Shown piece after piece: positions 1 through 64,000 of a DNA stretch of 64,000 nucleotides. Numbering within the stretch: the stretch's first letter is position 1; every line of letters begins with the position of its first letter. The notes below the pieces were generated by a model that made no database searches, was not told the origin of the DNA, and saw only the letters and a program-made list of their open reading frames with translations. The DNA is taken from the sequence record NC_042060.1. The stretch is one strand, 5' to 3'. The position numbers were made by a program, and so were the translations under genes.

Positions 1-1
1 C

Positions 2-1267
2 TTAGTACCTGATGCTAACTTTGTAAACATGCGTGGTGTTACGCGTATGTTTGATCCAAAGACAGATGGGCCAGCTAGACTACTCTCAACTAGTGCACTG
101 CTTGGTGTTGCAACCGAACATGATGACCCTAAGCGAATTAACTTTATCTCAATTCAGCAGCAGCAAGGTATTTATGCTGATGGGTATACAGTTACACCAG
201 TTCGTACAGGCTATGAACAAATCATAGCCCAAAGGACTAGTTCTATCTTTGCTGTAGCAGCAGAACAAGATGGTGAAGTTGTAGCTATTGATGAATATGG
301 TATCCAAGTTAAATATGCTGATGGTAATGTATTTGGATATCAATTAGGTACAGTTCATGGCACAGCAGCTGGTGTTAACTACCCACACATTCTTGTTACC
401 TCATTAAAGAAAGGTGATAAGTTTAAACGTGGAGATACTATCACATATAACAAACGTTATTTCTCTGAAGATAGGTATACGCCTGGGCAAGTATTATGGA
501 AAGCCGGTTGTATGGCTGTTGTAGCATTTGATGATAACCTTGACACTTTAGAAGACGGTTCAGTTATTTCTGAAGACCTAGCTAAAAGGTTAAATACTCA
601 AACAACTGCAATCAAGAATATCGATGTTAGGTTTGATCAGACTATTCGAGATATGGTGAAAGTTGGGGATCATGTCGACTTAAATTCAATTCTATGTATA
701 ATTGAAGATCCTGAAACAGCTGCTCACTCACTATATGACGAGGCATCTATTGAGACATTACGCAAACTATCAGCATATTCGCCACGTGCTAAGCTCGTAG
801 GTACAGTATCAAAGATTGAATGCTTCTATCATGGTGAAATAGACGATATGACACCAAGTTTACAAGCATTAGCTAATACGTCAGATAAACAACGCGCTGA
901 ACGAGCTAAATCATTGAAAGAACCTACTTTCACTGGACAAGTAGATGCTAACTATCGAGTGAAAGGACGAGCCTTAGAATATGACCACATGATTATTCGA
1001 GTGTATATCGATCATGATATCCCATGTGGTGTTGGAGATAAAGGCGTAGTAGCTAACCAGATGAAAACGGTATTCTCCCGTGTAATGACTGGACGTAATG
1101 AAACTGAAGATGGCCGTAATATTGATCTACTATTCGGTAATACATCGGTAGAAGAACGAATGGTTCTATCTCCTAAAATCATTGCTACAACAACTGGTAT
1201 CTTGTGGGCAGCTGGAAAACATCTTGTAGCTGTATATAGAGGAAACACTAATGCAAAAGCTAAGTAA
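2..1267 (+). CDS. gp178: Virion RNA polymerase beta-like subunit, 3' part (5' end outside window)
   Basis: The frame is open from base 2. It has beta-subunit-like motifs DNLDTLEDGSVISE (cf. GYNFEDS) and GDKGVVANQMKTVFS (cf. GDK...GNKGVIS). Its position matches phiKZ gp178. Confidence 0.9.
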   Translation, partial: LVPDANFVNMRGVTRMFDPKTDGPARLLSTSALLGVATEHDDPKRINFISIQQQQGIYADGYTVTPVRTGYEQIIAQRTSSIFAVAAEQDGEVVAIDEYGIQVKYADGNVFGYQLGTVHGTAAGVNYPHILVTSLKKGDKFKRGDTITYNKRYFSEDRYTPGQVLWKAGCMAVVAFDDNLDTLEDGSVISEDLAKRLNTQTTAIKNIDVRFDQTIRDMVKVGDHVDLNSILCIIEDPETAAHSLYDEASIETLRKLSAYSPRAKLVGTVSKIECFYHGEIDDMTPSLQALANTSDKQRAERAKSLKEPTFTGQVDANYRVKGRALEYDHMIIRVYIDHDIPCGVGDKGVVANQMKTVFSRVMTGRNETEDGRNIDLLFGNTSVEERMVLSPKIIATTTGILWAAGKHLVAVYRGNTNAKAK

Positions 1268-1448
1268 TAATGTAGCACATGGTCAGAACATTGCTGTTCT
1301 TCATGCTGCTGTTAAACTAGGTACTCAAGCAATTCTACAATCGCTTGGTGGCACCACCAGCTCCCCATCTCTGAATGGGGAGTTTTTAACTGAGGCTGAT
1401 ATTGCAGCAGCTTTAAACGCTCGCTTAATGAAGAACCTCAATATCTAA
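1251..1448 (+). CDS. Small hypothetical protein (65 aa) overlapping the end of the vRNAP gene
   Basis: AGAGGA Shine-Dalgarno upstream of the ATG; it fills the gap between two co-oriented genes. Confidence 0.7.
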   Translation: MQKLSNNVAHGQNIAVLHAAVKLGTQAILQSLGGTTSSPSLNGEFLTEADIAAALNARLMKNLNI

Positions 1449-1459
1449 GGAGTGTTAAA

Positions 1460-3019
1460 ATGTTCTGTAAAGAAACCCAAGCTGCGATTGTTGGCTCAGC
1501 ACGTAGTCTAACTGAGGATAACCTTGTTCTAGTTATCCCTAATGAAACATATCCCCTTGCGGTCTTTGCAGATGGTTTCAGTGTAGATGGCAACTCTAAT
1601 AAAGTTGCCCTCTCTGAAGAGCTGGAAGCATCTGTAGAAGAGTTCTTCGAGGAAGCTAACCAAGAGCAACCTGTTAGTGTAGAAGAAGAGCAAGAAGCTC
1701 TGATTGCACATGTCTGCTCATCATTACAAAAGATCCAATTCAATACGCAGAATGTTATTTGCCCTGCAATTGAATATATGGTACGTGTTTTTAATGAGCG
1801 TCAAAGCATTAGTTGTCAACCAGATGTAAGCGCTACATTCTACCACTATAATGCAGTTCATAGTGATCCACGCTTAACTGCACACGTTAGTACACGATAC
1901 AATAATTTACAGCCGCTACCTGAGTATCGTACCTTTATTCTAGAATCAATTGATGCTAATGAAATTATTCGGTTAGTGTCAATGGGTAATCCGCATCTAG
2001 ATCAAACTGAAGTTGAAGAATGGCTACTATCTATTCCTAATAGTGCCGCTGTTATTGAAGGTGTGTGGAATTCTATCTTCAATGATGGTCGTCTTCTCAT
2101 TCCAGGTGAACTTGAATATGTTGTGGGTAGGTCCTTCCCATTCACTGTTGATTCACTAGCTCTGGCTTACATGATTTGCGGTCACTACATCGATAACCCG
2201 GTTGAAGTTATTGGCGAGAGTGATGTTGACCTAGAAACATGGTCACTAACTATTCGTAAACTACATGAGATGTTTGGATTCTATCTCAAGCGTGCTTATG
2301 AACGTCGTCAAGCTGATCGTGATGCAGGTCTACTCATCCTAGCCTCAGAAGCTAATAATGTAGTTGCTAATTCTCGTTGCAAAGTAATCATTAATGGTGA
2401 TGTTGCACCTCAATTTGAATTAGCCGGTGGTGACATCCAAGCTATCCTTGGTGCAGCTGTAGCAGGTAGTAATAACATTTACCTAGAACAGATTCTTAAT
2501 AACTCAGAACAGTTTATTCAACGTTGGCTATCAGTATATCCGCTGATTAAACAATCGGCTATGGATAAAGGTTTACGTAAACTACGCAATGACATTCATG
2601 AATCATTTATGGATGGTGTCATTAATACTGAACTTAAAGATCGCCATGTTAATGAACTCGAATATCGTATTAAAGAAGCAATGAGTACGATGACGACTGA
2701 AGATCTTAAGAATCCTTATATCACCTTTGGTAAACTTATCTGTAAAACATTCTTTACAGAAAATGTTTACTGGCAATATCTGCTAGCAGTTGATGAATTT
2801 AGTCAAATGTATCCTGAGGCCACTCTACGTGAACTCAATACACAATCACTAATTTCACTAATGGCAGCATGGCTGTCTCAACAGATTAAAGTTGAGCGGT
2901 TCACTGGTGTTGTTGATCCTTATGCAAAACTACCAGTAAAAGAAGTTATTGAAACTGTAGAAGATGATAGCACTGAAACTTTAGATGATGTTGAAATCGA
3001 AGAAGAAGTTTCTAATTAA
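1460..3019 (+). CDS. Hypothetical, probably virion-associated protein with acidic C-terminus (gp177 position)
   Basis: 519-aa ORF with AAGGAG SD; no motif recognised. Confidence 0.75.
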   Translation: MFCKETQAAIVGSARSLTEDNLVLVIPNETYPLAVFADGFSVDGNSNKVALSEELEASVEEFFEEANQEQPVSVEEEQEALIAHVCSSLQKIQFNTQNVICPAIEYMVRVFNERQSISCQPDVSATFYHYNAVHSDPRLTAHVSTRYNNLQPLPEYRTFILESIDANEIIRLVSMGNPHLDQTEVEEWLLSIPNSAAVIEGVWNSIFNDGRLLIPGELEYVVGRSFPFTVDSLALAYMICGHYIDNPVEVIGESDVDLETWSLTIRKLHEMFGFYLKRAYERRQADRDAGLLILASEANNVVANSRCKVIINGDVAPQFELAGGDIQAILGAAVAGSNNIYLEQILNNSEQFIQRWLSVYPLIKQSAMDKGLRKLRNDIHESFMDGVINTELKDRHVNELEYRIKEAMSTMTTEDLKNPYITFGKLICKTFFTENVYWQYLLAVDEFSQMYPEATLRELNTQSLISLMAAWLSQQIKVERFTGVVDPYAKLPVKEVIETVEDDSTETLDDVEIEEEVSN

Positions 3020-3065
3020 ATTATCTTAATGGTTAATAATCATTAAAACATGCAATCGATGATAA

Positions 3066-3093
3066 ACTCCGGTATTTGGAAGGATACCGGAGT
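3066..3093 (+). terminator. Hairpin terminator candidate
   Basis: 10-bp inverted repeat actccggtat/ataccggagt downstream of the 519-aa ORF. Confidence 0.55.
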
Positions 3094-3166
3094 AATACAG
3101 CGAATATTTAAAGGTGCATGATTTTGATTAAGTATTTTAATCTTTACATAAATGAACAATTAGGAC

Positions 3167-3895
3167 ATGATAATGGACGTACGTTCTCTTCGACGGGATC
3201 CAGAACGGGTCCACAGTCATCTAACTGATTTAGAAGATAATTCAGTAGTAACTAATGCCCCATGTAAAATACAGATTCCAGAAAGATTTACAGGAAGACA
3301 TCTAGCTGTTATTGGTAGTGAAGTATTCACTATTGGTATATTTCCTATTATTTTTAATGATGAATATTACGCAGTAAATAATACCATTGCAATGATGCGG
3401 ATAAATCCAATCTCTACTGAACGCGTCCACATCAATGGTGAAGTTTATCTAGAATTTCATTTTGATAAAGGTAGTAAGATTTTCCAGAATACTTACTTAG
3501 TTGTTAATGATACATTAACTTACTATGTCTATGATGAGTTAATTAACAAAGGAAACTTCCCTTGGTATATTAACTATTATGACAAAGCCAAATTATTTGA
3601 GACAGCTAATTTACACGCTGGTGTTAACCTTGGTGGATGGCCTACATTACAACTTATTATTTCAACCACTCAGCGTGCCTCGGATGATATATCACAACTA
3701 TATCGACATGTGTTAACTAGACACAGTGATATCGTGGATAATCCACCAGTCGACGTACCATTCCGTTCAGTTATCTGGAATACTTCAGACACAACATCAA
3801 AACTCAATGGGGCTTATTTTGATCAAGGTATCACATCAGCACTTGTTAACCCATCTGAGTCAGTAGAGCTTATTGAAGAACTCCTCAGGACCTAA
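3167..3895 (+). CDS. Conserved phage protein (gp176 position); possibly vRNAP-associated
   Basis: 242-aa ORF. The vRNAP association is my recollection of recent literature and cannot be derived from the sequence. Confidence 0.6.
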   Translation: MIMDVRSLRRDPERVHSHLTDLEDNSVVTNAPCKIQIPERFTGRHLAVIGSEVFTIGIFPIIFNDEYYAVNNTIAMMRINPISTERVHINGEVYLEFHFDKGSKIFQNTYLVVNDTLTYYVYDELINKGNFPWYINYYDKAKLFETANLHAGVNLGGWPTLQLIISTTQRASDDISQLYRHVLTRHSDIVDNPPVDVPFRSVIWNTSDTTSKLNGAYFDQGITSALVNPSESVELIEELLRT

Positions 3896-3906
3896 GGAGT
3901 TGCGTT

Positions 3907-4719
3907 ATGCAACCATATTCTAATTTTTCTGGTTTGCAACAGCGTACTAATAACCAAGTAGTTATCGGCAGTGATATGTTAGCCGGTACTAATAAAAAAG
4001 GTGTATTAGTACCTGATGCGGATGGTTACTATCTAACTCCACTAGGAGCTTATGGTACCCGAAATTCAGCTGGTATGTTCTATGAAATGGCATCCGGCGT
4101 ATCTATGTTTAATCCAGACTCACCTTTAATGCGCCGTGTTAAAAAGGGTGTTCTATTCATGGAATACAAACACCCTGAACCCTATCGTAAAGATGGCACA
4201 CGGATGAATGAACATGAGTACCTAATGCGAATTCGTCAAATCGATGATGATCGTGTGTGTGCGCATATTAAGGAACTTATTCTGGTTGATTCTACAGATG
4301 AGAAAGGTCTTCCTATTAAACTAGTACTTGGCAAATGCAAACCATACGGTCCTTTTGGTAAGTACTTCGAAGCATCTATTACCAATCCTTCTCAGAATAC
4401 TTATTGCTCGGTAAGGTCAATAACTCAAGATGATCCTATGCGCGGTATCAAATATACCCGTGAGATTTCAACTTGGGATATGGTTGGGGAAGGTGGTATT
4501 TACGGTGCTAATAAATGGAATTCCCCTGCATTAGAGAACTATGAAGATCAATTAATGGTTATCACGCCTGATACTCTATATCAGGTACAGCGTGAACGTG
4601 AACGTCAAATTAACATGGGTTTTGAATGTTCTGATATCACCAATGTGACAGATCTAGCGAAAAGTCTTGGCTGGGATATTTCACCAGTTAAACATAGGCG
4701 CCCTGGCTTCATGCGTTAA
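3907..4719 (+). CDS. gp175: Prohead (head maturation) serine protease
   Basis: 270 aa with EYKHP His motif, Ser at position 168 (YCSVRS) and PALE ending at residue 210. These match the known phiKZ gp175 catalytic serine and autocleavage site. Confidence 0.92.
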   Translation: MQPYSNFSGLQQRTNNQVVIGSDMLAGTNKKGVLVPDADGYYLTPLGAYGTRNSAGMFYEMASGVSMFNPDSPLMRRVKKGVLFMEYKHPEPYRKDGTRMNEHEYLMRIRQIDDDRVCAHIKELILVDSTDEKGLPIKLVLGKCKPYGPFGKYFEASITNPSQNTYCSVRSITQDDPMRGIKYTREISTWDMVGEGGIYGANKWNSPALENYEDQLMVITPDTLYQVQRERERQINMGFECSDITNVTDLAKSLGWDISPVKHRRPGFMR

Positions 4720-4733
4720 AAATAAAAAAAAGA

Positions 4734-4765
4734 CATAATGCCCTCCCGTAATGGGAGGGCTTATG
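4734..4765. terminator. Bidirectional hairpin terminator, gccctccc family
   Basis: cataatGCCCTCCC gtaat GGGAGGGCttatg between convergent genes. Confidence 0.8.
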
Positions 4766-4768
4766 CTG

Positions 4769-5905
<1,137 letters not shown>

Positions 5906-5915
5906 TTAAAAACTA

Positions 5916-6842
5916 CTATTTTTTATAAGCAATAAATTTTCCAATATGCTTGAATCCCTTACAACTAATAGTAACTTTAATCGGATATTTAGCCTTCATT
6001 ACATAAATTAACCTGGACATATTAAACGGCGCATAAAGTATAAAATCATTATCTACCATTTCTTTATGGAATGCATTAATCTTATCTTGGACTAGTTTAA
6101 TATAATCCTCATCATTAATAATACTTTGTTTATCTGAAATAACAATCTTATCTACAGTATCGCCTTCAGCACATAGTCTTTCATATACCTCAGTACGGAT
6201 AAATGTATTAACTGCGATATATGTATTTTCTGTTACTTGTGTAGCTTGTGCACTATAAATATCACTAATACAGTAATTAGGTTTATATGGACCAAATGGA
6301 TCAATAATATCTTTAATAGATACACTCTTTTTTGGTAGAACATGGGGTGTTTCTAAAAATGAAACACTGTCATGTGCATCAATATCTAAATACTTATTGA
6401 CTAGTGGGGCAACGCGGTTGAATGCCTCTTCATAGATAGCATACATGTAGCCACGGTAATCTGGTAAAGACGCATAATAATTACGCTGAACAACAGTCTC
6501 GCAACTACTAACATAATTATAAAAAATATCTGCGTGCCTTAAAACATTATTAAATTCATCTACGCCTAGAATTGAACTAATCCAACTAACATCATTATCG
6601 TGGATAAATATAGCTAAACGAAGGTTTTGCCGTTTTGGATTAGTTTCATCTTGGAATGGATATGTTGTATATAGCTCAGTGATAGCTTGTTTAACTACAT
6701 CAGGTGATTCATTGAAAAATTCTTTTGAGAATTGATCAATTGACATATTTTGTCTTTGCTGATATAGTTCATTAATACGTGCTTCTACTTGCACAAGGAA
6801 GTTAATCTTTTTACTGATTTTAAGGCTATGTTCAGTATGCAT
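5916..6842 (-). CDS. Hypothetical protein (gp173 position)
   Basis: Long ORF; the probable start at 6842 lies just after the upstream gene's stop (track start 6890). Confidence 0.7.
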   Translation of the reverse strand: MHTEHSLKISKKINFLVQVEARINELYQQRQNMSIDQFSKEFFNESPDVVKQAITELYTTYPFQDETNPKRQNLRLAIFIHDNDVSWISSILGVDEFNNVLRHADIFYNYVSSCETVVQRNYYASLPDYRGYMYAIYEEAFNRVAPLVNKYLDIDAHDSVSFLETPHVLPKKSVSIKDIIDPFGPYKPNYCISDIYSAQATQVTENTYIAVNTFIRTEVYERLCAEGDTVDKIVISDKQSIINDEDYIKLVQDKINAFHKEMVDNDFILYAPFNMSRLIYVMKAKYPIKVTISCKGFKHIGKFIAYKK

Positions 6843-6846
6843 TAAG

Positions 6847-7287
6847 TTATCTCTGTTTGATTGATTTAATAACATCACAAACAATTTCAAACCATTCTTT
6901 TTCTTGAATGGTTAGGTTTGCTCCTGATAAAACTAATGGACCAAAACTTTTTGCTTTAAATAAAACGAATGGTCGACTATTAAGATTTAATAATAGGGTA
7001 TCACGAAGGATATTGGTAAGTCCATCTACGTATTGATACTTTAAACCATAGTCTAATTTATAATGGGAATTAACCTCTGGTTGAAGAAAAGCCTTTTCTT
7101 TTTTACCAGTGATGAGATACATCCGAAGACCTTTGAATGAAAAGAAATTCTCATTATCAAGTGTGGTCTTCTTCTCTTTTCCATTAAACTGAAATAGATC
7201 AGGGAGCGGTGTATTACCGCTCTGATCTACAATGATGCTATCTACAGGATAATTATTTTGTACCCATGGGGTTTCTGGATTATTCAT
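6847..7287 (-). CDS. Hypothetical protein (gp172 position)
   Basis: Probable start MNNPETPW at 7287 with GGAG SD, coupled to the upstream stop. Confidence 0.7.
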   Translation of the reverse strand: MNNPETPWVQNNYPVDSIIVDQSGNTPLPDLFQFNGKEKKTTLDNENFFSFKGLRMYLITGKKEKAFLQPEVNSHYKLDYGLKYQYVDGLTNILRDTLLLNLNSRPFVLFKAKSFGPLVLSGANLTIQEKEWFEIVCDVIKSIKQR

Positions 7288-8041
7288 TTGAATTAGGCTC
7301 CACCCAATGAGGATCAGGTACAGGAACAATATGCACACTGTCCTCTAGTTTATCTCGAAGATTAGGATCATCAGTCCATTGTAGAGAAAGAGTGTATCTC
7401 TCCTCTTTAGGCCGTAGTAGTAGGAATCCACGTCTTAATGTATTCCAAGACATATTGGGCGATAGTAAACCACGCCTTTGTGTATTAGCCAATGAGGTAA
7501 GTTTCTTTTTATCCAATCCTACAAGGTTGACTGGATTATTTAAAAACTCTTCCCATAGCTTATCCCACTTCTCCTGGTTAATTCCTTCTTTCCAGAGAAT
7601 ATGCCTATACAGATGGGCCATTGTAGTTGTAGCTGGTTTTTGATTCTTAAAAATTTCACATTCTTCATAGGGGAAATCATTTGCAGAGCAAGTTACCTCA
7701 TCTTCAGTTGGATCGATATTGATCGTATAAACTGAATCAGGTTTTGATGTACCCCAAATCAGACGTACCTCTAATGTTGCTTTAACAGGTGATAAGAAAT
7801 CAATAGCTTTCTTAAAGCCATCCCAACTCATTGTATCAGCTTTAAGTGCTTTATTAAGATTACCTTTATCTGGGTTATTCTTGTTATGTGGTTTTTGAAA
7901 GTATGCATTCAAACGTTTATCCCAAGCAAACTGTGTCATATTACGCCACAGTAGTACTTCCCGGAAAACATAACACAAAACCCCTTCTGCCTGCCTTAAT
8001 CCTTTTTGAGGATCGCTTAATAAGTCTTTTACAGATTCCAT
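7280..8041 (-). CDS. Hypothetical protein with internal two-fold repeat (gp171 position)
   Basis: 253 aa; two copies of a R..L...WDK...P.N...MSW...L.P...W unit. Confidence 0.75.
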   Translation of the reverse strand: MESVKDLLSDPQKGLRQAEGVLCYVFREVLLWRNMTQFAWDKRLNAYFQKPHNKNNPDKGNLNKALKADTMSWDGFKKAIDFLSPVKATLEVRLIWGTSKPDSVYTINIDPTEDEVTCSANDFPYEECEIFKNQKPATTTMAHLYRHILWKEGINQEKWDKLWEEFLNNPVNLVGLDKKKLTSLANTQRRGLLSPNMSWNTLRRGFLLLRPKEERYTLSLQWTDDPNLRDKLEDSVHIVPVPDPHWVEPNSNE

Positions 8042-8111
8042 CTTTTTTACACCTACGGTGAATTGATAATAAACACACTTTATATTAATTTATACTTGTA
8101 TAGTCTGCACC

Positions 8112-8636
8112 TCATAGTAACTTAATAATTGCTCTTGATAGTTCAATAATATCATAGTACATTCTATCCATCTGGCGCTGATATGCTTGATGGTTAATCT
8201 GTTCAAGATATTCAGTTTGTTGCCAAATTAAGTCACGCATAGTTTCAATAGATTTACATACATCAATAAAACTATCATTACTGTTTATAAAATATTCATC
8301 AAGGTCAATTGATTTCCTGTCGATAAACTCAGTACGACACATTTCACTAATCTTTAGATCATCTTCATTTGCAATATGATCATTTAACCTAGTTAGAGCA
8401 TCTAATAAATAACCAATACTGTAATGTCTTAGATAGACAGGAACACCTATCATCTTCCTGATGGTCAGAGTTTTTAATTCATCCAGATTAATTAATTGCC
8501 AGAAATTATTAATAGCTTTTAATCGTTCTTCACCTGAAATAATATCTTTATCTATCCGTTCTAATTCAGTTAGAAGTTGTTCTTTACCAACTTCCTTTTG
8601 GAAGCCCCGGAAATATTGAATAAGTTTCTTAAACAT
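8112..8636 (-). CDS. Hypothetical helical protein (gp170 position)
   Basis: 174-aa ORF with heptad-like helices. Confidence 0.7.
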   Translation of the reverse strand: MFKKLIQYFRGFQKEVGKEQLLTELERIDKDIISGEERLKAINNFWQLINLDELKTLTIRKMIGVPVYLRHYSIGYLLDALTRLNDHIANEDDLKISEMCRTEFIDRKSIDLDEYFINSNDSFIDVCKSIETMRDLIWQQTEYLEQINHQAYQRQMDRMYYDIIELSRAIIKLL

Positions 8637-8715
8637 GATATAGGACCTATTTTTCAGATACTTAGCATATGGTAAGTATGTTAGGTATTACTATTACTAA
8701 TTAGAGGATAATAAA

Positions 8716-9231
8716 ATGTTCCATGGTGCAGATTTATCTGATGAGCCTTTAGAAAAGAAATCATCAACTACAGAAGAAAAGGTATATGCTGATCTAGAAT
8801 ATGAGCAGCAGATACGGTATACACAATCAGTTAAAGAGAAAGTACTAAAAGCTGTATTAGAAAATACAACTGGTAAAGTACCTACTGATAAAGAATCAGT
8901 TGATATGATTCTTAAATTAACAGATTCAATGGATAAGACAACAATTGCTAACCGTCGTATTCAAGTTGATTCTGAGGGTGCACGCTCTAACCGTGAACTT
9001 GCTGAAGGCTTTGCTGAATTCGTTAAGATGCAAATGAACCGTAATCCATTAATACGTGATCCGAATGATGTCCCTGCAACACCACGTGAGATTCCAGATA
9101 TTCCTGATGAGGAATTTGAGAATTACACTATTGAAGAAGGTGAAACTGAAATCGGTATCATCATGGAGGAATCCAATGCATTTATGGAGCGGATGGATGC
9201 TGCACGAGAAAAAGAATTAGAAAACGATTGA
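8716..9231 (+). CDS. Hypothetical protein with helical core and acidic C-terminus (gp169 position)
   Basis: 171-aa ORF with AGAGGA SD. Confidence 0.75.
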   Translation: MFHGADLSDEPLEKKSSTTEEKVYADLEYEQQIRYTQSVKEKVLKAVLENTTGKVPTDKESVDMILKLTDSMDKTTIANRRIQVDSEGARSNRELAEGFAEFVKMQMNRNPLIRDPNDVPATPREIPDIPDEEFENYTIEEGETEIGIIMEESNAFMERMDAAREKELEND

Positions 9232-9240
9232 TATTAACGA

Positions 9241-9273
9241 CATATAGCCCTCCCGTAATGGGAGGGCGTTATG
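9241..9273. terminator. Bidirectional hairpin terminator, gccctccc family
   Basis: GCCCTCCC gtaat GGGAGGGC with cata/ttatg flanks between convergent genes. Confidence 0.8.
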
Positions 9274-9276
9274 CAC

Positions 9277-9975
9277 TTAATACAAATCGATATCTAATAC
9301 ATCACCAACTGTATTTACGATTACTTCAACAGGTGGTAGCTCAATATTACCAATTGATTTCTTAATAACATTCATTTGGTTAATAACTTGATTATGATCA
9401 GATGTTACTTTAAGAGCTAATAGTCCAATAGCAGTTAAACTTACGATTGCAGTTGAGTTATCTGAAATAGTTTCATATGCAGCTTTACCTACTTTCTTAA
9501 TAGTTTTAAATAGAGTAGGTTTATTTTGACGAATTAGTTTTCGTTCTTTTGCTTTAGCTAGCTCATCATCAAATTCTTTATTAAAGCTACGGCGTTTACT
9601 CCAATCATAAACACCTGGTGAAACTTCTTCAAAATTGGAAGAGATTGCACCAAAATCACTAGCATGGCTAAACATCCATTTAAAGATAAAGCGATTAGAA
9701 AGAACCCACGCCTGTAGATTAGTTTCTGCATCGTTGATTAGTTTAATAGCATCGCTTCCAGTAGCCACTTGGCCATTAGCTTTAACAAATAAAATCAGTC
9801 TTACAGTAGTACCATTGATTACTGTGTTATTCACATTTGCAATCCTGGTATAAATTTCTTTAATAATTCGCTTTTGTTTATCTAAATCAGCACCATTTAA
9901 ACGAATATTAAATTGACGGTCTAATACGGCCATTGCAGTTTCCTCTAGGGTTATTGTACCTAAAGTATACTGCAT
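9277..9975 (-). CDS. Hypothetical protein with C-proximal hydrophobic segment (gp168 position)
   Basis: 232 aa; TAIVSLTAIGLLAL segment. Confidence 0.7.
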   Translation of the reverse strand: MQYTLGTITLEETAMAVLDRQFNIRLNGADLDKQKRIIKEIYTRIANVNNTVINGTTVRLILFVKANGQVATGSDAIKLINDAETNLQAWVLSNRFIFKWMFSHASDFGAISSNFEEVSPGVYDWSKRRSFNKEFDDELAKAKERKLIRQNKPTLFKTIKKVGKAAYETISDNSTAIVSLTAIGLLALKVTSDHNQVINQMNVIKKSIGNIELPPVEVIVNTVGDVLDIDLY

Positions 9976-9982
9976 GACCGTA

Positions 9983-10411
9983 TTATTTTAATTTTTTACA
10001 TGCTTTATAAAACCGTGTACCAACGTACAAAATAAACCCGCCAATAACAGCAACTGATGTGATTGTTTCCAGCGGCATGCGCTTAGCGGGTTCTTCAATT
10101 GGTACTGTAACAGCTGGTAATTCAATTCTTTTCTCAATAACTTTTTTACCAGTTAACTTATAATAAACATCTGGTTCTAATGTTATCGATTCAAGAATCT
10201 GATTACTACATGGATAGCGTGTGACGCCTCCATGTCCATCTGCAACATAGAAGCTGAATGTATCGCCTACACGATGTAAGTCAACCACACTACCCATATA
10301 TGTCATATGAGCTGGATAGAGTTCTGCCTTGACCTTTCCATCGTTGAATAAGTCAATGACGGAACTCTTCTTTAGCTCACCCATTAAGTTTGCTAAAGTG
10401 AATGCCGCCAT
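9983..10411 (-). CDS. Hypothetical tail-anchored membrane protein (gp167 position)
   Basis: 142 aa; C-terminal ITSVAVIGGFILYVG followed by a basic tail. Confidence 0.7.
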   Translation of the reverse strand: MAAFTLANLMGELKKSSVIDLFNDGKVKAELYPAHMTYMGSVVDLHRVGDTFSFYVADGHGGVTRYPCSNQILESITLEPDVYYKLTGKKVIEKRIELPAVTVPIEEPAKRMPLETITSVAVIGGFILYVGTRFYKACKKLK

Positions 10412-10429
10412 TAGCGATAACCCTATTAT

Positions 10430-10636
10430 TTAATCGACTTGTTGAGCACTATCATCAATATCGATTTTATCTAGCTCATCAGTTAGAATATCTACTTCAC
10501 TGTCTAGTACCGTATCATCATCAGCTACGGTGTCATCAATAACGGTTGATTTAGAAACGGCCTTATATAGATTAATAGCGGCAACAGCGAGGGCACCAGT
10601 TGAGATAATTGCAGCTGCGATCTTTAGTACTTTCAT
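10430..10636 (-). CDS. Small membrane protein with N-terminal TM and acidic tail (68 aa)
   Basis: KVLK-IAAAIISTGALAVAAINLY, then a D-rich tail; AGGA SD; first gene after an early promoter. Confidence 0.7.
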   Translation of the reverse strand: MKVLKIAAAIISTGALAVAAINLYKAVSKSTVIDDTVADDDTVLDSEVDILTDELDKIDIDDSAQQVD

Positions 10637-10691
10637 TTTCTATTTTTCCTAATCATTAAGTTTTAATAAGTATCCAATATAGATACATGTC

Positions 10692-10726
10692 TGTAATATA
10701 GATCTTAAACTTTTTTTAGTGTAATA
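10692..10726 (-). promoter_or_regulatory. Early (vRNAP) promoter with TATATTAC core
   Basis: The minus strand reads ...aaaaaaagtttaagatcTATATTACa. TATATTAC is the described phiKZ early promoter core. 34 of 35 nt are identical to the element at 62406-62440. Confidence 0.8.
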
Positions 10727-10746
10727 AAAAAATTAATGCGATATAA

Positions 10747-10768
10747 ACCCCCTCCCGAAGGAGAGGGT
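10747..10768 (-). terminator. Hairpin terminator (TTCG loop on minus strand)
   Basis: accccctcc cgaa ggagagggt directly after the 131-aa gene. Confidence 0.65.
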
Positions 10769-10778
10769 AATATGTATA

Positions 10779-11174
10779 TCAGTATTCCATCGAAGTTAAT
10801 ACTCGATAATGATCTAATAGTAAATCAATAACAGAGTAAAAAGAATCACAGTTGAATTGCGTATCTATATTTGCAGATACTCCAGTAATACGATTGATAA
10901 TATGGAGACACTTAATATCTCCACCACGTTGTCTGATAAAAACAACTGCCCACACTGGCCACGTACTATCTGGTGTGGTGTCTTGAATAACTAATCTGTA
11001 ATACCCATCATTTACTGTTTCAATGGATGCTTGGATTGGATCATCTGTATAAGCCGATTCTACTTGAACATATTGATCATTATAATAAAACATTTCCTTA
11101 ATAAGTTTAGCACAGGCATGTAATGTCTCCATTACCTTAGCTGAACTATTTGGATTATATTGTTGATTAAACAT
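10779..11174 (-). CDS. Hypothetical early protein (gp166 position)
   Basis: 131 aa; GAGG SD; preceded by a TATATTAC promoter. Confidence 0.75.
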   Translation of the reverse strand: MFNQQYNPNSSAKVMETLHACAKLIKEMFYYNDQYVQVESAYTDDPIQASIETVNDGYYRLVIQDTTPDSTWPVWAVVFIRQRGGDIKCLHIINRITGVSANIDTQFNCDSFYSVIDLLLDHYRVLTSMEY

Positions 11175-11208
11175 GTCATTAACCTCTTAAGATATTGTAT
11201 GCATAGTA

Positions 11209-11240
11209 GTAATATATATCTTAATTATTTTTTAGTGTAG
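11209..11240 (-). promoter_or_regulatory. Early promoter with TATATTAC core
   Basis: The minus strand reads ctacactaaaaaataattaagataTATATTAC, with the same upstream A-tract and ttaagat as the other two copies. Confidence 0.75.
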
Positions 11241-11265
11241 TTGTGAAAACTTAGAGGAATATACG

Positions 11266-11442
11266 ATGCCTAGTAAAAGTAAAAAACAACATAACTTCAT
11301 GGCTGCTGTAGCCAATGATAAGAAGTTTGCTAAGAAAGTTGGTGTACCACAATCAGTTGGTAAAGACTTTGTTGAGGCTGATAAAAATAAAAAGAGTTTT
11401 GAAAGTGTTTCACTTAATAGCACTTATAAAGATAGTTACTAA
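11266..11442 (+). CDS. Small basic protein (58 aa), below the ORF-track cutoff
   Basis: Translated by hand: MPSKSKKQHNFMAAVANDKKFAKKVGVPQSVGKDFVEADKNKKSFESVSLNSTYKDSY. It has an AGAGGA SD and its stop abuts a terminator. Confidence 0.75.
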   Translation: MPSKSKKQHNFMAAVANDKKFAKKVGVPQSVGKDFVEADKNKKSFESVSLNSTYKDSY

Positions 11443-11443
11443 T

Positions 11444-11474
11444 ATAATGCCCTCCCATTGCGGGAGGGCTTATG
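11444..11474. terminator. Bidirectional hairpin terminator, gccctccc family
   Basis: GCCCTCCC attgc GGGAGGGC ttatg between convergent genes. Confidence 0.8.
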
Positions 11475-11484
11475 TTGCTTATAA

Positions 11485-13977
11485 TTATTTTAATACTAGA
11501 TTTTTATTAAATACTTCTGGAGTACTAATATTAGCTGGATCAAGTACAATAAATTCAGCTTGGTTAAATGCACCGTGTGTTGATTCAAAGTGGCTGATGA
11601 AGAACACTTGATTAACAATGCCATTTTCAATTAACCTGTTAATGAATGGAATAGCATTGGCTCGATGTTGTTCATCAAAAGTCCTGCTAAATTCATCTAA
11701 GAAAAGGGGCATGTCATCTAGATGTAAAAATTTCAAGATAGCCATTCTAAAAGCAAAATCAACAATCTCTAATTGTGAGTCAGACCCGTATTCAATGTCC
11801 GGTGGCTGAACGTCACCACCTGCAATATGCATTGGGAACTTATAATCCATGCCATCTTTGTCAACATTAGAAGGTAATACTTCTAACCTATAAGTCCAAA
11901 TCTCATTGATGTATGCATTTACTAGTTTAACTACTCCTTGTAAGAAACCTAATAAATAGCGACCAAGAATACCACTTTTTGGTGATAATGCTTTTTCAAG
12001 AATAGCTAAATCAGTAGCCATTTGTTGTGCATGGTTAACTTCTGATTCTAAAACTTTAATACGTTCTTCATGACGTTCCATTTCACTTAAACGACTATGC
12101 ACACTAGATAGTTCTAAGTTAACAGCATCAATCTCTGCTTGGTATGCCTTATCTACAAAGTTATCAGCTGTATCCACTATCTTTTTAATAAACTGCTCCC
12201 ATCGTTCAATAAAAGAATGATACTTATCTTCCCATTCACGAATAGCATTACCAGCTTTATTGAAATGAGATGCTTTTCTTTGTAAGTCAGCTGCTACATG
12301 TGTTTTATTATTAATTTCAGTTTCTAGTGCAGTTGTACGTGCCTTAATGAACCCTAATGCATCTTGATCCATCTCAGCAATAACACGTAGTCGTTGAGCT
12401 AATAAAGTAGCTTCCGCATGAGCTTGCTTAGAGACAATGAGTTGCTGCATTGCATCTCGCCAGTCTAATGCATCATTTATATATTTTGCTGGTGTGCGAT
12501 ACATTACGACATGTTCAGCTACATAGTTCCATAATGTATCAAATTCGTTATACTCTTTCGTTAATTGAACGTAGCCATGTACATAACTTACATATTCATT
12601 GAAGTCAGTCATGTACTGTTCAAGAACCTTGATCTCATTTGAACAGCTATCCATCGCTTCATCTAACTTAGCTTTGCGCTCTTCTGCTATTGTGATATCT
12701 TGTTCACTAACACCAGGTTTAAATGAATGAGTGCATGATGGGCAAGTAATAGATGCGCATTCCTTAAATGAATTTAGGCGTTGATTAATTTGTAAATACA
12801 TGCCTTCCATGGTTGAGTATTTACTTTTTAATTCTTTTAGCCTTTCTGCATTTTTAATAGCAGTTTCTTTACTTAAGTAACCATTCTCATTATTAGGAAA
12901 TGTAGTGAGAAGTTTGATCCAACGATCTGAGAGATCAGTAAGTTTACCAGATGGATCACCGTTAACAGAAATGTCAACCAAAGGAAATCTACCGGTATAC
13001 TTCTTATATTTACTAATAGCTTCTTCAGCAATGCGTGTATGATGTTCATGTCTGTCCTTAAGTTCTTGTATTTCTTCTGGAGACATACGTTCAGCTGTAT
13101 TCGGATTAGAGCTTTTTAATTCTTCTAATTCTTCAACTAAACGTGCAATAACTGCTTGTATAGATTTATATTCTTCAATCTTCTTATTATTTAGTTCTAA
13201 GAAAGATTCATACCCATCTACTTTAACTTGAATAGGTAACATTGGAAATGACATTAACAATGAACGAGCTTCATCTAAGATAGAATCTAATTCTTTACGT
13301 GCAGTGGTTTCATCTCTAAAATGAAGGACACCTTTCTTATCACGTGTTTTATAAAGTAAATCAATACGACTAACTAACCGTTGTTTCACTTCTTTCAACT
13401 GTGTCATTTCTGAATCATTCAATACCCCATGGTGTTCTGTGACCAATCGCTTATTAATTGTTTTAACAGTACCTTGCTGGTTAGATAATTCTTTACGTAC
13501 TTTGTTATAAACATTAAATGCATAATCAAGGTTAACTACAGACATTCTAGTTAACCATGCTTTACGTTCATTAGGTTTTAACTTTGTAAAACGCATCTTA
13601 CCTGTCAACATTTCATGCAGTTCTCGGTTTAACCCGAAATGCGCCATTACAAGTTCTTCTTGTTCTTTAAAGGTATGACCACTATTTAATTCTTCATCAT
13701 TACATAAAAAGGAATGATGTCCAGTGCCACGGTTATATTTAGAAATTAATTTATAGTCTTTACCATTTGCATGACAATGGAAATGTTTCTCGCCACCTTG
13801 CTTGAAGTTTGAACTGCTAGATACAACAGGTGTCAGTTCACTAATAATAGATGATTTGCCAGAACCATTACTACCAAGTATAACCATCATCTGTTTGCTT
13901 GGAGTCCATTCAAAATAATGTGTATTATTGGCCATCAACCTAGTATAGCCAATTAGCTTAAGTAGCTTGATCTGCAT
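11485..13977 (-). CDS. sbcC: SbcC/Rad50-like SMC ATPase
   Basis: Walker A GSNGSGKSS, long coiled coil, central CPSC zinc hook and Walker B LFLDE (phiKZ gp165). Confidence 0.9.
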   Translation of the reverse strand: MQIKLLKLIGYTRLMANNTHYFEWTPSKQMMVILGSNGSGKSSIISELTPVVSSSSNFKQGGEKHFHCHANGKDYKLISKYNRGTGHHSFLCNDEELNSGHTFKEQEELVMAHFGLNRELHEMLTGKMRFTKLKPNERKAWLTRMSVVNLDYAFNVYNKVRKELSNQQGTVKTINKRLVTEHHGVLNDSEMTQLKEVKQRLVSRIDLLYKTRDKKGVLHFRDETTARKELDSILDEARSLLMSFPMLPIQVKVDGYESFLELNNKKIEEYKSIQAVIARLVEELEELKSSNPNTAERMSPEEIQELKDRHEHHTRIAEEAISKYKKYTGRFPLVDISVNGDPSGKLTDLSDRWIKLLTTFPNNENGYLSKETAIKNAERLKELKSKYSTMEGMYLQINQRLNSFKECASITCPSCTHSFKPGVSEQDITIAEERKAKLDEAMDSCSNEIKVLEQYMTDFNEYVSYVHGYVQLTKEYNEFDTLWNYVAEHVVMYRTPAKYINDALDWRDAMQQLIVSKQAHAEATLLAQRLRVIAEMDQDALGFIKARTTALETEINNKTHVAADLQRKASHFNKAGNAIREWEDKYHSFIERWEQFIKKIVDTADNFVDKAYQAEIDAVNLELSSVHSRLSEMERHEERIKVLESEVNHAQQMATDLAILEKALSPKSGILGRYLLGFLQGVVKLVNAYINEIWTYRLEVLPSNVDKDGMDYKFPMHIAGGDVQPPDIEYGSDSQLEIVDFAFRMAILKFLHLDDMPLFLDEFSRTFDEQHRANAIPFINRLIENGIVNQVFFISHFESTHGAFNQAEFIVLDPANISTPEVFNKNLVLK

Positions 13978-14026
13978 GATTAACCCTTAATAATGTCTTA
14001 CTCTATAGAGTTAATAACCCTAGTAA

Positions 14027-15199
<1,173 letters not shown>

Positions 15200-15203
15200 A
15201 GAA

Positions 15204-15235
15204 CATAATGCCCTCCCACTATGGGAGGGCTTATG
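15204..15235. terminator. Bidirectional hairpin terminator, gccctccc family
   Basis: cataatGCCCTCCC actat GGGAGGGCttatg between convergent genes. Confidence 0.8.
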
Positions 15236-15238
15236 CTG

Positions 15239-16426
15239 TTAAATACCTTCATTCTCATAATGAGTAATGCAGTGACTAACAAATGTTAACCAGACTTTAA
15301 GAGTTACTGCTAACCAATGGGTGTAGTTACCAACAGGTTCTGCTAATTTTCGGGATATCTCAGCGAGCATATTAATTGCCTCGCCATTTGCCCTTCCCAA
15401 TAACTCACTACGTTCAGCTAGCTGTCGAATTGAATCATCTACAACTACCTTAACTGTTTTATATTCTACTTCGCCTTGTTTAGCACGTTCAGCGATCGTT
15501 AAAATATTAGCAATACCAGTTACAATATCACTTAGCGTAGTTACAGAAGGTACTTCTATATCTCGTTCAGTGCTATCAATTGCATTGATTTGTAACTCTG
15601 TAAATTCCATTGTAAATGTATTGCGAACCATTTCTAGTGCAGATTGTTTATTAGTAACTGATGTAGCTATATGGTCAGCATCAGTATAAACAAATGCACG
15701 ATTAGCTGGTAAAATATAACTTCTATGGGTACCAGTAGAAGTAGTCTCACCTTTCTTTAATGGCTCATCCCCTGGCGGCGCTTTAAAATCACGACGCACT
15801 ATATCGGCAAAAGATTGTAATAACTCATCAATGATTTCTGTAGTGGTATCTTCGCCTTGATTATCTAAGATATTCAATGCTTGTCTACTAATATTTCGAG
15901 CAATATTAGAAGTCATTTTAGGATAAGTCATTAAAATATAATTAGTGACTTCTTTGATATCTAAAAGATTATCTGGTCGATCACCAATGAATTCACCGTT
16001 AATAGATAATCGCTGTAAACCAGAAACAGTCAATCGAGTATTAGTAGTACGATTACCTAGTTTTGCAAGTCGCCTAGATAACTTTTGCTGTGTTTTACGC
16101 ACATGTGAAATGCTGCCAGTAAACTTGACGTAGAATGCCGTAAGTGTTTCGATTACCATCCGCACAATATCGCGTGCAGCCTTAGCAGCTCGAACTAATG
16201 CATCTTTTAAAGCACGTAGTGTAATTATACCGCCTTCTTTTATGGAGAAGGCGGGATCGATACTTTCTAAAGCAAATGACATCGCTTTAGACAGGTCTTC
16301 AGATGCTACGTCACGTCCATCTAGCAGATCTTGATAACGAGCTAATCGATGGCGATATGCTTCAACAGAAACAATAGCCTCTTTGAGTTCATTATTGGTA
16401 ATTAATAGTTCTGCATATGTGGACAT
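15239..16426 (-). CDS. gp163: Internal head protein, phiKZ inner-body/ejection paralog family
   Basis: N-terminal propeptide with an S/A/G-x-E protease site (FALE-S); similar to the neighbouring paralog. Confidence 0.8.
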   Translation of the reverse strand: MSTYAELLITNNELKEAIVSVEAYRHRLARYQDLLDGRDVASEDLSKAMSFALESIDPAFSIKEGGIITLRALKDALVRAAKAARDIVRMVIETLTAFYVKFTGSISHVRKTQQKLSRRLAKLGNRTTNTRLTVSGLQRLSINGEFIGDRPDNLLDIKEVTNYILMTYPKMTSNIARNISRQALNILDNQGEDTTTEIIDELLQSFADIVRRDFKAPPGDEPLKKGETTSTGTHRSYILPANRAFVYTDADHIATSVTNKQSALEMVRNTFTMEFTELQINAIDSTERDIEVPSVTTLSDIVTGIANILTIAERAKQGEVEYKTVKVVVDDSIRQLAERSELLGRANGEAINMLAEISRKLAEPVGNYTHWLAVTLKVWLTFVSHCITHYENEGI

Positions 16427-16435
16427 TATGTTTAC

Positions 16436-18004
16436 CTATTCAGTTTCCTTGATTTCACTATCAACTAGTTTCTCAAGTACGGTGATCCAGATCATCACAC
16501 ATTTAAACAGATCATTACTAGCTTCAGTGGTGCCAGTTAGATAAGCCTTACCAACATTGGTTGCTTCTTTATCAGTCATCTGTGCAATGATTTCAGCAGT
16601 TGACTCTTTAGAGATACCGCGAATATTATTTAGATGATTTAGGAGGTTATGAACTGCTTTTAGCTGAGCCATAACAACATTCTTATCAACTAATAGTTCA
16701 ACAGTAATTCCATAGTTGGGTTTACCCGGTGCATCAAGAATGGAGAAGTCTACCGCAGCTTTGTCTTTACCAAAGGTATAAACACGATTACCGGGCACAA
16801 CCGGGCTAGCATATCGGACACCATTAGCATTAATTTTGGTAGCTGTTCCAAACATACCTTTAGCTAAAGCCAGTGCTTTATCATCAGTTGTTTTTCCAGC
16901 TAAGGCTGCTTTAAGAGCACGCAGTCCATTCTTTTCAATGCTGTCAAATAGATTACGGATTACAGTAACCCCCTGAACAGGGTCTACACCAACCCAACTC
17001 TCACCAGTGTCACCTAGAATCAGATCGCGTGGAATTGCGATAGTACGAACTTCATCGGGTAGTTCATTCTCTTTAACGCGTTTCATGATCTTATTAACGC
17101 GTTCTATTTGATTACTGACATTCTGGCGAATACGTTGATAAGTTTCTACAACAATGCGAATTAGCTTCTTAATGAAATCTAATGCAACAGTAGATACTTC
17201 TTTTGCTTTAGCTTGTAGATTATCTAATACTTCAATAGAAGCTTTAGGCCGAGTTAGCGGTGATATAAAGGATTCCATTGATGGCACAGTGTTATTAAAA
17301 TATTTATAGTCAAATGACTCTAGCGCGATGCTAATAGCTTTAGCTAGATCATGATCGACATCATGCCCGCGATGATGGCGGTTACTAACTAAACCAATAT
17401 AGTTTTCTAATGCAGTTTGAACAGATTCTACTTTAGTCAGTTCATTTACAATTGTAAACATTTCAACTGATAATGATTCTAGATGATCATCTAGTTCACC
17501 AGTGATGATATCTTCAGTAGTTTCCAGTAGTGCGGTGGCATCATAGCCATGGTCTAGCTGCTCAGTCTCATTGGCTTCCATAATAGAAATGTCTTCATTC
17601 GATGGGACATCTGCAATTTGGTGTGGTTTTTTGGTACTAACATTAAGATCTTTAGTATCACTTACTTTAGTGATCATTTCATCAGCTGTTTCAGTGATTT
17701 CGTTTTCAACACGATCACCTTTAGCTACTTGGAATTCTTTTAGCCCTTGACTAACATGAATCTTCTTATCATTGATCTTATCAGCAGTTCCATCAACATC
17801 TGGACCTTTGCATACGTCAATTGGGGTATTGGTAACGACATTGGTAACTTCATCACATGGATTTACTTTACCATCTTCATCATCTTTTAATTGTTCTGGT
17901 AATTCTTTACCAACATCAAGATTGACATTCTTATCTTCAGCATCAGAAACGCGCTCAAGACTTGCAAAGAAATCCATTGCGGGAACTGTTTTTTTCTTAG
18001 CCAT
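16436..18004 (-). CDS. gp162: Internal head protein with long acidic propeptide
   Basis: Multiple S/A-x-E sites (ASLE, SIME, TALE, IALE, PSME); paralog of the next gene. Confidence 0.82.
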   Translation of the reverse strand: MAKKKTVPAMDFFASLERVSDAEDKNVNLDVGKELPEQLKDDEDGKVNPCDEVTNVVTNTPIDVCKGPDVDGTADKINDKKIHVSQGLKEFQVAKGDRVENEITETADEMITKVSDTKDLNVSTKKPHQIADVPSNEDISIMEANETEQLDHGYDATALLETTEDIITGELDDHLESLSVEMFTIVNELTKVESVQTALENYIGLVSNRHHRGHDVDHDLAKAISIALESFDYKYFNNTVPSMESFISPLTRPKASIEVLDNLQAKAKEVSTVALDFIKKLIRIVVETYQRIRQNVSNQIERVNKIMKRVKENELPDEVRTIAIPRDLILGDTGESWVGVDPVQGVTVIRNLFDSIEKNGLRALKAALAGKTTDDKALALAKGMFGTATKINANGVRYASPVVPGNRVYTFGKDKAAVDFSILDAPGKPNYGITVELLVDKNVVMAQLKAVHNLLNHLNNIRGISKESTAEIIAQMTDKEATNVGKAYLTGTTEASNDLFKCVMIWITVLEKLVDSEIKETE

Positions 18005-18039
18005 TTTAAAACTCCGGAGTATTAAAGTTCATAAGGTTG

Positions 18040-18699
<660 letters not shown>

Positions 18700-18740
18700 T
18701 CATTCAATTGAGCACTATAGTTACTTTAAGACGAAATAAT

Positions 18741-18768
18741 AGCGGATCCACTTTAAAGCAGATCCGCT
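18741..18768 (-). terminator. Hairpin, possible terminator
   Basis: agcggatc/gatccgct 8-bp inverted repeat just after the 157-aa gene. Confidence 0.5.
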
Positions 18769-18773
18769 TTAAA

Positions 18774-19247
18774 TTAAAATGCTTGACCAGGACAAACCCA
18801 AATATAATCACCAGTTGTTTGGCCATTAGGTCTGACTAATATAAATCGTTGTCCAACCGTACCGCGCACAGAAGCATCTTCAAATGGAAAACCTCTAGGT
18901 ATAACTAATTTACCATCTTTGTCTTGTGCCCAAAAACTTAATGAGTCCCTAGTCTCTTTGCCATTAATAGGATCTTTTTCATAGAAACTCAATACGAAAG
19001 TAAATCCATTTGGCAATGATGTATTATATTTAATAACAGTGCCAATAAATGTAGGTGTTGTTGGTGATGATACATATCCATCTTCTTCTTTAAAGATAAT
19101 GTTAGTATCAAAATAATCTTTAACATCTAACAGATTATAAATAACATCATCTCCATAAAGAGGGTGTTTCATTTTTAATGGATATTTATTTATTGTTGTG
19201 TAAAATGCACCAGGAATGAAATTATCACATTTTGATGTATCTGCCAT
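18774..19247 (-). CDS. Hypothetical beta-rich protein (gp160 position)
   Basis: 157-aa ORF, translationally coupled in an operon. Confidence 0.7.
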   Translation of the reverse strand: MADTSKCDNFIPGAFYTTINKYPLKMKHPLYGDDVIYNLLDVKDYFDTNIIFKEEDGYVSSPTTPTFIGTVIKYNTSLPNGFTFVLSFYEKDPINGKETRDSLSFWAQDKDGKLVIPRGFPFEDASVRGTVGQRFILVRPNGQTTGDYIWVCPGQAF

Positions 19248-19250
19248 GAT

Positions 19251-19655
19251 TTACTCCTGTACATCCGTCATTACACGTCCTTCGATAGACCAGTATAATT
19301 CATTTTCTAATGAATCATAAACCGTTCTATATTCACATGCCTCACCTTTGTTTAATTGACAGTCAACTTTGAATACACGGTTACCAACTAAACGATTACC
19401 ATAAGCACGAATCACCAATAATCCATTTGTCTTATTAGCAATAGTAAATACATATTTACCTTTTTTAGTATCATAGGCAGTAGCTGGTAAATTTACTATA
19501 AATGGACTATCTGAATTATCATTATCAGTATAATTAGGATCTTCAACGATAATGTGCGCATTAAGATAAGTTGAGTCAATATCAAACTTACGTCCAGTTG
19601 CTTTAGACGTGTCAATTACTTTCATAGGTGGGTAGATATAACAGAATTCGCTCAT
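19251..19655 (-). CDS. Hypothetical protein resembling a fibre C-terminal beta-domain (gp159 position)
   Basis: Start at 19655 gives an ATGA overlap; the NLPA...FTIANKTN...L pattern also occurs in the C-terminal half of the upstream gene. Confidence 0.6.
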   Translation of the reverse strand: MSEFCYIYPPMKVIDTSKATGRKFDIDSTYLNAHIIVEDPNYTDNDNSDSPFIVNLPATAYDTKKGKYVFTIANKTNGLLVIRAYGNRLVGNRVFKVDCQLNKGEACEYRTVYDSLENELYWSIEGRVMTDVQE

Positions 19656-20602
19656 GATTGCATCCACCATGACAGACCAAGTGTATACATCGCTTTAGTT
19701 GTTTCATTATAACAGATAAATCGAGTATAGCCATTATTAGGTAAGAAACCAGTACTTGTATACATTGGCCTAATGATACTCTGTTGATAAGCAGTAGCTA
19801 TATCAACATCTTCATTAGTTAAATTCAGTATTCGATATTCAGCACCAGCCTTAAGTTTCTCGCTATTGCCAGAAGGTAGTATAACACCTTTAGGTGACTC
19901 TGCTATTTGAGCACCATCTGGTTTAGGCATTAGTACCAATAGCCTACCTATAGCTTGATCATAAGGCGGACAAATCCAATTACCAAATTTACCTGTTTCA
20001 TTATCAACTGTAATTGTAAATGGTACAAGCAATTGCGGGAATATCTGATAGCCATCTGTTGGTTCTGGATCAGGATCTGGATCTGGGTCCGGCGGATCAG
20101 GGTCAACATCACCACCTGAATGTAACCATAGATTTAACCATCCTCTCCACCATAGTGATGAATCAATAGCTTTAAATAAAAAGTTTGGTTGTTTCTTACC
20201 ACCGGTATACGTTATATTAGATATTTCTAACCATATGTCACTAGCAGTAAAATTTAATTTAGCTTTATTAGCAACATACGCAACTAAAGCTTCGCTATTT
20301 TTTAATCCTTGAACAACCGTTACTTCCGATGCTGTCCAATATGGATTTTTAATATAATCATTAACATTAAAACGATTATAAAGAAAGTCGTAATAAACAG
20401 CACTATTAGTTGCATCTTTTTGAATACGAACAAATGCCCTATTAGGCTCATCGATAGTTGCACTATCCATTACCATTACGATAATGGACTTATCTTCAGA
20501 TAAACCTAAATCCGGATATGCTGTTGTAACTGCTTTGAAGAAACCTATTCGTGGATCTTGTCCACGCGGGTTATCCGCCAGATTAAGAGTGAATCTACGC
20601 AT
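19652..20602 (-). CDS. Probable virion protein with paralogous N-domain, DP-repeat linker and C-domain (gp158 position)
   Basis: N-domain aligns by eye with the gp143/gp127/gp126-position proteins; linker DPDPPDPDPDPDPEP. Confidence 0.7.
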   Translation of the reverse strand: MRRFTLNLADNPRGQDPRIGFFKAVTTAYPDLGLSEDKSIIVMVMDSATIDEPNRAFVRIQKDATNSAVYYDFLYNRFNVNDYIKNPYWTASEVTVVQGLKNSEALVAYVANKAKLNFTASDIWLEISNITYTGGKKQPNFLFKAIDSSLWWRGWLNLWLHSGGDVDPDPPDPDPDPDPEPTDGYQIFPQLLVPFTITVDNETGKFGNWICPPYDQAIGRLLVLMPKPDGAQIAESPKGVILPSGNSEKLKAGAEYRILNLTNEDVDIATAYQQSIIRPMYTSTGFLPNNGYTRFICYNETTKAMYTLGLSWWMQS

Positions 20603-20626
20603 TGCGCCACCTTTAGATTAATATAA

Positions 20627-20646
20627 GAGAGGGCCTTTGCCCTCTC
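20627..20646. terminator. Hairpin terminator
   Basis: gagagggc cttt gccctctc between the 445-aa and 316-aa genes. Confidence 0.65.
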
Positions 20647-20657
20647 TCATTTATGCA

Positions 20658-21998
<1,341 letters not shown>

Positions 21999-22173
21999 TT
22001 AATCCTCATAATTAGAGCGCGATGGGTTTCCATCTATAAAATCAGTCTGTTCTAGTTGTGTTAAAATAAAAAGTCTGGTATTATGAGCTTTACGTAATAC
22101 CCTTGTAACAGTCTATTGATAGAAATGCCAATACTGGCTTTTATGGGTAGGCATAGTACTAACAGAGGTCATC

Positions 22174-22464
22174 ATGCTCGGTTTGACTATTAAAGCCTTG
22201 CTCTTCGTTTGGCCATTCCTTAAGAGGGCTATCTTTGGTGATAGAACAATTAAGGAAGTGTTGCTGGAAAACAAACATGTCACGGCAATGTTAATCCTAG
22301 TTGTAATATTACTAGGTACCTTATTCATAGTGACTAGTGAGTTGAAGTCAGTTAAAGCAAGCAACTGGGCCGTTAAAGCCGAAATGGATCGACTCAAGAA
22401 AATGACGCCTGAGAAGGCTGAAATGCTTGAGCGCCGCCGTCGTTTAAATGACTTGCTAAAGTAA
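22174..22464 (+). CDS. Inner-membrane protein (1 clear TM plus coiled coil); i-spanin- or holin-like
   Basis: VTAMLILVVILLGTLFIV TM followed by a charged helix; AGAGGT SD. Confidence 0.65.
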   Translation: MLGLTIKALLFVWPFLKRAIFGDRTIKEVLLENKHVTAMLILVVILLGTLFIVTSELKSVKASNWAVKAEMDRLKKMTPEKAEMLERRRRLNDLLK

Positions 22465-22484
22465 GTACCAAATTGGTGGATCAC

Positions 22485-22886
22485 ATGTCAAGAAAGTTCT
22501 TTCTAATACTCCTACCACTTATCAGTGGCTGTGTTTATACGCCACATGAGTACCACACGCACAACACGACTGTGGTCCAATATGAGCACTCCTCTTCTAC
22601 AGATGATCATACATCTGTTGTTACAACTAAAGAAGAGGTAATACAAAAAGTTCTGCCTACACCTAAAAAATATAGTAAGGATACTAGTAAGAAGTGTATG
22701 GTTTTCGAACTACCAAGAAAGAAACCGGTACCGCCAACACCGATTATTACAGAGTTTATAGAAACTCCGGAACAAATCGATATCTTGTTGACTGACTATA
22801 TAAAAGAATTAAAGTCACATATTGTATCTGAGCGCGCTAAAATTGAGCAAGCATATGAAGAATGGCGTGCAAAGTGTGATGAGTAA
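22485..22886 (+). CDS. Lipoprotein, o-spanin-like (gp156 position)
   Basis: Start at 22485 gives MSRK-FFLILLPL-ISG/C (lipobox Cys16); Pro-rich segment, C-terminal helix and two further Cys. Confidence 0.7.
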   Translation: MSRKFFLILLPLISGCVYTPHEYHTHNTTVVQYEHSSSTDDHTSVVTTKEEVIQKVLPTPKKYSKDTSKKCMVFELPRKKPVPPTPIITEFIETPEQIDILLTDYIKELKSHIVSERAKIEQAYEEWRAKCDE

Positions 22887-22941
22887 TTTACTTGCTAGAA
22901 TTATTATCTAGTTTAGTAATCGATCACATGAGGAAACAATA

Positions 22942-24390
22942 ATGTCAGACGGTATGGTTTTATACACTGACGGATCATTCCGACAGGGTAAAGCTGGTTG
23001 GGGTATTCATGGTTATACCTATGAAAATGTTGCAATGAAATCTAAAGCAGCCACCAAACAGCAACCAACAGCTAAGGGATACTTAGATGTAGGTGCAGAT
23101 GAGACATGCACTGTTTTAAATTATATTGATGCATTTGGTAGTGTAACTAATAACCCTACTAATAATACAGGTGAGCTAACCGCTGCAATTGAGGCTTTCA
23201 AAATAGCTCATGAAGCAGATGCTCCTAGACTAACGATGCTCATGGATAGTGAATACGTTAGAAAAGGTATGACCGCATATTTACCCAAATGGATTAAGTC
23301 TAATTGGATTAAATCAGACGGCACGCCGGTAGCAAACCAGGACCTATGGAAACAGATGGTCGAACTAAAAGCTAAATGGGAAGAAACTAATAAACCATTA
23401 AGCATCCAATGGGTCCGTGGACATAACGGAGACATTGGTAATGAAAAAGCTGATGCTAACGCTAAGCTTGGTTCGGGACAGAATAATGATAAGCCAGTGA
23501 TGGTTTCGGTTAAAGGCGAGGAAATTAACAAACTTAAAAAACAAGTTGTTAATCCACTTATCCTCGAAAGTAGGTTACTCTTCGCCATTAACTCTGGAGA
23601 AGAACCAGATGGGTTCTATTACACCTATAACTTAGGTCGTATGCATAACTATGGTCATAAACCAAAAGACACTGCTAAAGATAAATTAGCTAAAGCTGAT
23701 TTAATTTTAGGGCGTCGTATCTCTGAAGCAACCTTCAGTGTATATAAGGCAAATGAACCAGATGAGTATCTCCAGTTACTAATTAATATGCATACAGAAG
23801 CACTGGGTACTGAAAATCCAGAACTGGGTATCATCAATTTGGCAAACGCATATCGTGCAACCATTCGACAGAAAATTGAATCCATGGGGCTACCTGCTCT
23901 AGTCGTATGGAAAGATATCAATGTTTTGTCGACGCCAACAGATGAACTCATTAGTCGGACTCTTAATCCACCACGTATGGCAAATGATGCTGTAGCTACA
24001 TTTAATGTTATGCGCAGTCGTCTTGAAGATTACTTGGCTGGTAAACTTGGAGAGTCGGTTGGTATTATTGATATTACCGAGCACTTCTTCGAGGAAGTCG
24101 CAAAGGGTAAGAAAGTTGGCTATCAACTACTTAAGACGATTACATCTAATACAGGCTTTGTAGAAGTTCCGATCACATTTAAAGATCGTAAGATAAAATT
24201 AAAGCTTGTATTAAATATCGATATTCCAAGTAGAAACCAATTAGCTCGTATTGGAGCTAATAAAGTTAAAATGGAAATTCTTGTAGTAGCTGAAGGCCCA
24301 TATTCTTATTCATATTCAATTGTGTTCGTGACGGATGATGGTTCAGCTATCTATCAATCACCCTATACACAATTTATTCTCCCAAAATAG
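22942..24390 (+). CDS. rnhA: Ribonuclease HI with long C-terminal extension
   Basis: YTDGS, NNTGEL, MDSEY and WVRGHNGDIGNEKAD RNase HI motifs (phiKZ gp155). Confidence 0.9.
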   Translation: MSDGMVLYTDGSFRQGKAGWGIHGYTYENVAMKSKAATKQQPTAKGYLDVGADETCTVLNYIDAFGSVTNNPTNNTGELTAAIEAFKIAHEADAPRLTMLMDSEYVRKGMTAYLPKWIKSNWIKSDGTPVANQDLWKQMVELKAKWEETNKPLSIQWVRGHNGDIGNEKADANAKLGSGQNNDKPVMVSVKGEEINKLKKQVVNPLILESRLLFAINSGEEPDGFYYTYNLGRMHNYGHKPKDTAKDKLAKADLILGRRISEATFSVYKANEPDEYLQLLINMHTEALGTENPELGIINLANAYRATIRQKIESMGLPALVVWKDINVLSTPTDELISRTLNPPRMANDAVATFNVMRSRLEDYLAGKLGESVGIIDITEHFFEEVAKGKKVGYQLLKTITSNTGFVEVPITFKDRKIKLKLVLNIDIPSRNQLARIGANKVKMEILVVAEGPYSYSYSIVFVTDDGSAIYQSPYTQFILPK

Positions 24391-24400
24391 TGGGTATTCC

Positions 24401-24820
24401 ATGAACCTTATTAGCAGATTCAAAAAGTCGGTTAAGAATGGTTTCAGGGCAATTTGGATTAAGCTCTGGGACTATGCTGATCCCGAACTAAAGCGGATGT
24501 GCGTCATGGCGTCACTGTACTCCGTTATAGTACAGTGTAAGACAAATGAGTGTGAAAAGATCTCTCATTTGAATTCTAACATGAAACTAGTACGCGATGA
24601 AGCTGCCTTACGACTCCCAATTCATTATGGGCCGTACGTATGGAAAGGCGTGATAGCAATCGATAAGATTGATAAAGCAGATCTAACCACTGATCAATTT
24701 TTCATGAGGCTTATTCGTAAGACTCCGTGTTGGATGAAATATGCTGATGATGCAACTTTTTTAAAGGATTTGAAAACTCTCTTTAAATTAAGTTTACATG
24801 AGAAGTGTATTCCAAATTGA
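24401..24820 (+). CDS. Hypothetical protein (gp154 position)
   Basis: Probable start ATG 24401, just after the RNase H stop. Confidence 0.65.
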   Translation: MNLISRFKKSVKNGFRAIWIKLWDYADPELKRMCVMASLYSVIVQCKTNECEKISHLNSNMKLVRDEAALRLPIHYGPYVWKGVIAIDKIDKADLTTDQFFMRLIRKTPCWMKYADDATFLKDLKTLFKLSLHEKCIPN

Positions 24821-24829
24821 TTGGTACGA

Positions 24830-24863
24830 CATAATGCCCTCTCCTTTTGGGAGAGGGCTTATG
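24830..24863. terminator. Bidirectional hairpin terminator, variant of the family
   Basis: cataatgccctctcc tttt gggagagggcttatg between convergent genes. Confidence 0.8.
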
Positions 24864-24866
24864 CTG

Positions 24867-25781
24867 TTATCCAATGATTTCACGAAGAATATCTTCAGTG
24901 GCTTTCATTGTGTTCGCAGTCTCAACAATCTTAGTAAAGAGTGTTGAATAACGTTCAACATGGTCTGCTGCCCATGTAACCCCTTCAATTAATGTCTGTA
25001 ATAGCTCTGGAGAGGTGTCAGAGTTACTATCCTTAACATCCTCCATAAAGCTATCAATTAATTGACTAAGCGCTTCTGAAGCACGTTTTACATCATTTGG
25101 ACGAACACGTGATAAAATGCTACGAATATCGTTCATTTTCTTTGTTGCATCAACAAATGAATTTAATGATGGGTAAAGCTTACCAAACTCAGCTGTACTT
25201 GACCGGTTGTCACTGTCATAGAAAGAAGCATCTTTAGCAAGATCATTGATCGATGCCATTGCAAATGAATTAGCAAAGCCACGCTTATCCATTCGATCAG
25301 CACGCTGTTGTAGATAATATCCAAGTTGTGCTTTAACCGGGTCTAATACCGCTGGAATAATAGTGGCCATTTCCTTAGCTTCTGTTAATAGATAATCAAC
25401 ATAGTCTGGAATCTCACCATTAAAACCAACTGGTTGTGGCACGATTGTATTTGCTACTTCTAAATAATCAATGTGTGAAACTAAATGGCGCATCTGCGCT
25501 GGATGGAACTCAGGAATAATTTGATTACTCCAGTTAGTCATCGACGTAAATGCATTACGAGCAGCGATAGCAAAATTAGCACCGCGTTTATTGATAATGT
25601 TAATAGCGTTTGTTGCGAAATTAGCTTCTTGAGAAATAGTCTCAGTAATATCTACAAGCTGTTGTTTTGGATCAACTTGTACTAAACTAATATCATCATT
25701 AACAATATTGTCAGATTCAATTAGATCCTGACAATCATTTTCTAGTGAAATACTTTTAGCGTATTTATGGATGTTAAACAT
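24867..25781 (-). CDS. Internal head protein with short propeptide (gp153 position)
   Basis: The N-terminus MFNIHKYAKSISLE carries the S-x-E gp175 cleavage motif. Confidence 0.7.
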   Translation of the reverse strand: MFNIHKYAKSISLENDCQDLIESDNIVNDDISLVQVDPKQQLVDITETISQEANFATNAINIINKRGANFAIAARNAFTSMTNWSNQIIPEFHPAQMRHLVSHIDYLEVANTIVPQPVGFNGEIPDYVDYLLTEAKEMATIIPAVLDPVKAQLGYYLQQRADRMDKRGFANSFAMASINDLAKDASFYDSDNRSSTAEFGKLYPSLNSFVDATKKMNDIRSILSRVRPNDVKRASEALSQLIDSFMEDVKDSNSDTSPELLQTLIEGVTWAADHVERYSTLFTKIVETANTMKATEDILREIIG

Positions 25782-25878
25782 GTCTTAATTTCCTTGCGCA
25801 AGGATTGTTGAATATGTAGACATAAAATTACTCTCCAAATCAATTAATTGACTGTTTAACTTAAAAAATGGAGTCAAC

Positions 25879-27318
25879 ATGTTTGGTAAACATTTCGAAC
25901 GTCCAGCTTTCCGACCGGCTCTTAACATCGGATGCCTTATGGACATTTCAACTGGTAAGTATGAACAAGGTAAGCATGGTGAAATGATTCTAAATGGTGG
26001 TATGGGATCACTAACTGGTATTGCTTCACGACCTAACAATTTTAAAACTGCATTAGGTATCTACCTCATGGCAATGATGCGCCGTGCTTTCCCCGGTGCA
26101 CATGCAATGACTTACGATACAGAAGGTACATTAAACCCAGGTGCTCGATTTACATCTTTAGCACAAGCTTATCCTGAGCTAGCTGCTATCGATTGGGAAA
26201 ATGATGAGCAATACATGTTTACTGACTTATCTCGTTATACTGGGGATGAGTGGTTCAAAATCTTCCGCGATGCATTATCTGAAAAAGAAAAGGCTGAAAA
26301 AGATTATCTACGTACTACCCCATTTCTTGATGTGAATGGTAATAATAAGAAAGCACTGTACCCAACTGGCGGGTTCATTGATAGTTTCTCAAAGTTCATT
26401 GTCTCAGCTGTGTCTGAAATGTATGCTAAAAATGCTATCGGTGATTCTAAAGTAAACACTGATGCAATGACTAATGGTAAAGCTAAGAATCAGTTATTTA
26501 ACCAGCTACCGCAGATCTGTGCTAAAACCAGTACATACATGATTCTCACTGCACACGTTGGAGATATCATTCAAATTGAGATGTACCCTACTGATAAACG
26601 TAATCTATCGCATATGAAGAAGGATACGGTTCTTAAAGGGGTGTCAGGTGGTTTCTACTCTCTACCGAATAATGTGTTTTCTATTGAATCTAATAAACCG
26701 TTAGTCAATAAAGAAAAAATGCCTTTATATCCAATTGACAATTCAACTGCTATTGAAGGCGATACAGATCTACGTATTCTAGAAGTTATTAACTTACGTG
26801 GTAAAGGTGGAATTACTGGTCTACCATTCCATCTCATTGTTTCACAAACTGAAGGTATTCTTCCATCACTATCAGAATTCCATTATTGCCGTGAAAATGA
26901 TTGGGGGATTGGTGGTAATAACATTAACTACTTCGTTGAGCTATGTCCTGATATCAAACTAAGTCGGACCACTGTTCGTAAGAAATTGATGGATAACCCT
27001 GCTCTACAACGAGCTGTTGAAATCCAATCTGAAATGCTACAATTAATTCAATTCCAACGTTGGAATCTTGGAGATTATGTAGTAACGCCAGCTGAGCTAT
27101 ATGCTGATCTTAAAGTAATGGGTTATGATTGGGATATTATTCTTAATAATACTCGTGGCTATTGGATGTTCGAAGAAGACGAACAGTTTAGTGATAAAAA
27201 ATTCCTATCCACGTATGACCTACTACGTATGCGTAAAAGTGAATATAAACCATACTGGATGACTGACGAAGAAAAAGCTAAAATTGTACCTCTTGAACTA
27301 GCTAAAGCAAAAGCTTAA
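25879..27318 (+). CDS. uvsX: UvsX/RecA-like recombinase
   Basis: Degenerate P-loop ASRPNNFKT, YDTEGT and FIDSFS RecA-fold motifs (phiKZ gp152). Confidence 0.85.
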   Translation: MFGKHFERPAFRPALNIGCLMDISTGKYEQGKHGEMILNGGMGSLTGIASRPNNFKTALGIYLMAMMRRAFPGAHAMTYDTEGTLNPGARFTSLAQAYPELAAIDWENDEQYMFTDLSRYTGDEWFKIFRDALSEKEKAEKDYLRTTPFLDVNGNNKKALYPTGGFIDSFSKFIVSAVSEMYAKNAIGDSKVNTDAMTNGKAKNQLFNQLPQICAKTSTYMILTAHVGDIIQIEMYPTDKRNLSHMKKDTVLKGVSGGFYSLPNNVFSIESNKPLVNKEKMPLYPIDNSTAIEGDTDLRILEVINLRGKGGITGLPFHLIVSQTEGILPSLSEFHYCRENDWGIGGNNINYFVELCPDIKLSRTTVRKKLMDNPALQRAVEIQSEMLQLIQFQRWNLGDYVVTPAELYADLKVMGYDWDIILNNTRGYWMFEEDEQFSDKKFLSTYDLLRMRKSEYKPYWMTDEEKAKIVPLELAKAKA

Positions 27319-27349
27319 TGTTAGTATAGATGTTATCGCCAGTTTCAAA

Positions 27350-27380
27350 ATAACTAGGGGTCAATAAGATCCCTAGTTAT
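27350..27380 (+). terminator. Hairpin terminator candidate
   Basis: ataactaggg/ccctagttat 10-bp inverted repeat after uvsX. Confidence 0.55.
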
Positions 27381-27394
27381 GTCAGGTTTGGTAT

Positions 27395-27745
27395 ATGAAT
27401 GTTTACACTTATCAGATAGCTAAATATAAGTTAGTTATAGAGAAAGGAATAAAACCTCTAGACATAACTGTTAAATCAGGTGCGTATCAACTCGCACCTA
27501 CTTGGTTAATGGTTATGGGACATAAGAAAGGAATTATATCAGATGATGAATACACTGAAGCATATCTCAGTATGTTAGAGCAATCATTGATTGATAATCC
27601 AGAATTCTTTAAATGGTTCTTCCAATTAGAGGAAGTAGCATTAGGTTGTTATTGTCGTGCTGGTAATTTCTGTCACCGGCATTTATTAGTAGAATGGCTT
27701 GAAACAAAAACAGAGGTCATTTACTGTGGTGAGATATCAAAGTAA
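27395..27745 (+). CDS. DUF488-like protein (gp151 position)
   Basis: LAPTW..V..HK.G.I...EY...Y and LGCYC....FCHR motifs. Confidence 0.7.
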   Translation: MNVYTYQIAKYKLVIEKGIKPLDITVKSGAYQLAPTWLMVMGHKKGIISDDEYTEAYLSMLEQSLIDNPEFFKWFFQLEEVALGCYCRAGNFCHRHLLVEWLETKTEVIYCGEISK

Positions 27746-27768
27746 AATAAAGACCCTAAGGAACTATA

Positions 27769-28089
27769 ATGAAAACTACAGAAGATTATCGTTTAACACT
27801 TTGTCAACGTCTACGAATGTTTGATGTTGAACTATCAGAAGATCTATTACGTCGATTACCAGTGTGTACAGATGTACCCACTTTATCAGCTTGCTTTCAA
27901 CAACTATTAGCTCAATACCCTAGTCAGACGTTGACAGCTAGAACTACCATTGATGATTCAGTCACCTTTGAAGTATGGTATGCTAATTTTCTAGCCAACA
28001 TATTACCAATTCTTAAGAGGCATAGGTTGCCTCCATGTACTGACCAGAATTCAATACCTGTCTATCAAGGGGTATCTCGCTCAAGCTAA
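27769..28089 (+). CDS. Hypothetical protein (gp150 position)
   Basis: 106-aa ORF with AAGGA SD. Confidence 0.7.
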   Translation: MKTTEDYRLTLCQRLRMFDVELSEDLLRRLPVCTDVPTLSACFQQLLAQYPSQTLTARTTIDDSVTFEVWYANFLANILPILKRHRLPPCTDQNSIPVYQGVSRSS

Positions 28090-28121
28090 TGGTATGTTAA
28101 ACAACCTTAAAGGAAATTACC

Positions 28122-28796
28122 ATGACTAAACGAGAATTGGTAGAAAAAGAATGCCTATGGATTATTGACATGTTTCTACCTGGTAGTAGTAATGTTGATA
28201 TCTATAAAGAAATGTTTGCACGAATGAATGATGAGGAATTTGAGGAGTGGATTAATAAGTTAGATTCTGGTGAAGAGATGTTGGCATTATATGCTCCTAA
28301 CTTATGCGCTAAGCCTAAATTAACTATTAAGCGAAATTATAAAGTTGCTAAAGCGATTGGTCATAATTTATTCCAACACATCATTTTAACTGACCCAGGT
28401 ACTGGCCAGGTATATCGAACTGCTAATAAACATTTAGTTGGTTTAATACCAATCCGTCGTCAAGTACAAATGCTTGAGAAAAAGAAAAGTATTCCAGGTT
28501 CTAGTCATGTGATTGACCAGAGGTCAGGGCAAGTAACTGGTGATTCTAAAGGATCACGTATGTCTGCACCAGAGATTCAGGTTAACGCTTCAAAAGGTCT
28601 CCGTTATTCCATGATTGAATTCATGAAACTACGTGGTGGTGACCAGAAAGCATATAATGCAATGAACCGCTCTATTATCGAAACTGGTAGTGCTTCTGTT
28701 GATTCCATCATGTCTACTTATGATACTACTGTGCAATCTAATAAAACATTTGCATGTTATCTAAAAGGCATGATGTTACAAAATAACTTGGTGTAA
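28122..28796 (+). CDS. gp149: Virion RNA polymerase beta-like subunit, C-terminal fragment
   Basis: RSGQVTGDSKGSRMSAPE corresponds to the beta C-terminal GKAQFGGQRFGEME region. Confidence 0.85.
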   Translation: MTKRELVEKECLWIIDMFLPGSSNVDIYKEMFARMNDEEFEEWINKLDSGEEMLALYAPNLCAKPKLTIKRNYKVAKAIGHNLFQHIILTDPGTGQVYRTANKHLVGLIPIRRQVQMLEKKKSIPGSSHVIDQRSGQVTGDSKGSRMSAPEIQVNASKGLRYSMIEFMKLRGGDQKAYNAMNRSIIETGSASVDSIMSTYDTTVQSNKTFACYLKGMMLQNNLV

Positions 28797-28798
28797 CT

Positions 28799-29305
28799 AT
28801 GAATAATCGCCAGATTTACGAAGATATGTGTGAAGCTTTAATTGTATCTAATACTGAGTTAGTAAATGGATACAGTGCTGAAATCATTGCGGATATTTTG
28901 GATTTACTAAATAACTGGAGTACTAATACCCATTGGTATCACATTGCTGATAAAACAGTTATTAGGGATATCTGGAATTTATTCCGTAACAAAGGTAATC
29001 GTCTTCAACCCATCTTAAGTTTAGTTAGTCGATTTAAGATGGCTGTTACTGATTGGGATGGTGTGGTGGAATTACTAGCTAATTCTATTTATCCTTATCA
29101 ACCTAATTCAACTATTGTTGACCAAGAGATGTTAGCGCGATTAATTCCACGAAAAGAATTAACTGACATTTTATACCAAAATGATTGGTTAGTTTGGATT
29201 ATTTGTCAATGTTTAAATATCCGTTATATTACTAATCTAGTTGAATCTATCCCAGTTCAAGCTAAGCCATCTAAAAAGAAGGCGGTAAATAATAATGTTT
29301 CGTAA
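28799..29305 (+). CDS. Hypothetical protein (gp148 position)
   Basis: 168-aa coupled ORF. Confidence 0.7.
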   Translation: MNNRQIYEDMCEALIVSNTELVNGYSAEIIADILDLLNNWSTNTHWYHIADKTVIRDIWNLFRNKGNRLQPILSLVSRFKMAVTDWDGVVELLANSIYPYQPNSTIVDQEMLARLIPRKELTDILYQNDWLVWIICQCLNIRYITNLVESIPVQAKPSKKKAVNNNVS

Positions 29306-30011
29306 AATCTTAATTGATCTTGATTCACTATTAGATACACGGTTAGGGACCATTAGGTTACTAAATAAAGATGCGGCTAATAAGCTTGTTACCAATGGTC
29401 AAGTTTATTGGCATAGGGAAATGGATGATTGGACTAAACTAACAGATGGTTTAGTAACTAATGAACAATTTGTCGAAGCTTATTCTAAACGTGGTGGCGA
29501 AAATACTGCTGATACTATCAATAGTTCTATATTCACTGGTATCATTCCATTTATTATTCAATTAATAGCTCAATCAGATTTGAATAGATTAGACGGTATA
29601 GTTAATGCTAATTTTGAAACATGTCTTGAAGTTAATATCTGGCCATATGAATTAACACCAGATGCTCAAGATGAATTACTATACTGCTTACATAAGTACA
29701 TAGGTGATCATATTCAGATCACCCTGATTAATACTCAATTAACAGACCTTACTTGTTCTAGATTAAACTCTATCTATTCGATGGCGATTATGTATAATTT
29801 TGGAGAATGGTGTAAAACCCATGTTCTTGAATTAGGACAAGTGTTGATGCCTGACTTTACCATTATTGGTCCAAAGCTATTTGAGAAAGACGTAAGTGAA
29901 TTAGCTGTTGAAGATAAACAGTTTATTATCATGGATTTCCAGCTAAAGCATAAACTTAATATCGACTTTGATTTCATCGATGCTGAATACTTTTCCATGT
30001 TTAAGCCATGA
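29295..30011 (+). CDS. Possible HAD-fold protein (gp147 position)
   Basis: N-terminal ILIDLDSLLD resembles HAD motif I; the other motifs are not confirmed. Confidence 0.5.
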   Translation: MFRKILIDLDSLLDTRLGTIRLLNKDAANKLVTNGQVYWHREMDDWTKLTDGLVTNEQFVEAYSKRGGENTADTINSSIFTGIIPFIIQLIAQSDLNRLDGIVNANFETCLEVNIWPYELTPDAQDELLYCLHKYIGDHIQITLINTQLTDLTCSRLNSIYSMAIMYNFGEWCKTHVLELGQVLMPDFTIIGPKLFEKDVSELAVEDKQFIIMDFQLKHKLNIDFDFIDAEYFSMFKP

Positions 30012-30018
30012 TACCCAA

Positions 30019-30043
30019 TAGAAAGCCCTATTAGGGCTTTCTA
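30019..30043 (+). terminator. Hairpin terminator
   Basis: tagaaagccct att agggctttcta, followed by tg. Confidence 0.7.
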
Positions 30044-30112
30044 TGCTGTTTTAAGCTATAATTACTACATTGGTATAGATAATATAAAAAGTGTCTTAAA
30101 CGACGAAATAAA

Positions 30113-30132
30113 GCCCTCCCCGAAGGGAGGGC
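30113..30132 (-). terminator. Hairpin terminator, gccctccc family
   Basis: GCCCTCCC cgaa GGGAGGGC after the collagen-like gene. Confidence 0.8.
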
Positions 30133-30143
30133 AATATGTCGTT

Positions 30144-33100
30144 TTAAATAACAGCACCTTTGGAAACTACCCAATTAGTACCGTCCCATAGGAGAGTAAG
30201 AATTGTTTTAGTATCGCCTAGGTCATCTACTATTAATGGAGTACCATTGTTCCACTGTAGCACTGCACTAGATAGTGTTGGCATAGCTACCTTACCAAGT
30301 AGTACAAGAACAGCCGTTACCATACGATCAACAGGTCCATTCTCTAGTGTAATGGTTTGGTTAGCAGCAGTTTGAACCCTATAGCACTGTTGGTTAGCTG
30401 GTGTTAGAGTTAAAGCTGTACCAGTGAATGTACTTGATTTCAGACTATATACATCGAATGATTTATCTAGCTTCTTCCAAGTAATATTAGTACCAGTACG
30501 GCTACGTACCCAATCACCATCAGCGGTTACATCATTATTCGGACCTTGGAATAGAGTCCATGATTTAGCCGCAGCGTTACGTAGGAATAGTTGTCCACTA
30601 GTAGCATCAGCTTGATCAACTATAATAGTTACAGGTGTCCATTTAGAACCACTAGCTGTTTTCTCACGTACATAGTTAGTGCCATTAGCACCTTCACTAG
30701 GTACTTCACCAATAACTGCGGCTGGTACAGCTACCCATTCACCATTTTGCATACCCATTAGAGTATCATCGGTTTGCAGAGGTGCTACATCAACCCAGTT
30801 ACCAGCTACACGACCTTGAGGCTTAGTAGCTTGTGCAGTATCACGTACTACATCCGCAGGAATCTCAGGGAATGTAATGGTAGCCCATTCAGTTTCACCC
30901 CCTGCAATACCTTTACGAACGTATTGTGCATTAACAACTGGACTAGGTACAGCATCAATGGCAGGTGTTGGTAATTCAATAGCAGTCCATTCAACAGCCC
31001 CGTCAGCGGTTGCTTTACGGCGACCATAGAAGACACCTACTTCAGCATCTACCACCTCATCAACAGGTAGTTCAGTCCAACCGAGTTTGTACCGAACCAT
31101 TTTCTTATCGACATCTTCTGGATCGACTTCACTAACTGGAACGGACATTAGTTTGTAGAATACAACCCAGTTAGCATCTTTATACCAGACAGTGCCAGTT
31201 TTGTCGATACACCAGTCACCACGATTACCATCGATAGATGTAGGTGCAGTTTGACCTTCAGGTAGAATTACCCAAGAGGATCCACGTTCACCTTTCTGAC
31301 CGGTTTTACCAGGCATACCTGGAACACCTTGCTTGCCCTCAGGACCTTCAGGACCCTGCGGACCCATAGCTAGGACACCTAGGCTTTCCCAAGTAAATGT
31401 ACCTTCAGTATCGATACTTACAAATACTTCTACTTGTCCTTCAGTATTGGTGCGAATGGCAATACCTTTACCTACGTTATCAGCAGATGCTACTGGTTTA
31501 CCAGCATCATCACCAACATAGATAATTAATAGACCACCACCTTGTTTACCTTCAGGACCTTGTGGGCCTTCGACACCCTGGATACCCTGCTCACCATTTA
31601 GATTAATTGGGCCGATATAGCCATCAATTTCCTGACCTTGGTAAGTATAGAGCATTGTACCTTCGTTAGTTTCAACCCAGTATGAATCACCAGTTACTAA
31701 GTCAGGATCAGTGTCTTTCTTTGGTAGTTGTGAAGCATCGGTTAAAACACCTTTAATGTTTAAACCTTCACCCGGTTTACCTTGCGGACCTGCCATAATA
31801 CCAATGCTAGTCCAGCGACTACCGTCCATGTTAACAAATACTTCGCCCGTGGACTTAACAGTATATGCTTTCCATTGGTTATCGGCAAGTGCTTCTGGTG
31901 GGGTATCTTCAGGAGTGTCAATCGCTGCGATGATCTGGATAGGTTCACCAGCGGGACCTTGTGGGCCTTCTGGTCCCTCGGGTCCTTCTGGTCCCTGATC
32001 ACCGTCTTTACCAGGTGCGCCATCTTCACCTTTAGGACCTCGATGTGTACCACTATTTACCCAATTACCATCTATCTTAACAAATAAGGTAGATGTGTCT
32101 TGTGTGAAGTACGCTGCCTGATCAGGAGCATCTGCCGGCAGGGCTGCCTCATTGGCAACAGCACCAGTAATAACTACGTTCTTACCATGTAGACTGATTA
32201 ACCATTCACCCTCAGTACCAGTGAACCCATTATCCAATGCTACTTGGAAAGCCGATTTACCTTGTGCCCCTGGCTCACCAGGTAGACCTTGATCACCGTC
32301 TTCACCTTTAGGACCTTCAGGACCCTGAGGACCACGGAATGAACCCATGGCTGTCCATGAGATATCAACAGTCGGATCTTGGCCAGTCAGTACATAAACC
32401 GTATTGGTGGAACGTACTGAAACACCTTGGTATTGTTCTACACCAGTGGTGGTTAATAGATCGTCAGCAGTTTCAACCGCTTTAACTACTTCTAAGTTAC
32501 GACCTTGCGGACCAGGTTCACCTTGCTTACCATCGGGACCCGGATCACCTGTGTTACCTGGTTTACCTTGTGGACCCTCAGGACCTTGGAAAGTACCTAG
32601 GTCTGACCATGCACCTTTTACAAAGATGAATAGATGCCCTGGTTTACCAGCTTCCATAGTAACTAAGTATGCTTCTGATTCTTTAGCTACAGATGGATCA
32701 GGTAAATCAGCTGGAGATGGTAGTGAATCCTTAATGGTGAATGGCATTGCTGGTTCGCCCTGAGGACCTTCAGGACCAATATCACCATCTTCACCTTTAG
32801 GACCTTCGGGGCCCTCAGGTCCACGTTCACCCTGTGGTGTAACTGGGAACCAATCATAGTCATCAATAGTTGGATTCTCTGGCGGATTATTACCTGAGAT
32901 AAGCATCCACGCCCAGAGTTGATTATTCCATGAATAAGCATCACCAGGTTTATTACTTTCAGTCTTAGGTAATTCTAAGTTATTAGGCCAACGACCACGG
33001 ATAACTAGACCAGTACCATCTGGACCACGAAGTGAACCTGTTTCAACCCAACGACCTTTTACAGGGGGATCTTCATTACCTAGCGGTGATTCCCATACCC

Positions 33101-33425
33101 ATAGCCGATCTTCAACGAACCAAGCATCACCGACATTATGCGTATCTAATGGTTTAATATCTTGTTCGAATGTTGCTAGATCAACATTAGCGATAATATT
33201 GATAGCTGGACCAACCGGACCAGGAGGACCTTGTTCGCCATCTTTACCTGGCGCACCATCTTCACCCTTTAATCCAGGTATAGTGACAGGATCAACGAAA
33301 GTGGTATTAAGACCCACCCCGGTAGAAACCGGGATGTGTCCATTAACTACAGAAGTGGGTTCATCAATTGATGATACCCGTTTGGGGAGTTCCCCGTTTA
33401 CATAATCTTCAAATGCAGAAGCCAT
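30144..33425 (-). CDS. gp146: Collagen-like virion fibre protein
   Basis: About eight Gly-X-Y blocks separated by ~60-aa Trp-containing domains, then foldon-like repeats and a C-terminal LLWDGTNW domain. Confidence 0.85.
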   Translation of the reverse strand: MASAFEDYVNGELPKRVSSIDEPTSVVNGHIPVSTGVGLNTTFVDPVTIPGLKGEDGAPGKDGEQGPPGPVGPAINIIANVDLATFEQDIKPLDTHNVGDAWFVEDRLWVWESPLGNEDPPVKGRWVETGSLRGPDGTGLVIRGRWPNNLELPKTESNKPGDAYSWNNQLWAWMLISGNNPPENPTIDDYDWFPVTPQGERGPEGPEGPKGEDGDIGPEGPQGEPAMPFTIKDSLPSPADLPDPSVAKESEAYLVTMEAGKPGHLFIFVKGAWSDLGTFQGPEGPQGKPGNTGDPGPDGKQGEPGPQGRNLEVVKAVETADDLLTTTGVEQYQGVSVRSTNTVYVLTGQDPTVDISWTAMGSFRGPQGPEGPKGEDGDQGLPGEPGAQGKSAFQVALDNGFTGTEGEWLISLHGKNVVITGAVANEAALPADAPDQAAYFTQDTSTLFVKIDGNWVNSGTHRGPKGEDGAPGKDGDQGPEGPEGPEGPQGPAGEPIQIIAAIDTPEDTPPEALADNQWKAYTVKSTGEVFVNMDGSRWTSIGIMAGPQGKPGEGLNIKGVLTDASQLPKKDTDPDLVTGDSYWVETNEGTMLYTYQGQEIDGYIGPINLNGEQGIQGVEGPQGPEGKQGGGLLIIYVGDDAGKPVASADNVGKGIAIRTNTEGQVEVFVSIDTEGTFTWESLGVLAMGPQGPEGPEGKQGVPGMPGKTGQKGERGSSWVILPEGQTAPTSIDGNRGDWCIDKTGTVWYKDANWVVFYKLMSVPVSEVDPEDVDKKMVRYKLGWTELPVDEVVDAEVGVFYGRRKATADGAVEWTAIELPTPAIDAVPSPVVNAQYVRKGIAGGETEWATITFPEIPADVVRDTAQATKPQGRVAGNWVDVAPLQTDDTLMGMQNGEWVAVPAAVIGEVPSEGANGTNYVREKTASGSKWTPVTIIVDQADATSGQLFLRNAAAKSWTLFQGPNNDVTADGDWVRSRTGTNITWKKLDKSFDVYSLKSSTFTGTALTLTPANQQCYRVQTAANQTITLENGPVDRMVTAVLVLLGKVAMPTLSSAVLQWNNGTPLIVDDLGDTKTILTLLWDGTNWVVSKGAVI

Positions 33426-35794
33426 TATACTACTTCCTCAAGTTCGATTTTCATCAGTCCAGTGGTATTGGATACAGCGTTTGCTGAGTCACAGTTATAC
33501 CACTTATTGCCATCCTTGATGGTGTAGGTGTCAACTTGATTTGCATCATCCGCCTTATAAGTGAAGTTTAAGCTACCAGTAGAACCTTTAGATAGGTTAC
33601 TGCAACGTAGTTTACCAGTATTGGTTACTTCAGTACCAATATCAGTTTCACGGTTCGGCCAAGCAGCCACACTTAGAGTGCGGAATACAAATCCACCTAG
33701 TACATAAGTACCACCATTTACACTATTAGCTTCAACACCAGCTAAACCTTTTAGAACCACACTGTTAAAATCGTAGGTTCCTTTAGGATCATCGTCATGT
33801 ACTAGTAATGCACGTGTCCATACCTTACCAGTGGCATCAGATTTCCAATCCTCAGTAGCCCACTTACCGCCAGGCGCATTCATGGCCGGAGCTGCACTTA
33901 GTTTCTGAGTAGAGGTTAAAGTAATGACATGACTTTGTACTTGGGTTCCAAAGTTACCACCTGAACGAAGGCGAGCAGCAGGGTAGGTAACCGTCGCAGT
34001 AGGTGCCGCATTTGCAATAGCCACAACAGCAATAGCTGTAGCTACACTACCATTAGCTGCACGTTTAGCAGTAATTAATAGGTTATTAGTGCTGTCGTTA
34101 TAAGTACCTGACTTATAAGTAACTACCTTAGCAATTTCTGCTTCATTTGCACTGGTTATAGTAAGCTGATCATTTGGTGAGGAATAAACCACACTATCAG
34201 CATTAGATACCGTATTGGCTACAGTAGCAGTTTCACCTACTTTAATAGCACTTTGACCAGACGGATAAGTTACTTGACCAATATTAACAACTGGGCGAAG
34301 ATCGTTTAACTGCATAGTGTTAATTTTATCTTCGGAACCAGCATCACTGGAAGTAAACCATTCTGACCATGATCCAGTTGATTTCTGAACACGTACACGG
34401 AAACCATATGCCTTAGTAGTATTACCACGATCAGCTACATAAAGACCAGTAACCTCTAGTTCTTTAGTAGGTGCAACAGTACCACTACTTTCTTTCAGTG
34501 CACCAAAGTCAGCAATTTCGTATGCTACTATATTTTCATCAGTAACAACTTTAATTGCAACAAGGTCATCTTCTTTAAGTTCTGTTTGACCTAACGGATA
34601 ACCGCCAGTAAATACAGCACTAGTAATATTAGCGGGAGTATCGGCTAATACCTTAGTAGTGAATTTAGCCCCATCGGCGTGTTCTACAACAATATCAGCA
34701 TAACCTTCAGTAGTGGGTGCACCAAGATCAATATCGGCAGTAGCAATCCACATAGGTGGATTAACGCCAGGAGTTACAACTGCATCTATGTTATTGATTT
34801 TAACACTAGGTACATAACTAGAATGTCCAGTTATTGCATCAACGATAACTCGAACATTACTAGTAGTTGATAGGCATGACTGTACGCTGTGCCCATCGGG
34901 GGTACGCACAATACTACCTACGTTCTGACTGGGGTCAGTTGCTTGTACATCTTTGACGAATACACCGCCACTAATACCTTCATTTTTAGGAAGGTTCTTA
35001 AGATCAACGGTCGTTTCATCAACGCCTTCAACAATACGGATATTACCGTCATTCTTGAATGCAATGTAATCAGTTAAACTACCAATCTGGAATTCACCAT
35101 TGTCATAAATACGAATTTCAGACTCAGGTAATTCGGGTAATGCACCTTGCGTAGTGGGCGCAGAAGCGTTCTTTAGATAAGAATAACCTTCTGCTTCCAT
35201 ACGACCTTGTTCCATCATACGCTGAGGTATTTTATCACCAGCAGTTAAGTCGTCTTGATTTAGACGCTTATCAAACAGGAAAGCAAAGTTATGGAAAGCA
35301 GCGTTGGATGATAATCCACCATTCTTGCCAGTTACACGCAATACATCTTTAACTGTGTAACCTTGTTGATTTAAGAGCGACTGGAGTAGTTCAGCAGTCA
35401 TGGTTGCATGCAGTGATGTTAACCATTCCTGTTCAGTACCTTGGAAACCGTTTTCCACAGCTACTTCATATGCACTCTTACCAGCATCACCTTTAAGGGA
35501 TGCTATAAACTCTTCTTCAGTACCAACGAAACCTAGATCGACTGCGATTTGATAAGAAGATTTACCTTTAAGCGAATCAAGCCATTCGGTTTCAGTTCCC
35601 TGGAAACCATTTTTAACGGCAATCTCGTACGCACTAAGACCGGGTGCTCCAGTCTGTAGTTTTGACAGCAGAAACTTATAGTTATCGACTTGACCAGCTG
35701 CATCGGTATGAATTAATTCAATATACTCGCTATCGTTAAGAGTAGCTAGATCCGGCAGTTGACTGATCTTGCCTTTGTCTGTAACATTTGCCAT
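33425..35794 (-). CDS. Virion fibre/adhesin-like protein (gp145 position)
   Basis: N-terminal KISQLP motif, three SAY.IAV..GF.GTE.E...SL repeats and Thr/Ala/Val-rich beta-sandwich-like domains; TAATG-coupled to gp146. Confidence 0.78.
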   Translation of the reverse strand: MANVTDKGKISQLPDLATLNDSEYIELIHTDAAGQVDNYKFLLSKLQTGAPGLSAYEIAVKNGFQGTETEWLDSLKGKSSYQIAVDLGFVGTEEEFIASLKGDAGKSAYEVAVENGFQGTEQEWLTSLHATMTAELLQSLLNQQGYTVKDVLRVTGKNGGLSSNAAFHNFAFLFDKRLNQDDLTAGDKIPQRMMEQGRMEAEGYSYLKNASAPTTQGALPELPESEIRIYDNGEFQIGSLTDYIAFKNDGNIRIVEGVDETTVDLKNLPKNEGISGGVFVKDVQATDPSQNVGSIVRTPDGHSVQSCLSTTSNVRVIVDAITGHSSYVPSVKINNIDAVVTPGVNPPMWIATADIDLGAPTTEGYADIVVEHADGAKFTTKVLADTPANITSAVFTGGYPLGQTELKEDDLVAIKVVTDENIVAYEIADFGALKESSGTVAPTKELEVTGLYVADRGNTTKAYGFRVRVQKSTGSWSEWFTSSDAGSEDKINTMQLNDLRPVVNIGQVTYPSGQSAIKVGETATVANTVSNADSVVYSSPNDQLTITSANEAEIAKVVTYKSGTYNDSTNNLLITAKRAANGSVATAIAVVAIANAAPTATVTYPAARLRSGGNFGTQVQSHVITLTSTQKLSAAPAMNAPGGKWATEDWKSDATGKVWTRALLVHDDDPKGTYDFNSVVLKGLAGVEANSVNGGTYVLGGFVFRTLSVAAWPNRETDIGTEVTNTGKLRCSNLSKGSTGSLNFTYKADDANQVDTYTIKDGNKWYNCDSANAVSNTTGLMKIELEEVV

Positions 35795-35896
35795 TTTTAT
35801 TTCCTTGCTGTATAAGAAACACTAACATGTTAGTCTTTCGAAGAAGACTCATACAGTAATGTACTATTGCTAATGAGTAATATTTTAACAACATAA

Positions 35897-35916
35897 GAGA
35901 GTCCCGAAGGACTCTC
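35897..35916 (-). terminator. Hairpin terminator (TTCG loop) after the endolysin gene
   Basis: gagagtcc cgaa ggactctc with a TTATG tail on the minus strand. Confidence 0.75.
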
Positions 35917-35999
35917 AAAAAGTTACATTGGCACAAGATGTGGTTTATCATGAGGGGAAGTTTCACATGATACCATAGACTCCATTCTATTGCTACATC

Positions 36000-36821
<822 letters not shown>

Positions 36822-36843
36822 TTAGGTTCATTGAGGGTATTAC

Positions 36844-37377
36844 TTAACTTTCTAGATAACGGATTTGACCATTTTCTAGATAACGTGCTGCACCATTCTC
36901 TAATAGTCGGATAGTATCTGACGTATCATCAATACGTTGAATTAGTATATTACATTCACCATAGTAAGCATAACTACTCGACATAGCTACTATCGTGTAT
37001 GGAACAATATCCGTAGTTGCATTGATTGGTGTTGTATCGAATGAAATATCATCTGGTCCAAGCTTCCAACCTCGTGAACGGTTAATTTCTTCAGCAATCG
37101 CTTTAGGTGTTAAAGTACCAACTATCTTAAGGATAGATCCTTCACCAATAGCTCGTGGATCAGCAAAATCTAACCGACGGTAAGTTAACATGTACTTAAT
37201 GTCAGTAGTAATGTCGATCATTTCAATAAATGTACGTCCAGGCTCAATCGTGGTTGGACTAAAAAACATATCTTCAAATGTAACTGTTTCTGGTTTGAAG
37301 TTTATTTTTAAATCATCCCGCGCAAGTTTTACTAGCGCATTCCTCGATGCCATGTCATACGGAAAGATATCCTGCAT
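36844..37377 (-). CDS. Probable virion protein with C-terminal RxLE[ND]G repeats (gp143 position)
   Basis: Paralogous N-domain (YRRLDF); ends RLLENG-AA-RYLENG-QI-RYLES. Confidence 0.75.
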   Translation of the reverse strand: MQDIFPYDMASRNALVKLARDDLKINFKPETVTFEDMFFSPTTIEPGRTFIEMIDITTDIKYMLTYRRLDFADPRAIGEGSILKIVGTLTPKAIAEEINRSRGWKLGPDDISFDTTPINATTDIVPYTIVAMSSSYAYYGECNILIQRIDDTSDTIRLLENGAARYLENGQIRYLES

Positions 37378-37424
37378 GTCAAACCTCTATAGTGGTAAAA
37401 TGTTTAATCCACATAGCATTATAA

Positions 37425-37449
37425 AGCCTTCCTCTTGAAGAGGAAGGCT
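37425..37449 (-). terminator. Hairpin terminator
   Basis: agccttcctct tga agaggaaggct. Confidence 0.7.
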
Positions 37450-37459
37450 ATTATAGTTT

Positions 37460-37855
37460 TTATTGCATAAGCATCTTTATTAATTCAAAGGTACCTTGCA
37501 CAATAGTCTTTAACACATTGGCACTTTCTTCTGACATAGGTGCACCAGATAAAACTACCATAGTAGATACTGATGCCCCAATAAGAGTAACGCCACCAGC
37601 TAATACCAATACCGCATTACGGTAAGAATCTTTAGCCTTCACTTCAGCAATTTCCCGGCTGAGAATTTTATATTGAAGATCTGAATCGGTAATAGCATAA
37701 ATTAGACTAAGTACTTCCTCACCAGTTATACTTAGATTTATACGTTGTTCCTTTTCCAATACACTATTCAAATAGGTACGTATCTTCTTTCCATAGTCTT
37801 TAGAAGAAGATAAAGGATTACCATCGATCTCAATCAGAACGTCCTCTAGGGTCAT
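37460..37855 (-). CDS. Single-TM membrane protein, holin candidate (gp142 position)
   Basis: Start at 37855 (GGAG SD); TM AVLVLAGGVTLIGASVSTMVVLSG; follows the spanin pair. Confidence 0.5.
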   Translation of the reverse strand: MTLEDVLIEIDGNPLSSSKDYGKKIRTYLNSVLEKEQRINLSITGEEVLSLIYAITDSDLQYKILSREIAEVKAKDSYRNAVLVLAGGVTLIGASVSTMVVLSGAPMSEESANVLKTIVQGTFELIKMLMQ

Positions 37856-38192
37856 GACTATTCTCCAAATTACGTTGACGTTCGTTCCATTCACGCAATT
37901 TGTCTACTTGGATATTACATAGTCCAAGTGCATCAGTTTGTAAAAGCCAATGTTCGGTCATAAGTAAGAAACGTGCTTCATTCTCATCAGTAACCCCAAC
38001 AGCTTTATATCTATCTAATGCATTGATGATCTCATTAGCTGTAGGTGGGGCTTCCACATCGCAAGGGAGAAGTAAACTACTTGGGATTGCAACTGGTATT
38101 TTCACGGGAGGCGGCACAGTAGTGCTCGTACATCCGTTTAGCAATAGCATTAATAGACTTATTAATGTTATCTTTTTTTGTGTCAGTTTCAT
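37830..38192 (-). CDS. o-spanin (Rz1-like) outer-membrane lipoprotein
   Basis: The internal ATG at 38192 gives MKLTQKK-ITLISLLMLL-LNG/C, then Pro-rich TVPPPVKIPVAIPSSLLLPC and a second Cys. It overlaps the i-spanin 3' end in another frame. Confidence 0.8.
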   Translation of the reverse strand: MKLTQKKITLISLLMLLLNGCTSTTVPPPVKIPVAIPSSLLLPCDVEAPPTANEIINALDRYKAVGVTDENEARFLLMTEHWLLQTDALGLCNIQVDKLREWNERQRNLENSHDPRGRSD

Positions 38193-38583
38193 GTTTAATC
38201 TCAGTAGTGGTGCTTTCCCCATTAGTTGTTTTAGCTTTAACCTCAGGCCATACAGGTGGAGTATATCCACGACCTGATAAACTAATGTACTCATCAATCA
38301 CCTCAGTGCGTGATTGCGCCTGCTCTTTTTGTATCTCTTTCTTTTTAGTAATTAGTTCAGCTTGAATTTTATCGGAGATACGATCTGATTCAATCCTAAC
38401 CTTTTCTGCCGCTTCATAAGATTTAATTTTTCCAATTAAATCTGTAGAGCGAACAAGTTCCGTCTCATAACTATTTTTGTAATATATGATACCAATTAAG
38501 GCACCTATCAGAATAACTAATAGTAACCATATATGCAATGGCACGCTACCAATTATTTTTCGTATACCTGCTAATAGGAACAT
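38077..38583 (-). CDS. i-spanin (Rz-like) (gp141 position)
   Basis: N-terminal TM (IWLLLVILIGALIGIIYY), coiled coil and two C-terminal Cys. Confidence 0.78.
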   Translation of the reverse strand: MFLLAGIRKIIGSVPLHIWLLLVILIGALIGIIYYKNSYETELVRSTDLIGKIKSYEAAEKVRIESDRISDKIQAELITKKKEIQKEQAQSRTEVIDEYISLSGRGYTPPVWPEVKAKTTNGESTTTEIKHETDTKKDNINKSINAIAKRMYEHYCAASRENTSCNPK

Positions 38584-38598
38584 TGTTACCTCGAATTG

Positions 38599-39162
38599 TT
38601 AAACAATCCTAGTAAGGTAGTAGTAAGCTATCGCACAAGCATCCATAGAGTGGTCATCTAGACTATCTATATCGATGTTCCATGTGATGTCAGTACGAGA
38701 ACGCATTGCTTCTTTAACATCATCTTTAGTAGTACCCTTTACTTTTTTCATACCCGCATTGATTTTAACTGTAGTAGGATCAATCATGTATAAAGGTATA
38801 AATCTATCATACTCGTATAATGCTCTATGTACATAGGTCACACATTCTACAAGTACAGCGAAGCTTTGGGCAAACTTACCAAGATAGTTAGACTCTACAA
38901 TAACTGCATGTGGTTTTTCAGTATGTAGTATATTTAGTACCACATCACTCATTTGCTGCATTCTAGTAAATCTACTACCATGAACCTCGGAGATGGCAGC
39001 ATATGCCGGATTTGTATCTTTAAGGTGGCAGGTAAATGCATTACGTACCACCTTATTACTTCCATCCAACTTATCTTCCAGAATAGCTATGCCGAGGTTT
39101 TGTGAACCAGGGTCTAATGCTAGTACCCGAAATGGCTCATCACTCGCTGGAAGCTTAAGCAT
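38599..39162 (-). CDS. ruvC: RuvC-like Holliday junction resolvase (gp140 position)
   Basis: LALDPG, VIVE and DDHSMDA acidic catalytic motifs. Confidence 0.85.
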   Translation of the reverse strand: MLKLPASDEPFRVLALDPGSQNLGIAILEDKLDGSNKVVRNAFTCHLKDTNPAYAAISEVHGSRFTRMQQMSDVVLNILHTEKPHAVIVESNYLGKFAQSFAVLVECVTYVHRALYEYDRFIPLYMIDPTTVKINAGMKKVKGTTKDDVKEAMRSRTDITWNIDIDSLDDHSMDACAIAYYYLTRIV

Positions 39163-39164
39163 AT

Positions 39165-40091
<927 letters not shown>

Positions 40092-40127
40092 TTAGTACAC
40101 TGTACTATTGAGTAAATTTGTAAGAGT

Positions 40128-40147
40128 TCCCCTCCACATGGAGGGGA
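40128..40147. terminator. Hairpin terminator
   Basis: tcccctcc acat ggagggga after the oxygenase-like pair. Confidence 0.65.
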
Positions 40148-40156
40148 TTTATGCTG

Positions 40157-40645
40157 TTAAGCAAATTTTTCAGGAGCACCACGTACCATTACACAGATCC
40201 ATGATTGTCCATTATGGGAGCGTTTTACTTCATGTAATTGGGATAGATGGAATACTAATCCTTCACCTTTTCCAATTAATAGTTCCTCACCATCTAAAAT
40301 GAACTTAGCATCAGGTCCAATATTCCAAGCAAGAATAGTACCGGACTCGGGTTTATCTACCCAATAATTCATCTCATCTAGAAATCCATCTATTTTGGGG
40401 AAATCTAAAAACCATACTTGCAGTGCTTTGTTAAATAGCTCTTCGCCTAAAATTGGTTTAATTTCTTTACGCTGTTTAGCAGTCCAATTAAACCATTTTG
40501 AAGTATTATAAACACTACATGCTTTAAGGCCATTAGTGCCAACTCGCATACGGTGGCCATATGAGTCTCTAAATGAAACTTCGCCTTTAAGCTTTGTTAA
40601 TGTTTTTAGTTCTGTCTTAGATAGAGTCTTAAGTTTAATTGCCAT
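40157..40645 (-). CDS. Degenerate double-stranded beta-helix (2OG-Fe(II) oxygenase-like) protein (gp138 position)
   Basis: Keeps GEGLVF..SQLHEV but lacks HxD (LDEMNYW) and the terminal Arg. Confidence 0.55.
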   Translation of the reverse strand: MAIKLKTLSKTELKTLTKLKGEVSFRDSYGHRMRVGTNGLKACSVYNTSKWFNWTAKQRKEIKPILGEELFNKALQVWFLDFPKIDGFLDEMNYWVDKPESGTILAWNIGPDAKFILDGEELLIGKGEGLVFHLSQLHEVKRSHNGQSWICVMVRGAPEKFA

Positions 40646-40653
40646 GTTGTACC

Positions 40654-41136
40654 CTACTCGTAGAGATATATAAGAACGTATCTTTTATTTTTAACTGGAG
40701 GGACTTCATGTGGCTCTGAACGGATTGGAAAAATAGTAGCCCTACCTGGTACATCCTGATAAAACTTACCATTGATCGTTATACCATCGCCATTGTCATT
40801 TAATGCAATAACCATGTTGTAACGATAAACAGCTTGGTCGATGTGTTCAGGCATACCTGTACCAATTTCATATCGGTTGATTAGAACTTCGCCTAACCAA
40901 GCACCTTCTACCTTAGGTGCAATATGAAATAGTAATTCCCGTAATTCCATTGGCATTTGGTTATGCCCTAAAAACCAATAATCACACTCAGTGATACCTT
41001 TGGTTGGGATACTATTAATTTTTTTCCGATTAAACCACCAGGAATCTCCTAGTGTATCCAGATAAGATACAAGGTCAGCTGCAAATTCAGCTGAAAACAC
41101 GTCCTTGGTCGATCTTTCGTGGGCCGATAAGCTCAT
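40654..41136 (-). CDS. 2OG-Fe(II) dioxygenase (AlkB/prolyl-hydroxylase-like) (gp137 position)
   Basis: LINRY..G.GMPEHID (HxD), SEPHEV (distal His) and KRYVLIY (Arg); start set at ATG 41136 (AGGTGG SD). Confidence 0.8.
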   Translation of the reverse strand: MSLSAHERSTKDVFSAEFAADLVSYLDTLGDSWWFNRKKINSIPTKGITECDYWFLGHNQMPMELRELLFHIAPKVEGAWLGEVLINRYEIGTGMPEHIDQAVYRYNMVIALNDNGDGITINGKFYQDVPGRATIFPIRSEPHEVPPVKNKRYVLIYLYE

Positions 41137-41689
41137 GCAGGCCACCTGCATATCGATGTGCTTTCTCAGCGTCGAGATCTTCCCTGGATTTATAGATAAC
41201 GTCTGGGCTCTCAATTAGGGCCTCCTTATGCGCGCGATTAGTTCGTTTAACAAGATCAATATAATCAAGCATTTCTTCTAGTTCATCTAACTCTTGACCA
41301 TATTTTTCAGCTAGCTGTTTAATTGCACGTGCAAGGATATTAATTTGCTCAGTCACTGGATAGCGTTCAGTAATTTTGTAGGCCACTTTACTATTTAAGT
41401 GATCTTCAGTAATTACTTGTGGCGCTTCTTCTTTAGGAACAATCTTCCAATCGGAAAGTGTAGGTTGTTTACCAGGTGTATTACTTACGACTACATCATA
41501 AGTACCCATTTCGGCTTCAACAAAAATGGTGTGCTCACGTGACTTAGCATCGAATGCATCTAAAGGTAGATAGCCTACGCTTTGTAGGAATACCTCAGAA
41601 GTACGGTTAAACATTAATAGTACTTTTACTTTATCTTCAGTAGGCGCAGTAGCTAAAGATAGTTCTTGGAGTGATAACGGATTATTCAT
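41087..41689 (-). CDS. Possible tail-fibre assembly chaperone (gp136 position)
   Basis: TAATG-coupled to the last fibre gene; I..RYP..EQINIL...M.DYID.V pattern typical of fibre-adjacent chaperones. Confidence 0.5.
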   Translation of the reverse strand: MNNPLSLQELSLATAPTEDKVKVLLMFNRTSEVFLQSVGYLPLDAFDAKSREHTIFVEAEMGTYDVVVSNTPGKQPTLSDWKIVPKEEAPQVITEDHLNSKVAYKITERYPVTEQINILARAIKQLAEKYGQELDELEEMLDYIDLVKRTNRAHKEALIESPDVIYKSREDLDAEKAHRYAGGLHELIGPRKIDQGRVFS

Positions 41690-43080
41690 TATACAAGTGC
41701 TCCAGCTCGAATCATCCAACGCCATGTACCATTATTTCTAACTGCTACATATTGCTGGTAATAATAGGCTTCAAAGGGGGTATTAGTTCTAACACCTACA
41801 ACAGCGTAAGTGCCTTCAGGATATTTGGTATTATCTGTAAACATCGTATTTAACGTGTTTAATGCTTCTGCTTCACTATTTACCTGACCTAAGGTAATGG
41901 CTTTAATCTTATCTTTGTTCCACTCTTTAAAAGCTTCAACCCAGTCTTGCCAAGTACCATCGCTCGCTAGATAATATCTCTCAGGGTCATTTAATATTGA
42001 TGCATTACCTTTACCTAATGCATTCCATTTAAATACGCCACTAGTTACTTCTTCAGCTGGAATATCTTTTCGAACATCATTCCAGAAATTCTGATATACC
42101 TTACCTGTTCCAGTAACTGGATAACCCTGACTATTAGTAGTAGCACCAATAGTGGTCGCATTAGCAGCTTGTTCATTAATACCTAATAATGGAGTTATTT
42201 TAGAATCCATCACTGGTTTGGTATATGATCCAACTTGGTCAGCTGTGACAGCATGTGGGTTATTAAAGTTTTTAATATGTGCTGCAAGTTTAGCCAACGT
42301 ATCAATATTAAGAATACGATAAATACCACCAATTGGCATGTATTTATTATTTACGTTTCTATTAACTGACTCAGCTTCAGTAGCAAAACCCCAGTTGGAT
42401 ATCTTATCAAGCGGTGGAATTAACTTGAATCGATCATCAGCATGCGGATTATTATAATCAGTTAAGTGTGCTGTAACTCGATCTCTATAATCGTCCACAG
42501 CGGTTTTTGCATCAGTGAGATAAACTTTATAATAATCATCGGCAGCATTATCCATGGCACTTCTACCGACCCGATAAGCATGTGCTATTCGGTTTAATTC
42601 AGTTACCATTGTATCTGTGCCATAAATCTGCCAATATTCATGGCCGTGAGGTGCAGGCGGATATGCATCGGGTTTACCAATAATATCATCCCAAGTGAAA
42701 CTTAATTCATCTAATTCAAGTTTATCAAAAACAGCTTTAAGTTCTAATGCTGAAATACTAAAGAAACCACCAACTGCTCTATATGTAACTTGGACATTAG
42801 GACTAACATTAGGATCAGTTACTACAACAATACCCATTACTTCTAAGCCAGTCATTTCAGATAACTGTGAATAAAGATAGGTTGTTTTATATTGATCTTT
42901 GTTTAAAGATAAACCAGTCTTCTTATCACGTAGATTAAAGTCCTTAGTATAAAAACCACCATGTGTACACATAAGTACGCGATGTGTTTTATTATTGACT
43001 TGAATAAGTGTGTGATCCTCATCTACAATGTAATTAGATGCTAATTTAGCTTTTAGATCTAATGGTAAAAAAGTAATCAT
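41689..43080 (-). CDS. Tail fibre/baseplate protein, gp131 family (gp135 position)
   Basis: H..D..NPH repeats; N-domain shared with its neighbours. Confidence 0.75.
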   Translation of the reverse strand: MITFLPLDLKAKLASNYIVDEDHTLIQVNNKTHRVLMCTHGGFYTKDFNLRDKKTGLSLNKDQYKTTYLYSQLSEMTGLEVMGIVVVTDPNVSPNVQVTYRAVGGFFSISALELKAVFDKLELDELSFTWDDIIGKPDAYPPAPHGHEYWQIYGTDTMVTELNRIAHAYRVGRSAMDNAADDYYKVYLTDAKTAVDDYRDRVTAHLTDYNNPHADDRFKLIPPLDKISNWGFATEAESVNRNVNNKYMPIGGIYRILNIDTLAKLAAHIKNFNNPHAVTADQVGSYTKPVMDSKITPLLGINEQAANATTIGATTNSQGYPVTGTGKVYQNFWNDVRKDIPAEEVTSGVFKWNALGKGNASILNDPERYYLASDGTWQDWVEAFKEWNKDKIKAITLGQVNSEAEALNTLNTMFTDNTKYPEGTYAVVGVRTNTPFEAYYYQQYVAVRNNGTWRWMIRAGALV

Positions 43081-44453
43081 TATGCCGGTTCCCCTATATT
43101 AGTCCACGTTGATCCAACTTTACGTAGGAATAGAGTATTCCTATAGGAAGTAGCTGTTGTACCATTGCCATGTCCAATAACGAATTCTTGATCGTAATGG
43201 CAAATAGCTAACGAACCAGGCCACCATTGTTCAGGATCTGAGAAGTATGTGTTATGGAAAGCAATTGCTTCTTGAATAGACTTAAAGTTGGTGTTATTCC
43301 AGTGGACCATCGTTCCTGTTTTTTGGAAGCGATTAAATATAAAACCGAAATGAGTCCATTGACCATTAGGCATCAATGTCCAATCACGGCCTGGCCAGGT
43401 AGCTGAATTACCAATCCTACCAGGTGCTAGTCGACCAGTCGTCAATACACTTAAAGGCATTTTAGCACGTACTGTTTCACCCATGCTATAAACATCTTGA
43501 CCAAATAAAAGTTTAGACGTATTGGCTGTTTTACCTTTATCTAATTTTTGATTTAGTAAAATATTAGCTTGAGTAACAGTATACGTATTTAATTGTTCAG
43601 CCGTTACCCTGTGTGGGTTAGTGGTGACATCATTAACGTGTGCCAGATATTGAACTGTATAATTGGTATCAACTGATAACTTCATTGACCATGGCGTAGC
43701 ATAGACATTCATGATAGCGCCATTTGGCTGTTTGGCTTGTGTTTCAGTTGCAATGCCAGCATTATAAACATTACCTAATGCCACTTGCCCTTTACGTGTC
43801 TGGTGTGGGTTAGTGGTGGTATCATTGATGTGTGTAGTAAGTCGTGCTTCAATTGTATTAAGATCAGCTTCTATTAGACTTAACTGATATTTAAACTCAT
43901 CTAAAATGGAGTCATATGAGTCTGATGAGCTTTTCTTTAATAAGTCAGTTATTTCTTTTAACTTAACAACTCTAGGCGTAAAACCATAAAGTTCCCAATA
44001 GGCATGCATATGTCCATTAGGTTTAAATTGGTCAGGAATATCTAAAATATTAGACCAATGTGGTTTACGGGTATTATTTAAAAGAGCGTTAGCATGCTCA
44101 GATATGGAAGGGGCAAGGTTACAGTATATACCACCGCACATCTGAGCATCAATGTAAATATCCTCGTGGACATCTTGTTTTGTAATAACAATTACTGAAC
44201 ACGCTTCAAGTCCAGTCTTCTCGATTACTTCTGGATTAATACCAGTACACTGATAATCCATTTCTGGATTTAACTCATTCTGCCTACCATCTCTGATAAC
44301 CATTCCTTTAGTGTAAAAGTAACCCTTATCCATCACGATGATGCGATAGGGGAATCCTTTCTGTTTTGCTAGTGAATGGTATTCACCCTTTGTTCGGTTA
44401 CTATAACTCTCTCCAGTTTCATCAAATGGAAGAGGTAAAAGTAATGGATTCAT
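43080..44453 (-). CDS. Tail fibre/baseplate protein, gp131 family (gp134 position)
   Basis: Two H.ND.TTNPH repeats; paralogous N-domain. Confidence 0.75.
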   Translation of the reverse strand: MNPLLLPLPFDETGESYSNRTKGEYHSLAKQKGFPYRIIVMDKGYFYTKGMVIRDGRQNELNPEMDYQCTGINPEVIEKTGLEACSVIVITKQDVHEDIYIDAQMCGGIYCNLAPSISEHANALLNNTRKPHWSNILDIPDQFKPNGHMHAYWELYGFTPRVVKLKEITDLLKKSSSDSYDSILDEFKYQLSLIEADLNTIEARLTTHINDTTTNPHQTRKGQVALGNVYNAGIATETQAKQPNGAIMNVYATPWSMKLSVDTNYTVQYLAHVNDVTTNPHRVTAEQLNTYTVTQANILLNQKLDKGKTANTSKLLFGQDVYSMGETVRAKMPLSVLTTGRLAPGRIGNSATWPGRDWTLMPNGQWTHFGFIFNRFQKTGTMVHWNNTNFKSIQEAIAFHNTYFSDPEQWWPGSLAICHYDQEFVIGHGNGTTATSYRNTLFLRKVGSTWTNIGEPA

Positions 44454-44464
44454 CTAAACTATCC

Positions 44465-45853
44465 TTATGGAATTACCCAGCCACCTTGTGAACGGAAACA
44501 CACGTAGTTAGGAGTATAATCAACGAAAATCAATCCGTTACCAGCTGCCTGGATTTTCTGTTCTTTAATAGTGAAGAATACAGTAGATCCAATAGGCCAT
44601 GCATCTGGATTAGTGAAGTTAGTTCTACAGAAATCTAATGCTGCTTGCACGGATGGTTGTAATCCTAGTGCATAAAACTTTAACTTAACCGGATATGAAT
44701 ACTCTGTGGCTAATTGATCAAAGTGTGTAAAAATACCATTCCCACGGAGTGGTGCTTTCCATTGTCCCATTGCCCCGGAACCAATCCGATTTATATTGAT
44801 GACATTACTCTGGCCATCGCCAGCTGTAAAGTTCACGTCTGTGTCAAAGTTCTTACGCATCCACCAAATAAGATCGCTATAACCCATTAAAGTAGCAGTT
44901 GGTTGCCCTTTAGGTTTATAATAAACCATATTAGTATTAGCTACTGTATCAGTCTTTAAATATTTACCAGTAATTCGTGAATCAAAATCACTTTTCAAAT
45001 ACGACTGTACATGCGTATTTTTGACTTTATGTGGATTATCACGGCGAGCTATGTGGGCATTAAGTGGTTTTATAGCTATTTCATCTAATACGCCATATGC
45101 TAACTGCGGTGTTAGATAATGTGCATTAGATTGACCTAGTTGAGCAATGGCTGGAGTAGCCAATGGAAAGTTATTAACTAAACCTAGTTCAACATTAGTT
45201 GGGGTAATCTTGTGTGGATTAGCTTTATCTTGAATATGTTTTTCTAGGCGATCATTAAATTTCTTTAAGAACTCATCATAAATCTCTTTAACTTTACTAC
45301 GGTATTCATCTTCACCGCTTGTATCACCAGCCATGAGTGCCTGTGTTATCCACTCCATCTCGTTATTATAAGGCTGATACGTATCAAGATGCCATCGTTC
45401 GCCAACTAACTCACCGTCTTTCCAATATGGTTCGTTACCAGTGTAGTCGAGATCTTTTGGCTTTGGCTTACCATTTGTTTTCCACCAGTTAATATAATCG
45501 TCGATAACTGTGAAACTAAACGCTAGATCACCGCCTACCATGTGAGCTGAAGTATACACTATTGGTGTACTAGGTGTTTTTAAGAAAACAATTGCTGAAC
45601 ATATTTCTTGACCGACATACGCACTAGCATCTTTGTGATAATAAGTAACAATATAATCAATATCTTTAACTAAACGATTATATTTACCATCATAAACTTC
45701 TAACCCTTTTGTATAGAATCCACCATGATATAACTTGATGATTCTATAGTCGAATCCCTGATACTGAACTAGAGTATGAGGCTCGCTACCAATGAAACAA
45801 TCTGGATTTGTACCTAATGGATCAAATGGTAATTGTAAAATAGGATTATACAT
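44465..45853 (-). CDS. Tail fibre/baseplate protein, gp131 family (gp133 position)
   Basis: HIQDKANPH and HIARRDNPH repeats. Confidence 0.75.
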   Translation of the reverse strand: MYNPILQLPFDPLGTNPDCFIGSEPHTLVQYQGFDYRIIKLYHGGFYTKGLEVYDGKYNRLVKDIDYIVTYYHKDASAYVGQEICSAIVFLKTPSTPIVYTSAHMVGGDLAFSFTVIDDYINWWKTNGKPKPKDLDYTGNEPYWKDGELVGERWHLDTYQPYNNEMEWITQALMAGDTSGEDEYRSKVKEIYDEFLKKFNDRLEKHIQDKANPHKITPTNVELGLVNNFPLATPAIAQLGQSNAHYLTPQLAYGVLDEIAIKPLNAHIARRDNPHKVKNTHVQSYLKSDFDSRITGKYLKTDTVANTNMVYYKPKGQPTATLMGYSDLIWWMRKNFDTDVNFTAGDGQSNVININRIGSGAMGQWKAPLRGNGIFTHFDQLATEYSYPVKLKFYALGLQPSVQAALDFCRTNFTNPDAWPIGSTVFFTIKEQKIQAAGNGLIFVDYTPNYVCFRSQGGWVIP

Positions 45854-45882
45854 AAGAAATACCTTTTAACTGAAACAGCAAA

Positions 45883-45911
45883 AAGAGACACAGCTTTTGG
45901 CTGTGTCTCTT
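45883..45911. terminator. Hairpin terminator
   Basis: aagagacacagc/gctgtgtctctt 12-bp stem with a U-tract on the minus strand. Confidence 0.75.
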
Positions 45912-45927
45912 ATGCCAGGTCAGATGT

Positions 45928-46260
45928 TTATAGACGGTCTGCTGCGTCATTAAATAATTTCGCAAGTGGACCGTATATGTGCACTCGATTATAATCATCT
46001 GTCCGTTTAGGAGTCATGTACGTAGTGTTATTGAAACCTTCTTGTGCACGCTTCTTAGTAGCTGGACGATAGTTAGCCACATTACCAAGACCAATATCCG
46101 ATGGTTGCAGATTATGTGGGTTACCTCTAGCTGCAATATGCCCATTGATCCTATTAATAACGGCTATGAATTTATTAAGGACTGCCTTAGTAAATAAGCC
46201 TTGATTACTAATAGAAACATTTATTTGAGCATCCATCTCTTGACGTGTAACTTCTGCCAT
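45928..46260 (-). CDS. Small gp131-family protein (gp132 position)
   Basis: 110 aa; a single HIAARGNPH...IGLGNV repeat. Confidence 0.75.
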   Translation of the reverse strand: MAEVTRQEMDAQINVSISNQGLFTKAVLNKFIAVINRINGHIAARGNPHNLQPSDIGLGNVANYRPATKKRAQEGFNNTTYMTPKRTDDYNRVHIYGPLAKLFNDAADRL

Positions 46261-46273
46261 TTTTTAAATCCTC

Positions 46274-48589
46274 TTATGGACCAGTGGGTGGAGTTGGTTC
46301 AATATGTTTCACACGTGTACCCCTGCCATTCCATAATAAGGAGTTATCAGGTGAATCTCCCCAGAACATGACTTGATTCAAAGTATTTACTGTCACAGTG
46401 AAATTATGCCCTGCTGCCAATTGAATATATGGTCCAGCATGGTCATCTACGTCACATTGTCCATTATCGTTATTTCCGAAGAAAGCGATTTGGCCATCAC
46501 CATACATCACTGTGTAATGTGTGTACAATCCTGATACACCACCAATTGGGTTACTATTTACATTAGCAGTTACATCGTTACCACGTCCATCAAACCATAA
46601 TGGCGAGATAACCATAAAGGATGTATCATTACCATTGCGGATGATTTCCATGACATGTACTTTACTAGATTCAGATGTATAATCTTCAGGAGCAACTAAT
46701 GGATCTATTGAATGCATGATGATGTGGGTGCAACCAATTGACATTGAATCAATAACATGATTCAATGGTTTAATTGTGTTGTTAACAAAATCATTAAAAG
46801 CACTAATGAAGCTTGGGATACCATAAGCTGTATATACATAGTCAGCACTGCTAGCTGGACCTATGTTTACAACAACTGTCATTTCACCAGGATAGGTGTC
46901 TTCAGTATTGGTAAATATAGCCCATGGTTTATTAGCAGCAGGTACTAATAGTTCAGATGTACCACCTTTAACACAACGATAAAGATCTTGGTGCTCAAAG
47001 ATTGCTGATTCACCTGTTGAACTAAAGATGAACTTACCTGTTAACATATACAGAGATGTTTTATTCGCCCAGATACTTGAAGGAATATTTCCATCTATAG
47101 GTGCAGTCCATTCTACTGGAATTGGTATCATCTCATCGACTTTAGTTTCATCGATACATGCTGACTTGGCTACACCATTCTCTACCCAATACTGACCATA
47201 TCGGTGAGATACCCAGGATTCCTGAGCATATCCTAAACGCTCTGGTATAACAGCATAAGGGTTAGCTGGCGATTTAGGATGAACTACACAGTCATCTCTG
47301 ACAATTGTACAATCCCACCAACTATTAAATCCAGCATAAGCATGGAAACCTGCCGTGACACCTTGAATTAATTCCATTCGGTCATATTCACTAGTATCAT
47401 CCACAATAACTGGTAATGTATCTATCTTTAATTGTACATCATCCCAGTTAGCGTTATAGCCGGCTGCCATCCTTTCAATATCACCGAATGATGGGAATTC
47501 ATCTTTCCATTGCTCAGGTGTTAATCCACCAAAGGTAGAAGCATCACCACCACCTAGTCCTGCCAGTAGTTGATCAACTTGTGTTTTAGTATATGCATTA
47601 ACCTGGTCGGCAGTTACAACGTGTGGGTTATTTTCATTACTAATATGTTGATTAAGTTTCTCTTCTAGTTCATTAATTCTAGAAGCATCACCAATCTGAC
47701 TATAGAGAATAGATGCAGTATAAGGTGTTAATAATACCGAATCATTAGTTACGTCTACCGCAGTAGTTGGTGTTGCAGCTGGGTAGTTAGGAACATTACC
47801 TAAATTAATATCAGCTGCTGTTAGACCGTGTACGTTACCCCTAGCCGCTATGTGGGCATTAAGCGGATTTACGGCAAACTTATTAACTAATGCTAATGTA
47901 CCACGTGGGTTCGTAAATAGATCATTACGATTAGCATCTAAATGCTGTTGATCACTTGCCATTGCATAGTTTGGAACTAGTGACAAGCCAACTTGTGCTT
48001 TAGTTACCCTGTGTGGGTTATTATAATCATGAATATGTTGGTCAGTTGTACCGGCAGCCGCAGCACGGATAGCTTCTATAATCCCTTCGATACCTTCAAG
48101 AATCTCTTTACTACCTACTAATGAATCAATAGGTTGATTGTGTTCTAAAGGTGGGAAAGAAGCAGGTAATGGACCAATTGCACCCCATGACCGAATCAAG
48201 GGGTTATACTGTTTGCGTGCAAGCTCAGCCAGGATCTGCTGATTACTAAATCCCCATTGCCCACCTATTGTACGATAATCCATACCAATCATAGCGTTTA
48301 TCGAACGCTTCATGATACGTATAGATCCAGCGATAGGTCTACCTATCGATTCCATAGCTTCAATAAACCAATGCCCAATAAGGTAATCAACACCTTCTAC
48401 ATAAGTCTGATTGGTCAGTGGGTTAAATAGTCGTAATGAATCTACAAAGAAAGGTGCAGCAAATGGTATAATGAAATAATAATCATCACCATCTGGTACC
48501 TGGAGAGTTTGGCGCTCACCTTTAATAAAGTTCTGGGGATTTGTTCCATTGGGGTCGAATGGATATAACCCAGTTTCACCGTGGGCCAT
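46274..48589 (-). CDS. gp131: Tail fibre/baseplate-periphery protein with C-terminal beta-propeller
   Basis: Three NPH/NVH repeats; RCC1-like C-terminal blades (FFGNNDNGQC, AAGHNFTV). The gp131 C-domain is a known seven-bladed propeller. Confidence 0.82.
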   Translation of the reverse strand: MAHGETGLYPFDPNGTNPQNFIKGERQTLQVPDGDDYYFIIPFAAPFFVDSLRLFNPLTNQTYVEGVDYLIGHWFIEAMESIGRPIAGSIRIMKRSINAMIGMDYRTIGGQWGFSNQQILAELARKQYNPLIRSWGAIGPLPASFPPLEHNQPIDSLVGSKEILEGIEGIIEAIRAAAAGTTDQHIHDYNNPHRVTKAQVGLSLVPNYAMASDQQHLDANRNDLFTNPRGTLALVNKFAVNPLNAHIAARGNVHGLTAADINLGNVPNYPAATPTTAVDVTNDSVLLTPYTASILYSQIGDASRINELEEKLNQHISNENNPHVVTADQVNAYTKTQVDQLLAGLGGGDASTFGGLTPEQWKDEFPSFGDIERMAAGYNANWDDVQLKIDTLPVIVDDTSEYDRMELIQGVTAGFHAYAGFNSWWDCTIVRDDCVVHPKSPANPYAVIPERLGYAQESWVSHRYGQYWVENGVAKSACIDETKVDEMIPIPVEWTAPIDGNIPSSIWANKTSLYMLTGKFIFSSTGESAIFEHQDLYRCVKGGTSELLVPAANKPWAIFTNTEDTYPGEMTVVVNIGPASSADYVYTAYGIPSFISAFNDFVNNTIKPLNHVIDSMSIGCTHIIMHSIDPLVAPEDYTSESSKVHVMEIIRNGNDTSFMVISPLWFDGRGNDVTANVNSNPIGGVSGLYTHYTVMYGDGQIAFFGNNDNGQCDVDDHAGPYIQLAAGHNFTVTVNTLNQVMFWGDSPDNSLLWNGRGTRVKHIEPTPPTGP

Positions 48590-48683
48590 GGTTGCCCTCC
48601 TTTAATAAAACGCTATTGCGCAATTTGTTAGCGTAATGATGTGAAATTCACATAGGATTGTCCAATCATTCCATGGAGACTAA

Positions 48684-49970
<1,287 letters not shown>

Positions 49971-49973
49971 CGT

Positions 49974-50005
49974 CATAAGCCCTCCCGTAATGGGAGGGCA
50001 TTATG
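49974..50005. terminator. Bidirectional hairpin terminator, gccctccc family
   Basis: cataaGCCCTCCC gtaat GGGAGGGCattatg between convergent genes. Confidence 0.8.
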
Positions 50006-50016
50006 TTGTTTAGAAA

Positions 50017-52716
<2,700 letters not shown>

Positions 52717-52736
52717 CTAAATTTTAAAGTGAGTAA

Positions 52737-54917
<2,181 letters not shown>

Positions 54918-54924
54918 GGAGCGA

Positions 54925-55800
<876 letters not shown>

Positions 55801-55808
55801 GGTGTGTA

Positions 55809-56252
55809 ATGGCTGATACAAGAGCTGAATTAGTAGCTGCTTGGAATGTGGCTAATAAACCTAAAGATAATAATGGTAAGCCTAGGGATTTAACTGTTGA
55901 TGATGTTGAATTTATAGGGACTGATACATTCTTAGCAACTGGTACAAATGCCAAAACAACAATGAGAGCGAAGACCAGTTCACTTTATTTTAAAGGTGAG
56001 ACAGTTATTTACTTTAATAGACGCTCTTTACCAGAGTACTGTCTTGGTATAAAAGTACCGGGTAAACCAACTGACTATACTGATAATTTAGAAGTAGCTG
56101 AAAAATTAAGAGATGTTTACGGTATTCCATTTATTATAGATGAGATACAACCGCAACCTATTACTGGGAATACGGTTACGATACATCCATACTTTAATAA
56201 CTTGTCGTGGATACCAACAATACCAGTAACTCTTGAATTTGAAAGTAGTTAA
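55809..56252 (+). CDS. Virion protein, stand-alone paralogous domain (gp126 position)
   Basis: YFNRRSL motif; 147 aa. Confidence 0.65.
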   Translation: MADTRAELVAAWNVANKPKDNNGKPRDLTVDDVEFIGTDTFLATGTNAKTTMRAKTSSLYFKGETVIYFNRRSLPEYCLGIKVPGKPTDYTDNLEVAEKLRDVYGIPFIIDEIQPQPITGNTVTIHPYFNNLSWIPTIPVTLEFESS

Positions 56253-56269
56253 ATAAAAAAAAATAAAGA

Positions 56270-56302
56270 CATAGCCCCTCTCCATGCGGAGAGGGGTTTA
56301 TG
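56270..56302. terminator. Bidirectional hairpin terminator, variant of the family
   Basis: catagcccctctcc atgc ggagaggggtttatg between convergent genes. Confidence 0.78.
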
Positions 56303-56316
56303 CCATTACTTAATTA

Positions 56317-56949
56317 TTACCATTCAACCTTAAATTCACCGCATTTAAATGACAGTTTATTAGATCGATGATCTCGTCCAAACCAACATCCTTCCTTGGT
56401 AACTGCATCTGCGATTTGTGGTTTAACCATATTGTTTTTGTATGATTCACGAAGTGCAGTATATAGGGCTTTATGACATGTTTCGAAGAATACCTTATTA
56501 ATAGGATTCTTATCATTAACTCGTGCTAGTGAATGTTTATCAAGAAGAGTGTGCATTCCAATTGAATACTTCTGGATAGTTTCTAGATCTTTCTTAAGCG
56601 CCCAGATACCATAAGTTACTTTTAGAGAAGTATTAGCTTTGGTTGATGGAATAAATGCTGATGGGTCATCAATCATTGGTGCTAATTGCTCAGTGGAATA
56701 TGGATTATAAGAAAGATATTGTTGGCCATCCCAAATATACATATCCATTGTATCTTGAACGACATATAGAACTAGAACTTTACCATTTGCCGGTAGATCA
56801 CATTTTGTATTTACTTCTACAGTGTCATTAAAATCTGGTTTATAGTTACTATAACTATTCATCAATACCACATCATCGAATAGTCCTGCCATATTCACCG
56901 TATTTTTGTTTAGTAATTCTTTAAAGAATTTATTCATTTTAGCTAGCAT
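56317..56949 (-). CDS. Hypothetical protein (gp125 position)
   Basis: 210 aa; AAGGAG SD. Confidence 0.7.
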   Translation of the reverse strand: MLAKMNKFFKELLNKNTVNMAGLFDDVVLMNSYSNYKPDFNDTVEVNTKCDLPANGKVLVLYVVQDTMDMYIWDGQQYLSYNPYSTEQLAPMIDDPSAFIPSTKANTSLKVTYGIWALKKDLETIQKYSIGMHTLLDKHSLARVNDKNPINKVFFETCHKALYTALRESYKNNMVKPQIADAVTKEGCWFGRDHRSNKLSFKCGEFKVEW

Positions 56950-57001
56950 TGTATTACTCCTTTTTTACAATATTTGATTAAACTATACATTACTCATAAA
57001 T

Positions 57002-57023
57002 AAGCCCCTCCGAAGAGGGGCTT
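57002..57023 (-). terminator. Hairpin terminator (TTCG loop)
   Basis: aagcccctc cgaa gaggggctt after the 721-aa gene. Confidence 0.75.
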
Positions 57024-57029
57024 TCATGC

Positions 57030-59195
57030 TTATTTGATAAGCTTAAGTAGAACAGCATTATCAACAAGAGCGCCACGAATAACTTGTAGATAAGATCCAT
57101 CAGCAGTGATAATGTACATTTTGTGGGTACGTGCATCATCTGAATCTTTAGAGCTATTTAGACGCTTTGCCATTCCCATGATTACTTGAGTAATCTTAGG
57201 TTCAGTAAGTTTACTGATAAGCACTGCTTTCTCGGTATAAATATTTAGGCAGGATAGTTCCTCAAGGCGCCAGCCAGTTTGGAAACGCACTGATAGATCT
57301 AGAATAGAATTACCTTCTTCTGGATCAATATTAACACACATACTCCGTCCAACAATAAACGGAATACTAGCGGTAAATTTATCAGCTACTGACTTACCCT
57401 TCTTACCGATCAGATATGCGATAAGGTCACCGATATCTTCACAGAAGTCATCAATGGTTACCTTCTGACTCATTGAATCAGCCAGGAACTCATTAACTGC
57501 ACTGGTGAGCCTTTCAACTAGGAACCGATAGTAGCGTTGAGCCAGCTTACCATCTAGCATTAGTTGCTTAAGGCGCTTTGCAATTAGATGCGGATCGGGT
57601 TCTTTTCGAATATCCTCGATCTCATACATGACTTCAGTTGAAGCATCAAATGGATGGGATGATGCTGCGCGATACTCATGTGCTGGAACTACATCATCTT
57701 CGCTTAGCTCAAGTGCTTCACGAACTGCATTGAGTGCACCAGCTTCTGCTTCAAGATTATTTGCACAAGCAATATAACCTTCTAGGATAACTGGATCATG
57801 TTCACGATTATCAGTTAACCCAGCATCATTTGGTGAAAACTCTTCGGCTACTTCTTTAACCGGTTTGGCATCACCCATAATGGTAGATAGCTTATAACTG
57901 GTTGCAGTACGCGCACCACCACCACGATGTGCTTGACGACGGAGATCATCTTGAAGCTCATGCTTTAGATAATCCATTTCCATGTGATTCTCCCACTTAC
58001 GATATACTTCATGTACAGTGTTATCAGGCCATTTAGCAAGGAAGCGACAATATACTGCCGGATCCATTAGGATGCTGTATGGATTAGCTGAACTAGCAGT
58101 ACGTACCCAATCAGGTTTATCTGCAACTAGATGAGCAGGTCGGATTTCAATGCCACCTGGATTATAGATAACATCCATCGGACGATCTTTATTAATTACA
58201 AATCCATTGGGTACATAATAGTTCGGATCGAATACGAGTTCTTTCACATCTTGAGGGATGGGTAGATCCGTATTATCATTAGTTACAGTATTTGCATTTT
58301 GTTGTAGTTCAGGTAGAATCATTACATCACCTCCACCAGGGATTGTATCATAACTACTATTTGGAGATACTTCAACAGTGGCACCCCAAGAGTCTTTAGG
58401 TTGCATGACTGGTTTGTTTTCCAGGAAAGGAGAAGAACCAGGTACGTCATATGCAGCATTTGCAATTGATGGACCAGTGTCATGATTAGTTGTTGGTGTA
58501 TATGCCCCTGGAATGTTCAGCTGCGGATTAGCCATGGTAGCCGGTTGACCATAGGTCTGTTGGATACCTGCGTTAATTGGAGGTAGTTGTGAACTCATGC
58601 CAGGACGACCCATTGCTGCACCCATCCCAGGGAAACTTCCAGGCTGTACACCAGGTTGTTGATATCCACCCTGCATCATGGTGTTGCCACCCATACGCAT
58701 CTTTTGGATATCTGATTCAATCTGTCCGATTACACCAAGTGCCTGTTGGATATTCGGCATTAGATGTTGAACTAGACTTTGTAACTGCGGGAAGGTTTGA
58801 GCACATTTACCAACAAAACCAGACCATACTAGAGATGCAGCTTGCTGCATTGCCTGCTGTGGGTTGTTCACCATTTGACGATGAATAAATAGAAATTCTA
58901 GAAAGTCAATAACTTTCTGAGCCCACTGGTGATAATAGTTATTCTGGAAACCATTACTAGATAGCAGATTATACGCAAATGCATGAAGCTGAGTGGTGGT
59001 AGCCGCATTTTGAGCATTCAGCCGGAACAGTCCAATTACACCATTGAAATATGGTTGTAGTTGAGGATGTTGTTGATGTGGTGATAACTGTAGCGGTAAG
59101 CTAAACAGATAATTCCCATTAGGTAGGTTAGGATCGAAAGTACTGGTATCTACACTCTCAAAATCGACAGGTAGATTGTACTGTGCATAGTTCAT
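57030..59195 (-). CDS. Large conserved protein with Q/G/P/M-rich low-complexity region (gp124 position)
   Basis: 721 aa; co-transcribed with the nvRNAP subunit gene. Confidence 0.75.
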   Translation of the reverse strand: MNYAQYNLPVDFESVDTSTFDPNLPNGNYLFSLPLQLSPHQQHPQLQPYFNGVIGLFRLNAQNAATTTQLHAFAYNLLSSNGFQNNYYHQWAQKVIDFLEFLFIHRQMVNNPQQAMQQAASLVWSGFVGKCAQTFPQLQSLVQHLMPNIQQALGVIGQIESDIQKMRMGGNTMMQGGYQQPGVQPGSFPGMGAAMGRPGMSSQLPPINAGIQQTYGQPATMANPQLNIPGAYTPTTNHDTGPSIANAAYDVPGSSPFLENKPVMQPKDSWGATVEVSPNSSYDTIPGGGDVMILPELQQNANTVTNDNTDLPIPQDVKELVFDPNYYVPNGFVINKDRPMDVIYNPGGIEIRPAHLVADKPDWVRTASSANPYSILMDPAVYCRFLAKWPDNTVHEVYRKWENHMEMDYLKHELQDDLRRQAHRGGGARTATSYKLSTIMGDAKPVKEVAEEFSPNDAGLTDNREHDPVILEGYIACANNLEAEAGALNAVREALELSEDDVVPAHEYRAASSHPFDASTEVMYEIEDIRKEPDPHLIAKRLKQLMLDGKLAQRYYRFLVERLTSAVNEFLADSMSQKVTIDDFCEDIGDLIAYLIGKKGKSVADKFTASIPFIVGRSMCVNIDPEEGNSILDLSVRFQTGWRLEELSCLNIYTEKAVLISKLTEPKITQVIMGMAKRLNSSKDSDDARTHKMYIITADGSYLQVIRGALVDNAVLLKLIK

Positions 59196-59230
59196 GTGAA
59201 TAATACCTATTAAGTAGTTAAAGATTTAAT

Positions 59231-60862
59231 TTATTTTGCACGGAACATTAACTGAGCATTGTCAATTATTTCACGTACTTCTTCACGACGTTCAACTAGT
59301 CCAGTTGGACCAACTTTAGTATACATATTAAGCCTACCTCGACCATCCGGGTTATTCTTAGGTTGGTTTTTATATTGACCTACCTCAGCAATAGATGCGT
59401 GAATAATCCTAGATGAGTCATTGATTAGAGACTTATTATGCGCCTTAGCTGTTTTAGCTCGATCCTGTGTAACTAGGATAGATGTCCCTTTAATCAACAT
59501 ACTGGAGTTTGGATTACTCATTGTATCGAGTTCACCATGATCCACTGTTAATCGTTTAATAGCTGTTTGTAGTTTAAAGGAACGTTTTAAACCTTCATTT
59601 AGCTCTTGCACAGTCCATTCACGATCACGCCTAGACTGGAACATATAGCCAAACATACTTACAGCATAGTTAAATTCTGACATCAAGTAATGTAGTACTG
59701 TTAACCTTTTACCATACATACTAGTTTCATCAATATCGGTAGCATATAGATGATGAGCCAAACTAGTCATGATCTCGTAAAGAAGTTCCCAAATAGTACT
59801 TACATTGACACCAACTGTTTTAAGTTCTTCAATAGTCATTTCGTCTAGTGAATTACAGAAACTGTGCAGGTGTGAATCAATGTTTTCCTCTACTTTACCT
59901 TGGTGCTCAAAATCACCAAACACCATGTGACCTAGGATAACACGCCATAAGTTGGTACTATCTACATATTCAGGTCGAGTAAACCGCATTGGGAATGCAT
60001 CAACCACATACCAGAAACCAGCGATAAGTCGTGTAGCAAAAATAGATTCTTGATGACGAGGCATAACAAGAACCATTTCACCGGTGGGATGTTTGCCTTT
60101 TAACGTTGCACTGGAATAAATATTCCACTTTTCACGTGGATATTCTTCTTCAGGAAAATCAGACAGTAGCCCACACTTAACATCTACATTAGCCCATTGT
60201 TTGAAAGTTTGAGTTACTCCAAACTGACAGAAGAAATAATGAGCTAAACATGACTCAATGTGTGGCCGATTATCCAGATCTCGTTTAGTACGCTTAGCCA
60301 TTTCATTGTGAATCTGTGACCAGATCACATACATGATTTTACGCTGGCCATTGCACATGTAATGGTGGTCAGTTTGTTTAAAAGTCAGCTTAGTACGACG
60401 AAACGGGATGAAGATACTATCATTAAGTACAGAGAACCCAACATCAGTTAATACTGGTGAACCGATGTATTTCGCACCATTGATAGTTACCATATTGCCT
60501 CTCTTAAAAGCTGGTAACAGCATTGGGCGAGGATAAAGCATTTCCCCTTTATAACTAAACATTAGGTCAATCATGTACATATCAGTTGGAGCAATATTGG
60601 CAATACGCTTAGCATTATATTCCCGAGTAATCTCTTCAAAATGCTTAAGCGGTGTACATGCACGATTACCTTCATATTTGAAGCCATCGGGAAATAGAAC
60701 TGAACTGATATCAAATAAAGAATCAATATAACGCCTAGTCATATTAACACCAGTATTTGGATCACGAGTCATGGTGTGTTCGACTGTGATACCATTTGCT
60801 AGTGTTGGATTCATGCAAGGCGTATTTTCACGAATCTTTTCAATTAGAAATGGATCCGGCAT
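59231..60862 (-). CDS. gp123: Non-virion RNA polymerase beta-like subunit, N-terminal part
   Basis: Recognised 543-aa phiKZ gp123; beta-like segments (GNMVTINGAKY, HASIAE...GR...Y). Confidence 0.88.
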   Translation of the reverse strand: MPDPFLIEKIRENTPCMNPTLANGITVEHTMTRDPNTGVNMTRRYIDSLFDISSVLFPDGFKYEGNRACTPLKHFEEITREYNAKRIANIAPTDMYMIDLMFSYKGEMLYPRPMLLPAFKRGNMVTINGAKYIGSPVLTDVGFSVLNDSIFIPFRRTKLTFKQTDHHYMCNGQRKIMYVIWSQIHNEMAKRTKRDLDNRPHIESCLAHYFFCQFGVTQTFKQWANVDVKCGLLSDFPEEEYPREKWNIYSSATLKGKHPTGEMVLVMPRHQESIFATRLIAGFWYVVDAFPMRFTRPEYVDSTNLWRVILGHMVFGDFEHQGKVEENIDSHLHSFCNSLDEMTIEELKTVGVNVSTIWELLYEIMTSLAHHLYATDIDETSMYGKRLTVLHYLMSEFNYAVSMFGYMFQSRRDREWTVQELNEGLKRSFKLQTAIKRLTVDHGELDTMSNPNSSMLIKGTSILVTQDRAKTAKAHNKSLINDSSRIIHASIAEVGQYKNQPKNNPDGRGRLNMYTKVGPTGLVERREEVREIIDNAQLMFRAK

Positions 60863-60871
60863 TATAAACTC

Positions 60872-61954
60872 CTAAACTTTTGGCAAAATTAAATCCATCA
60901 GTGAACCTACAATTTTAATGGATGATACTAGATCAGAGGCAATGGAGTTTAGATCACCCCATTTTAGACCATGAATCAATACAACATCTTTTGGTTTGAA
61001 TTCTTTATCAAACGTACCAGCTGCTTTTTCCTGGGCTTCCCTTTCCTTAATATCAGCTGCTGTTAAGAGTGCAGTCTTAAGACGTTCAATAACTTTCTTA
61101 TCTTTAATTCCAACCATTGCAGCAGCTTCTTCATGTGTTCTAAAGAAACCATTTTCATGGAACTGTTCAGGAGGTATTACATATCTCTTTTCGCCATTAT
61201 GACTGATACATCCATGCTTACCACGGATATTAACAATAAGACCAGGATCTAATGATGGATTATAGATTGACTCAATGGCCATAATTCTGCCAGCCATTAC
61301 ATAAAACAATTTATCTGGTTTATTGATGTCAGTATTATACGTTAAAGAATATGTTTCATTCCATACTTGATTAGAAAGTGCTTCTTCTTCTGGACTAAGT
61401 CCGCTATAACCAGGAGGACTAATATTTCTATTTGGATAAAATTCAAAATACTGACTATACTCAGTTTTAAATACTTGGATACCTAAACTCTGAATCCAAC
61501 CGCCATGATATTGATCTACTAGTTTTGATAAGTCAATTGAATACCAAATAGTAATCTCAGATAGCTGATTATTAAACTGATCGAATGTCTGTCGACTAAA
61601 TGACTGAATATATTCTAACATTTCCTCAGGTGTAAAACCTGGAATAGATTTAGCCATAACTTCATAGTTAAAACTATCATCACCACTCCATCGGTAAATG
61701 ACCTTAACTACTAGTCTATTAGACATTACATACTTACGGGATGTCCCAATATTGATAGCGTGACCAGATGAATCGACTACAGTAATACGATGAAATGATT
61801 CATTCCGATACTCGACAAAACGTGAGACAGGGAGATTCCAATTAGCGTATGGATCACCCTTAGTGTATGCAGTTCCCGATTTCTTATCATACGGGTGATC
61901 GATAGTGGGCTTAACTGATACTTGAGTAAGCCCCGCAATTTTTAATGTTACCAT
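60872..61954 (-). CDS. Hypothetical protein (gp122 position)
   Basis: 360-aa ORF. Confidence 0.7.
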   Translation of the reverse strand: MVTLKIAGLTQVSVKPTIDHPYDKKSGTAYTKGDPYANWNLPVSRFVEYRNESFHRITVVDSSGHAINIGTSRKYVMSNRLVVKVIYRWSGDDSFNYEVMAKSIPGFTPEEMLEYIQSFSRQTFDQFNNQLSEITIWYSIDLSKLVDQYHGGWIQSLGIQVFKTEYSQYFEFYPNRNISPPGYSGLSPEEEALSNQVWNETYSLTYNTDINKPDKLFYVMAGRIMAIESIYNPSLDPGLIVNIRGKHGCISHNGEKRYVIPPEQFHENGFFRTHEEAAAMVGIKDKKVIERLKTALLTAADIKEREAQEKAAGTFDKEFKPKDVVLIHGLKWGDLNSIASDLVSSIKIVGSLMDLILPKV

Positions 61955-62363
61955 TGAAATCTACCTTAATCACAACGGCCTCCAAATCTACAATGTTGGG
62001 GAGCCTCTTTTTAGTTTGATGTACGGACCTTCCCTTGAAGGATTCACTCTTTTCCTTATTACTTGATTTCTGCCATTTATGCGGGTCACTCGAACAATAT
62101 AACTTTTCGGTGGCCCGCTTAAACTGTTTTTCTTGAGGGATCTCCTCAATGTTTTTCTTGGCATAATCTGTAATAAAGTCCTCTAGCCCTTTGGGCATAA
62201 AGGCATCCTGAACAGGATGGAATTCTTCAAAGAAAGTATTAATGTATTTATCATCATCTACGGTAGACATCTTATTATCTACCATGGTATTTTTTTCTAT
62301 AAGAGATACCCTCAGGGCATCTTGCCATCTTTCGATGACTTCTGGAAATAATTGAACGTTCAT
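61911..62363 (-). CDS. Hypothetical early protein (gp121 position)
   Basis: 150 aa; directly downstream of a TATATTAC promoter. Confidence 0.65.
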   Translation of the reverse strand: MNVQLFPEVIERWQDALRVSLIEKNTMVDNKMSTVDDDKYINTFFEEFHPVQDAFMPKGLEDFITDYAKKNIEEIPQEKQFKRATEKLYCSSDPHKWQKSSNKEKSESFKGRSVHQTKKRLPNIVDLEAVVIKVDFNGNIKNCGAYSSIS

Positions 62364-62405
62364 TTGGATTAACCTATTTTTAAATTAGAAGATCATGATC
62401 ATTAC

Positions 62406-62440
62406 TGTAATATAGATCTTAAACTTTTTTTAATGTAATA
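62406..62440 (-). promoter_or_regulatory. Early promoter with TATATTAC core
   Basis: 34 of 35 nt identical to 10692-10726. Confidence 0.8.
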
Positions 62441-62443
62441 CAA

Positions 62444-62474
62444 CATAAAGCCCTCCCCGAAGGGAGGGCCTATG
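62444..62474 (-). terminator. Capsid-gene terminator, gccctccc family
   Basis: GCCCTCCC cgaa GGGAGGGC with a TTTATG tail on the minus strand, 4 nt after the TAA of the readthrough extension. Confidence 0.8.
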
Positions 62475-62478
62475 TCTG

Positions 62479-62559
62479 TTACTCTTCTAACTTCCGGGCA
62501 TTACCGTCTTCCAAATAACGGATAGTCCCATTTTCTAGATAACGGTAACCCTTTCCAGC
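62479..62559 (-). CDS. Putative stop-codon readthrough extension of the major capsid protein (AGKGYRYLENGTIRYLEDGNARKLEE)
   Basis: 26 sense codons in frame after the capsid TGA, with no upstream start of their own. The peptide matches the gp143 C-terminal repeat. Confidence 0.72.
   Translation of the reverse strand, partial: AGKGYRYLENGTIRYLEDGNARKLEE
62496..62551 (-). promoter_or_regulatory. Putative readthrough-stimulating RNA hairpin 8 nt 3' of the capsid UGA
   Basis: Folded by hand: mRNA nt +12..+33 pair with +59..+38 (20 of 22 positions, 5 of them G-U), ACUA loop, plus GGG/CCC at the base after a 2-nt bulge. Confidence 0.62.
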
Positions 62560-64000
62560 TCACGGCTTAAGATCAGCAAGCTTACCGTTGAACTGAGTTT
62601 CGCCCATGACTTTCTGGAAGCCAGTGATCTTGAACTCTAGTGCGAACGGAATGTTGTTGACGTGTAGGTTGAACGGAATGGCCGCGATTTCGCGAGTAAC
62701 CTGGTGACCACCACGAGTGATCGGTAGGTCAGCGATAACAGTAGATACGTAGAAGAACTGGCCCCAGGAGAGGATGTCGTTTTCTTGTTGTACTGCGCGG
62801 GTCGGAATTACAACTAGCTTACCATCAAATAGCTGGTTGTTGGTGGAAACGATATCGTACTTGAGATAAGCACCTAGAGTACGGTCGTCACCTTTAGTCA
62901 TTAGATAGTTAGCAATCTCTTTGTCGGAGCAGAAGAGATACATCGGAGTTTCATCCTGGTTACCGGAGATAACACGGAAGGCAGCTTCAATGTTGGAATC
63001 ACGGTGAGCCGGGAATAGCTCAGCTTTAACACAGTTTAGGATCGCAGCGCAAACGTCGTCCCAACGATCTTTAGACTTGATGGTGTCGATGACTTTCTCA
63101 AGATCTAGTTCTTTGTAACGATAGGTCGGACGCATTACAGCGGATAGTGCACCTTCGATGATACCAAACTTCGGACGGTTGTAACCATTGTGTACAACTT
63201 CACGTAGTTGAGCAAGGTAGTTAAGCATGCGCTTAACAGCGTTGTTGCTGTTACGGATGTTGGTGTTAACGGTTAGAGCTTTAACAACCTCACCCGGACC
63301 TTCATCGGTCATGGTGTCCATCGGTAGAGTTACAGGAGCGTGCATCGGGATCGGATGACGGAACTGTAGTGCACGGGTCTGTAGTAGGTGACCACGCTGA
63401 CGACGGTTAGTGTTGGTGAAGCGAGTATCTAGTTCGAAACCGATAACAGCTAGGTCAGTTAGCTGATCTAGAATAGCTTTAACAGCCGGGTCAGCATTAT
63501 CCATTACCTGGCCATCTTCGTTTAGAACTTTATCGACGTAAGTGTCGGTAGCACCAAACTTAGAATCGCCTTTGGATAGGCTGATAGTACCACCAAAACC
63601 AACGCTTAGACGTAGGCTTAGTTTAGCAGTCTTAAGGTCGTTAATAACGCCATCAGCTGAACCGTCGATGAAAGTGGTATCGCCACTAACAACAAGGTCA
63701 TCGCTATCGAAACGGATAACTGCGTTCCGGGTATCACCAACTAGATCGGGCTGGAACACAGCGCGAGGTAGACGGTCAACCTTGAACTTAACAACTTTAC
63801 CGCCGAGTAGAACGAATAGGTTCTTTAGACGACCAGCCGGATCAATGGTGTCAGAAACTTCAAGCATGCCACGCTGAATGAGTAGGTTAGCATTGGAGTT
63901 ACCCATTAGATCAAGACGTACGTTCGCTTTTAGCGGAGCAGTAGTGATAGTTAGGTTCTGCTCGTTCTTGATGGTGTACGGAGGAACAAGAGCCGGGTCT
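62560..64000 (-). CDS. gp120: Major capsid protein, 3' part (5' end outside window)
   Basis: The frame stays open to the window edge; strongly biased, GC-richer high-expression codon usage; position and sequence match the phiKZ MCP; ends LADLKP-TGA. Confidence 0.88.
   Translation of the reverse strand, partial: DPALVPPYTIKNEQNLTITTAPLKANVRLDLMGNSNANLLIQRGMLEVSDTIDPAGRLKNLFVLLGGKVVKFKVDRLPRAVFQPDLVGDTRNAVIRFDSDDLVVSGDTTFIDGSADGVINDLKTAKLSLRLSVGFGGTISLSKGDSKFGATDTYVDKVLNEDGQVMDNADPAVKAILDQLTDLAVIGFELDTRFTNTNRRQRGHLLQTRALQFRHPIPMHAPVTLPMDTMTDEGPGEVVKALTVNTNIRNSNNAVKRMLNYLAQLREVVHNGYNRPKFGIIEGALSAVMRPTYRYKELDLEKVIDTIKSKDRWDDVCAAILNCVKAELFPAHRDSNIEAAFRVISGNQDETPMYLFCSDKEIANYLMTKGDDRTLGAYLKYDIVSTNNQLFDGKLVVIPTRAVQQENDILSWGQFFYVSTVIADLPITRGGHQVTREIAAIPFNLHVNNIPFALEFKITGFQKVMGETQFNGKLADLKP

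Follow-up and report, generated by a model that had tools for sequence, protein, structure and literature searches.

Two genes of one jumbo phage that lie about 25 kb apart, one in the lysis cassette and one for the major capsid protein, encode the same short terminal peptide, and the capsid copy is found behind a stop codon. Is the second copy translated, and if so, what would such a peptide do at both places? The DNA in which the question arises (64,000 nucleotides, referred to below as the window) is from Pseudomonas phage PA7 (genus Phikzvirus), to which it is 100% identical; PA7 is a relative of phiKZ, to which the window is 99.5% identical; PA7 coordinates are obtained by adding 124000 to the window position. 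The gp143 gene (36844..37377, minus strand; 177 aa plus stop) is located in the lysis cassette between the genes of the holin gp142 and the endolysin gp144 (36000-36782, minus strand), and in phage Noxifer the gp143 homologue is likewise found between the holin and endolysin genes. The holin gp142 and the spanins are also encoded on the minus strand, as is the major capsid protein, a homologue of phiKZ gp120, of which the 3' part of the gene (62563..64000) is seen before it continues past the window end. A preliminary description of this DNA had interpreted the shared peptide as a modular attachment tag on head and tail. The evidence discussed below supports the idea of a tag, and we infer its binding partner.

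The triple unit at two loci

The C-terminus of gp143 is TIRLLENGAARYLENGQIRYLES followed by the stop codon, i.e., a tail module of 23 residues (residues 155-177; 36847..36915, minus strand) composed of three 8-residue units, each with one Arg, one Glu and usually one Gly. The capsid gene ends in ...ADLKP and a TGA codon (62560..62562, minus strand; preceded by a Pro codon and followed by G), which is a proposed leaky stop. It is followed by an extension of 26 in-frame codons (62482..62559, minus strand) that encode the triple unit AGKGYRYLENGTIRYLEDGNARKLEE, by a second stop, TAA, which closes the extension (62479..62481, minus strand), and by a G+C-rich, terminator-like hairpin (62448..62471, minus strand). 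Because this hairpin comes right after the extension, the extension is part of the capsid mRNA. There is no start codon within the extension, which is unannotated in nearly all public records. Translation of the open reading frame (ORF) confirmed that the gp143 tail has three units with the same period as the capsid extension. A 20-aa ORF with a GTG start (62501-62563, minus strand), which overlaps the stop and the extension in another frame, is not kept open in relatives and is probably spurious.

When the extension is compared with gp143 by BLASTP, 13/20 residues are identical (E = 2e-7). Six-frame scans of the window and of all 280 kb of the phiKZ genome detect the unit, doubled or tripled, at two loci only, the gp143 tail and the capsid extension; across 47 phiKZ-like records there are also two places per record. 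This two-locus uniqueness, together with the BLASTP E value, confirms the observation and excludes chance at the peptide level. At the level of DNA the picture is different from that first drawn. A 17-mer reported to be common to the two loci is indeed present in exact form at 36869-36885 and 62528-62544, with one more copy (three mismatches) inside the gp143 tail, but a comparison of 14 genomes gave it no significance beyond that of the identical residues. The longest DNA word common to a genome's own two loci has a mean length of 7.7 nt, and that common to loci of different genomes a mean length of 7.9 nt and a maximum of 17 nt. As a genome's own loci share no more DNA than foreign loci do, we reject the 17-mer as a functional element or a sign of gene conversion; it merely follows from the identity of the residues and the choice of codons.

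The gp143 copy was examined in an alignment of 46 homologues, drawn from a collection of 5.8 billion proteins and with identities down to 33%. There is no variation at R157, E160, R165, E168 or R173 and almost none at G170, and the tail is the best-conserved stretch of the protein. The same conserved columns are found in 25 further distinct gp143 tails from IMG/VR loci. The proposal of a tag had hinged on conservation of the motif in gp143 orthologues, and on this point it stands unrefuted, the motif being the best-kept part of these proteins. In an AlphaFold2 model obtained with the family alignment the tail has a medium pLDDT of 63-72, with single beta-bridges at the residues that flank each invariant Arg, so that the beta-hairpin first proposed for the peptide is a candidate fold. 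A profile search of the PDB with the module yielded chance-level hits alone (E > 0.8), a search of the Pfam and PHROG families identified none that covers it, and a literature search with the motif strings returned unrelated words alone.

Two further observations concern the neighborhood of these genes and their variants. One contig (IMG/VR 3300011906_000001) harbors two gp143-like genes (L057 and L053), of which the second has lost each of the three Arg residues from its tail; in the capsid gene of the same contig the stop is TAA and the extension is absent. The gene upstream of the capsid gene, just past the window end (L001:4027-4560), encodes gp119, a vertex-binding head protein. A paralogous relation between gp143 and gp119 was considered and rejected: both are exactly 177 aa long, but BLASTP detected no similarity.

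The frame behind the capsid stop codon

A genome-wide count showed that an open stretch of 26 codons after a stop is not unusual within one genome. Such a stretch in a single genome proves nothing, and the case for readthrough therefore rests on comparison among relatives. We compared 18 IMG/VR loci in which the C-terminal 300 residues of the capsid protein are 73-100% identical to those of PA7. The first stop codon is TGA in 18/18 of these genes, as compared to about 19-21% of the long open frames genome-wide. The base that follows is A at 13 of the 18 loci and G at the other five (C in Noxifer). At all 18 loci, and also in the same arrangement in a further locus (L079) and in phage Noxifer, the TGA is followed by 24-30 open in-frame codons that encode the units. 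At the 18 loci the two other frames run into stops at different points, the codon that ends the extension varies (TAA, TGA or TAG), and the hairpin follows about 10-30 bases on. The Arg, Glu and Gly columns are fixed across 18 distinct extensions while the codons vary (CGT, CGA, CGG, AGG and AGA for Arg; all four for Gly), and in close pairs the dN/dS ratio of the extension is 0.16-0.51, vs 0.14 for the last 28 capsid codons. Judged from these substitution patterns, the extension frame is under protein-level selection.

In every case examined, without exception, a TGA at the capsid end is paired with a long in-frame extension. Of about 20 lineages with a TAA stop (including RAY, RTH11, SPN3US and pVa-21), all but one display at most 10 open codons. 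The exception, Xoo-sp14, has a TAA followed by 52 open codons with no recognisable motif, which we take to be a chance occurrence. On a 13-kb IMG/VR contig (L081, 1628-2239) the capsid gene ends in TGA-A followed by 203 in-frame codons that encode a Big_2 Ig-like domain (E = 4e-9), which would be another type of decoration by readthrough within this clade. The Big_2 Ig-like domain is a classic capsid decoration.

These comparisons bear directly on the possibility that the extension is never translated and is either a relic of an old duplication or a stretch held in place by a DNA or RNA constraint between the stop and the terminator. The unremarkable length of the open stretch in any single genome would fit such a scenario, as would a search after the stop that found no readthrough-stimulating RNA structure. 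However, about 20 diverged lineages retain the TGA, the frame and the residues of the motif, with synonymous codon changes and with the two other frames closed; the link between TGA and a long extension is without exception; neither an RNA fold nor a DNA word is conserved; and in other relatives the same place is occupied by an Ig-like domain or by a tail of the Goslar type (see below). We therefore consider an untranslated extension very improbable.

UGA is the leakiest bacterial stop codon, and it is further weakened by a following A or C and by a preceding Pro or Gly. None of the seven phiKZ tRNAs is a suppressor tRNA, and the stop/extension region yielded no Rfam match, SECIS included. In the absence of a suppressor tRNA, a SECIS element or a conserved RNA structure, plain near-cognate decoding would be the route; leaky decoding of UGA can do without any of these devices. 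Taken together, the conserved TGA, the open frame and the motif across relatives back the capsid readthrough that was originally suggested, and on these comparative grounds low-level readthrough of a deliberately weak capsid TGA is very likely. Because both copies are conserved across related giant phages, a small share of the capsid subunits probably carries the gp143-type tag. A literature search found no published mention of readthrough or of an extension for the phiKZ capsid.

Phage capsid genes with a leaky end are known from other systems: the Q-beta A1 protein is the product of UGA readthrough of the coat gene, and gp10B of T7 and T3 arises by a frameshift near the end of gene 10. In these phages, as in the arrangement proposed for the phiKZ type, the leaky end of a capsid gene extends a few subunits, the number of which is set at translation. 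The difference is that here the phage is a jumbo phage with a 280-kb double-stranded DNA genome, and that the 26-residue extension, known here from sequence, repeats the tail of another virion protein.

A separate feature of this region is the 3' end of the capsid gene itself. In every chimallivirus capsid 3' end examined, including those of Goslar, RAY and RTH11, a G+C-rich hairpin is immediately followed by a conserved (T)TTATG(C/T)CGT-like word (window 62448-62471, minus strand, and the bases 3' of it; loci L004-L021, L029-L031 and L079-L101). Together, the two resemble a terminator joined to a conserved signal, which may be a start site of late transcription.

The gp143 body and the parallel in phage Goslar

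The gp143 protein is composed of a globular DUF7941-type body (residues ~1-150) and the tail. The Pfam family PF25613 (DUF7941) is matched by 40/46 members of the gp143 family at E <= 0.01 (best 4e-12); PA7 gp143 itself scores 18.7 bits (E = 0.0013), which is under the 27-bit cut-off. In the AlphaFold2 model the overall pLDDT is 86.7, with values of about 90 for residues 10-150. The sole significant fold match of this model in the PDB is chain 0 of 9xqd, a component of the phiKZ outer peripheral baseplate (E = 1.4e-6, TM 0.59/0.69); a sequence search of gp143 against the PDB returned nothing useful. We take chain 0 to be gp127, an identity that is from the phiKZ atlas paper and not from the fold-search output; in that paper the N-domain of gp127 is modelled in the outer baseplate. 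According to the predicted model, the gp143 body thus has the DUF7941 fold of the baseplate protein gp127. The other DUF7941 proteins of the phage are gp126 and gp127, and their homologues are encoded on the plus strand of the window (span 54928..56252; gp127 homologue 54928-55800, gp126 homologue 55809-56252). A six-frame scan of the window as well as separate checks showed that the tail module is absent from both. The contention that the triple unit is found on two unrelated scaffolds is borne out by these data, one being the capsid protein, via the post-stop extension, and the other a tail-type DUF7941 domain (PF25613 in 40/46, 9xqd fold).

A similar arrangement with a different peptide is found in phage Goslar. 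Here, the stop of the capsid gene is TGA-A, behind which lie 28 in-frame codons and then a hairpin (L029:1386-1472), and the extension is without phiKZ-type units. Residues 6-24 of this extension align with residues 158-176 of Goslar gp23 (10/19 identities, E = 4e-6), a protein of 180 aa that matches DUF7941 over profile positions 4-174, has no C-domain and is encoded by a gene that adjoins the endolysin gene. A degenerate DNA pattern for the heptapeptide shared by the two sites has 43 hits in all of IMG/VR, and the two hits in Goslar are exactly the capsid extension and the gp23 tail. A comparison of the gp143-family profile with the Goslar gp23 profile was not significant, and the link between gp143 and gp23 therefore rests on Pfam and on the fold. 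The capsid genes of PhiEaH1 (L215) and RP12 (L217) also end in TGA-A, followed by 18 and 15 in-frame codons, respectively, and have an Asn/Asp-Gly-Phe element in common with Goslar. No gp23-type proteins of these two phages were among the matches listed, and for this reason the Goslar-type pairing holds for Goslar alone. Hence, in two lineages with unrelated tail peptides, the tail of a small DUF7941 protein is repeated behind the capsid stop. This co-variation between the lineages, i.e., the phiKZ type and Goslar, is what argues most strongly for a binding site that is shared and encoded by the phage.

The Goslar proteins also offer a model for the nature of such a site. Goslar gp23 is estimated at ~2140 copies per virion and is not seen in the maps (PMC13742148). 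The segment that follows the N-domain is predicted to dock on the N-domain of the next protomer by beta-sheet extension, which would yield head-to-tail chains, and filaments of the gp23 paralogue gp22 were shown in negative-stain images (PMC13742148). The body of gp143 has the same predicted fold as these filament-forming DUF7941 proteins of chimalliviruses (Goslar gp22/gp23, phiKZ gp126/gp127), and gp23 has the same build as gp143, with its tail repeated behind the capsid stop. However, in the Goslar study the DUF7941 filaments are assigned to the peripheral baseplate, and there is no mention of readthrough or of an anchor on the capsid (PMC13742148). Furthermore, the phiKZ-type triple repeat is unlike the Goslar linker and is not found in gp126 or gp127.

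On this basis, a mechanism can be outlined. Host ribosomes would occasionally pass the capsid TGA such that the module forms the C-terminus of a minority of the capsid subunits, which number roughly 1600. The gp143 tail and the capsid copy would be recognised by the same partner, which may be the DUF7941 N-domain, with the tail docking on the next protomer to form head-to-tail chains as predicted for the Goslar type. The capsid-borne copy would then be an anchor that ties gp143, or chains of gp143, to the head, and the rate of readthrough would set the number of anchors. That the extension is translated, how the module folds, which partner it has and that it attaches to the head are all things that we infer. 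As a whole, docking of both copies on one partner, with the capsid copy as the anchor for gp143, is the reading that we put first, at a probability that falls somewhat short of an even chance.

Several observations can be weighed for and against docking. The gp143 tail starts where the DUF7941 linker starts, which is counted in its favour. In phiKZ, the capsid protein's C-terminal arms form a six-helix bundle at the capsomer center and, at the vertices, touch the outer protein gp244 (PMC11297242); from this position, an extension could plausibly reach the outside. In several lineages the gp143 tail is kept, yet the capsid gene ends in TAA without an extension. These lineages are counted against docking of the capsid copy, but they may also be seen to favour docking because chain formation would continue to require the tail. 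Genome-by-genome co-variation of the two copies is not seen within the phiKZ clade, which is another point against docking, as is the medium pLDDT of the tail in the model. The phiKZ atlas models 40 proteins and gp143 is not among them, transposon sequencing showed that insertions in gp143 are tolerated, i.e., that it is non-essential, and the protein has a reported role in regulation of the holin; all three are counted on the same side.

The latter role opens another possibility, in which the tail serves holin regulation and the capsid copy competes for the same site, such that accumulating heads would shift the timing of lysis. In plasmid assays gp143 sped up holin triggering or, with a truncated holin, blocked it (PMC12894885), and the dispensability of gp143 and its location between the holin and endolysin genes, in Noxifer as well, would be in line with an assembly-sensing lysis clock. 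The role as a holin regulator was, however, assigned to the first domain of gp143, which is predicted to contact the holin N-terminus (PMC12894885). In addition, gp143 is recorded in the annotation as a virion structural protein, the Goslar counterpart gp23 is found at some two thousand copies per virion, and the other carriers of the module are tail and tail tube proteins with no link to lysis. We give little credence to such a clock as the purpose of the module.

The module in other phages

If the DUF7941 N-domain were the partner of the module in all cases, the module should be confined to phages with such a domain. A search of IMG/VR with a degenerate DNA pattern for the triple unit yielded 65 hits, of which about 50 are the last 20-22 residues of an ORF on non-jumbo viral contigs that are 5-80 kb long; a small number occupy the N-terminus instead. 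Among the proteins with the module are a tail tube protein of a siphovirus (PF06199), tail proteins (phrog_1101 with Phage-tail_3; phrog_376) and one that resembles a baseplate protein. The same pattern gave 37 hits in 596 Gb of cellular genomes, about six of which are apparently genuine, i.e., viral DNA is strongly enriched in the module relative to cellular DNA. Given this viral distribution and the lack of a Pfam, PHROG or PDB entry, the triple unit is, as judged from sequence searches, an undescribed module that is specific to phages and located at the ends of exposed virion proteins. The modularity suggested at the outset is upheld, as many further phages have the unit at the end of a tail tube protein or another tail protein. 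Because these include phages without DUF7941, the DUF7941 N-domain cannot be the universal partner of the module.

A profile search of 1.8 billion representative proteins identified further architectures. Two to four tandem triple units with Gly/Ser/Pro linkers are found in three proteins (P0086, P0145 and P0170, the last behind an FG-GAP propeller), one DUF7941 protein (P0106) has the module between its N-domain and a further domain, and a tandem-domain protein (P0088) ends in the module. For P0086, which has four modules, an AlphaFold2 model built without an alignment was uninformative (pLDDT 42).

On some non-jumbo contigs (L186, L207 and L152/L208) the module is found in ORFs of 45-80 aa, each composed of a short leader and the triple unit, right after an ORF of ~100-130 aa. 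At another locus (L197; IMG/VR 3300022918_000013) the module-bearing open frame is without a start, and a 135-aa ORF in another frame ends 31 nt past the in-frame stop, which may reflect a frameshift into the module.

The distribution is what would be expected if the module were an autonomous surface adhesin, borne by exposed virion proteins and binding weakly and multivalently to a polymer of the host or the environment, a mode of action also proposed for Ig-like decoration domains. The triple unit at the end of a PF06199 tail tube protein, phrog_1101, phrog_376 and other proteins on ~50 non-jumbo contigs, the viral over cellular enrichment, and the multi-copy arrays with flexible linkers (e.g., in P0170 and P0086) would all be consistent with such a function, as would the Ig-like domain in the capsid extension of L081 and the gp143 tails in lineages that have no capsid copy. 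The difficulty is the parallel in Goslar, where capsid extension and DUF7941 tail are paired with a different peptide, for which a shared phage-encoded partner is a simpler explanation than two unrelated adhesins. Moreover, a length of 22 residues would be very short for a domain that binds on its own, and the module is without a known ligand. We regard an adhesin as possible but doubtful.

Small modules that decorate virion proteins are known in a larger form. Fraser and colleagues reportedly described Ig-like decoration domains on phage structural proteins, often added by programmed frameshift. Like these domains, the module is a small, promiscuous unit that ends capsid, tail tube and tail proteins of unrelated phages, sometimes via recoding. 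In contrast to the Ig-like fold of 80-100 residues, however, it comprises only ~22 residues in three 8-residue units. The choline-binding repeats of cell-wall proteins are short binding units of roughly 20 residues. They resemble the module in being very short repeated units, sometimes in arrays with flexible linkers, but the module has an 8-residue unit in threes and there is no relationship in sequence or fold, i.e., the resemblance is a lead only.

Alternatively, the module could bind to itself as a small beta-sheet zipper and thereby join any two carriers, such as gp143 and the readthrough capsid protein, or accessory proteins and tail tubes. There are exactly two carriers per genome in phiKZ and in Goslar, at one other viral locus (L195) the module forms the end of two ORFs, multi-copy arrays exist, and the beta-bridges in the AlphaFold2 model flank each invariant Arg. 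Against this idea, most other viral loci have a single carrier within the 5-14 kb examined, and the gp143 tail is found in lineages that lack a second copy on the capsid. Self-binding is, in our view, improbable.

The proposal of docking on a shared partner may be extended further. Since gp143 has an effect on the holin too, competition for the tail-binding site could link the assembly of heads to the timing of lysis. In its widest form, the proposal would be that chimalliviruses use a conserved leaky capsid TGA to equip a few capsid subunits with the docking tail of their most abundant small DUF7941 protein (phiKZ gp143, Goslar gp23), that an unmodelled "cloud" of DUF7941 filaments is thereby anchored on the head as well as the baseplate, that head assembly is coupled to lysis, and that the triple unit is a new, widespread connector; this combination of claims is speculative, and we consider it unlikely to hold in full.

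phiKZ is a model jumbo phage in which the capsid and the whole virion have been solved at near-atomic resolution, yet no readthrough form of the capsid protein has been described. If real, the extension would be a hidden, sub-stoichiometric component of the capsid, invisible to symmetry-averaged maps and to standard proteomic databases. It would offer a candidate anchor for DUF7941 proteins, thousands of copies of which were reported in Goslar virions but have not been placed there, and it would tie a protein of the lysis cassette to the virion. More generally, the analysis defines a very small, portable peptide module on the capsid, tail tube and tail proteins of many phages.

Follow-up and report, generated by a model that had tools for sequence, protein, structure and literature searches.

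Comparative sequence evidence suggests that the UGA stop of the major capsid protein gene is subject to programmed readthrough in phiKZ-type phages

The window, i.e. the whole stretch of 64,000 nucleotides analyzed here (from sequence record NC_042060.1), matches Pseudomonas phage PA7, which is phiKZ-like, with 100% identity. PhiKZ itself is the model nucleus-forming jumbo phage. At its far end the window carries the 3′ part of the MCP (major capsid protein) gene, which over the part present shares 100% identity with PA7 and 99.7% with phiKZ PHIKZ120 (annotated 'major head protein'). Since the window end cuts the gene, only the last 479 codons are available. All features of the MCP 3′ end lie on the minus strand:

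62563..64000, minus strand: 3′ part of the MCP gene (phiKZ gp120 homologue), 479 codons, running off the window end; assigned by identity to PA7 and PHIKZ120
62560..62562, minus strand: UGA stop of the MCP, proposed to be leaky (readthrough), next base G; TGA in 23/23 distinct module-bearing relatives
62482..62559, minus strand: 26-codon in-frame extension, composed of a short linker and three 8-residue repeats; recognized by frame conservation, synonymous codon variation and an HHalign match to the C-terminus of the gp143 family
62496..62551, minus strand: RNA hairpin within the extension, first pair 8 nt after the UGA
62479..62481, minus strand: second stop, TAA, which closes the extension; stop type varies in relatives
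62448..62471, minus strand: intrinsic terminator 3′ of the extension, a stem-loop (10-pair stem, 7 GC pairs) with a T-run

From the window edge at 64000 down to 62563 no stop interrupts the MCP frame; the TGA at 62562..62560 follows. This order of TGA, in-frame extension, TAA and terminator corresponds to the original prediction, as do the 8-residue repeat with its three different Leu codons and the TAA stops of the fibre-like gene, the endolysin gene and gp143. Because the terminator is located downstream of the extension, the extension is part of the MCP mRNA. A terminator-like hairpin occurs at the same place in all relatives whose MCP 3′ ends were inspected. The extension lies in frame 0 behind the stop, with no slippery site and no change of reading frame, and contains neither ATG nor GTG; codon 16, a TTG, is the sole alternative start in frame. 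UGA is a minority stop of the window (10 of 56 long ORFs, compared with 40 TAA and 6 TAG), yet it is borne by the gene of the major capsid protein.

Each 8-residue repeat of the extension has Arg in its first position, Glu in its fourth and Gly in its sixth, and the three-repeat module is predicted to fold as a small beta-meander. The second window protein that the peptide had been claimed to match turned out to be the gp143 homologue, with the similarity confined to its C-terminal 21 residues:

36844..37377, minus strand: gp143 homologue, 177 aa, a DUF7941-fold protein with a TAA stop (phrog_2935; Foldseek match to the PHIKZ127 N-terminal domain)
36847..36909, minus strand: C-terminal tail of gp143 (21 residues), the same three-repeat module as in the MCP extension; conserved among homologues, profile match

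A profile of the extension matches the gp143 (DUF7941) family over the family's final 27 columns (HHalign 96.3%, E 1.5e-9). All 39 of 39 gp143 homologues end in the module, with five invariant Arg/Glu positions, and a search of the window with the module profile in all six frames revealed no copies beyond these two. Among viral contigs, 86 of the 121 matches to the module pattern end 19–24 residues before the stop, in tail and major tail proteins. No Pfam family was found for the module, and searches with two profiles returned no solved structure.

Against Pfam PF25613 (DUF7941) the window's gp143 reaches 18.7 bits, below the curated cut-off of 27, and a precomputed PF25613 match exists for 15/47 gp143 homologues; gp127 and gp126 of the window score above the cut-off. 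The predicted model of gp143 has a pLDDT of 91. Of the PDB entries, PHIKZ127 alone (9xqd_0; E 1.7e-6, TM 0.60/0.69) is matched significantly. By this model, gp143 shares the DUF7941 N-terminal-domain fold with the solved PHIKZ127. The linker of gp127 shows no similarity to the module. gp143 has been reported as a holin-specific lysis regulator (PMC12894885; 10.64898/2026.04.21.720040). In five genomes, identities between the MCP extension and the gp143 tail of the same genome are no higher than those between genomes, i.e. the two do not co-vary. Nor are they strictly linked, because gp143-type tails are also present in genomes in which the MCP relatives lack the extension.

For the comparison of relatives, 23 distinct module-bearing phages from at least seven genera were counted (Phikzvirus, phiPA3, Pawinskivirus, Phabiovirus, Serwervirus, Tepukevirus, Noxifervirus, Viktualia and uncultivated contigs). 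In 23/23 the MCP gene ends in TGA followed by an open in-frame extension of 24–30 codons, whose length differs between relatives by whole codons. Alternative frames over the extension are mostly closed (+1 open in 1/20, +2 open in 3/20). The UGA is constant while the last two MCP residues occur in 12 different forms, and the second stop varies (TAA 14, TGA 5, TAG 4). T never follows the MCP TGA; the next base is A in 16 of the 23, G in 6 and C in 1. Sequence conservation begins at the first codon after the UGA. The six invariant or nearly invariant residues of the extension are each encoded by 2–5 synonymous codons, including CGN/AGR switches, and third codon positions are the most variable. 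The pN/pS of 0.64 is only a moderate value, with synonymous sites near saturation.

Sister lineages on the MCP tree provide a paired contrast. L063 and L054 have TGA and the module, whereas their sisters L064 and L060, respectively, have TAA and nothing behind it. Likewise, L056 carries TGA and a 203-codon Ig-like extension, and L057 and L058 have TAA with nothing behind. L056 and L061 have a Big_2 domain that follows the MCP stop in frame. The latter is the exception to the pattern, since its Big_2 domain, followed by the module, stands behind TAA rather than TGA. A sense codon at the MCP stop position, including Cys, was looked for and found in none of the relatives; all have TGA or TAA. The extension is un-annotated in nearly all of the 63 public records with a match, and the one record that annotates a small ORF there uses another frame.

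The locus thus combines an in-frame ORF without a start of its own, a constant UGA and selection at the protein level, as for readthrough of the Q-beta A1 type. Conserved programmed UGA readthrough of the MCP in phiKZ-type phages, as originally predicted, is well supported by this comparison, with UGA, frame and peptide kept throughout and TAA in the extension-less sisters. The TAA of L061, the loose relation between extension and gp143 tail and the moderate pN/pS speak against it. Probably a small share of the shell subunits carries an extra, so far unreported surface peptide.

The original prediction further assigned a stimulatory function to the hairpin. The structure itself is as described: its stem begins 8 nt after the UGA with 4 pairs and, beyond a 2-nt bulge, continues with 7+6+5 pairs up to a loop of 6 nt. 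The energy is -24.7 kcal/mol (z = -5.39, dinucleotide shuffles), and 0/200 shuffles were as stable. The DNA of the gp143 tail in the window folds far more weakly (-17.4 kcal/mol, z -1.7); for DNA encoding the same module in gp143, fold z values of -1.7, +1.0 and -0.7 were obtained. Most relatives have some stable structure beginning 5–8 nt after the UGA. The pairings GGG/CCC and CCGU/ACGG are retained at 88%, and in six pairs both sides have changed. These observations would fit readthrough with the hairpin as a required stimulator. However, the Psa21-like and Noxifer-like clades adopt different folds, and the RNAalifold consensus across relatives comprises only 5 pairs with -3.4 kcal/mol. On the phiKZ-derived structure, which was drawn from one of the tested sequences, 79% of the cells are paired in the real data versus 76% after shuffling, and covariation is modest and confounded by conserved amino acids.

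As a null model for the hairpin we used random synonymous recodings that retain the peptide and follow the codon usage of the phage. Recoded sequences were nearly as stable as the real ones, with a mean z of -0.36 and a z of -1.4 (p about 0.09) for this phage. The paired bases coincide with codons that specify the conserved Arg, Asp-Gly, Gly and Ala residues, which makes peptide and structure inseparable. The hairpin appears to be largely a by-product of the peptide's codons. With so small a shared core, confounded covariation and recodings that fold almost as well, the stimulatory role is unproven and finds no support as a separate claim. The hairpin may help readthrough; that it is a required stimulator we regard as possible but doubtful.

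The extension could also be an untranslated, conserved RNA or DNA element of the 3′-UTR, e.g. a stabilizing hairpin before the terminator, which is open by chance. This would fit its position between stop and terminator, its stable folding and the conserved motifs in the adjoining intergenic DNA. An Rfam search of the region gave nothing above threshold, only weak leader/attenuator-like matches that span hairpin and terminator. An untranslated element is nevertheless improbable, because the extension is always open in the MCP frame with the other frames closed, its invariant residues vary in their synonymous codons, and it is homologous to a genuine protein C-terminus that is widespread in phage proteins, whereas the RNA structure common to the relatives is minimal.

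Translation of the extension as a separate small peptide, by non-canonical initiation or termination-reinitiation, is suggested by a purine-rich Shine-Dalgarno-like run after the UGA in the group of phiKZ, PS119XW, Phabio and 201phi2-1, and by the small ORF mentioned above, albeit annotated in another frame. We consider it highly improbable: an ATG is absent, as is any conserved GTG or TTG, at usable spacing, the first codon past the UGA is already conserved, the purine run is missing in the Psa21-like and Noxifer-like clades, and independent initiation would not require that the MCP frame is always kept.

We consider it extremely improbable that the extension is a relic in decay, left when a nonsense mutation truncated a longer ancestral C-terminus. 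More distant chimalliviruses do possess long constitutive C-terminal MCP tails, and L068 has a short possible remnant behind TAA. Yet an open frame and conserved residues in 23 lineages, with MCPs down to about 60% identity, are unlike a relic, which moreover would not retain TGA specifically; wherever the module is gone, the stop is TAA. Decoding of the UGA as selenocysteine, with the hairpin as a bacterial SECIS read by host SelB, is likewise extremely improbable: the layout of a bacterial SECIS, a UGA with a hairpin close behind, is present, and the loop is located about 33 nt from the UGA with G as its first base, but no Rfam SECIS match appears at E up to 10, relatives do not retain the apical stem and loop, none of these relatives has Cys or another sense codon at the UGA position, and SelB-limited decoding would presumably be a poor fit for a major capsid protein.

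Two further candidates were rejected. A phage-encoded opal suppressor does not apply, as none of the seven tRNAs of phiKZ (Thr, Asn x2, Asp, Met, Pro, Leu) reads UGA; tRNA genes were not found in the window. A frameshift of the T7 10B type is ruled out by the position of the extension in frame 0 behind the stop.

For readthrough, we propose the following course of events. The MCP gene of the phiKZ clade would close with a deliberately weak UGA, at which the majority of ribosomes stop to yield the 747-residue shell subunit. At a presumably low rate, a minority of ribosomes would insert an amino acid, add 24–30 residues and stop just before the terminator. As decoder we assume a near-cognate tRNA of the host, with tRNA-Trp as the most likely candidate. 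Of the approximately 1,600 subunits, a sub-stoichiometric set would then show the module on the outside of the capsid. There it may serve as a docking or association peptide, e.g. as a tether for gp143 or other DUF7941 proteins. We consider this full reading, comprising a weak UGA, minority readthrough, a surface-displayed module and a docking role, to be quite likely.

The proposed location outside the capsid is based on the published structure, in which the C-terminal arm of the MCP is modelled to its last residue and at the pentons reaches gp244, a decorator of the outer capsid surface (PMC11297242). The cryo-EM models of the MCP end at residue 747. This lack of the extension is weak counter-evidence, because icosahedral averaging would hide a rare extension.

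Several known systems resemble the proposed arrangement in part. In Q-beta, a leaky UGA ends the coat gene and is passed by ribosomes in a small share of translations; the resulting minor coat protein A1, extended at its C-terminus, is built into the shell. The phiKZ-type locus likewise has a UGA behind a coat gene with an in-frame extension. Unlike Q-beta, a small RNA phage with a folded extension of about 200 residues that is needed for infection, the phages considered here are dsDNA jumbo phages of 270–280 kb with a 26-residue repeat module. In T7 (10A/10B) and in the capsid and tail proteins of Listeria phages, a programmed frameshift produces a minor longer subunit at a fixed ratio. They share with our proposal a recoding event at the end of a capsid gene of a dsDNA phage, but they use a -1 or +1 frameshift at slippery sites, whereas the phiKZ-type extension follows the stop in frame. 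Additions of Ig-like (Big_2) domains, sometimes by recoding, similarly decorate the surface of a highly repeated structural subunit; the extension in the window, however, is not Ig-like. With UGA, 8-nt spacer and stable stem-loop, this phage is also reminiscent of the MuLV gag-pol pseudoknot and of alphavirus-type stem-loops. These elements function with eukaryotic ribosomes and release factors, and their structure is clearly conserved, whereas the phage considered here has a bacterial host and conservation of the structure goes no further than the codons of the peptide dictate.

For the putative docking function, the DUF7941 proteins of chimalliviruses offer a precedent. Goslar gp22/gp23 and phiKZ gp126, gp127 and gp143 are described as assembling head-to-tail, with a tail or linker that is predicted to dock on the next protomer (10.64898/2026.04.21.720040). 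The MCP extension is homologous to the tail of gp143 and has itself no DUF7941 domain, and the module is also present in phages described as lacking DUF7941. In a bolder extension of the proposed readthrough, which is offered tentatively as rather unlikely, the Arg/Glu/Gly octad module would be a widespread, uncharacterized C-terminal connector of virion proteins in phages. In the phiKZ clade, readthrough would then meter a few dozen copies per capsid, by which gp143 and similar DUF7941 proteins would be tethered to the head. The outcome would be fibres anchored on the capsid or a coupling of capsid production to the gp143/holin lysis clock. The device of a stop followed by the module would have arisen repeatedly, as an unrelated 28-kb contig has it on another protein and two relatives have Ig-like domains behind the MCP stop.

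As far as published work is concerned, the original prediction knew of no earlier report, and our literature searches on readthrough in phiKZ and Chimalliviridae and on MCP stop-codon readthrough likewise found none of the extension. Searching the literature with peptide strings of the module gave only noise. A ribosome-profiling study of phiKZ was not found in the literature, and the text of a TnSeq preprint contains no insertion data for the region behind gene 120. A structure of the phiKZ capsid at 3.5 Å and a catalogue of the virion proteome exist, yet the extension is absent from the searched papers.

If the readthrough is real, assembly, trafficking, host binding or lysis timing would gain a new component in the form of a hidden minor capsid subunit with an exposed peptide. 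Large dsDNA phages, for which the known route is frameshifting, would have programmed readthrough as a decoration strategy. The experimentally studied lysis regulator gp143 and the filament family of DUF7941 proteins would moreover be tied to the capsid via a common module. Since this module has no Pfam family and no solved structure, and forms the end of many tail proteins in unrelated phages, it defines a new testable motif.

The 3' end of the gene for a phiKZ gp120 homologue, the major capsid protein (MCP), was confirmed from the window sequence to have the layout given by the original prediction, i.e. the TGA of the MCP, in-frame codons, a TAA and an encoded repeat peptide.

past the window end to 62562..62560, minus strand: MCP (phiKZ gp120 homologue), ending in TGA
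62559..62482, minus strand: extension, 26 open codons in the MCP frame
62481..62479, minus strand: second stop, TAA
62471..62448, minus strand: terminator, a 10-pair GC-rich stem and a T-run, 3' of the extension

A 1,001-base probe of this region (62300-63300) is 100% identical to Pseudomonas phage PA7 and 99.7% identical to phiKZ. Neither ATG nor GTG occurs within the 26-codon extension, whose peptide consists of a short linker and three 8-residue repeats. UGA is a minority stop in the window, ending 10 of 56 long ORFs.

MCP 3' ends were sampled from annotated relatives and uncultivated viral contigs. As anticipated, open frame and UGA identity are both kept: in each of the 23 distinct extension-bearing sequences the MCP closes with TGA, and 24-30 open in-frame codons come next. 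This set includes phiKZ, phiPA3, PS119XW, Phabio, 201phi2-1, Viktualia, Psa21 and Noxifer as well as metagenomic relatives whose MCP identity falls to about 59%. The nucleotide immediately 3' of the UGA is A in 16 sequences, G in six, C in one and T in none. The second stop varies (TAA 14, TGA 5, TAG 4), and the final two residues of the MCP occur in 12 different versions among the relatives. Frame +1 is open across the stretch in 1 of 20 sequences and frame +2 in 3 of 20. In repeat 1 the Arg, Glu and Gly are each present in 23/23 sequences; in repeat 2 they are present in 22/23, 22/23 and 23/23, respectively. These six (nearly) invariant residues are encoded by two to five synonymous codons each, CGN/AGR switches among them, and the third codon position is the most variable one in the extension. 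The pN/pS of the extension is 0.64, with synonymous sites near saturation. Judged by these alignments, the conservation pattern is the signature of a translated sequence and not of an RNA or DNA element.

The predicted MCP extension bears the sequence-level hallmarks of programmed readthrough. Nearly all matching public records leave it without annotation, and a literature search found no report of an MCP readthrough extension. In function it would be comparable to the Q-beta A1 readthrough coat protein and to the minor capsid subunits of T7 and of certain Listeria phages, although the latter arise by frameshift, which the MCP extension does not. No relative has a sense codon, Cys or other, at the UGA site. 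A SECIS reading of the UGA was rejected, since there is no SECIS family match at the extension and no Cys relative. phiKZ encodes no suppressor tRNA, and no tRNA genes were found in the 64-kb window. In the simplest reading, a weak UGA would be decoded by a near-cognate host tRNA. The published capsid model stops at MCP residue 747, and the C-terminal arm of the MCP reaches gp244, an outer-surface capsid decoration, at pentons (PMC11297242). A rare extension would be hidden by icosahedral averaging.

A stimulatory hairpin 8 nt downstream of the UGA was also part of the original prediction. The hairpin is there at exactly that spacing (-24.7 kcal/mol, z -5.39), while a stimulatory role is no more than a possibility. 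The hairpin is strong in phiKZ-type sequences, and the gp143-tail DNA encoding the same module folds less strongly. Most relatives have a stable fold of some kind 5-8 nt after the UGA; these folds differ from clade to clade, and the RNAalifold consensus comprises only 5 pairs (-3.4 kcal/mol). On the phiKZ-derived structure 79% of cells are paired versus 76% after shuffling, and six pairs are changed on both sides, a measure that is inflated by relatedness and by derivation from one member. Nearly the same stability is reached by random recodings in which each peptide and the codon usage of the phage are preserved (mean z -0.36; for the phiKZ hairpin z -1.4, p about 0.09). Since the paired bases are codons of conserved Arg, Asp-Gly, Gly and Ala residues, the hairpin is only a possible readthrough stimulator.

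The proposed match of the extension to another protein of the window was borne out: these three repeats also close the gp143 homologue (36844..37377, minus strand). This module ends 39/39 aligned gp143 homologues, with five invariant Arg/Glu positions. A profile of 20 MCP extensions matched the gp143 family over its final 27 columns (probability 96.3%, E 1.5e-9), both sides finishing at the protein C-terminus, and the best PHROG match of the 26-residue peptide alone was to the C-terminus of that family (phrog_2935). When viral contigs of all sizes were scanned with a degenerate DNA pattern for two repeats, at least 120 stretches were obtained. Among the matches listed, the module ends at a stop codon 19-24 residues after the first Arg in 86 of 121, and gpJ-like tail proteins (phrog_1101 and phrog_6284, one with PF13550) are among the carriers, as is a major tail protein (phrog_1407). 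Examples from the viral contigs L072-L191 are:

L091:915-3218, plus strand: module-bearing
L108:9135-11180, plus strand: module-bearing
L094:3378-3869, plus strand: module-bearing

No Pfam family and no solved structure was found for the module. By these comparisons it is a real protein module that ends many proteins of unrelated phages. On an unrelated 28-kb contig (L125, IMGVR_UViG_3300033069_001702), a 322-residue ORF (phrog_24272; L125:827-1873, minus strand), located three genes beyond the MCP, has TGA as its stop; behind it, in frame, come 27 codons of the module lacking any start codon, possibly an independent instance of the same readthrough device.

On a neighbour-joining MCP tree, extension-less lineages adjoin extension-bearing ones, and each extension-less lineage ends in TAA. 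L064 (TAA, nothing following) is the sister of L063 (TGA and module), L060 (TAA) adjoins L054 (TGA and module), and L057 and L058 (TAA) adjoin L056, which has TGA and a 203-codon in-frame stretch. The latter holds a Big_2 Ig-like domain (E 4e-9; L056:1628-2242, plus strand) and an ATG at codon 3 with poor Shine-Dalgarno spacing. From these contrasts, TGA accompanies having something to read into. An exception is L061, where Big_2 and then the same module follow a TAA in frame and no start codon is plausible (L061:1643-1933, plus strand). The more distant chimalliviruses Xoo-sp14, DT01, RP12, Deimos-Minion, RSL2, OBP and CR5 have no module and mostly TAA; in place of the module they bear constitutive tails rich in Gly, Thr and Pro. 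Low-complexity tails of this constitutive kind are found on the MCPs of distant chimalliviruses (L025-L031, L055, L057-L059, L065), so that surface appendages would seem to be attached quite generally at the C-terminus of the MCP.

gp143 has been reported as a cytoplasmic, holin-specific lysis regulator (PMC12894885) and is non-essential by TnSeq (10.1101/2025.11.23.690004); the annotation of its 201phi2-1 homologue records detection in virions by mass spectrometry. In an AlphaFold2 model of gp143 (pLDDT 91), a globular body is followed by a tail (residues 150-177, pLDDT 75-85) in which beta-bridges recur at intervals of eight residues. The model has one significant match in the PDB, to the N-terminal domain of PHIKZ127 (E 1.7e-6), a DUF7941 protein of the outer baseplate. 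Two paralogues of the gp143 body without the repeat module lie in the window:

54928-55800, plus strand: gp127 homologue, DUF7941 (PF25613, E 7e-28)
55809-56252, plus strand: gp126 homologue, DUF7941 (PF25613, E 9e-10)

A preprint on Goslar proposes that DUF7941 proteins, naming phiKZ gp126, gp127 and gp143, assemble head-to-tail, so that each protomer receives on its N-terminal domain the linker or tail of its neighbour (10.64898/2026.04.21.720040). In view of the gp143 model, the DUF7941 match and this proposal, the module may serve in docking or association, and MCP subunits that carry it could tether gp143/DUF7941-type proteins to the head. Against this reading, the module is not confined to chimalliviruses but is also present in other phages, it bears no relation to the gp127 linker, and no within-genome co-variation between MCP extension and gp143 tail was found. 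Moreover, gp143-type tails occur on contigs of roughly 231 kb, near in size to those with an extension-less MCP, a comparison by size and not of the same contigs.

Adjoining the gp143 homologue of 201phi2-1 is gp227 (L070:1-207), a homologue of the phiKZ gp142 holin, which the annotation likewise lists among virion proteins on the basis of mass spectrometry. The gp143 family profile (alignment A2) also gave a weak sequence match (E 0.0033) to the baseplate 'Triplex 2 protein' chain 9gb2_M.

Directly after the terminator stem, a TATG (62444-62447, minus strand) forms part of a motif kept in all relatives, distant ones included, and agrees with the late-promoter consensus published for phiKZ (PMC4666361). 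Upstream of gene 121, a 10-base AT-rich motif (62407-62416, minus strand) is also conserved; because of these two motifs, blastn alignments extend about 160 nt beyond the MCP stop. Elsewhere in the window, TGA closes a predicted 238-codon ORF (29295-30011, plus strand), and the frame stays open for 59 codons behind it.
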